Of a DNA stretch of 32,348 nucleotides, positions 1 through 32,348 are shown piece by piece. The stretch comes from Candidatus Gastranaerophilales bacterium (GTDB lineage Bacteria > Cyanobacteriota > Vampirovibrionia > Gastranaerophilales > Gastranaerophilaceae), in the NCBI GenBank assembly GCA_944326495.1, contig CALVEE010000069.1, positions 1 through 32,348 on the forward strand, written 5' to 3'. Position 1 is the stretch's first letter; every line of letters begins with the position of its first letter. The notes under the pieces were generated by a model that saw only the letters and a list, made by a program, of their open reading frames with translations, searched no databases and was not told the DNA's origin. The position numbers were made by a program, and so were the translations under genes.

Positions 1-540
1 ATAGAAGAAGTCGGAATTGATGCAACACGTTATTGGATGGAGATGCGGAATATTGATATGACGCTTGATTTCGATATTGAGCTTGCCAAGCGCTCCACTG
101 ATGAAAATCCTGTATTCTATGTTCAATACGCTTATGCAAGAGTCTGCTCAATTCTAAGAAATGCAGTGAATGAAAGGCTTAATCCGGAGACGGGTGAAAA
201 ACTCCCGGCTCCTATGAAGCAGGAAGAACTTGAGGATTTAGTCAAAAATTTTGATAAGAATATAATCCTTAATACGGCGGACAGTGCAAAAACATTAATT
301 CTTAAGCTCGAAGAATTCAAATCCGTTATAGCTCTTTCAGCTCAAAACAGAACTGTTTATACAATTTGCAGATATGTTCAGGAGCTTGCGGCTGAATTCC
401 ATTCATTCTATAACTCAAATAGAGTAATTTCAGAGGATAAAGAGCTGATGAAATCAAGACTTGCACTAATGATTGCAATAAAAACAACATTGAAAAATGC
501 GCTTGATATTCTTGCTGTTTCAGCTCCTGAAAAAATGTAA
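1..540 (+). CDS. argS: Arginyl-tRNA synthetase, C-terminal part (5'-truncated by window edge)
   Basis: Frame open from base 1 (IEEVGIDATRYW...). Contains LDFDIELA, ENPVFYVQYAYARVCSI, FHSFYN and the terminal VSAPEKM typical of the ArgRS anticodon-binding domain. Confidence 0.97.
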   Translation: MEEVGIDATRYWMEMRNIDMTLDFDIELAKRSTDENPVFYVQYAYARVCSILRNAVNERLNPETGEKLPAPMKQEELEDLVKNFDKNIILNTADSAKTLILKLEEFKSVIALSAQNRTVYTICRYVQELAAEFHSFYNSNRVISEDKELMKSRLALMIAIKTTLKNALDILAVSAPEKM

Positions 541-567
541 AAAATAAATAAAAAAAATAAATAATAC

Positions 568-676
568 GTTTGCAGCACCAAACTTATCGGCCGGTAGTGT
601 AATGGAGCTTGCTTCATTATTAACGAAATAAAGTAAAATTTTTTTACCGTTAACTTTAGTCTAACGGGCTGCAAAC
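568..676. other. 109-bp branched stem-loop between convergent argS and ybaK (possible terminator, small RNA or mini-element)
   Basis: Terminal inverted repeat GTTTGCAGC (568-576)/GCTGCAAAC (668-676) encloses two hairpins, TAATGGAGC-TT-GCTTCATTA and CCGTTA...TAACGG. Confidence 0.5.
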
Positions 677-678
677 AT

Positions 679-1152
679 TCAAAAACAAATTTCCTTAAGT
701 TGAAAAGTTATTAATTTGGCTAAATCACTTAAAGATAATTCCACCTGATAACCGATTTTTCCGGCGCTGAAAATTATTGTATCAAAATTTTTAGCAGAAG
801 AATCTATTGTTGTCGTAAAAAATTTTTTCATTCCGATAGGAGAGCATCCGCCGTGAATATAGCCCGTTAAAGGCAAAAGCTCCCTAGATTTAAGCATCTC
901 GATAGACTTTTCATTAACAGCCTGTGCGGCTTTTTTTAAATCAAGTTCTTCAGCAACAGGTAACATAAAGACATAATACTTTTTTGATTTTCCGACTGTA
1001 ACAAGGGTTTTAAAAACCTGCGCCGGATTTTGATTTAAAACAGCTGCGACTTCTACACCGCTAATAGCATCTGTATCAGTATATGTATAATGTTTATATT
1101 TTACCCCCGCTTTATCAAGCATTCTCATTACATTTGTTTTAAATTCACTCAT
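679..1152 (-). CDS. ybaK: Cys-tRNA(Pro) deacylase, YbaK/EbsC family
   Basis: KTNVMRMLD, VFKTLV, ELDLKKAA, LTGYIHGGCSPIGMKK, SAGKIG. Start moved to ATG 1152, which gives an ATGA overlap with the upstream stop. Confidence 0.95.
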   Translation of the reverse strand: MSEFKTNVMRMLDKAGVKYKHYTYTDTDAISGVEVAAVLNQNPAQVFKTLVTVGKSKKYYVFMLPVAEELDLKKAAQAVNEKSIEMLKSRELLPLTGYIHGGCSPIGMKKFFTTTIDSSAKNFDTIIFSAGKIGYQVELSLSDLAKLITFQLKEICF

Positions 1153-1493
1153 ACTGCCCGTTTTATCCATTCCATAATTACACCAGTAAGATATTCCTGC
1201 TGTGCTTCATTCAATTGAATTCCTTTTGGAATTCTATGCCATTTTTCAATACACCCCCTGCAGCAGGTCGCAGTCGCATGCTGGGCTATAAACACCGGAT
1301 GACCGCGCATTGGAGTCTGCTTGCCGTCATTAGGGATATGAGCCGGCGCAATTCTTTTTGAGATAAAATCTTTTGCGTGTGATTTTATAGTATCAAGCCC
1401 TTTTGCGTCAATATATACCTTTTCTTTTTCCTTTAGTTTAAATCTGCTTCTAAATTTTGATTTGGAAAGCCGCTGGAATAGTTCATCATACAT
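1149..1493 (-). CDS. DUF4186 family protein
   Basis: SKFRSRFKL, NDGKQTPMRGHPVFIAQHATATCCRGCIEKWH match the family as recalled. Confidence 0.88.
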   Translation of the reverse strand: MYDELFQRLSKSKFRSRFKLKEKEKVYIDAKGLDTIKSHAKDFISKRIAPAHIPNDGKQTPMRGHPVFIAQHATATCCRGCIEKWHRIPKGIQLNEAQQEYLTGVIMEWIKRAV

Positions 1494-1499
1494 ATTCCG

Positions 1500-3782
1500 T
1501 TATTCCTTATTTTCCTCTTCTATTGCCCGTTTAAAAGAGCAGGTGCGGCTTGAACAGACTTCAAAGAGGCCGTTTTTAGTATTTTTCTTAACCAGAAGTT
1601 CGCCGCATTCGGGGCAGGTATTTCCACTAGGCTCATCCCAGAGAGCGTAAGAGCATTCAGGATAACGATTACAGCCAAAGAATACTTTGCCGTATTTTGA
1701 TTTCTTTTCAATAATAACCCCTTCGCCGCATTTCGGGCATTTCACACCGGTAGAGCGGATATATTTTTTGCGGTTCTTGCATTCCTTACATTCAAGATAT
1801 TTTCCGTAAGGCCCTATTTTCATTACCATTTCACCGCCGCATTTTTCGCATTTCTCTTCAACAGTATTGTTATCTTCATTAACATCATCAAGCTCAACGC
1901 TGTTATTAAGTGAAATGATTGTTTTGCATTCGGGATAGCCGGAACACCCTAAAAACTGGCTCCCGAAACGGCTTGTTTTTACAAGCATAACGCGGCCGCA
2001 GTTAGGGCATTTCTTATCACTTTCTATAACTACTCTCTGGGCATTTTGCATTACAGAATTAACAACTTCCATAAACGGAGTGTAAAACTCTTTTAAGACT
2101 ACATTCCAGACAGCTTTTTTTTCTGCAATCTTATCGAGTTTTTCTTCCATGCCGGCTGTAAATTTGTAATCCATAATATCCGAGAATTGGCTTACAAGCT
2201 GCTTACAAACAGTTCTTCCAAGAAGTGTCGGATGAAGGGCTTTATCCTTTTTTTCAACATACTTTCTGGTTTGGATTACGGTAATAATTGTAGCGTAAGT
2301 TGACGGACGCCCGATGCCGTGTTCTTCAAGCGCTTTGACAAGAGAGGCTTCATTGTACCTCGGAGGCGGCTGTGTGAAATGCTGTTTGGGTGTAATTTCT
2401 TTACATTTAACCTTATCCCCGTTTTCAAGGTCAGGAATTTTAGCGTCTGCTTCTTTTTCATCCTCTTCTGCGTCATTATAGAGTTTTAAGAACCCGTCAA
2501 ATAAGATTTTGCTCGTGCCGGCTTTCAAGTTATAATCGCCTGCTTTTATATCAATAGTCTTGTTTGCAATCTCTGCCGGCGCCATCTGCGAGGACATGAA
2601 TTTATCCCATATTAGTTTATAAAGTTTGTACTGGTCAGGGGTAAGATATTGCTTGATGCTTTCAGGAGTCCTGTCAGGATATGAAGGCCTGATTGCTTCG
2701 TGTGCGTCCTGAACATTCTGTTTGCCTTTTACATAAACATTTGTTGAGGGCGGGTAGTATTTTTCTCCGTAGTTTTCAATAATAAATGTTTTTGCCATCT
2801 CATGCGCGTCATCAGAAATTCTCACGCTGTCGGTTCTCATATAAGTAATAAGTCCCACAGGAGTTCCTTCGATTTCAATCCCTTCATAAAGTTTTTGCGC
2901 GACCTGCATGGTTTTTGATACACCAAATCCTAACTTAGAGCTTGCAGCCCTTTGAAGAGTTGAGGTTATAAAAGGTGCGGTAGGCTTTCTTTTTGTTTCT
3001 TTTTTGGTAACCTTTTCTACTATAAATTCGGTTTCTGGATTAAGAAGATATTCTTTTATTTTATTAGCTTCTTCTTCATTATTAATCTCAATTTTTTTGT
3101 TTTTGTATTTATTAACTTCCGCCTCAAACGTTTTACCGTCTTTGTCCATAATCGCGTGTATGCTCCAGTATTCCTTTGGAACAAAAGCTTCAATTTCTTC
3201 TTCTCTTTCGCAAATCATACGGAGTGCAACTGATTGAACCCGTCCGGCAGATAGTCTGTAATTCCCGAGCTGTTTCCAGAGGACAGGAGAAAGTTTATAG
3301 CCTACAAGTTTGTCTAAGATTTGCCTTGTCTGCTGAGCTTTTACTCTATCCATATCAATCTGTCGCGGATGATCGACTGCGTATTTTACAGCCTTAGGAG
3401 TAATCTCGTTAAACTCAATTCTATACACTTTATCATCAGGAACTTTCAGAAGCTCTCTCACATGCCAGGCAATAGCTTCCCCCTCACGGTCAGGGTCGGA
3501 AGCCAGATAAATTTTATCCGATTTTTTGGCCATCTCGTTTAATTTGGCAACAACCTTCTGTTTTTCCGGAATAACAACATATGTAGGTTTGAAATCATTC
3601 TGGACGTCAAACCCTAAAACATTTTCCGGAAGATTTCTTACATGCCCGAAGCTTGCCTCAATCTGATACCCGTCACCCAGAATTTTTTTTATGGTCTTGG
3701 ATTTAGCTGGAGCCTCGACTATTACAAGAGCCTTCTCCTTTTTCGATTTAGCTGTTTTTTTTTCTTCCGCTGCTGCTGTCAT
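1500..3782 (-). CDS. topA: DNA topoisomerase I with C-terminal zinc ribbons
   Basis: TOPRIM LVIVEAPAK, ASDPDREGEAI, SAGRVQS, catalytic GLITYMRTDS, GIGRPSTYA, several C4 zinc ribbons. Confidence 0.98.
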   Translation of the reverse strand: MTAAAEEKKTAKSKKEKALVIVEAPAKSKTIKKILGDGYQIEASFGHVRNLPENVLGFDVQNDFKPTYVVIPEKQKVVAKLNEMAKKSDKIYLASDPDREGEAIAWHVRELLKVPDDKVYRIEFNEITPKAVKYAVDHPRQIDMDRVKAQQTRQILDKLVGYKLSPVLWKQLGNYRLSAGRVQSVALRMICEREEEIEAFVPKEYWSIHAIMDKDGKTFEAEVNKYKNKKIEINNEEEANKIKEYLLNPETEFIVEKVTKKETKRKPTAPFITSTLQRAASSKLGFGVSKTMQVAQKLYEGIEIEGTPVGLITYMRTDSVRISDDAHEMAKTFIIENYGEKYYPPSTNVYVKGKQNVQDAHEAIRPSYPDRTPESIKQYLTPDQYKLYKLIWDKFMSSQMAPAEIANKTIDIKAGDYNLKAGTSKILFDGFLKLYNDAEEDEKEADAKIPDLENGDKVKCKEITPKQHFTQPPPRYNEASLVKALEEHGIGRPSTYATIITVIQTRKYVEKKDKALHPTLLGRTVCKQLVSQFSDIMDYKFTAGMEEKLDKIAEKKAVWNVVLKEFYTPFMEVVNSVMQNAQRVVIESDKKCPNCGRVMLVKTSRFGSQFLGCSGYPECKTIISLNNSVELDDVNEDNNTVEEKCEKCGGEMVMKIGPYGKYLECKECKNRKKYIRSTGVKCPKCGEGVIIEKKSKYGKVFFGCNRYPECSYALWDEPSGNTCPECGELLVKKNTKNGLFEVCSSRTCSFKRAIEEENKE

Positions 3783-4879
3783 GCCTTTTTATACCTGTCA
3801 CCTTCTATTTGTTCAATCAAGCCCTGGACTTCCATCATTGTAAGAACTGATAACAATTCGTCCGTATTTATTTTAACTGCGGCTTGAATTTCATCAAAAC
3901 CTTTAGGTTCAATCTCTATTATATCAAAAATTATTTTTTGAACAGGGTCTGTCAGTGCGAAATTATTTTGGCCGGACTTAGAATTTTCAAATTTTGGAGG
4001 TTGGATTTCCCAATTTAAAGCATTTAGAATATCTGCACCCGATGTTACAATTGTTGCCCCGTTTTTTATAAGATGATAAATTCCTTCGGTATTTTTGTTG
4101 TTAATTGCGCCCGGAATGCACATAAGCTCACGCCCTTGCTCGAGTGTAAGGTTTGCGGAAATCAATGCGCCGCTCTTCATAGCAGCTTCTCCAACAACAG
4201 TGCCGTAAGAAAGTCCGGTTACGATTCTGTTTCTCTGTGGAAAACGGAATTTTAACGGTTCAAATGTCGGATAATACTCACTAACGACAGCTCCGTATCC
4301 GTTTTCAATTTGTTCATAAAGATGTTTGTTTGCGCTCGGATATGTATAATCAAATCCGCTTGCAATAACACCTATTGTCTTTAAGTTACTGTCAATTGCA
4401 CTTACGTGTGAAACGGTATCAATACCAGATGCAAGGCCTGAGACAATACAAATATCCGTATTTCGGAGTTCATTTATAATCCGCTTTACACTGTCTCTTC
4501 CGGTAAGGCTTGCGCGTCTTGAGCCGACAAACGCAACTGTTCTTTCAAGATTGCATGAGAATAAATCACCCTTGTAATAAAGAACCATCGGTGGATTTGA
4601 AATCTGTGAAAGCATATAGGGATAATTCGGATTATCAAAAGTCAGAAACTTTATTCCTCGTTTTATAACTTCTTCAAAAACCTTATCCGGATTAACAGTG
4701 CGTTTTTTTTCAATAAAATTTTCCGCTTTTCTTACGCTCAGCCCTTCTATTTGTTTCAGCTCATTCAGAGTCGAATTAAAGGCTGTCTCAATATCGCCGA
4801 AATAATTATAAAGCCTCTGTATAAAGCTTGAATCAAGCTGCTCTATTGCGGAAAATGCTATCCAGAATTTTTCTTTCAT
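3779..4879 (-). CDS. dprA: DNA-processing protein DprA
   Basis: VAFVGSR, IVSGLASGID, FPQRNRIVTGLS, SGALISA, C-terminal winged helix. ATGA overlap with topA. Confidence 0.97.
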   Translation of the reverse strand: MKEKFWIAFSAIEQLDSSFIQRLYNYFGDIETAFNSTLNELKQIEGLSVRKAENFIEKKRTVNPDKVFEEVIKRGIKFLTFDNPNYPYMLSQISNPPMVLYYKGDLFSCNLERTVAFVGSRRASLTGRDSVKRIINELRNTDICIVSGLASGIDTVSHVSAIDSNLKTIGVIASGFDYTYPSANKHLYEQIENGYGAVVSEYYPTFEPLKFRFPQRNRIVTGLSYGTVVGEAAMKSGALISANLTLEQGRELMCIPGAINNKNTEGIYHLIKNGATIVTSGADILNALNWEIQPPKFENSKSGQNNFALTDPVQKIIFDIIEIEPKGFDEIQAAVKINTDELLSVLTMMEVQGLIEQIEGDRYKKA

Positions 4880-4885
4880 TTTTTA

Positions 4886-4894
4886 ATTGTAACA
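4886..4894 (-). promoter_or_regulatory. Extended -10 promoter (TGtTACAAT) 6 nt before the dprA ATG; probably leaderless
   Basis: Minus strand reads TGTTACAAT-TAAAAA-ATG with no Shine-Dalgarno. Confidence 0.55.
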
Positions 4895-4948
4895 TAGAAG
4901 AAACAAAGAGAATACTATTTTTCTGCAAAACCATATAGAAAATACTGT

Positions 4949-5020
4949 TCCCTCTCCTTACGGGAGAGGAGCAGCCGTGTTTGAGGCGTGAGCCGAAAAC
5001 TACGGATGCGGTGAGGGGGC
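4949..5020 (+). repeat. BoxC-like structured repeat, type A insert
   Basis: CCTCTCC-TTACG-GGAGAGG hairpin, internal hairpin, then GGTGAGGGGG tail. Near-identical copies at 20266, 20545 and 21335 (-). Confidence 0.92.
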
Positions 5021-5100
5021 AGTCAGTAAGAACAAATAAAAAACTATAAAGTGAATTTTAAAAGAGCAGCTTGTTTAGATAATATAATTATAAGGTTAAT

Positions 5101-5121
5101 GTCAGGCAGTGCCTGACCTAC
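5101..5121 (-). repeat. GTAG-type REP-like palindrome
   Basis: Minus strand GTAG-GTCAGGCA-C-TGCCTGAC. Degenerate opposite-strand copy (17/21) at 5292-5312. Confidence 0.6.
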
Positions 5122-5161
5122 TGTTCTGTGCTGGTTTAATTCATTAAAATTTTAACTTCTC

Positions 5162-5198
5162 CTAAACTCCTAAACCACTAAACTTCTAAATCCTAATC
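5162..5198. repeat. Degenerate 8-mer tandem array (CTAAACNN)
   Basis: CTAAACTC CTAAACCA CTAAACTT CTAAATC CTAATC. Confidence 0.75.
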
Positions 5199-5200
5199 AG

Positions 5201-5235
5201 CACCCACCCAAGCCCTCCCTCACTAGGGAGGGGTG
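5201..5235 (-). repeat. Minimal BoxC-like repeat
   Basis: Minus strand CCCTCCC-TAGTGA-GGGAGGG-CTT-GGGTGGG. Close relative at 23415-23450. Confidence 0.75.
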
Positions 5236-5252
5236 ACTGTGCACTTGGTTTT

Positions 5253-5286
5253 CTTATTCACTTATTCACTTATTTACCTATTCACC
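5253..5286. repeat. 8-mer tandem array (CTTATTCA x4, degenerate)
   Basis: CTTATTCA CTTATTCA CTTATTTA CCTATTCA. Confidence 0.85.
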
Positions 5287-5497
5287 AGTTAGTGGGTCAG
5301 ACACTCACTGACTATAAGTTATTGTCAAGAAAGTATGCCTAACTGACCAAAACCCTGACGGACAGCCTCCTCACCACATTCGTTGTTTTTGTTTTTATTG
5401 GAAAACTTATGATAACTAAAAAATAACTAGTCGTGCGGAGCAAGCCCTGCACTGTCGGCTAAAGCACAGACTGCAGCAGACAAGAACAGCCTTATAA

Positions 5498-6142
5498 TTA
5501 TTCTTCCAGCCTTATCCTTGTATCTGAATAGTATTCCTGATTTAGAGTATCAGCGTTTCGGGCTTTAGTGATTTTTTCTGAAAGCTCCGGATTAGGGCTG
5601 ATTTCGCAAGCCTGCTGTAAATACTTGAGAGCAGCTTTTGTGTCACCGAGCTTTAGATAAGTATCGCCCATTTTATATAAAGTATCGTAATGTCTTGTAT
5701 AGCCTTTTCGATAAGCTATTTTATACATTTTTAGAGCCCTTTTATACATTTCGCGCCGGTAATAAAACTCTCCCAGTCTAAAAAAAGCTTCCGGTCTGCT
5801 TTTGTCAACACCTATAGCGTCAAAAAAACAGCCCTTCGCATAACGGTCTTTGCCTATAATATCATAGAGAGTACCAAGTTTAATCTTATATTCAATGTTT
5901 GCCGGATTTTTATGCGCAAGCATGTGGTATAAATTTAATGCTGCAGTCATTTCATCATTCAAATTCCCGCTTTTTAGCGCAAGATTATAATAAAAACCGG
6001 CTTTTTCTTCCAGCTCGCTTTCGCTCAATTTGGAATAATCAATCGGGATTTGATACTCCAGACCGCCCTTTATTGCTGAATAAGCAGGAATACTTATTAA
6101 TATAAATAAAAATATCAAAAAAATTTTAATCAAGTGGCGCAT
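5498..6142 (-). CDS. Exported tetratricopeptide-repeat protein
   Basis: Signal peptide ending ...IPAYSA. TPR-like helices (AFFRLGEFYY, TLYKMGDTYLKLG..KAALKYLQQA..ISP). Confidence 0.85.
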   Translation of the reverse strand: MRHLIKIFLIFLFILISIPAYSAIKGGLEYQIPIDYSKLSESELEEKAGFYYNLALKSGNLNDEMTAALNLYHMLAHKNPANIEYKIKLGTLYDIIGKDRYAKGCFFDAIGVDKSRPEAFFRLGEFYYRREMYKRALKMYKIAYRKGYTRHYDTLYKMGDTYLKLGDTKAALKYLQQACEISPNPELSEKITKARNADTLNQEYYSDTRIRLEE

Positions 6143-6225
6143 ATTATTTAACTTAATATTACATAATAATATCTATTATATCAGAAAGTTTTTTAGTAAA
6201 ATAATTTTAAGAGGGTTTTGATTTA

Positions 6226-6579
6226 GTGAAAGAACTTGTTTGTTTATCAGTATTCATAATCTTATCAACGCTTTTTGCGATTGCGATGGTGATAGCGGGG
6301 TTTATCTGCCAGTACAGAAAAAAATGCGCGGTAAAAGATACAACATATGAATGCGGTATAGAACCGGTTTCTGACGCGAGAATTGAATTTGATGTGAAAT
6401 ATTTTAATTACGCGGTTTTATTTTTGATTTTTGATATTGAAACGATTTTTCTTTACCCTTTTGCTGTATTTTTAGGGATTTTAGGCTGGTTTGCGGTTAT
6501 TGAGGCTTTTATTTTTGTGGCATTATTATTGTTCGGATTGTGGTTTGCTATAGAAAAAAAGATGTTGAGGTGGATTTAG
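6226..6579 (+). CDS. nuoA: Complex I-like subunit A (NuoA/NdhC)
   Basis: TTYECGIEP, FLIFDIETIFLYPFA, three TM helices, GTG start. Confidence 0.96.
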   Translation: MKELVCLSVFIILSTLFAIAMVIAGFICQYRKKCAVKDTTYECGIEPVSDARIEFDVKYFNYAVLFLIFDIETIFLYPFAVFLGILGWFAVIEAFIFVALLLFGLWFAIEKKMLRWI

Positions 6580-7110
6580 GTGAATATTATTGTATCTTCT
6601 ATTGATTATATTTTAAACTGGAGCAGGGCAAATTCACTCTGGCCTTTGACATTTGCGACCTCCTGCTGCGGAATTGAAATGATGCAGACAGTAGCTTCCG
6701 ATAATGATATTGCAAGGTTTGGCTCGGAAGTCTTTCGCGGCTCTCCAAGACAGGCTGATTTATTAATCTGTGCCGGAACTATTACGCATAAAATGGCGCC
6801 GGTATTATTGCGGCTTTACGAGCAGATGCCGGAGCCTAAGTATGTTATTGCAATGGGGGCATGCACCTGCGGCGGCGGAATGTTTGCAGATACTTCGTAT
6901 TCCGTTATAAGAGGGATTGATAAAATTATTCCGGTTGATATTTATCTTCCGATGTGTCCGCCGCGTCCGGAGGCTTTATTAGATGCAGTAAGAAAACTGC
7001 AGAAGAAGATAAAGAAAGAAACAATTATGAACAGAAAAGAGTTTGTAAATTTGCATACTTCCGCTCTTGAAGAGAAAAATAATATGCTGGAAGTAAAAGG
7101 AGGAGCCTGA
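6580..7110 (+). CDS. nuoB: Complex I-like subunit B (NuoB/NdhK), N2 cluster
   Basis: [34 protein letters not shown]. Confidence 0.97.
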
Positions 7111-7544
7111 TGGATTGGAGTGAATTTCTTAGAATTTTCAATGACTGCGAACTTGATGGGAACAAGATTATTATAAAATCTAAGCTGCGTGAAGTAATAA
7201 ATTTTGTTATTGCAAATTATACATACAATATGCTTAAAGAAATTATTGCAAATGACAAGGGGGAAGGGAAAACCGAGCTTATTTATCATTTTTATTCAAC
7301 TGATGACGAGGAGGATATGTTTATTTCTATAACCGTTGACGGTGAAGTAGAAAGCATTGCTGATATTTTTAAATCTGCAGCGGCTGACGAAAATGAGATT
7401 TACGACTTATTCGGTGTAAAATTTATTGGTAATGAAAATCTAAAGAGGCTATATATGCCCGAAGATTGGAAGGGGTTTCCTTTGAGGAAGGATTATATAC
7501 AAGACGATACGAGGTTAGCGTGGAATGACGATAACAACGTTTAA
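7110..7544 (+). CDS. nuoC: Complex I-like subunit C (NuoC/NdhJ)
   Basis: ENEIYDLFGVKF, RLYMPEDWKGFPLRKDY. Confidence 0.95.
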   Translation: MDWSEFLRIFNDCELDGNKIIIKSKLREVINFVIANYTYNMLKEIIANDKGEGKTELIYHFYSTDDEEDMFISITVDGEVESIADIFKSAAADENEIYDLFGVKFIGNENLKRLYMPEDWKGFPLRKDYIQDDTRLAWNDDNNV

Positions 7545-8616
7545 ATTAAATCTCGGGCCGCAGCACCCTTCAACGCACGGGGTTTTAAGGCTTGTGTTAG
7601 AGCTTGAGGGGGAAAAAATTCTATCTTGCGAGCCGGATATAGGATATCTTCACCGCGGGATGGAAAAAATGGCGGAGAGGATTAGTTATATTCAGTACCT
7701 TCCGACTGTTGACAGGATTGATTATCTTGCAGGCTGTTTTTATTCAGAGCTTCTCTGCAGAATTGTAGAAAACGCGCTCGGGGTTGAGCTTCCGGATAAG
7801 GTAAGAGCAATCAGGGTTATGCTTCTGGAGCTGAATAGAATTGCATCCCACCTGTTGTGGGTAGGCGCATTTTTGATGGATTTAGGGGCTGTTTCTCCGT
7901 TTTTCTATGCTTTTAGAGAGCGGGAGATGATTTTAAGATATTTTGAAAAACTTACCGGCCAGAGGATGATGTATAATTATTTTGTCTTTGGCGGGGTAAG
8001 GAAAGATATTGATTATCTCGGGGATGTTGAAGAAATTATCTCGATTTTACCTGAAAAAATTGATGATTATGAGAAAATTATTACTGAAAATCCGATATTT
8101 TTAAGACGGACTAAGGGTAAGGGAATGCTTGATATTGATACTGCTTTAAATTACGCAGTCACAGGCGTCAACTTAAGAGCAAGCGGCATGGATTATGATA
8201 CAAGAAGGTCGGATTATTTATACAGGGGATTTGATTTCGGGGTTGTAATTCTTGATGAGGGTGATGCCTGGGCAAGGTATAAGGCAAGAATTATGGAGAT
8301 GAGAGAGTCTGTTAATATTATTCATCAGGCTCTTGAATACTTAAAAATTTCTCCGGCTCTTGAGCAGAAGCTTATTAACCCTGTTAACCTTAAACTTCCG
8401 GCGGGAGATTATTACGCAGAAATTGAAGCTCCGAGAGGGCTTGCATCCTGCTTTGTCCGTTCAACCGGAGAAGATAAGCCATACAGGCTTAAGTGGAGAA
8501 CAGGCTCATATTATTCAGTCAATCTTTTGAGGAAAATTCTTGTCGGGGAATATTTGAATGATGCAATCGCAATAGCCGGTTCGCTGGATATTATTTTGCC
8601 GGAGGTGGATAAGTAG
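7525..8616 (+). CDS. nuoD: Complex I-like subunit D (NuoD/NdhH)
   Basis: GPQHPSTHGVLRL, IGYLHRGMEK, DRIDY, ELNRIASHL, terminal DIILPEVDK. No NiFe-binding CxxC pairs. Confidence 0.97.
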   Translation: MTITTFKLNLGPQHPSTHGVLRLVLELEGEKILSCEPDIGYLHRGMEKMAERISYIQYLPTVDRIDYLAGCFYSELLCRIVENALGVELPDKVRAIRVMLLELNRIASHLLWVGAFLMDLGAVSPFFYAFREREMILRYFEKLTGQRMMYNYFVFGGVRKDIDYLGDVEEIISILPEKIDDYEKIITENPIFLRRTKGKGMLDIDTALNYAVTGVNLRASGMDYDTRRSDYLYRGFDFGVVILDEGDAWARYKARIMEMRESVNIIHQALEYLKISPALEQKLINPVNLKLPAGDYYAEIEAPRGLASCFVRSTGEDKPYRLKWRTGSYYSVNLLRKILVGEYLNDAIAIAGSLDIILPEVDK

Positions 8617-8617
8617 C

Positions 8618-9685
8618 ATGAATTATCTTTATTTCCTCTATATTGAATTCCTTTCAAGACATAATATTCCAAAACTATTCGGGGATATTACATTCTATAT
8701 TATTCCGTTTTGTGTAATCGCAGCAGCACTTATTATTGCAGTGCTGATTCTTGTGCTTGCAGAGAGAAAGCTTCTGGGGTTTTTTACCCAGAGAAAAGGG
8801 CCGAACAGAGTCGGTTTCTGGGGTGTTTTGCAGACTTTAGCAGACGCGTTTAAACTTTTATGCAAAGAAAATATTACTCCAAAAGGCGTGGACAGATTTT
8901 TATTCAATCTTGCGCCCGTTATAATATTTATTCCGGTGATGACGGCTCTCGGGATAATTCCTTACAGTGCGGAATTTACGTTTGTTAATACGCAGACAAA
9001 TGTTATTTTGTATTTAATCCTTGCAGCTTTTCCGGTATTTAGTATATTTTTAGCAGGGTGGGCAAGTAATAACAAATATTCGCTTCTTGGGGCTATGAGA
9101 AGTATTTCGCAGGTTTTAAGCTATGAACTTCCGATTACTTTTGTGGTTTTATCAATTGTTGTTCTTGCTTCTTCTATGAATTTGACCGGAATTACATTAG
9201 CACAGTTTTCTAAATGGGGAATATTCGGCTGGTTTATTTTTCCTTGCATTCTGGGATTTATTATTATGTTTATTTCTGTCCTTGCAGAACTTAACAGATG
9301 TCCGTTTGATTTGCCGGAAGCAGAGAGCGAGCTTGTGTGCGGATATAATACAGAGTATTCCGGCATGAGATTTGCGCTTTTTTATCTGGGTGAATATGCG
9401 ATGATGTTTGCAAATTCCATGTTTATCTCGGTGTTATTCTTAGGCGGATATCTGCCGCCTTTCGGAAAATATTTATTCTCATCATCCTTTTTAATCTATT
9501 TTGAACAGGCTTTCTGGCTGTTTTTGAAAGCCGGATTTATTATTTTTATTATGATTTGGATTAGAGCAACTCTTCCGAGACTTGCGGCGTTTGATTTATT
9601 GAAATTTTCATGGGCTGTACTGCTTCCGCTCTCTATTATTAATCTTTTTATAGCTGTCTTAATTAAGATGGGAGGGCTTGTATGA
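8618..9685 (+). CDS. nuoH: Complex I-like subunit H (NuoH/NdhA)
   Basis: ERK...QRKGPNRVG, SNNKYSLLGAMR, PFDLPEAESELVCGYNTEYSG, RATLPR. Confidence 0.97.
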   Translation: MNYLYFLYIEFLSRHNIPKLFGDITFYIIPFCVIAAALIIAVLILVLAERKLLGFFTQRKGPNRVGFWGVLQTLADAFKLLCKENITPKGVDRFLFNLAPVIIFIPVMTALGIIPYSAEFTFVNTQTNVILYLILAAFPVFSIFLAGWASNNKYSLLGAMRSISQVLSYELPITFVVLSIVVLASSMNLTGITLAQFSKWGIFGWFIFPCILGFIIMFISVLAELNRCPFDLPEAESELVCGYNTEYSGMRFALFYLGEYAMMFANSMFISVLFLGGYLPPFGKYLFSSSFLIYFEQAFWLFLKAGFIIFIMIWIRATLPRLAAFDLLKFSWAVLLPLSIINLFIAVLIKMGGLV

Positions 9686-10056
9686 TATCTGAAATCAAAG
9701 CTTTGCGGGATGGATTATGGACTGTATTCAAGCATCTTTTTAAAAAACCTGTAACATTAGAGTATCCGGAAAAAAGGCGGGAATTAAATGAAGCTTTTAG
9801 GGGAAAATTAACTGTAAACGGCTGTGTGGGCTGCGGAATATGCAAGAGAGTCTGCCCTTCCGGTGCTATTGAATACAAAAAAAACGATGAGGGAAAAGTT
9901 TATTTTTATAAATTTGATTTAAAAAAATGTATTTTTTGCGGAAATTGTGCTTATTATTGCCCGAAAGGAGCTATTAAGTTAACAAAAGAATACGAACTTG
10001 CAAGCGGAGATAAAAATGATTTAAACTTAATCTATAAAGGAGGAGCGGATGATTGA
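9682..10056 (+). CDS. nuoI: Complex I-like subunit I, 2x[4Fe-4S]
   Basis: VTLEYP, CVGCGICKRVCP, CIFCGNCAYYCP. Confidence 0.96.
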   Translation: MISEIKALRDGLWTVFKHLFKKPVTLEYPEKRRELNEAFRGKLTVNGCVGCGICKRVCPSGAIEYKKNDEGKVYFYKFDLKKCIFCGNCAYYCPKGAIKLTKEYELASGDKNDLNLIYKGGADD

Positions 10057-10573
10057 TAATCCTGTAATATTTTATTCTGCAGCGTTTATGATTATTGCGT
10101 TTGCTCTTGCTGCGCTTTTTTCAAGGAATGTTATTTATTCTCTTCTCGCGTCTGTTTGTGTATTCTTTTTGGGCGCATTATTTTTCTATATTCTGGGCTC
10201 TGAATATAATGCAATAATTCAGGCTGCAATATACGGCCTTGCGGTTCCTGTTATACTCGGGATTTCAATAATGTTCAGGGGGAAATACGGGCAAAAACAA
10301 AAAAATGAACAGAGAAAATTCACTGTGCCTTATATTATGCTTATGTGTGCGGGAATATTTTGTCTTGCGTTTGTTTATCTGGTTATGATTTCTCTTGTTA
10401 TGCTGCCGGATACGTTTAATTTTACCGGCATGCCGGAGATTAGTGCTTATGATAATATACTTGCGTTCGCAAAAGGGATTTTTATTAATTATGTATGGGC
10501 ATTTGAACTTGTGTCACTTTTATTAACTATTGTTATTGCAGGGTTCTCTATGTTCAGAAAGAGGGGGGCGTAA
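10049..10573 (+). CDS. nuoJ: Complex I-like subunit J
   Basis: Five hydrophobic helices, YVWAFELVSLLL, operon position. Confidence 0.9.
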   Translation: MIDNPVIFYSAAFMIIAFALAALFSRNVIYSLLASVCVFFLGALFFYILGSEYNAIIQAAIYGLAVPVILGISIMFRGKYGQKQKNEQRKFTVPYIMLMCAGIFCLAFVYLVMISLVMLPDTFNFTGMPEISAYDNILAFAKGIFINYVWAFELVSLLLTIVIAGFSMFRKRGA

Positions 10574-10879
10574 ATGGCAGTCAGCGTTTACAGTTATTTA
10601 TTTTTAGGCCTGGTTTTGTTTCTTATCGGACTTGCGGGGTCGGTTTTGACTAAAAATGTTATAAAGGTTTTAATTTCTATCGAGTTTATGCTTTTGGGGG
10701 TTAATATAAATTTTGTTACTTTTGCGGTATTTTGTGACAGTGTAAATCTGGACGGCTGTATTCTAACGCTTTTTTATACCGGCTTAGGAGCCGTAGAACT
10801 TGCGGTTGCTTTGTATCTTTTTTATCTTATGTTCAGGAAAAAGCAGAGTGACGATATAGGGAAATATACGGAGTTATAA
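10574..10879 (+). CDS. nuoK: Complex I-like subunit K
   Basis: LISIEFML..VNINFV, AVELAVAL, three TM helices. Confidence 0.93.
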   Translation: MAVSVYSYLFLGLVLFLIGLAGSVLTKNVIKVLISIEFMLLGVNINFVTFAVFCDSVNLDGCILTLFYTGLGAVELAVALYLFYLMFRKKQSDDIGKYTEL

Positions 10880-10894
10880 AAAGGGATTGAAAAA

Positions 10895-12715
10895 ATGACA
10901 GACTTAATTCTGGATAATATTTATTTAATACTTCTTTTACCGCTTTGGTTATTTTTAATAATTATGGGCGGAAGATTTTTTTCTGTGTATGTAAATAAAA
11001 AAATTATCTATACGCTTACTCTTTTATCTTCATTTTTGGGAATACTGCTCTGTTCGGTTAGTATGTTGAAAATGGCTGACCCTGTAGTGCAAAGCTTTCC
11101 TTTTATTAAGATTAATAACTTTGCAGTAAATGCCGGTTTGTATATTGATAAATTTTCGCTTATTATGGCGCTTGTTCTTTTTCTTGTCAGTTTTTTTGTA
11201 CAGTTATTTTCTGTTCCGTATATGAAAGACGAAGAGAAGAATTACAGATTTTATGCTTATTTAAATATGTTTAATTTTTCGATGACGGGGTTGTTTTTCA
11301 GTCATAACATGTTTCAGATGTATATTTTCTGGGAGCTTGCGGGGGTAATTTCTTATCTGCTTATTGGTTTTAATTATAAAAATGAGGAAAAATCCCAAGC
11401 TTCAAGACGTGTATTTATTATGAACAGGATTGGCGACACTGCGCTTATCGGGGGAATTATTGCAGTATCTTATTTTATGTATAATTATGCAGCTAACCTT
11501 TCTTTAGCAGAGCTGGCATTTGAGGATATGAATGTTATTTCAGCTCTTCTTTATGCCTATACTTCAACTCCGCATTTCTGGATAATTTGTGTGCTGTTTA
11601 TTATTGCAGGCGCGGTCAAATCTGCTCAATTCCCTTTTTATACCTGGCTTCAGGATGCAATGGAGGCTAAACTTCCTGTAAGCGCGCTTCTGCACTCCGC
11701 AACTATGGTGGCGCTGGGTGTTTATTTGATGATAAGAATGGTGCCGTTTTTTATATTTGAAAAATACCTGCTTCTTCTGGTTATGATAATCGGAATTGTG
11801 ACTGCGGTTATTTGTTCTATTCTTGCCTGTATAGAGACATATCCTAAAAAAGTCCTTGCATACTCAACTTCGGCTAATTTAGGCTTAATGTTCTGGGCTG
11901 TCGGGATGGGAAATATTAAAGCGTGTATTATTCTTTTTATTGCGCATGCATTTATTAAATCAATGCTCTTTTTATGTCTCGGAATTAAAAATTCTCTTGC
12001 CGGATACATTACATTCCTGCTTGGAGGCTTAAGCCTTGCGGGACTTATATTTTCCGGCATGATTTCAAAAGAGATTATGTTTGCCAAAATGACAGGCTGG
12101 ACGGCAGTAATTTTCTGCGTAACAGCACTGTTAACCGCATTTTATATAATAAGGATTTCACTTGTTATGATAAAAGATGAGAAGCTTGAAAATAAAATTA
12201 ATTTTGCAGAATTTATTCCAACAGCTTTTTTGTTTATCCTTAACATAGTATTCTATTTTGTCATAAGAAAACAGGCTGAATACAAGATAGCCGAACCATT
12301 CTGGTGTGCGCTTGCCGGATGGGGAGGGGTATATTTTCTTTATACAAAAAACTTGCTTACAAAATTTTGCAATACTCCTAAGCTTCTTGAGAAATTTTAT
12401 AATAATATTCTGACAAAGGTTTATGATTTTATTGCAAAAGCTGCGGATTTTATTGAGATAAAAATCTTTGCAAACTATGAACCTTTAAAATGGCTGTGTA
12501 ATTTATCTGTTAAAATAGCAGGATTTGTTGAAGATAAAATTATGAACGGCTCCGTAAACTTTACGACAGCGGCTCTTAAGGCAGTTTCGAAATATGATTC
12601 CTGCGCTCAGAGCGGTAATGTTCAGACTTATAATGCGTATGCGTTTATTATTGTTACAGTAATAATAAGCTCTGTAATATTTATTTACTTGTTACTTTTA
12701 AATCAATTCAGCTAA
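10895..12715 (+). CDS. nuoL: Complex I-like antiporter subunit L
   Basis: FWELAGVISYLLIGF, NRIGD, KSAQFPFYTWLQDAME, VSALLHSATMV, KKVLAYST, C-terminal QSGNVQTY. Confidence 0.96.
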   Translation: MTDLILDNIYLILLLPLWLFLIIMGGRFFSVYVNKKIIYTLTLLSSFLGILLCSVSMLKMADPVVQSFPFIKINNFAVNAGLYIDKFSLIMALVLFLVSFFVQLFSVPYMKDEEKNYRFYAYLNMFNFSMTGLFFSHNMFQMYIFWELAGVISYLLIGFNYKNEEKSQASRRVFIMNRIGDTALIGGIIAVSYFMYNYAANLSLAELAFEDMNVISALLYAYTSTPHFWIICVLFIIAGAVKSAQFPFYTWLQDAMEAKLPVSALLHSATMVALGVYLMIRMVPFFIFEKYLLLLVMIIGIVTAVICSILACIETYPKKVLAYSTSANLGLMFWAVGMGNIKACIILFIAHAFIKSMLFLCLGIKNSLAGYITFLLGGLSLAGLIFSGMISKEIMFAKMTGWTAVIFCVTALLTAFYIIRISLVMIKDEKLENKINFAEFIPTAFLFILNIVFYFVIRKQAEYKIAEPFWCALAGWGGVYFLYTKNLLTKFCNTPKLLEKFYNNILTKVYDFIAKAADFIEIKIFANYEPLKWLCNLSVKIAGFVEDKIMNGSVNFTTAALKAVSKYDSCAQSGNVQTYNAYAFIIVTVIISSVIFIYLLLLNQFS

Positions 12716-12730
12716 ACAAAAAGGAGAGAT

Positions 12731-14224
12731 ATGGAAATATTTTTATCAATACCGTTTTTAATATTTATGCCGCTTGCGGTTTCTTTATTAGTAATATCAC
12801 CGCTTTTTACACGGAATGAAATTGTTGTAAGACGTTTTTCCAAGGGCGTATTTACATTCCATTTTTTGTATTCAATACTTATGCTTGCATTCTTTGACAA
12901 AGCAAATCCTTATGTGAGTGAAATCCACTTTTTCGGGCTGGATTGGGTTCAGTCGCTGGGAATAAAATTTATATTTAAAATAGATGCAGTTTCTATGGTT
13001 TTAACTGTATTAACCTCGTTTGTATTTTTGCTGGCTTCAATTGCAAGCAAGTTTAATATAAGAGAAAACCAAAAATTTTATTATGCCATGCTGCTTCTTC
13101 TTATGTCCGCGATTTTAGGAATATTTACTGCGGGGGATATGTTTGTATTCTTCCTGTTCTGGGAGCTCGAGCTTATTCCTGCGTATTTCCTTATAGGGGG
13201 TAACTGGAACGGGGGTAAATGGGCTGGAGAAACCGGATGTGATGCTAAAAATTCTGCCGTTAAGTTTGTATTGTTTACTTTTTTAGGAAGCATGGTTATG
13301 CTTTTGGGCATTCTTCTGCTGTACTATTATAATTATACACTGAACGGAATACTTTCAGCAAGTTTTTCTGATATTATAGACTCTCCTATACCTGTATCTA
13401 TTCAAAACCTTATTGCAGTATGTCTTTTAATAGGTTTTGGAGTTAAGCTCCCTATTATTCCGCTTCACAGTTGGCTTCCGGATGCTCATACAAATGCGCC
13501 CACACCGGTAAGCATGGTTCTTGCTGGAGTGTTGCTCAAAACAGGAGCTTACGGGATATATCGTTTTAATTACGAAACAATGCCGGAGTCTTTTCAGACT
13601 GCGGCGCCGTATTTGGCAATTTTGGCGCTTATTAATATAATCTATACTGCATTTGCTGCTTACGCACAAACTGATATAAAAAGAATTGTAGCTTATTCAA
13701 GCATTTCTAATATGGGCTTAATTCTGCTTGGAATGTGTGCTTATAACCGGATAGGCTTATCAGCTTCTCTATTCCATATGGTAGCACACGGACTTGTAAC
13801 CTGCGGTTTATTCATGATTGCGGGAATTGTTTATTTAAGATGTAAAAACAGAAATATAAATATTTTATCAGGAATAGCTGCTTATATGCCGAGATTATTC
13901 GGGTTTGCAGTATTAATTATTCTTGCTTCAATCGGTGTTCCTTTGTTTGCACCGTTTATAAGTGAAATTTTGACAATAATCGGGGCTATGAATTCGGATT
14001 TATCAGAAGTTTTGAAATTCACTGCAATATTCTCGCTGCCGCTTTTGATTTTAAGCTCCTGTTATATGCTCAAATTCCTGCATAAAAGCTTCTTCGGCGA
14101 ACCGGCGGAAGCTTATGAAAAAATTAATGACATAACGGTGCATGAATTTGTTGTGCTCGGAGCTGTTCTTGCGGGGCTTATAATTTTCGGGCTGTACCCG
14201 AATGCGATACTGGGAATGCTTTAG
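12731..14224 (+). CDS. nuoM: Complex I-like antiporter subunit M
   Basis: FWELELIP, VKLPIIPLHSWLPDAH, LAGVLLKTGAYG, DIKRIVAYSSIS. Confidence 0.96.
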   Translation: MEIFLSIPFLIFMPLAVSLLVISPLFTRNEIVVRRFSKGVFTFHFLYSILMLAFFDKANPYVSEIHFFGLDWVQSLGIKFIFKIDAVSMVLTVLTSFVFLLASIASKFNIRENQKFYYAMLLLLMSAILGIFTAGDMFVFFLFWELELIPAYFLIGGNWNGGKWAGETGCDAKNSAVKFVLFTFLGSMVMLLGILLLYYYNYTLNGILSASFSDIIDSPIPVSIQNLIAVCLLIGFGVKLPIIPLHSWLPDAHTNAPTPVSMVLAGVLLKTGAYGIYRFNYETMPESFQTAAPYLAILALINIIYTAFAAYAQTDIKRIVAYSSISNMGLILLGMCAYNRIGLSASLFHMVAHGLVTCGLFMIAGIVYLRCKNRNINILSGIAAYMPRLFGFAVLIILASIGVPLFAPFISEILTIIGAMNSDLSEVLKFTAIFSLPLLILSSCYMLKFLHKSFFGEPAEAYEKINDITVHEFVVLGAVLAGLIIFGLYPNAILGML

Positions 14225-14286
14225 GGTGATGAGACGCGAAGGTAAAGGTTGTTGTGAAGTAACTAAGTGACTACGAAATATGAAAA

Positions 14287-14326
14287 TCCCCCCGCCCCTT
14301 GTGGGAGGGGGTTAGGGGGAGGGGTC
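14287..14326 (+). repeat. Minimal BoxC-like repeat with G-quadruplex-compatible G runs, between nuoM and nuoN
   Basis: TCCCCCCGCCCCTTGTGGGAGGGGGTTAGGGGGAGGGGTC. Confidence 0.8.
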
Positions 14327-14378
14327 AAGCAAACAAGAACTTTTAATTGTAAAGATAAAACATAATAAGAGGATAAAA

Positions 14379-15806
14379 ATGCTTAACGATATATTTAATA
14401 TTTTACTGCCGCATATGTGTCTTGGAGGTTTTATCATACTCCAGCTTATTCTTTCAATAATCGTACATCCAAGATTGTACAGATATGCGCGTCTTGTTTC
14501 TATTTTCGGGATTGTATCTGCAATTGTACTGCTTGCAACAGTGCAGACAGAACCTCAGTATTTTGCGTTTAAAAATTCTTTAATGTCAGACAGCTATACG
14601 CTTCTCTTTGATTTTATGATACTATTGTGCGGATTTTTCTGTTCGCTGCTTACAAGAAATCTGGTTAAAACAATCAAAGGAAATGCTTATACTTTCCATG
14701 CAATATTTTTAACAGCTTTGTTTGCCGGTATGAATATTGTATCTGCAAATGACTTTTTAACCCTTTTTGTCTCAATCGAATTGTTGAGTTTTTCTTCCTA
14801 TTTTTTGATAGCTTCAAGAAAGGGGTATTATTCTAAAGAGGCAGCGTTTAAATATCTTCTCACTTCTGCAGTATCAACAGGATTATTTTTGTTTGGAGTT
14901 TCCTATATGTACGGAATAACAGGCTCTGTTAATCTCTCCGACATATATGAAATTACCGCAAATCAGGAGCCCTCGGTTATGTATTCAATTTCATCAATTA
15001 TGATAGTTCTGGGGCTCATATCAAAACTTGCGGTATTTCCGTTTGCTAATTGGATAATAGATGTTTACAAAGGTACTGAAAGTTCTATTCTGGCATTTCT
15101 TTCAACGGTGCCTAAATTAGCATTATTCGGAATAGTCTGCAGGCTGCTTGTTTTCCCGTTGAATAACAGTTTGGAATTGACTTTTGTACTTGCCCTTGTT
15201 TCGCTTCTAACCGCTTTCTGGGCAAATACTTATGCAATCAGAGAAAAGAATGTAAAAGTTATTTTTGCCTGTTCTGCCTCTGCTAACGCTTCATATGTAT
15301 TATTAGCAGCAAGCCTCGTTTCTGTTTATAATTTGTCTACAGTAATATTCTATCTCATATGCTATGTATTTATGAATATTTCAGTTTTTGCGTTTTTAAA
15401 TATATATGGTGATAAAAATTCTATGGAAGTCGAGGATTTTAATGGTTTGTTTTTCAAAAATCAAGGGCTTACAGGAGCGTATGCAATATCAGTTCTTGCT
15501 TTAGCCGGAATTCCTATAACATCAGGTTTTATTGCAAAAATTTATCTGTTTAGCGCTATCGCAAGTTCAGGGTTGATTTTTGTTCCATTCCTGCTTGCGC
15601 TCCTTTTATTAACAGTCGCGGCTTTGTATTATTACTTAAAAATTCTTTTGCCGCTTTTTGCAAAGGACTGCAGCGGCAGTACGTCTTTAACGGCAGTTTT
15701 TTCACAGAAATTTGTCCTTGTTTTTACTGCTCTTATTACAGTGTTAGTCGGAATTTTTCCTGAAATATTTATCGAACTTTGCAGATTTATTGCTTATAAT
15801 ATCTGA
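14379..15806 (+). CDS. nuoN: Complex I-like antiporter subunit N
   Basis: SIELLS, EAAFKY, KLAVFPFANWIIDVYKG, LAGIPITSGFIAK. RBS AGAGG. Confidence 0.95.
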   Translation: MLNDIFNILLPHMCLGGFIILQLILSIIVHPRLYRYARLVSIFGIVSAIVLLATVQTEPQYFAFKNSLMSDSYTLLFDFMILLCGFFCSLLTRNLVKTIKGNAYTFHAIFLTALFAGMNIVSANDFLTLFVSIELLSFSSYFLIASRKGYYSKEAAFKYLLTSAVSTGLFLFGVSYMYGITGSVNLSDIYEITANQEPSVMYSISSIMIVLGLISKLAVFPFANWIIDVYKGTESSILAFLSTVPKLALFGIVCRLLVFPLNNSLELTFVLALVSLLTAFWANTYAIREKNVKVIFACSASANASYVLLAASLVSVYNLSTVIFYLICYVFMNISVFAFLNIYGDKNSMEVEDFNGLFFKNQGLTGAYAISVLALAGIPITSGFIAKIYLFSAIASSGLIFVPFLLALLLLTVAALYYYLKILLPLFAKDCSGSTSLTAVFSQKFVLVFTALITVLVGIFPEIFIELCRFIAYNI

Positions 15807-15856
15807 TAGCAAAAAATATTTTTACGGGTTTTATTTATTCATAAGGAGAATTATAG

Positions 15857-17665
15857 ATGAATAAAATTGATAGTACTTGTAATATACAATTTAAGGGAAT
15901 AAGTCTTAGAAGAATAAGCCCGAGAAGAAAAAATTGTCAGATAGATACAGCCTGTATGCTTTCACAAAGCTTAAATGATGTTGTTGAATTAACTAAAAAT
16001 GTCTCAAAGAAAAGAATGGCATTTTGGGAAGCACTTGCTGTTAATTATAACCGGCATAATTATTATAGAAAACCTGCTGAACAAGAAAATTCAAAACTGG
16101 TTAATCTTGTTTTCAGCAAGGTAAAAAATCCTAAGGATATACATAGATATATTGTACACAATTTTGCAGAGTCATTCCAAAACATCTCAAGAATATTTGA
16201 TGCAGCTAAAAATAATACAAATAGTCTGGAATTTGTAAAACAGATTAATAAAGATATTTTTAAAGAACAAAGGCCTGCAGGTAATGATTTAATCCCCCGT
16301 TTGTTAGAGTCGCCGTTCAGCAGTAAGTATGTTAAAGGGTACAAGGATATAAAATCATATTTAATTCTCAATAAAGATAACCCTGATGCTGTAAGCGGGC
16401 TTGATAAAATGTTCGAAAACAATACTTTTGAAAGAAGCGTCTATGATAAAAAACTCTATGAACAGAAGATTAAGGACTCCTGGATTTTTGGAGAAACAGG
16501 GGTTTTGGATAAGCAGAAGTATCTTGAAAATTATTCAGAACCTGCAGGAGAAATAATATCTGATATGTACAGCCGTTTTCTTTTAACTCCGGAAGCAATG
16601 AAAGCCGGAAATGATAAAGAGGTGCTAAATATTATAAAAACTACTACTGATGAGAACTTGGAGCTAAGACTTAAGCTTTTAGAAAATTTTAGTGTGTCTG
16701 GTAACTATGATGCAAACGGCAAAAATAAAACTATAACGGGTCTGAATAAATTATTTGATACTGTAGATAGATATAAAGATGCCAGAAGTTTTGTTACAGA
16801 GTCTATGGCTGATGTCAAAAACAGATTATCTCTTGAAGAACTCAATGAAATCCTCGGGTTTGTACCTTTAAAAAGTCTTAATGTGTTTAGAAAAAACGCT
16901 TTAAGAATAATTTATAAAACAGAAGGAAATTCCAGAATTCAGGCGCTTAGAGATGAGATTACGAACCCGTTTTTTGAAACAGAAGCTTCAAAAGAGCATA
17001 AAAGACTTGCTTTAAAATACGGCTATGTTAAGAAAGACTCGTTTATAAAAAATCTTATAACAAAAGTTGAGAATTATTTTAATGTTGTAAGGTATTCTTT
17101 CGTTAAAGATAGTGAAAAAACAATTTCCCTTCCGGCGGATTTAAAACCATTAAATATCACTGCAGAGCCGGTTGTTTCTAAACCGGAAAAAGTTGATGCT
17201 AAAGCTGTCGTAAAAGAAAATGTTCTTTCTTTTGTCACTAAAAAACTCAGCGCCAAAACTTTTGACAGACAAAAAACAGCTTATAGCGCAAATGCTACAA
17301 AAATGCGCTTAGGAATGCTTCCGGAAATCTTTGCCTCTGTTGCTGATACAAGAAAAGCAGATAGAACTGTAGGAAAACGAAAAAATCAAGCTTATAATAA
17401 AGATGTGCTGGATTTGTATCTGCGGATTAACGGAAATAACAAAAAATTTGTTAACTATCTTCTTAAAAAACGTAATGTAGATAACACACGTATGTTCAAT
17501 GTAAAAGAGATTATTGCAATGCTGGATAAAGCAGAAGCAAAAATTGCTGCCAATAAAAAATCTAACCCTGAATACAGAGCCCGCGATGCAAGAAGATACT
17601 ACAACCACCTGTATGAAGCCAAAATCCAGCAGTACGGCAAACTCACAAAACCACGCAATAAATAA
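15857..17665 (+). CDS. Hypothetical protein, 602 aa, Lys/Asn-rich
   Basis: Long ORF with RBS AAGGAG. No recognisable domain. Confidence 0.85.
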   Translation: MNKIDSTCNIQFKGISLRRISPRRKNCQIDTACMLSQSLNDVVELTKNVSKKRMAFWEALAVNYNRHNYYRKPAEQENSKLVNLVFSKVKNPKDIHRYIVHNFAESFQNISRIFDAAKNNTNSLEFVKQINKDIFKEQRPAGNDLIPRLLESPFSSKYVKGYKDIKSYLILNKDNPDAVSGLDKMFENNTFERSVYDKKLYEQKIKDSWIFGETGVLDKQKYLENYSEPAGEIISDMYSRFLLTPEAMKAGNDKEVLNIIKTTTDENLELRLKLLENFSVSGNYDANGKNKTITGLNKLFDTVDRYKDARSFVTESMADVKNRLSLEELNEILGFVPLKSLNVFRKNALRIIYKTEGNSRIQALRDEITNPFFETEASKEHKRLALKYGYVKKDSFIKNLITKVENYFNVVRYSFVKDSEKTISLPADLKPLNITAEPVVSKPEKVDAKAVVKENVLSFVTKKLSAKTFDRQKTAYSANATKMRLGMLPEIFASVADTRKADRTVGKRKNQAYNKDVLDLYLRINGNNKKFVNYLLKKRNVDNTRMFNVKEIIAMLDKAEAKIAANKKSNPEYRARDARRYYNHLYEAKIQQYGKLTKPRNK

Positions 17666-17765
17666 TCCCTGACAGGCATTTCACTTATGAGGGAGACCCG
17701 TGGTTCCAATTTTATCCTGTAATCTTAACCAAATGTCTCCCGACAGATAAGTATATATTTACCCC
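17665..17765 (-). repeat. Diverged inverted copy of the 106-bp GGGAGAC-N37-GTCTCCC repeat
   Basis: Reverse complement GGGGTAAATATAT..TC-GGGAGAC-ATTTGGTTAAGATTACAGG...-GTCTCCC-TCA aligns with the units at 19167-19376, with the same 37-nt spacing. Confidence 0.8.
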
Positions 17766-17830
17766 TTCCCCTCTGGTTAAAAATCTGATTTGATGGTAAT
17801 ATAGTAGTAATTCAAAGAGGATTGGAAATT

Positions 17831-18226
17831 ATGAAAGCTGCGGAATATTTTAATAAAGGTTATACCTGCGCGGAAAGCGTGATTATGGAAGCTATCGAAA
17901 AAGGACTTGTACCGAAAGAACTTCTTCCTGTCGCTACAGCATTTTCCGGCGGCATGGGCTCCGGATGCTTATGCGGTGCTGTTGCTGCTTCACAGATGGT
18001 CATCGGTTATCTTTTCGGACGTGAAAATGATGCCGGAAACGAAGTTCTTGCAAGGGCCAAGGCAAAAACATTTATTGATGAATTCAAAAAAAGCCATAAA
18101 GCAACATGCTGCAGAGTCTTGACTGCCGGAATGGATATGGCTTCTCCTGAGAGAAAAGCACATTGCACAAATATGGTTAGTGATTGCTCAAGAATTCTTG
18201 AAGAAATGGTTAAGGTAAAAGTTTAA
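17831..18226 (+). CDS. C_GCAxxG_C_C family putative redox/metal-binding protein
   Basis: GYTCAESV, FSGGMG..CLCGAVAA, TCCRVL, HC. ATG 17831 follows RBS AGAGGA. Confidence 0.9.
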   Translation: MKAAEYFNKGYTCAESVIMEAIEKGLVPKELLPVATAFSGGMGSGCLCGAVAASQMVIGYLFGRENDAGNEVLARAKAKTFIDEFKKSHKATCCRVLTAGMDMASPERKAHCTNMVSDCSRILEEMVKVKV

Positions 18227-19167
18227 TGTTCAATAGAGTCCTGTTCAAAAAAAGAATACTTTTTGTCGGAATTCCTGATATGGCTTATATCGGGCTCGAC
18301 GGGCTTTTGATGGCAGGCGTTAATATTGTCGGGGTTATGGGGCCTAAAAAAGACCATAATATGTTTTATGATTTTAAGCAGTTTGTTCTTTCAAGAAGGC
18401 TTAATTATATAGATTACGATGAACTTGATGAGCCGCAGCTAATTGAAACAATACGTGCTCTGGATATAGATGCGGCTGTTGTCTGCTCGTTTAATTACAA
18501 AATCCCTAAAATCCTTTTGGAGTCAGTAAAAGACGGATTTATTAATGTCCATCCATCAATGCTTCCAAAATACAGGGGCGGAAATCCTTATTCAAGAGTT
18601 ATTATGAACGGCGAGACAGAGACCGGAGTTACAATTCATTTTATGGATGAAAGCTTTGATACAGGAGATATTATTGCACAGAAACCTTATCATATACATT
18701 CAAAAGCTACAATGGGAACTATTTTTAACGAACTGAATGTAATCGGGATTGAACTTTTGCTTCAGGTTCTGCAGGCATATGAAAATCAGCCTCTTCCGCG
18801 GATTAAACAGCCGGCAGGAGAGTTTGTGTCGGGAAAAGGGTTAAGCGAAAAAGAAGTTTTCATTAATTATAATAAAACCGCAGAAGAAATCGAACGGTTT
18901 GTGCGCGCCCTTAATCCGTTTATTCTTGCAAGTACAACATTCCGCGGAAATATGATGAAGATAATGAAAGTAGAGGTTGCATCAGACGCTTTTTGTATTC
19001 CTCATCCTGCCGGAACTGTAGCAAAAATTGAGGACGACAAGTTTTTTATTGCAACCTCAAAGGGGCTTGTTGTGCCGACAGTTATGCAATTCGGGAGCTT
19101 CTTTATGGGAGACAGCAAAGACTTTTTAAGAATAGTTAACCCCAAAATCGGCGAAGAATTCAAATAG
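18226..19167 (+). CDS. N10-formyl-THF-dependent formyltransferase, Fmt-like paralogue
   Basis: INVHPSMLPKYRGGNP, ETGVTIH, DTGDII, Fmt-type C-terminal domain. TAATG overlap with the upstream gene. Confidence 0.88.
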   Translation: MFNRVLFKKRILFVGIPDMAYIGLDGLLMAGVNIVGVMGPKKDHNMFYDFKQFVLSRRLNYIDYDELDEPQLIETIRALDIDAAVVCSFNYKIPKILLESVKDGFINVHPSMLPKYRGGNPYSRVIMNGETETGVTIHFMDESFDTGDIIAQKPYHIHSKATMGTIFNELNVIGIELLLQVLQAYENQPLPRIKQPAGEFVSGKGLSEKEVFINYNKTAEEIERFVRALNPFILASTTFRGNMMKIMKVEVASDAFCIPHPAGTVAKIEDDKFFIATSKGLVVPTVMQFGSFFMGDSKDFLRIVNPKIGEEFK

Positions 19168-19376
19168 GGGGGGGGTAAATATATGAAGTGTATTTATCGG
19201 GAGACATTAGATCAAGATGCCAGGTTGGATTTAAGATTACAGGTCTCCCTCAATGGTCAAACTACAGGAATGCAGGGGGGGGAAATGTATGAAGTGTGTT
19301 TGTCGGGAGACATTAGGTCAAGATGACAGGTTAGATTTAAGATTACAGGTCTCCCTCGATAGTCGAACTACAGGAA
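19167..19376 (+). repeat. Two tandem 106-bp units, each led by a poly-G tract
   Basis: 19177-19270 vs 19283-19376: 85/94 identical. Each contains GGGAGAC-N37-GTCTCCC. Confidence 0.95.
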
Positions 19377-19388
19377 AATAGGCAGGGG

Positions 19389-20219
19389 ATGAATAAAGAT
19401 ATGGATAAGTTGAATTTTTTAACAGCAGGGGTACCGCTAAGAGCGGGTAATAAAGGATATGGAGCCGGGTTTGAAATACTTAATGATATGGGCTTAGACG
19501 GGCTTGAGCTGGAATTTGTAAGAGGAGTCAGAATAAGCGATAAAAGCCGTGAAGCTGTCAGTAAGTCCGGAAAAGTTATTACTGCACATGCCCCTTTTTA
19601 TGTTAACTTAAATGCTCGTGAGCCGGAGAAAGTTGAAGCAAGCGCGCAGAGAATTATTGAGACTGCCATAACTGCAAACGAGCTTGGCGGATACAGTATA
19701 ACATTCCATGCAGCTTATTATCTCGATATGGATAAGGAGCTTGTTTTCAAACAGGTTGAGGCGCAAACAAGGTTGATAACAGAAGCGCTTGCAAAAGATA
19801 ATAATAAGATTTGGATAAGACCGGAGACAACCGGAAAAGGTACGCAATGGGGGGATTTGGAAGAGATTATAAGATTATCTAAAGAGTTTGAAACAGTTCT
19901 TCCCTGCGTTGATTTTTCCCATCTTCACGCAAGATATAATGGAATTTCTAATACTTATGATGAGTTTTGCGCAATCTTTGAAAAGATTGGAAACGAACTC
20001 GGGCAGAGAGCGTTAGAGAATTTTCACGCTCATATTGCCGGGATTGAGTACGGGGCTAAAGGCGAAAAGAAGCATTTGAACCTTGAAGAGTCTGACTTTA
20101 ATTACAAGGATTTATTGAAAGCGTTTAAAGCGTTCAGCGTAAAAGGTGCTGTTGTCTGCGAAAGTCCTAATATTGAAGATGACGCCAAACTACTTAAGGA
20201 TTACTATTTGAGTTTGTAA
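19389..20219 (+). CDS. nfo: Endonuclease IV-like TIM-barrel AP endonuclease
   Basis: HAPFYVNL, FHAAYY, RPETTGK, CVDFSHLHAR, HAH, KKHL, VCESP metal ligands. Start could be 19401. Confidence 0.85.
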   Translation: MNKDMDKLNFLTAGVPLRAGNKGYGAGFEILNDMGLDGLELEFVRGVRISDKSREAVSKSGKVITAHAPFYVNLNAREPEKVEASAQRIIETAITANELGGYSITFHAAYYLDMDKELVFKQVEAQTRLITEALAKDNNKIWIRPETTGKGTQWGDLEEIIRLSKEFETVLPCVDFSHLHARYNGISNTYDEFCAIFEKIGNELGQRALENFHAHIAGIEYGAKGEKKHLNLEESDFNYKDLLKAFKAFSVKGAVVCESPNIEDDAKLLKDYYLSL

Positions 20220-20265
20220 ATTATTTGTTATCATAAGTATTCCAATAAAAACAAAAAGAACGTTT

Positions 20266-20336
20266 TCCTCTCCCTACGGGAGAGGAGCAGCCGTGTTTGA
20301 GGCGGGAGCCGAAAACTACGGATGCGGTGAGGGGGC
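20266..20336 (+). repeat. BoxC-like repeat, type A insert
   Basis: Near-identical to 4949-5020. Apical loop GGGA. Confidence 0.92.
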
Positions 20337-20421
20337 AATGTTATCCCGCAAGGAAAAGTTAAAAACGGAAAGATATAAATTTGAAAACTTTATCTTCAAT
20401 ATTCCCCTAACGGGGCTGCCA

Positions 20422-20492
20422 CCTCACCAAGAATTTCTAATACTCAACTGACGTTTCGTATTGAAATTCTATCCTCTCCCGTAAGGCGAGGA
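20422..20492 (-). repeat. BoxC-like repeat, type B insert
   Basis: Minus strand TCCTCGCC-TTACG-GGAGAGGA, GAATTTC AATAC GA AAC GTCA GTT GA GTATT A GAAATTC, GGTGAGG. Confidence 0.88.
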
Positions 20493-20544
20493 AGTGTGCA
20501 AGCCTTGATTTATTTTAAGTGTTCCAATAACAAAAAGTACGCCT

Positions 20545-20614
20545 TCCTCTCCCTACGGGAGAGGAGCAGCCGTGTTTGAGGCCATGCCGAAAACTACGGA
20601 TGCGGTGAGGGGGC
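20545..20614 (+). repeat. BoxC-like repeat, type A insert
   Basis: Near-identical to 4949-5020. Apical loop CAT. The downstream AT-rich tail is also shared with 5021-5100. Confidence 0.92.
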
Positions 20615-20864
20615 AGTCAATACAGACAAATAAAAAATTATAAAATGAATTCTAAAAGAACAGTTTATTTAGATAATATAATTATAAGTTAATATTGGAC
20701 ATGTATGCTTAACCAACCACCGATTTACAATCTTGTTTTTACAGGACAGTTATACCACAACAGCGAAGGAAGGCTCTATGCTTAGCGCCGACTCCCTCCC
20801 TTTTGAGGCACTAGTGTCCAAGAAAAATTTTAGAGGTTCGCCCCCAGCCAAATATCAGTTAGAA

Positions 20865-20910
20865 CCCCTCCCCGAAATCAAAGATTTCGACCCTCCCACA
20901 GGGGGCGGGT
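20865..20910 (-). repeat. BoxC-like repeat with short hairpin insert
   Basis: Minus strand CCCGCCCC-CTGT-GGGAGGG, CGAAATC-TTT-GATTTCG, GGGAGGGG. Confidence 0.75.
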
Positions 20911-20934
20911 AGGCTCCACGCCTGGTGTGACGGC

Positions 20935-21007
20935 TCCCTCGCCCCTTGTGGGAGAGGGAAGAATTTCAAGTTGAGCTTTAGCGAAACTTTGAAATTCGGG
21001 TGAGGGG
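20935..21007 (+). repeat. BoxC-like repeat, type D insert
   Basis: TCCCTCGCCCCTTGTGGGAGAGGG, GAATTTC AAGTT GA GC TTTA GC GA AACTT T GAAATTC, GGGTGAGGGG. Second copy at 23169-23240 (-). Confidence 0.9.
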
Positions 21008-21080
21008 TCTTTTTTATGTCTTTACATTATATTATTTTATATAAGGGTTTCTCTTTTCAATTTTTCTTGGACACTAATGC

Positions 21081-21143
21081 GCCCTACGGGAGAGGATAGA
21101 ATTTCAAAAACAGAAGTTGAGTATTAGAAATTCTTAGTGAGGG
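21081..21143 (+). repeat. 5'-truncated, degenerate BoxC-like repeat, type B
   Basis: GCCCTACGGGAGAGGATAGAATTTC...GTTGAGTATTAGAAATTCTTAGTGAGGG. Lacks the first TCCT, where it abuts the MITE end. Confidence 0.8.
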
Positions 21144-21334
21144 TGCAGTAAGACATTAAGTTAACGAGATTTTTCAAGCTCACTAAATAATTATTTTCGT
21201 CCTTAGAATAACGATGAGTATGAGAAGTTTTGTCGTTTGGACATACTTGTACAACAATAACTTATAATTACATTATCCAAACAAACTGTCCTTGTAAAAC
21301 TTATTTTATAATTTTTATTCATACCTGCAAACTA

Positions 21335-21403
21335 CCCCCTCACCGCATTCGTAGTTTTCGGCACAGCCTCAAACACGGCTGCTCCTCTCCCGTAGGGCGA
21401 GGA
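21335..21403 (-). repeat. BoxC-like repeat, type A insert, about 30 nt downstream of the flagellin stop
   Basis: Reverse complement matches the type A copies. Apical loop TGT. Confidence 0.9.
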
Positions 21404-21435
21404 AATTTGCCTGAGATTTTGAAAGAAAAACATTT

Positions 21436-23142
21436 TTACAGCAGCTGCAACGCAATCGCTGGTGTCTGGTTGGCCGTCGCAAGCAGAGTAGCTGAAGCCT
21501 GTTGGAGGATTTGCATTTTTATATATTGGGAACTTTCTTCTGCGATATCTGCGTCGCGTATGGTTGAACGTGAAGAAACAAGATTATCATACTGGATTGA
21601 TATTTCATCAAGAACGCTCTCTAAACGATTTTGAACTGACCCTAGTTCGGTTTGTTTATTTGAGAGGCTCTCAAGTATTTCATCAAGAGTTGTTAAAAGG
21701 TTCGGATTTTCTATATCAGAAGAGAGTCCGCTGATGCTAAACGCTGTTGAAAAAGTTATCTGTGATGATGTATCAGAACCTATTCCCACCTGCAAGGTTA
21801 TATCATGGATTACATTAGAAATTTTAGCTATATTTAAAGTTATAACAGCACTACTATTATCAATATTGTACAATTCCATTTTAGGATTTATATCTTCATT
21901 ATATGTCACATTATTTATTGTTACATTGTTTATGTTGCCACCTATTACACCAAGGGCAGGGGTTATAGTATCTCCTTCTGGAGATGATACTAATGCTTCT
22001 GTATAACAATTTTCTATAATACAAGAGCCTGAACTATTTCCTATAATCCCACCTGCAAGAATACCTGTAACATCCCCCAAGACAAAACAATTAGAAATAA
22101 CTGTATTACCACCATTAACATGTCCTGCAATCCCACCACCTATAAAAGTGTTTGTAATATTTACATCCGTCCAACAATTATCTACGCTTGAATTATCACC
22201 CACCAAACTTCCAACTAGTCCACCTGTCCCTCCCAAATTTGCTATAGTTACGACTCCTGTAACCCAACAATTAGAAAATTTTGTGTTATTTGCAGTTACA
22301 GCAACTGGAGAATAAACACCTTTAGTGACACTTATATTTTCAAGGCCTAAATTTTTTATTTCTGAGTTTTCTAAAGTTCCAAATAAAGGATCATTTAGAT
22401 TTGATATTATATGTCCATTGCCATCTAATACAATGCTATCTGTAGTCTGCATAACAAGACCACTACCTCTATTAATTCGTATGCCTGACATATCAATATC
22501 TTGTGCTAATACAAATTCTCCTCCAGAAATTCTAGTAGAATTTTCAAGAAGTTTTTCTAGTTCTTCTGGCGATGAAATACTATAGATTCCTCCAGTAATT
22601 GATTGACTTAGATTAACATCCTTAAAAGCTGGCATTGTACTCGTATCTCTAGGATTAATTTCATTCATAAAACCTTTTTCATTTAAAACAACTTTTTTTC
22701 CATTTATAATAGGGCCTTGAATATTTTCACCAAAAAGTTTTATTCCGTTGTATTCCGCAGTTGCCATGAGGCGATTAATCTCTAATGTTATACCGTCTGC
22801 TTCTTGTCTGATAGCATCGATTGAGCTGCTACCATAGGTGCCGTTTTGAGCTTGCACGGTGAGAGCTCTCAAGCGGGAAATTCTGTCCGATATCTGCTCT
22901 AATGTGCCCGATGCTGTTGAGACCATATCTAGGCCCATTGAGGCATTATCTTCAGCTACCTGATATGCGCCGATTTTGGTTGACATGCTGGTAGAGATTG
23001 AATAGCCAGCTGCGTTGTCTTTGGCTCCGTTGATTTTAAAGCCCGTTGTCATGCGCTCGATAGCCTGGTTTAAGCCGAGGGTTGAGTTGAGGAGGTTGGA
23101 TTGGACGATTAAGGATGAGAGATTGGTGTTGATACTTAGCAT
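21436..23142 (-). CDS. fliC: Flagellin with a central GLUG/beta-helix-like insert
   Basis: N-term SINTN, ERMTTGFKINGAKDNAAG, AEYNGIKLF. C-term LQVG, LGSVQNRLE, STIRDADIAEE, ILQQASATLLATANQTP..ALQLL. RBS AAAGGAGG. Confidence 0.95.
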   Translation of the reverse strand: MLSINTNLSSLIVQSNLLNSTLGLNQAIERMTTGFKINGAKDNAAGYSISTSMSTKIGAYQVAEDNASMGLDMVSTASGTLEQISDRISRLRALTVQAQNGTYGSSSIDAIRQEADGITLEINRLMATAEYNGIKLFGENIQGPIINGKKVVLNEKGFMNEINPRDTSTMPAFKDVNLSQSITGGIYSISSPEELEKLLENSTRISGGEFVLAQDIDMSGIRINRGSGLVMQTTDSIVLDGNGHIISNLNDPLFGTLENSEIKNLGLENISVTKGVYSPVAVTANNTKFSNCWVTGVVTIANLGGTGGLVGSLVGDNSSVDNCWTDVNITNTFIGGGIAGHVNGGNTVISNCFVLGDVTGILAGGIIGNSSGSCIIENCYTEALVSSPEGDTITPALGVIGGNINNVTINNVTYNEDINPKMELYNIDNSSAVITLNIAKISNVIHDITLQVGIGSDTSSQITFSTAFSISGLSSDIENPNLLTTLDEILESLSNKQTELGSVQNRLESVLDEISIQYDNLVSSRSTIRDADIAEESSQYIKMQILQQASATLLATANQTPAIALQLL

Positions 23143-23147
23143 GTTGA

Positions 23148-23179
23148 CCTCCTTTGGGCAGGAGTTGACCCCTCTCCTG
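23148..23179 (-). promoter_or_regulatory. Flagellin SD with anti-SD hairpin and a competing upstream pairing partner
   Basis: mRNA reads CAGGAG-AGGGGUCAA-CUCCUG-CCCAA-AGGAGG-UCAAC-AUG. CUCCU can pair with the SD or with the upstream CAGGAG. Confidence 0.55.
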
Positions 23180-23240
23180 AATTTCTAAGTTTCACGGAGC
23201 TCAACTTGAAATTCTGCCCTCTCCCGCAAGGGGCGAGGGA
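23169..23240 (-). repeat. BoxC-like repeat, type D insert, in the flagellin 5' region
   Basis: Homologous to 20935-21007. Confidence 0.9.
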
Positions 23241-23322
23241 ATAGGCTTGTAATTGGCGGGAAAGTGTGCCCCGTTCCGATCTTCCATCATTTGAGAGGAA
23301 GCCGGCGCTAAGCGTAGAGCGT

Positions 23323-23354
23323 TCCTTCCCTAATGAGGGAAGGTTAGGATGGGT
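23323..23354 (+). repeat. Minimal BoxC-like repeat
   Basis: CCTTCCC-TAATGA-GGGAAGG-TTA-GGATGGG. Confidence 0.75.
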
Positions 23355-23414
23355 GACTGCCCGAAAGGGGAGTGTATTAAAGTCGATAGCTTTAACTGGG
23401 GCAAGATTTGTTAG

Positions 23415-23450
23415 CACCCACCCCAGCCCTCCCTCATTAGGGAGGGAGGC
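23415..23450 (-). repeat. Minimal BoxC-like repeat
   Basis: Minus strand CCTCCCTCCC-TAATGA-GGGAGGG-CTG-GGGTGGG. Similar to 5201-5235. Confidence 0.75.
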
Positions 23451-23499
23451 GGCGTGTTTTAACGCAGAAAATTTTGAGAATAAAATAGCTCTAAAATAA

Positions 23500-23604
23500 C
23501 TACAAAAGCAAGCTTCTAGACTTGCCCCCCCCCCCGAAAAGCATGACTACAAGCGGGTTTGAGGCAATATACATTTTCTGCTCTGCTTCTTTTGAATACA
23601 ACAT
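23500..23604 (-). CDS. Putative flagellin leader peptide containing a G11 slippage tract (34 aa as assembled; 155 aa ending at 23136 with G10)
   Basis: Translated by hand: MLYSKEAEQKMYIASNPLVVMLFGGGGKSRSLLL*. Preceded by AAAGGA and a TATAAT -10. C11 at 23525-23535 on the plus strand. Confidence 0.6.
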   Translation of the reverse strand: MLYSKEAEQKMYIASNPLVVMLFGGGGKSRSLLL

Positions 23605-23625
23605 ACCTAATCAGTTCCTTTGATT

Positions 23626-23654
23626 ATTATACTTTATTAATTCCACATTCTCAT
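23626..23654 (-). promoter_or_regulatory. Sigma70-type promoter for the leader-flagellin transcript
   Basis: Minus strand ATGAGA-N17-TATAAT. Confidence 0.5.
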
Positions 23655-23721
23655 AATTAGTAACGCTTTTTATATAGAATTTTTACAAAAATTAACATTA
23701 TAATATTGATTAATTCTAAAC

Positions 23722-23750
23722 TTGACATAACTAGTATTTATAACGACAAT
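23722..23750 (+). promoter_or_regulatory. Sigma70-type promoter for gcvT
   Basis: TTGACA-N17-GACAAT, then RBS GGGGAG. Confidence 0.6.
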
Positions 23751-23775
23751 AAAATAAGAAACTAGGGGAGTATAT

Positions 23776-24879
23776 ATGACAAAGCAGACTTTTTTACATG
23801 ATAAACATGTTGCACTCGGTGCGCGTATGGTAGATTTTGCCGGCTGGGAGATGCCTGTGCAGTATTCATCAATTATAGATGAACATAAAACAGTGAGAGA
23901 AACAGCCGGGATCTTTGATGTGTCACATATGGGAGAAATTATTGTATATGGTGAAGACGCTCTTCCGTTTTTGAATAAACTTGTTCCGCAGGATATTACA
24001 AAACTCGTTGATTTAAAGGCTGTATATTGCCAGCTTACAAATAAGAATGGCGGAATAATTGACGATTTAATAATCTACAAACTTGAAGATAAAAAATATT
24101 TAATAATAGCGAACGCTTCACGCATAGACGAGGACTTAAACTGGATGGTCAGAAATAAATGCGGTTTTGATGTTACAATTGTAAACGAGTCGCATAATTA
24201 TTCGCTTCTGGCAGTTCAGGGGCCAAAAGCATGTGAACTTATAAAATCGCTCGGTATCGAAAATTTACCTTCATTTTTCCATATCAAAAGAGGGGAACTT
24301 TTTAACATAAATGTTTGGATTTCAAGAACCGGTTATACAGGAGAGGACGGAGTCGAAATTCTTGTACGTAATGAGTTTTCAGAATACCTCTGGGATAAAT
24401 TATTATCTACGGGAAAACCTTTTGGGATAAAGCCTATCGGACTTGGTGCAAGGGACACTTTAAGGCTTGAAGCAGGACTGCATCTATACGGTAATGATTT
24501 GGATGAAAATACAACCCCGATTGAAGCAGGATTATCCTGGTCTGTATCAAAAAATAAAACAGAAGATTACAACGGAAAGTCCGCTATTGATAAACAGCTT
24601 AAAGAAGGAATTACAAAAAAACTAATCGGATTTAAAATGCTGGATAAATCAATTGCAAGGCATGGCTATGAAATATATTCTGCTGGCGAACAGGTCGGAA
24701 TTGTAACCAGCGGCGGGGTTTCACCAATAAGAGGCGAAAATATAGGTATGGGTTATATAAAAAACCTTGACAATTTAGCTGTAGGCTCTACAATTCAAAT
24801 ATTGATACGTGAAAAACTTCACGATGCCGAAATAGTTAAACGACCATTTGTTGAAAAAAAGAACAAAACTAATATATAG
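23776..24879 (+). CDS. gcvT: Glycine cleavage aminomethyltransferase T
   Basis: FAGWEMPVQY, FDVSHMG, SRTGYTGEDG, GLGARDTLRLEAG. Confidence 0.98.
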   Translation: MTKQTFLHDKHVALGARMVDFAGWEMPVQYSSIIDEHKTVRETAGIFDVSHMGEIIVYGEDALPFLNKLVPQDITKLVDLKAVYCQLTNKNGGIIDDLIIYKLEDKKYLIIANASRIDEDLNWMVRNKCGFDVTIVNESHNYSLLAVQGPKACELIKSLGIENLPSFFHIKRGELFNINVWISRTGYTGEDGVEILVRNEFSEYLWDKLLSTGKPFGIKPIGLGARDTLRLEAGLHLYGNDLDENTTPIEAGLSWSVSKNKTEDYNGKSAIDKQLKEGITKKLIGFKMLDKSIARHGYEIYSAGEQVGIVTSGGVSPIRGENIGMGYIKNLDNLAVGSTIQILIREKLHDAEIVKRPFVEKKNKTNI

Positions 24880-24891
24880 GAGAATAGTCGA

Positions 24892-25266
24892 ATGAACGAA
24901 AGTATGTTATGCACAAAAACACACGAATATGTACTTGAGCAGGGTGATAAGTACGAAATCGGCATTACCGATTATGCAATTGAACAACTGGGAGATATTG
25001 TTTTTATTGAACTTCCGGAGACAGGCAGTGAATTTGCGAAAAACGAGGCTTTCGCTACAATTGAATCTGTAAAGGCTGCTTCTGAAATTTATATGCCTAT
25101 ATCAGGTACTGTGGTTGAAATTAACGAAGAAATTGTTAACAGTCCTGAACTCTTAAATGATGAAAGCTATGAAAATAAATGGTTAATAAAGATTACATCA
25201 AAAGCTGATCAGGTTGAATTTGCAGATTTATTGGACTACTCGGATTATAAAGAAGAAATTGAATAA
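24892..25266 (+). CDS. gcvH: Glycine cleavage H protein
   Basis: IGITDYAIEQLGDIVFIELP, lipoyl-lysine motif IESVKAASE. Confidence 0.98.
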   Translation: MNESMLCTKTHEYVLEQGDKYEIGITDYAIEQLGDIVFIELPETGSEFAKNEAFATIESVKAASEIYMPISGTVVEINEEIVNSPELLNDESYENKWLIKITSKADQVEFADLLDYSDYKEEIE

Positions 25267-26507
25267 TGAAAAATTTTATATCGCATACTGATGATATTAG
25301 AAAAAAAATGCTTGAAGAGATTTCCTGCTCTTCAATAGAAGATTTATTTAAACAGGTTCCGGTTAAGCTTAAGGATTTTAATATAGCCAATCCTTTAAGC
25401 GAACTCGAGACACAGCGGGAAATAAAAGCAATTGCAAGAAAAAATAAGACTGAATATTCAACTTTTATGGGAGGCGGAGTTTATGATAAATTCATTCCGG
25501 CAGCGGTAAACTATGTAGCTCAAAGGTTTGAATTCCTTACTGCTTACACTCCGTATCAGCCTGAAATATCTCAAGGAACATTGCAGGTTATATATGAATA
25601 TCAGACAATGATTGCAAGGCTTACGGGCATGGATATAGCTAATGCTTCAATGTATGATGCAGCATCGGCTTGCGCAGAGGCTGTTTTAATGGCGCATAGA
25701 ATTTGTAAAGGCAAAAAGAATAAGGCTCTTGTTTCAAACCGACTTAATCCTGAATATAAAGAAGTCATAAAAACATACTGCTGGGCACAGGATATAGAGA
25801 TTGAATGGTTTGAAAATGAGCTTCCTGATGATACAGCTGACTATTTTTGCGTTTTAATACAGTATCCGGATTATTATGGAGAAATTCCGGTATTAAGCAA
25901 ACCCGATACCACTTATATAGTTTGTGCCAATTTATCAGCACTTTCGATTTTAAAACCGCCTGTAGAAGCTGATATCGTTGTCGGAGATATCCAGCCTTTA
26001 GGGATTGCAATGAATTTTGGAGGCCCGCATGCGGGTTATATGGCGTGTAAAGAAGCTTATATGCGCCAGATGCCGGGAAGATTAGTCGGGCGCACTCTGG
26101 ATGCGGACAGCAGACAAGCATTTACTCTTACTATTCAAACCCGAGAACAGCATATTAAAAGAGAAAAAGCTACGAGTAATATCTGTTCAAACCAATCACT
26201 TATTGCTCTGGCTGCAACTCTCTATTTAAGCCTGCTTGGCGAAAAAGGTTTTAGAGAAACAGGCGCAATTTCCGCCAATCTTGCCCATGCTCTTTCAAGA
26301 ATGCTAAAAGGAAAAGGGGTAAAGACACTTAATGAAAACTTCTTCGATGAGTTTGTAGTTGAAATAGACGATTCTGATAAATATTTAGCAAACCTAAAAG
26401 AACAAGGAATTTTAGGCGGTATAAAGATTGATAAGCGCCATGTTCTTGTCTGTACTACAGAGATGAATACGGAAGAAGAGATTATAAACTACGTTGAAGC
26501 AGTTTAG
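25266..26507 (+). CDS. gcvPA: Glycine dehydrogenase subunit 1 (split P protein)
   Basis: EFLTAYTPYQPEISQGTLQ, ANASMYD, FGGPH, QTREQHIKREKATSNICSNQ. Confidence 0.96.
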   Translation: MKNFISHTDDIRKKMLEEISCSSIEDLFKQVPVKLKDFNIANPLSELETQREIKAIARKNKTEYSTFMGGGVYDKFIPAAVNYVAQRFEFLTAYTPYQPEISQGTLQVIYEYQTMIARLTGMDIANASMYDAASACAEAVLMAHRICKGKKNKALVSNRLNPEYKEVIKTYCWAQDIEIEWFENELPDDTADYFCVLIQYPDYYGEIPVLSKPDTTYIVCANLSALSILKPPVEADIVVGDIQPLGIAMNFGGPHAGYMACKEAYMRQMPGRLVGRTLDADSRQAFTLTIQTREQHIKREKATSNICSNQSLIALAATLYLSLLGEKGFRETGAISANLAHALSRMLKGKGVKTLNENFFDEFVVEIDDSDKYLANLKEQGILGGIKIDKRHVLVCTTEMNTEEEIINYVEAV

Positions 26508-26555
26508 ACTTTTGTAAATTATATTGAAGCCCGCTTATTAAAAAGACTGCTTTTT

Positions 26556-26564
26556 TGTTATAAT
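26556..26564 (+). promoter_or_regulatory. Extended -10 promoter for the nucleoside transporter
   Basis: TGtTATAAT, then RBS AGGAG. Confidence 0.55.
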
Positions 26565-26598
26565 TAAAATATTCAAAAAGAAAAGAGCAGGAGCCAAT

Positions 26599-27867
26599 AT
26601 GGAAAGATTTGTCGGTATAATAGGTATTGCAGTTATATTTTTAATTGTTTTTCTGATGTCAAATAACAGAAAAGCTATTAATTACAAAACAATTATTACG
26701 GGTTTTATACTGCAAATTCTGTTTGCTGTATTTATTTTTAAAGTTCCGCTCGGGCAAAAGCTATTTTTAATGATAGGACTATTTATCCAAAAAATACTTG
26801 AATTTGCAACCGAAGGCGGATTATTTGTATTTGGCCCCTTATTGCAAAAAGCAAAATTAAGCGAACTGTTTGGTGCCGGAAGCAGTATTTTCGCGGTTCA
26901 GCTTATATGTACAAACATATTTATGATGGTTTTGGTTAATATTCTATATTACTACGGAATTATGCAGAGAGTCGTTGCAGCTTTAGGTAAAGCAATGAAT
27001 AAAATCATGCATGTATCAGGAGCAGAAGCACTCTCAAATGTTGCAAGCTCTTTTGTTGGTCAAATATTAGCCCAAATAATGATTAAACCGTATTTAGAGA
27101 AGCTTACCCGCTCCGAGCTTCTTGCTTCAATGTCAGGAAGCATGGCCTGCATTTCCGGTGCAATTATGCCTATTTATATAGGTATGGGCATTCCAGCACA
27201 TTATATATTAGCATCTTCAATTATGGCCGCACCGGGAGCTATGATTTTATCAAAAATTATTTACCCTGAAACAGGAGAACCTGAAACCAGAGACCATATT
27301 AGAATTTCAAAAAGAAGAACTTTTACAAATGTGTTTGAAGCAATTTCAAACGGCGCTTCTGAAGGTATGAAAGTTGCAATAAATGTAACAGCAATGATTT
27401 TGGCTCTCGTTGCCCTTGTCGCATTTATTGACTGGGTATTAAGGCTTAGCGGATTATTTCTTTACAAATTCTGCCCTGGTTGTTCTCATTTCGCATTCTT
27501 AAGCCATCTTTCCTTGAAATTAATTCTCGGTAAGATATTTGCTATATTTGCTCTAATCATAGGCGTACCGCTTCAAGACGCTTCAACAGTAGGCGCGCTT
27601 ATGGGAACAAAACTCGTGCTTAATGAAATGGTTGCCTATGTAGATTTAACCCACGTTGCTCATTCAATTTCGCCCAAAAGTTTTATGCTTGCAAGCTTTG
27701 CTCTCTGCAGCTTCGGAAACTTTGGCTCAATTGCTATACAAATCGGCGGTATAGGAGAGCTCGCACCTAACCAGAAGAAAAATCTGGCCAGATTAGGGCT
27801 AAGGGCGCTTATCTGCGGAACATTAAGCTGCTATCTATCTGCTGCTATTGTTGGAGTATTGCTCTAA
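26599..27867 (+). CDS. nupC: Concentrative nucleoside transporter, CNT/NupC family
   Basis: SNNRKAIN, SGAE, LTRSEL, ASSIMAAPG, KLVLNEMVAY, FALCSFGNFGSIAIQIGG. Confidence 0.93.
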   Translation: MERFVGIIGIAVIFLIVFLMSNNRKAINYKTIITGFILQILFAVFIFKVPLGQKLFLMIGLFIQKILEFATEGGLFVFGPLLQKAKLSELFGAGSSIFAVQLICTNIFMMVLVNILYYYGIMQRVVAALGKAMNKIMHVSGAEALSNVASSFVGQILAQIMIKPYLEKLTRSELLASMSGSMACISGAIMPIYIGMGIPAHYILASSIMAAPGAMILSKIIYPETGEPETRDHIRISKRRTFTNVFEAISNGASEGMKVAINVTAMILALVALVAFIDWVLRLSGLFLYKFCPGCSHFAFLSHLSLKLILGKIFAIFALIIGVPLQDASTVGALMGTKLVLNEMVAYVDLTHVAHSISPKSFMLASFALCSFGNFGSIAIQIGGIGELAPNQKKNLARLGLRALICGTLSCYLSAAIVGVLL

Positions 27868-28140
27868 CATAATTTCTTGCTCCAGTGACAAGTTTAAATT
27901 CTTCATATTAGTAATTCTTTCAGATAGCATATCCAGCATATTTATATAATGGTTTCTCTCTGCGCTGAGTTTTGCAACCATCTCTGCAGGGATTCCGTAA
28001 TACTGCCCGTTAAATTCTCTCTCTCTGCAAGACTGTCTTGTCATTTCGACTATTGTATCCGCAAAATAAAGTTCATTAAATGTTTTTTCGTGAATATCCA
28101 GCAATTTATTGTTGTGATATCTGGTCATAACATCCTCCAT
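27835..28140 (-). CDS. Hypothetical helical protein
   Basis: About 100-codon ORF, ATG 28140. Its 3' end overlaps the nupC 3' end by 33 nt. Confidence 0.7.
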   Translation of the reverse strand: MEDVMTRYHNNKLLDIHEKTFNELYFADTIVEMTRQSCREREFNGQYYGIPAEMVAKLSAERNHYINMLDMLSERITNMKNLNLSLEQEIMLEQYSNNSSR

Positions 28141-28231
28141 ACTATTAAACTGTCTCTTTCTTAATTCCAACCTATATTAATAGTATAAAACGACCATAAA
28201 AAATGTTATTAATATATTTTCCAATTATAAA

Positions 28232-29323
28232 TTATTTACATGTAATAAATGCATTAAGGTATTGTATAAGTTCGTTAAATTCCATATTTTGACCTGATTT
28301 TTGCCTGTTTTCAAGATACTCGTTTATTGTTTGCAATATTTCTAAAAAGATTGATTCAGAAATATTATTTTCACAGTAATCTTCATATACATCCAGAATA
28401 TAGGCATATGTATCTTCTCCGGAGTGTTTTTTTATTTGAATAAAAGCTTTTTTAAGTTCATCGTTGTTAAAGTTTACATTCAATATATTATAATACAGCC
28501 CGGCAGAACGCTTTAACTTACGCATTAATGTGTCTTCAGACATATATTGCATCATTGTTTCAAAATAATTCACAAAGCTCTCATAAAGCCTGTCTGGATT
28601 AAACTGTTTGTAATGAAATTTTGTTATAAAAAAATCTTTTAAAAATGTAGTGACATCACGGTCTTTTGGAAAATATAACTTTCTTATATCAAGCCAGTCA
28701 TTTTCAACACCATTCTCTTTCAAAAAATCTTCTATGAGTGCAATCTGGTTCAAATCTCTGGTATTATTTAATTTATAATACAGGTTACGTTTAGAAACAT
28801 TATCCGTTTCGACTAAGGTAACTGTAACCTTTTTTAGCATTGTAAAAATTTTTGCCGCTTGTAATCTCTCTTCTTTAATCTGCGACCAGAAATTATGCAG
28901 AAGTACAAACATCGGCTGTGCTTTTTCATGTCCAGATAATCTTTCGCCGTTTATGATTTTATTATAAAGCTCATTATCCGACTCGTTTAAATGAAGCTTA
29001 GATTTTGAATTATGTATCAAATATTTGCTTCTTATAGTTTTAATAGCTTTAGCATTTTGTTCTGTTGTTTTCTTATAGCACTCACACACTGCATGTAAAA
29101 GCAAAGACAAGGAAACAATTCTATTAAGCCCGTCTACAATCGTATATTGGTCTATGCTCTTTTGGTTTACATAAATAAGGCCTAAATCAATTTTTTGTGT
29201 AAACTGTTCATCTTCTGTCATCAAATCAAGAAAATTGACAAGCTTACCGTTACACCTTGCATAATCCAAGGTGAACAAATCCCGCGCACTATTAATAAAT
29301 TCCAGTAAGTTAACAACCTTCAT
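28232..29323 (-). CDS. Degenerate DUF262 (GmrS/ParB-Srx-like) domain protein
   Basis: DLGLIYV...YTIVDGLNRIVSLSLL parallels the DUF262 G..../IIDGQQR.TT block. YYKLN parallels F...N. Confidence 0.7.
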   Translation of the reverse strand: MKVVNLLEFINSARDLFTLDYARCNGKLVNFLDLMTEDEQFTQKIDLGLIYVNQKSIDQYTIVDGLNRIVSLSLLLHAVCECYKKTTEQNAKAIKTIRSKYLIHNSKSKLHLNESDNELYNKIINGERLSGHEKAQPMFVLLHNFWSQIKEERLQAAKIFTMLKKVTVTLVETDNVSKRNLYYKLNNTRDLNQIALIEDFLKENGVENDWLDIRKLYFPKDRDVTTFLKDFFITKFHYKQFNPDRLYESFVNYFETMMQYMSEDTLMRKLKRSAGLYYNILNVNFNNDELKKAFIQIKKHSGEDTYAYILDVYEDYCENNISESIFLEILQTINEYLENRQKSGQNMEFNELIQYLNAFITCK

Positions 29324-29325
29324 GC

Positions 29326-29955
29326 TTAATCAGTAAGAACAAAACCGCCGGACGGAACATTTTTCAGCTTATCGCCCTCAATTTTTGCTCTCAAATTTTT
29401 GATGTATTTATAAACATAATCTCTTGGTAAATCCAGCAGCTTTGCCAAATCTTTTGCAAAAACAGTCTTGCCTTTATTATTCAAAAGATATTCAAAAACC
29501 ATTTGCTCTCTATCAGTAAGAGATTTTTTTAATATTATCTGTGACTCCTTTTTAGAAGAAGACAGTTTTTCTACTTTTTCCAGCACTGTTTCAATCTTAT
29601 TCTCTGCAGATTTTACGTTTCTCTTAAGAGTTTTTTCTATTTTACTGTTTTGATTAAGACTCTCATTAGAGACAGACTTGCTTGCTGATAAGTTTCTTTT
29701 GTTTATAGAAAATGGTGTATGAGATATCTGCCTTTCTCTTTTAAACGCACGTTCAGCAATTTTTGAAAAGCCATCTTTCATATTAGAACTTGTATTAGAA
29801 GAAGTTCCCTTAGACATTACAATATCAACAACATCATTTGTAGGCTTACTCTCTTCAACTTCTTTCCCAAGCCGTGCAGCAAATTCTTCAAGTGTAATTT
29901 TCTCCAAAGAGCTTCTCCATTGTCTTATCTCTTCCTTCGTTAAATAATTAGGCAT
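29326..29955 (-). CDS. Putative regulator with C-terminal winged helix-turn-helix
   Basis: LTDREQMVFEYLLNNKGKTV..KDLAKLL...YVYKYIKNLRAKI....GGF. RBS AGGAG. Ends 2 nt before the DUF262 gene. Confidence 0.8.
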   Translation of the reverse strand: MPNYLTKEEIRQWRSSLEKITLEEFAARLGKEVEESKPTNDVVDIVMSKGTSSNTSSNMKDGFSKIAERAFKRERQISHTPFSINKRNLSASKSVSNESLNQNSKIEKTLKRNVKSAENKIETVLEKVEKLSSSKKESQIILKKSLTDREQMVFEYLLNNKGKTVFAKDLAKLLDLPRDYVYKYIKNLRAKIEGDKLKNVPSGGFVLTD

Positions 29956-30083
29956 CAAATATCTCCTATACTCACCTGTGATAGTCTAACTTAATTCCCC
30001 ATAACGGATTTTCTTTTTATAATGTACCATAAAATCTTAAAAAAAAATCAAAATATTGCGCGATGTAAAGATTTTTTTTAAGA

Positions 30084-30713
30084 TTAATAATCCTGAACAA
30101 TTCTTCCCGGCAGATTATTTTGCTGAACCGTATAAAGCAGTGACTCTGCACTGTTTTTATTCTTAAATATACCGACTTGTAATGTGTAATTATTTGACCC
30201 GATACATTTTACTATTGGAGTCAACCCTGTTCCTGATTCCTGGATTATATCTTTTGCAACCTTTGCCTGCTCTGCAGAGGTATAAGTTCCGACAAAAACC
30301 TTATATACAGGCTCTACATTAGGATCAGGCTGGTTTAAAGCTTCTGCAACAGTAGTATTTGTATCCTCCGCTCTTGAAGCCTCTTCTATTTTTACAGTTT
30401 CAACTGTTTTTTGTTTCACAGTATCATCCGGATGAGCCATCAAATCTGAAAAACTCCTGCCTTGATCTTCATTTTGTATCATCTCTAATCTGTTATCTAC
30501 AATCTTTTTTGTCTCCTCTTGCTGGTCAAATGCCGTTTCTTCCTGCTGATAATCACCTATTGATGTATCAACAGTAGGAGAGAATGATTTAATCAAGAAT
30601 GTAAATACCAAAAGCATACCGAAAAAAGAGATAATAAAAATCTTAAGAAGTCCGTTTTCTTCCTTTTGTGCCTCTTTTTTCATATACTTTTTGTAACCGA
30701 ATTGTTTTCCCAT
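30084..30713 (-). CDS. Membrane-anchored SPOR domain protein
   Basis: Single N-terminal TM, acidic linker, YKVFVGTY...A and YTLQVGIFKNK..A SPOR repeats. Confidence 0.85.
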   Translation of the reverse strand: MGKQFGYKKYMKKEAQKEENGLLKIFIISFFGMLLVFTFLIKSFSPTVDTSIGDYQQEETAFDQQEETKKIVDNRLEMIQNEDQGRSFSDLMAHPDDTVKQKTVETVKIEEASRAEDTNTTVAEALNQPDPNVEPVYKVFVGTYTSAEQAKVAKDIIQESGTGLTPIVKCIGSNNYTLQVGIFKNKNSAESLLYTVQQNNLPGRIVQDY

Positions 30714-30718
30714 TAATT

Positions 30719-31276
30719 TTATACTCCGCGTACTTTTGTGCTCGCTAATTTTATATCTTCTAATTCTTCTGAATACCGTTTCATTACTTCAAGAGCAAAT
30801 TCTTTTGTATCTTCTATTCCGAGTTCGCTGGTAAGTCCTGATGCTTTAACAGGAGCCCCTTCTGATAATATATTTAAACCTGTATGAATAAGAACAGATG
30901 TAATAGATTTTGTTGCAATAGAAACAGAGAGTTTCCTGCCGTCTATCATTAAATCGTCGCCGTTTCTAACAACAAAAATACCTTTTTCTTCCAGAAGTTC
31001 TTTTATAATACACATCAAGAGCCTCTGCCTTAAAACACCTTCTTCAAGCCCGATTCCGAATTGCTCTGTTATAAAACTAAGCATATATTTGCTGTAAATA
31101 GGCTCATTATTTATAACATCTTCTATATCAACCATTTCAGTTAAATCGACTTTACATTCACCTCGAAATGCAACTATAGCATCACCCTGGATATTAAAAT
31201 TCTTATAAATCCAGTGAGGCGCAAGTTGAGAGCCTATATATTTTATCTCTTCTTCAATAAACTTAGTTTTCATCAT
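30719..31276 (-). CDS. DUF366 family protein (BPL/LplA-like fold)
   Basis: Y.GSQL..HW.Y, IVAFRG.C.V, MVDIED, LRQRLL, GDDL...RKLSVSIA, HTGLN match DUF366 as recalled. Overlaps the queC stop. Confidence 0.82.
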   Translation of the reverse strand: MMKTKFIEEEIKYIGSQLAPHWIYKNFNIQGDAIVAFRGECKVDLTEMVDIEDVINNEPIYSKYMLSFITEQFGIGLEEGVLRQRLLMCIIKELLEEKGIFVVRNGDDLMIDGRKLSVSIATKSITSVLIHTGLNILSEGAPVKASGLTSELGIEDTKEFALEVMKRYSEELEDIKLASTKVRGV

Positions 31277-31947
31277 TTTTCAAATAATATATTGATATAT
31301 TTTTCCCCTTGATTTGCGATTAAAGCTTTTTTTAAATGGTTACACGATTCGCATACTCCGCAATGCATATTTCCTTCCCTGTAGCAGCTCCATACAAGCT
31401 CTAACGGAATATTATTATCCATTGCAATTTTTACTATATCATTCTTAGAATAATTAATCAAGGGCGCTATAACTTTTGGATGATACAGCGTAGATTTTTG
31501 AAAAACCTTACTGATTTCTTCCCTAAATTCCTCGGTATTATCAGGAAAAGTTTTACCCTCATCTTTATTTGCGCCAAATATTATATAATCAAATCCGAAA
31601 GAGTCTGCAAAAGCCGCAGCTATATTCAAAAATAGTCCGTTCCTGTTAGGAACCCATACTGATTTTGCACTATTTTCTGTTCCAAAACCTTCAGAGGGGA
31701 TTTCATTTCCGGAAACCAAAGCTGTTTTAGTAATCTCTTTTAACCAATCGAGTTTTATAACTTTATTTTCAATATTATAAAATTCGCAAATCTTTTTAGA
31801 AGCTTCTATTTCCTGTTTTACTGCCTTTTGCCCGTAATCAAATGTCAGCGCAAGCTCAATACCATACTTTTCTTTCACAAACCCAAGCGCTGCAAGAGAG
31901 TCGAGCCCTCCGGACATAAGAATAACAGACTTACTCACCGGCTTCAT
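31273..31947 (-). CDS. queC: 7-cyano-7-deazaguanine synthase
   Basis: SGGLDS, FDYGQK, VPNRN, FPD, WSCY, HCGVCESC. Start uncertain (31947 or GTG 31938). Confidence 0.95.
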   Translation of the reverse strand: MKPVSKSVILMSGGLDSLAALGFVKEKYGIELALTFDYGQKAVKQEIEASKKICEFYNIENKVIKLDWLKEITKTALVSGNEIPSEGFGTENSAKSVWVPNRNGLFLNIAAAFADSFGFDYIIFGANKDEGKTFPDNTEEFREEISKVFQKSTLYHPKVIAPLINYSKNDIVKIAMDNNIPLELVWSCYREGNMHCGVCESCNHLKKALIANQGEKYINILFEK

Positions 31948-32347
31948 CCTCATACTCTTCAATTATTGATTTTGCTTCTGCTTTCATGAATTCTGAATAA
32001 CCAGGCAAAGAAATAACCTCATCAAGTATATCTCGCCCTTTCAAATTATACATAGCTATAAGCGCATTTCTCTGAACTTCACTATCCTCATCTTTAAGAG
32101 CTGTTCTTATTAAATCAGAAGCTTCTTCATACTCACTGCTCATAAGAGCTTCTATCGTATTAATCCTGACCATCGGGGATGAATCCATCAAAGCTTCTTT
32201 AAGCACCTTTAAAACCCTTCTATTATTTATATTAAGCTTCCCGAGCGCCTCTATAATTCTCTCCTTAAGAAAAGAAAACTTATCCCATAATCCCTGTTTA
32301 GCTTCCATAATAGAAACAAGCGGATCAATAGCGCTCTCATCACCCAG
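31931..32347 (-). CDS. HEAT-repeat protein, 5'-truncated by window edge
   Basis: Frame open to the edge (LGDESAIDPLV...). LMDSSPMVR..TIEAL, LKDEDSEVQRNAL. Confidence 0.85.
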   Translation of the reverse strand: MGDESAIDPLVSIMEAKQGLWDKFSFLKERIIEALGKLNINNRRVLKVLKEALMDSSPMVRINTIEALMSSEYEEASDLIRTALKDEDSEVQRNALIAMYNLKGRDILDEVISLPGYSEFMKAEAKSIIEEYEDEAGE

Positions 32348-32348
32348 A

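Follow-up and report, generated by a model that had tools for sequence, protein, structure and literature searches.

The locus analysed here raises the question of whether the length of a G tract located upstream of a flagellin gene can decide about the expression of this gene and, if so, by which route. The tract lies within a stretch of 32,348 nucleotides from an uncultured gut relative of the cyanobacteria, and this whole stretch is what we refer to as the window. The most likely answer, in which we have considerable confidence, is that the tract belongs to a phase-variation switch whose length gates the flagellin by translational coupling. This coupling interpretation had been put forward in a preliminary description made from the sequence of the window alone, and it is supported by our analysis: the recurrence of the arrangement, the coupled stop, the OFF state and the variation in tract length are all as proposed.

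A leader reading frame upstream of an accessory flagellin gene

The gene downstream of the tract (21436..23142, minus strand) encodes an accessory flagellin of 568 aa, in which Pfam, homologues, a structural model and Foldseek together delineate a Flagellin_N domain, a GLUG/M26_N-like β-helix insert and a Flagellin_C domain. Both terminal helical domains (PF00669 and PF00700) scored over the Pfam cut-off, and the insert was modelled as a β-rich domain with a pLDDT of 75. The best fold matches of the model in Foldseek were a putative IgA1 protease domain from Bacteroides and IgA1 protease structures, with flagellar filaments coming next. The HExxH zinc motif of M26- and flagellinolysin-type proteases was found in none of the 99 complete accessory flagellins. 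Relatives that carry names belong to the Gastranaerophilales or Melainabacteria, and FlhA-family, FliD, FliA and CsrA genes were found. Among public sequencing runs, the locus is best represented in chicken-gut metagenomes, and no RNA run was listed for it.

Expression of the leader would start from a region that is conserved among accessory flagellins. A block composed of a TGTAA repeat, GTTAC and TGTGGAA (23640..23699, minus strand like the features that follow) is common to their leaders, and next to it a σ70-like promoter is predicted (ATGAGA-17-TATAAT, 23626..23654, 10/12 match). All σ70-like sites found on the minus strand at the locus are located upstream of the tract. A Shine-Dalgarno-like AAGGA (23620-23616) and the leader ATG (23604-23602) form an arrangement (23602..23620) that is also present in relatives, and the leader frame then enters the G11 tract (23525..23535), which is the candidate switch.

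What happens beyond the tract depends on its length. With G10 or G13, the frame stays free of stop codons for 128 codons past the tract and terminates at TAA 23138-23136, within flagellin codons 2-3 and at position +4 relative to the flagellin ATG at 23142. This ON form of the leader (23136..23604) comprises 155 aa with G10 and 156 aa with G13. Early stops (23500..23518) shorten the leader in the other two length classes, namely TAG 23518-23516 for G12 or G9 (29 aa with G12, end 23516) and TAG 23502-23500 for G11 or G8 (34 aa with G11, end 23500). The latter stop, 22 nt past the tract, closes the frame that is in phase with the flagellin and, therefore, no tract length gives a flagellin fusion. 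The preliminary description had placed TATAAT at 23631-23626, the leader ATG at 23604, G11 at 23535-23525 and ATGCTAA at the flagellin start, and all of these coordinates hold. Its leader lengths for G10, G11 and G12 and its stop positions were reproduced exactly, its claim that the leader never fuses to the flagellin is true at every tract length, and its assignment of the assembled allele to the OFF state stands, the locus having G11 where ON would be G10.

An open frame up to the flagellin start was obtained in none of 300 shuffles of the 382 nt concerned. The frame crosses three dispersed palindromic repeat blocks (23171..23455; approximately 23171-23240, 23306-23380 and 23411-23455), each with about 24-73 BLAST matches in the genome. 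The three repeat hairpins that had been described in the leader do correspond to dispersed repeats, but the statement that the G10 product is largely repeat-derived was slightly generous, as they cover about half of it. No Pfam match was obtained for the last 93 aa of the ON-form leader, and an Rfam scan of 20100-23900 returned four weak matches, none of them near the gathering score.

Recurrence of the tract and of the coupled frame

Were the layout to recur at other flagellin or pilin paralogues, it would, as had been pointed out, form a combinatorial switching system for surface antigens. In the assembly to which the window belongs (1.74 Mb, 82% complete), 9 G/C runs of at least 10 bases were found where 0.11 were expected, and 4 of these 9 precede flagellin-like genes (C69, C93, C104 and C195). 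A fifth run, C14, lies at a contig end in a leader that is nearly identical to one of the four and is cut off there. At each of the four loci, just one of the frames after the tract stops between +1 and +11 of the flagellin ATG; judged by the leader ATG, C93 is assembled ON, and C69, C104 and C195 are OFF. The three short canonical flagellin genes (C99, C3 and C155) have no tract. The anticipated recurrence was thus borne out at four loci of this genome and, as described below, in relatives across the genus. A near copy of the window's leader, C103, has a tract that reads GGGAGAGGGG, ten bases with an interruption; its leader is open over 195 aa and differs from that of the window by two larger indels of 15 and 105 nt. 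From its sequence, C103 looks like a locked-ON allele, and C9 appears decayed. Other G8-10 runs in the genome are not accompanied by a coupled gene.

For the survey of relatives, 309 loci were collected, not as a random draw but by similarity to the window flagellin or to C104, and removal of duplicates left 263 flagellin starts. Some same-record duplicates remained (e.g. L033/L062/L089) and, therefore, counts of clusters, defined at 95% identity, are the better measure. However, it should be noted that the clusters comprise kin and paralogues and are not independent, so that the counts given here are no formal probabilities. A tract was defined as a run of at least 9 G within 900 nt upstream. 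As controls we used 23 short flagellins that form one clade of the tree (support 1.0), to which 16 further short flagellins selected by locus were added.

A tract was present upstream of 102 of the 174 accessory loci (68 of 133 clusters) and of none of the 37 canonical short flagellin control loci. By hand count, such a tract occurs in at least 25 species-representative genomes. At 124 loci the tract reads as G on the sense strand; C runs of at least 8 were seen at 2 accessory loci, and the GC skew of the flanks as an indicator of the leading strand was uninformative (33/65). Long flagellins of other families had no G/C run of at least 7 at any of 7 loci in 4 genomes.

One of the frames following the tract has its first stop between -8 and +12 relative to the flagellin ATG in 73 of the 76 tract clusters, this range having been fixed after the data were seen; the observed ON stops lie at -7..+11. 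The numbers of coupled clusters expected from shuffles, real genes and canonical flagellins were 26.3, 25.4 and 12.2, respectively. For tracts at least 150 nt from the start, 20 of 23 were coupled versus 0.4, 3.3 and 0.0 under the same three nulls. When the tract is about 40 nt away from the start, chance will often suffice to produce a coupled frame (p 0.4-0.9). With the species-representative genomes alone, 53 of 56 clusters were coupled. Of the 3 exceptions among the 76, one has an open frame of 880 nt that is broken by a nonsense codon, another has a frameshift, and the third is an orphan leader lying upstream of a gene that has a tract-less leader of its own. The coupled stop and the long stop-free frame of the preliminary description are accordingly shared by orthologous leaders, in which no scattered stops were seen, and an in-phase stop before the flagellin ATG blocks fusion in all 76 clusters. 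Leader starts were assigned by rule: a strict Shine-Dalgarno rule missed 43 of 110 loci, and a looser start rule left 5 of 64 clusters with no ON length.

Open leaders are also kept in accessory clusters that have no tract, 44 of 65 showing an ATG or GTG leader of at least 40 codons that ends at the flagellin start (3.0 expected), whereas this was the case for 0 of 29 canonical flagellins. It is therefore the leader, and not the tract alone, that is under selection. In contrast, the leader peptide is not, because the reading frame used in homologous leader DNA is not the same in C69 and C93. A functional leader protein was ruled out on this ground and on account of leader lengths that differ many-fold; judging from the sequences, the peptide itself is likely irrelevant. 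We also rejected the idea that early OFF stops are a designed feature, since their frequency (69/76 versus 60 expected) is not distinctive.

Homopolymers in promoter spacers, of the porA/tpr type, are a known device, and the tract could conceivably tune the spacing between -35 and -10 elements, the open frames being mere by-products. One subfamily would suit this proposal, in that CTTACA-17 nt-TAAAAC spans its G11 tract. However, a -10-like hexamer directly after the tract was present in only 9 of 75 clusters and a -35 across the tract in 3 of 75, the clear -10 precedes the leader start by about 25-30 nt, and the long open frames are left unexplained. We therefore regard promoter-spacer control as very unlikely. 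Of the clusters with a tract, 49 of 75 carry the upstream TGTGG(A/C)A motif, as do 46 of 65 accessory clusters without a tract and 6 of 29 canonical ones. A σ28 motif downstream of the tract was detected in 0 of 75 clusters with a pattern that matched just 1 of 29 canonical flagellins.

Tract length, the predicted hairpin and competing explanations

Tract lengths ranged from 9 to 16 with a mode of 11 (G11 in 69 of 124 loci). Outside the tract, 19 pairs among the 64 tract loci that came from metagenome assemblies were at least 99% identical, and 6 of the 19 differed in tract length. In three of these pairs (L250/L251, L305/L309 and L298/L299), the number of G residues is the sole difference over 997-1043 nt, the contrasts being G11/G10, G11/G10 and G11/G12. 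The variation that had been anticipated for a slipping tract is thus visible in relatives. The rule of the most upstream ATG allowed a state to be assigned to 103 loci, ON in 23 cases and OFF in 80, with 6 more loci having no ATG; in genome G006, 9 of 10 tract loci are OFF. OFF alleles occur on both sides of the ON length, with one G in surplus in 30 clusters and one G short in 16.

A different reading of these lengths is that transcriptional slippage or ribosomal frameshifting at the tract lets a fixed small share of ribosomes through, which would make it a dimmer in every cell. This would agree with the commonest length, G11, being one base off ON, with the large share of loci assembled OFF, and with a weak hairpin before the tract in 53 of 76 clusters (median z -0.4). 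On the other hand, genomic length differs between otherwise identical assemblies, clean ON alleles included, and with OFF alleles on both sides a single recoding direction would not serve. Such recoding is therefore quite unlikely. Still less probable, to the point of being negligible, is that we are dealing with sequencing or assembly artefacts or with neutral G runs in repeat-rich intergenic DNA. Several G13 and G16 alleles do resemble flanking bases miscalled as G, and were left out of the argument, and the uncoupled G8-10 runs mentioned above are what neutrality would predict; but the recurrence at the same position in at least 25 genomes, the class specificity and the frame statistics speak against both.

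Contigs from 7 public runs did not span the locus; they end at or inside the tract, a pattern that the paralogue C103 could equally produce. Run X2 yielded two contigs that cover an identical span with 112 and 111 nt, and of these one has one G fewer and 3 more mismatches; run X6 yielded a G13 copy with 11 mismatches. These sequences give no more than a hint of mixed tract lengths. Campylobacter jejuni is not known to have mismatch repair; MutS and MutL are present here and would lower slippage rates. Fast slippage of G8-G11 tracts has been published for C. jejuni (PMC3401435).

The route by which tract length could act on an intact gene is suggested by RNA folding. At the window locus, the flagellin Shine-Dalgarno sequence GGAGG (23148..23152) is predicted to be paired (P unpaired 0.00-0.10), its predicted partners (within 23113..23164) being CTCCT 23164-23160 on the upstream side and codons 6-10 (23127-23113) on the downstream side. 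The median predicted cost of opening the ribosome-binding site was 11.6 kcal/mol for tract and 10.8 kcal/mol for tract-less accessory genes, as compared to 4.5 kcal/mol for canonical flagellins and 4.8 kcal/mol for 250 other genes. The predicted lock at the window's own locus is moderate (5.4-8.8 kcal/mol, below the family median). Five folded long flagellins of other families had open ribosome-binding sites (1.8-6.0 kcal/mol). The predicted pairing partner is mostly downstream, at +21 to +28 (54 of 73 clusters). An upstream anti-Shine-Dalgarno as the general lock was ruled out, because shuffling of the 60 nt upstream left the lock unweakened (37/68). The Leu of T-N-L is encoded by the rare codon CTC in 58 of 134 accessory genes versus 7% genome-wide. 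When the real codons were compared with synonymous recodings, the real ones gave the tighter predicted lock in 61 of 76 accessory but 11 of 38 canonical genes. The models thus predict a hairpin that hides the Shine-Dalgarno sequence and is partly built from rare synonymous codons. With such a hairpin, coupling would be needed. The leader stop lies inside or beside its loop, 68 of the 77 coupled frames having their stop between +1 and +11. The predicted fold and the position of the stop match models in which translational coupling works by unfolding or by reinitiation (PMC12548453).

Attenuation through the leader peptide, as in Streptococcus gallolyticus pil1, has to be weighed against this. 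In that case, tract length would set whether an intrinsic terminator is disrupted by ribosomes on the leader, control would be exerted on transcription or on RNA stability, and coupling would be secondary. A terminator-like hairpin with a T run does overlap the tract end (23504..23529, minus strand), its role being uncertain; terminator-like sites follow the tract in 22 of 76 clusters versus 9.7 expected, an approximately 2-fold enrichment, and a Rho-independent mechanism would fit a lineage without Rho. However, 54 of the 76 clusters have no such site, and 22 are therefore too few for a general attenuation model, although termination may add to the control. Moreover, the two OFF stops at the locus are situated within the hairpin or immediately behind it; in the pil1 model, this would mean read-through (PMC3894217). 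Neither ON stops at -7..+11 across leaders of 35-640 nt nor the hidden Shine-Dalgarno sequence would be explained. We consider attenuation unlikely, while granting it a somewhat better chance than the other alternatives.

Lastly, the preliminary description had allowed for polarity upon premature leader stops, which would be Rho-dependent. The stretch of 360 nt that is left untranslated in the OFF allele at the locus would be suitable for this, but many leaders leave less than 45 nt untranslated. In addition, the RNA-binding domain of Rho was found in 0 of 98 genomes of the genus, 68 of which are at least 90% complete, by a search that was positive for 9 of 14 control genomes; the best TIGR00767 score was 60 bits against a cut-off of 509. 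Polarity of the Rho type therefore falls, being extremely unlikely, and translational coupling remains.

Proposed mechanism, known systems and significance

In the switch that we propose, the tract would change in length by replication slippage, at high rate and reversibly, and one length class in three would end the leader frame at the start of a large accessory flagellin gene. Free ribosomes would be shut out, because the flagellin Shine-Dalgarno sequence is predicted to pair mostly with codons 7-9. In ON alleles, ribosomes translating the leader would open up the hairpin and terminate within its loop or beside it, whereupon they may reinitiate or a second ribosome may enter. In OFF alleles, ribosomes would fall off between 12 and several hundred bases too early. 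With up to about ten paralogues of divergent surface domains switching independently of one another, a mixed population would then arise, and an interruption of the tract in the ON frame would produce a locked-ON copy.

Phase variation of flagella by DNA inversion is known from the Hin-controlled fljB/fliC genes of Salmonella and the flg switch of Clostridioides difficile. The choice of flagellin display is stochastic there as well, but these systems are driven by a recombinase and have one or two states, whereas the Gastranaerophilales would use no recombinase and many independent loci.

The closest known case is that of S. gallolyticus pil1/pil3, where phase variation of a leader peptide acts through a terminator (Danne et al. 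2014, PMC3894217). As far as the consulted part of that paper goes, both systems have a simple repeat in an upstream leader ORF, a change of frame that moves the leader stop, and a gated surface filament whose own sequence is untouched. However, pil1 relies on GCAGA repeats and an intrinsic terminator, i.e. transcription attenuation, at two loci (PMC3894217). In the Gastranaerophilales, the repeat is a G homopolymer, the stop falls at the start codon of the gene, a hairpin is predicted over the Shine-Dalgarno sequence, a terminator is not conserved, and a genome contains up to about ten such loci. Intragenic poly-G switches have been described for the pili of Bifidobacterium breve (Penno et al. 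2022, PMC9187656), and in C. jejuni deletion is the main form of mutation of G11 tracts (Bayliss et al. 2012, PMC3401435). According to the portions of these two papers that we used, they share with our loci tracts of G9-G13, ON/OFF slippage by one base and an effect on surface structures of gut bacteria; their tracts are intragenic, however, with ON being an intact fusion, and fusion is blocked in 76/76 Gastranaerophilales clusters. Translational coupling as such likewise involves a stop near the downstream start and silencing of the downstream site by structure, but the cases in the consulted text are fixed gene pairs or respond to signals (PMC12548453), while the upstream ORF of the Gastranaerophilales appears to serve solely as the carrier of a mutable tract. 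The consulted text of that review has no mention of phase variation or slippage, and in the part of PMC3711429 available to us phase variation and coupling are handled as separate classes. Flagella of Melainabacteria are noted in PMC7018530 and PMC3787301, phase variation not being mentioned in the sections consulted. In full-text searches of the open literature, we found neither homopolymer leaders coupled to a downstream start nor phase variation in this lineage.

If true, the present interpretation would mean that repeat-driven phase variation has a third route, in which slippage is read out via translational coupling, besides the two routes of intragenic frameshifts and of promoter or terminator effects. 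Switches of this kind escape annotation, since the gene has an intact appearance and the tract seems to lie between genes, and their ON and OFF states can be read from metagenomes only when the leader frame is known. The cassettes are short (about 150 nt), so that reporters in E. coli would allow them to be tested without culturing the organism.

For the bacteria, the finding likely means that a random and heritable on/off switch for displayed flagellar proteins is placed before dozens of related genes. With somewhat less confidence, we think it probable that this amounts to genus-wide antigenic variation of flagella without recombinases or Rho. Up to about ten accessory flagellins with divergent β-helix surface domains would each be silenced by a Shine-Dalgarno hairpin in their own first codons and unlocked only via a disposable poly-G leader ORF, point changes in the tract would lock a copy ON, and repeats in the leader would be tolerated only if they keep the frame. 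Flagellins of Gastranaerophilales are predicted to be seen by TLR5 (PMC3787301, as far as consulted). The switch would provide a testable handle on surface variation in the Gastranaerophilales, which are common uncultured gut commensals.

Promoter block and start of the leader

The leader, the small tract-bearing ORF upstream of the accessory flagellin, is preceded in the window by a conserved promoter block (23699-23640), which consists of a TGTAA direct repeat, GTTAY and TGTGG(A/C)A. This block is found upstream of accessory flagellin leaders and of two non-flagellin genes (in the window and on contigs C93, C103, C62 and C187 of the same genome). It resembles a response-regulator box and may be akin to the cyanobacterial HLR1 element. 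At the leader start A(A/T)GGATATG is conserved, and it could double as a CsrA site; CsrA itself was found in all 6 genomes tested (for example G000:C96:17621-17776). On reading the sequences of a compact leader subfamily, typified by loci L142, L040 and L162, we observed a TATATT hexamer followed about 6 nt later by ATG-GAT-ATG, a spacing which suggests that the leader ORF has a leaderless start.

Repeats and other flagellar genes

The dispersed palindromic repeats of the flagellin leader also crowd the approximately 1.2 kb downstream of the flagellin (20220-21435). The interval that separates the formyltransferase-like gene from the AP-endonuclease gene contains two tandem copies of about 108 nt, starting with G9 and G8 (19167-19388), at which no coupled frame was found. 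Giant flagellar cap (FliD_C) proteins, with open frames of 1149-4640 aa, occur several to a genome (G000:C13:18233, C209 and C59; G006:C22; G104:C2). FHIPEP/FlhA-family genes were present in 98 of the 98 genomes of the genus, and a genome typically has two such paralogues, both full-length at about 700 aa.

Unusual leaders and assembly breaks

The leader of L144 carries a G8 run and a C12 run within one open frame and is a possible double switch. In genome G009, the paralogues L003 and L033 have identical tract positions and stops across a leader of 480 nt, as might be expected if leaders had recently been duplicated or had undergone gene conversion.

Lastly, less than 130 nt of upstream DNA was available at 23 of the 224 accessory flagellin starts, as compared to 1 of the 39 starts of canonical flagellins, the ordinary short ones. 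Accessory flagellin leaders thus tend to be places where assemblies break, and the accessory flagellin family is therefore undercounted.
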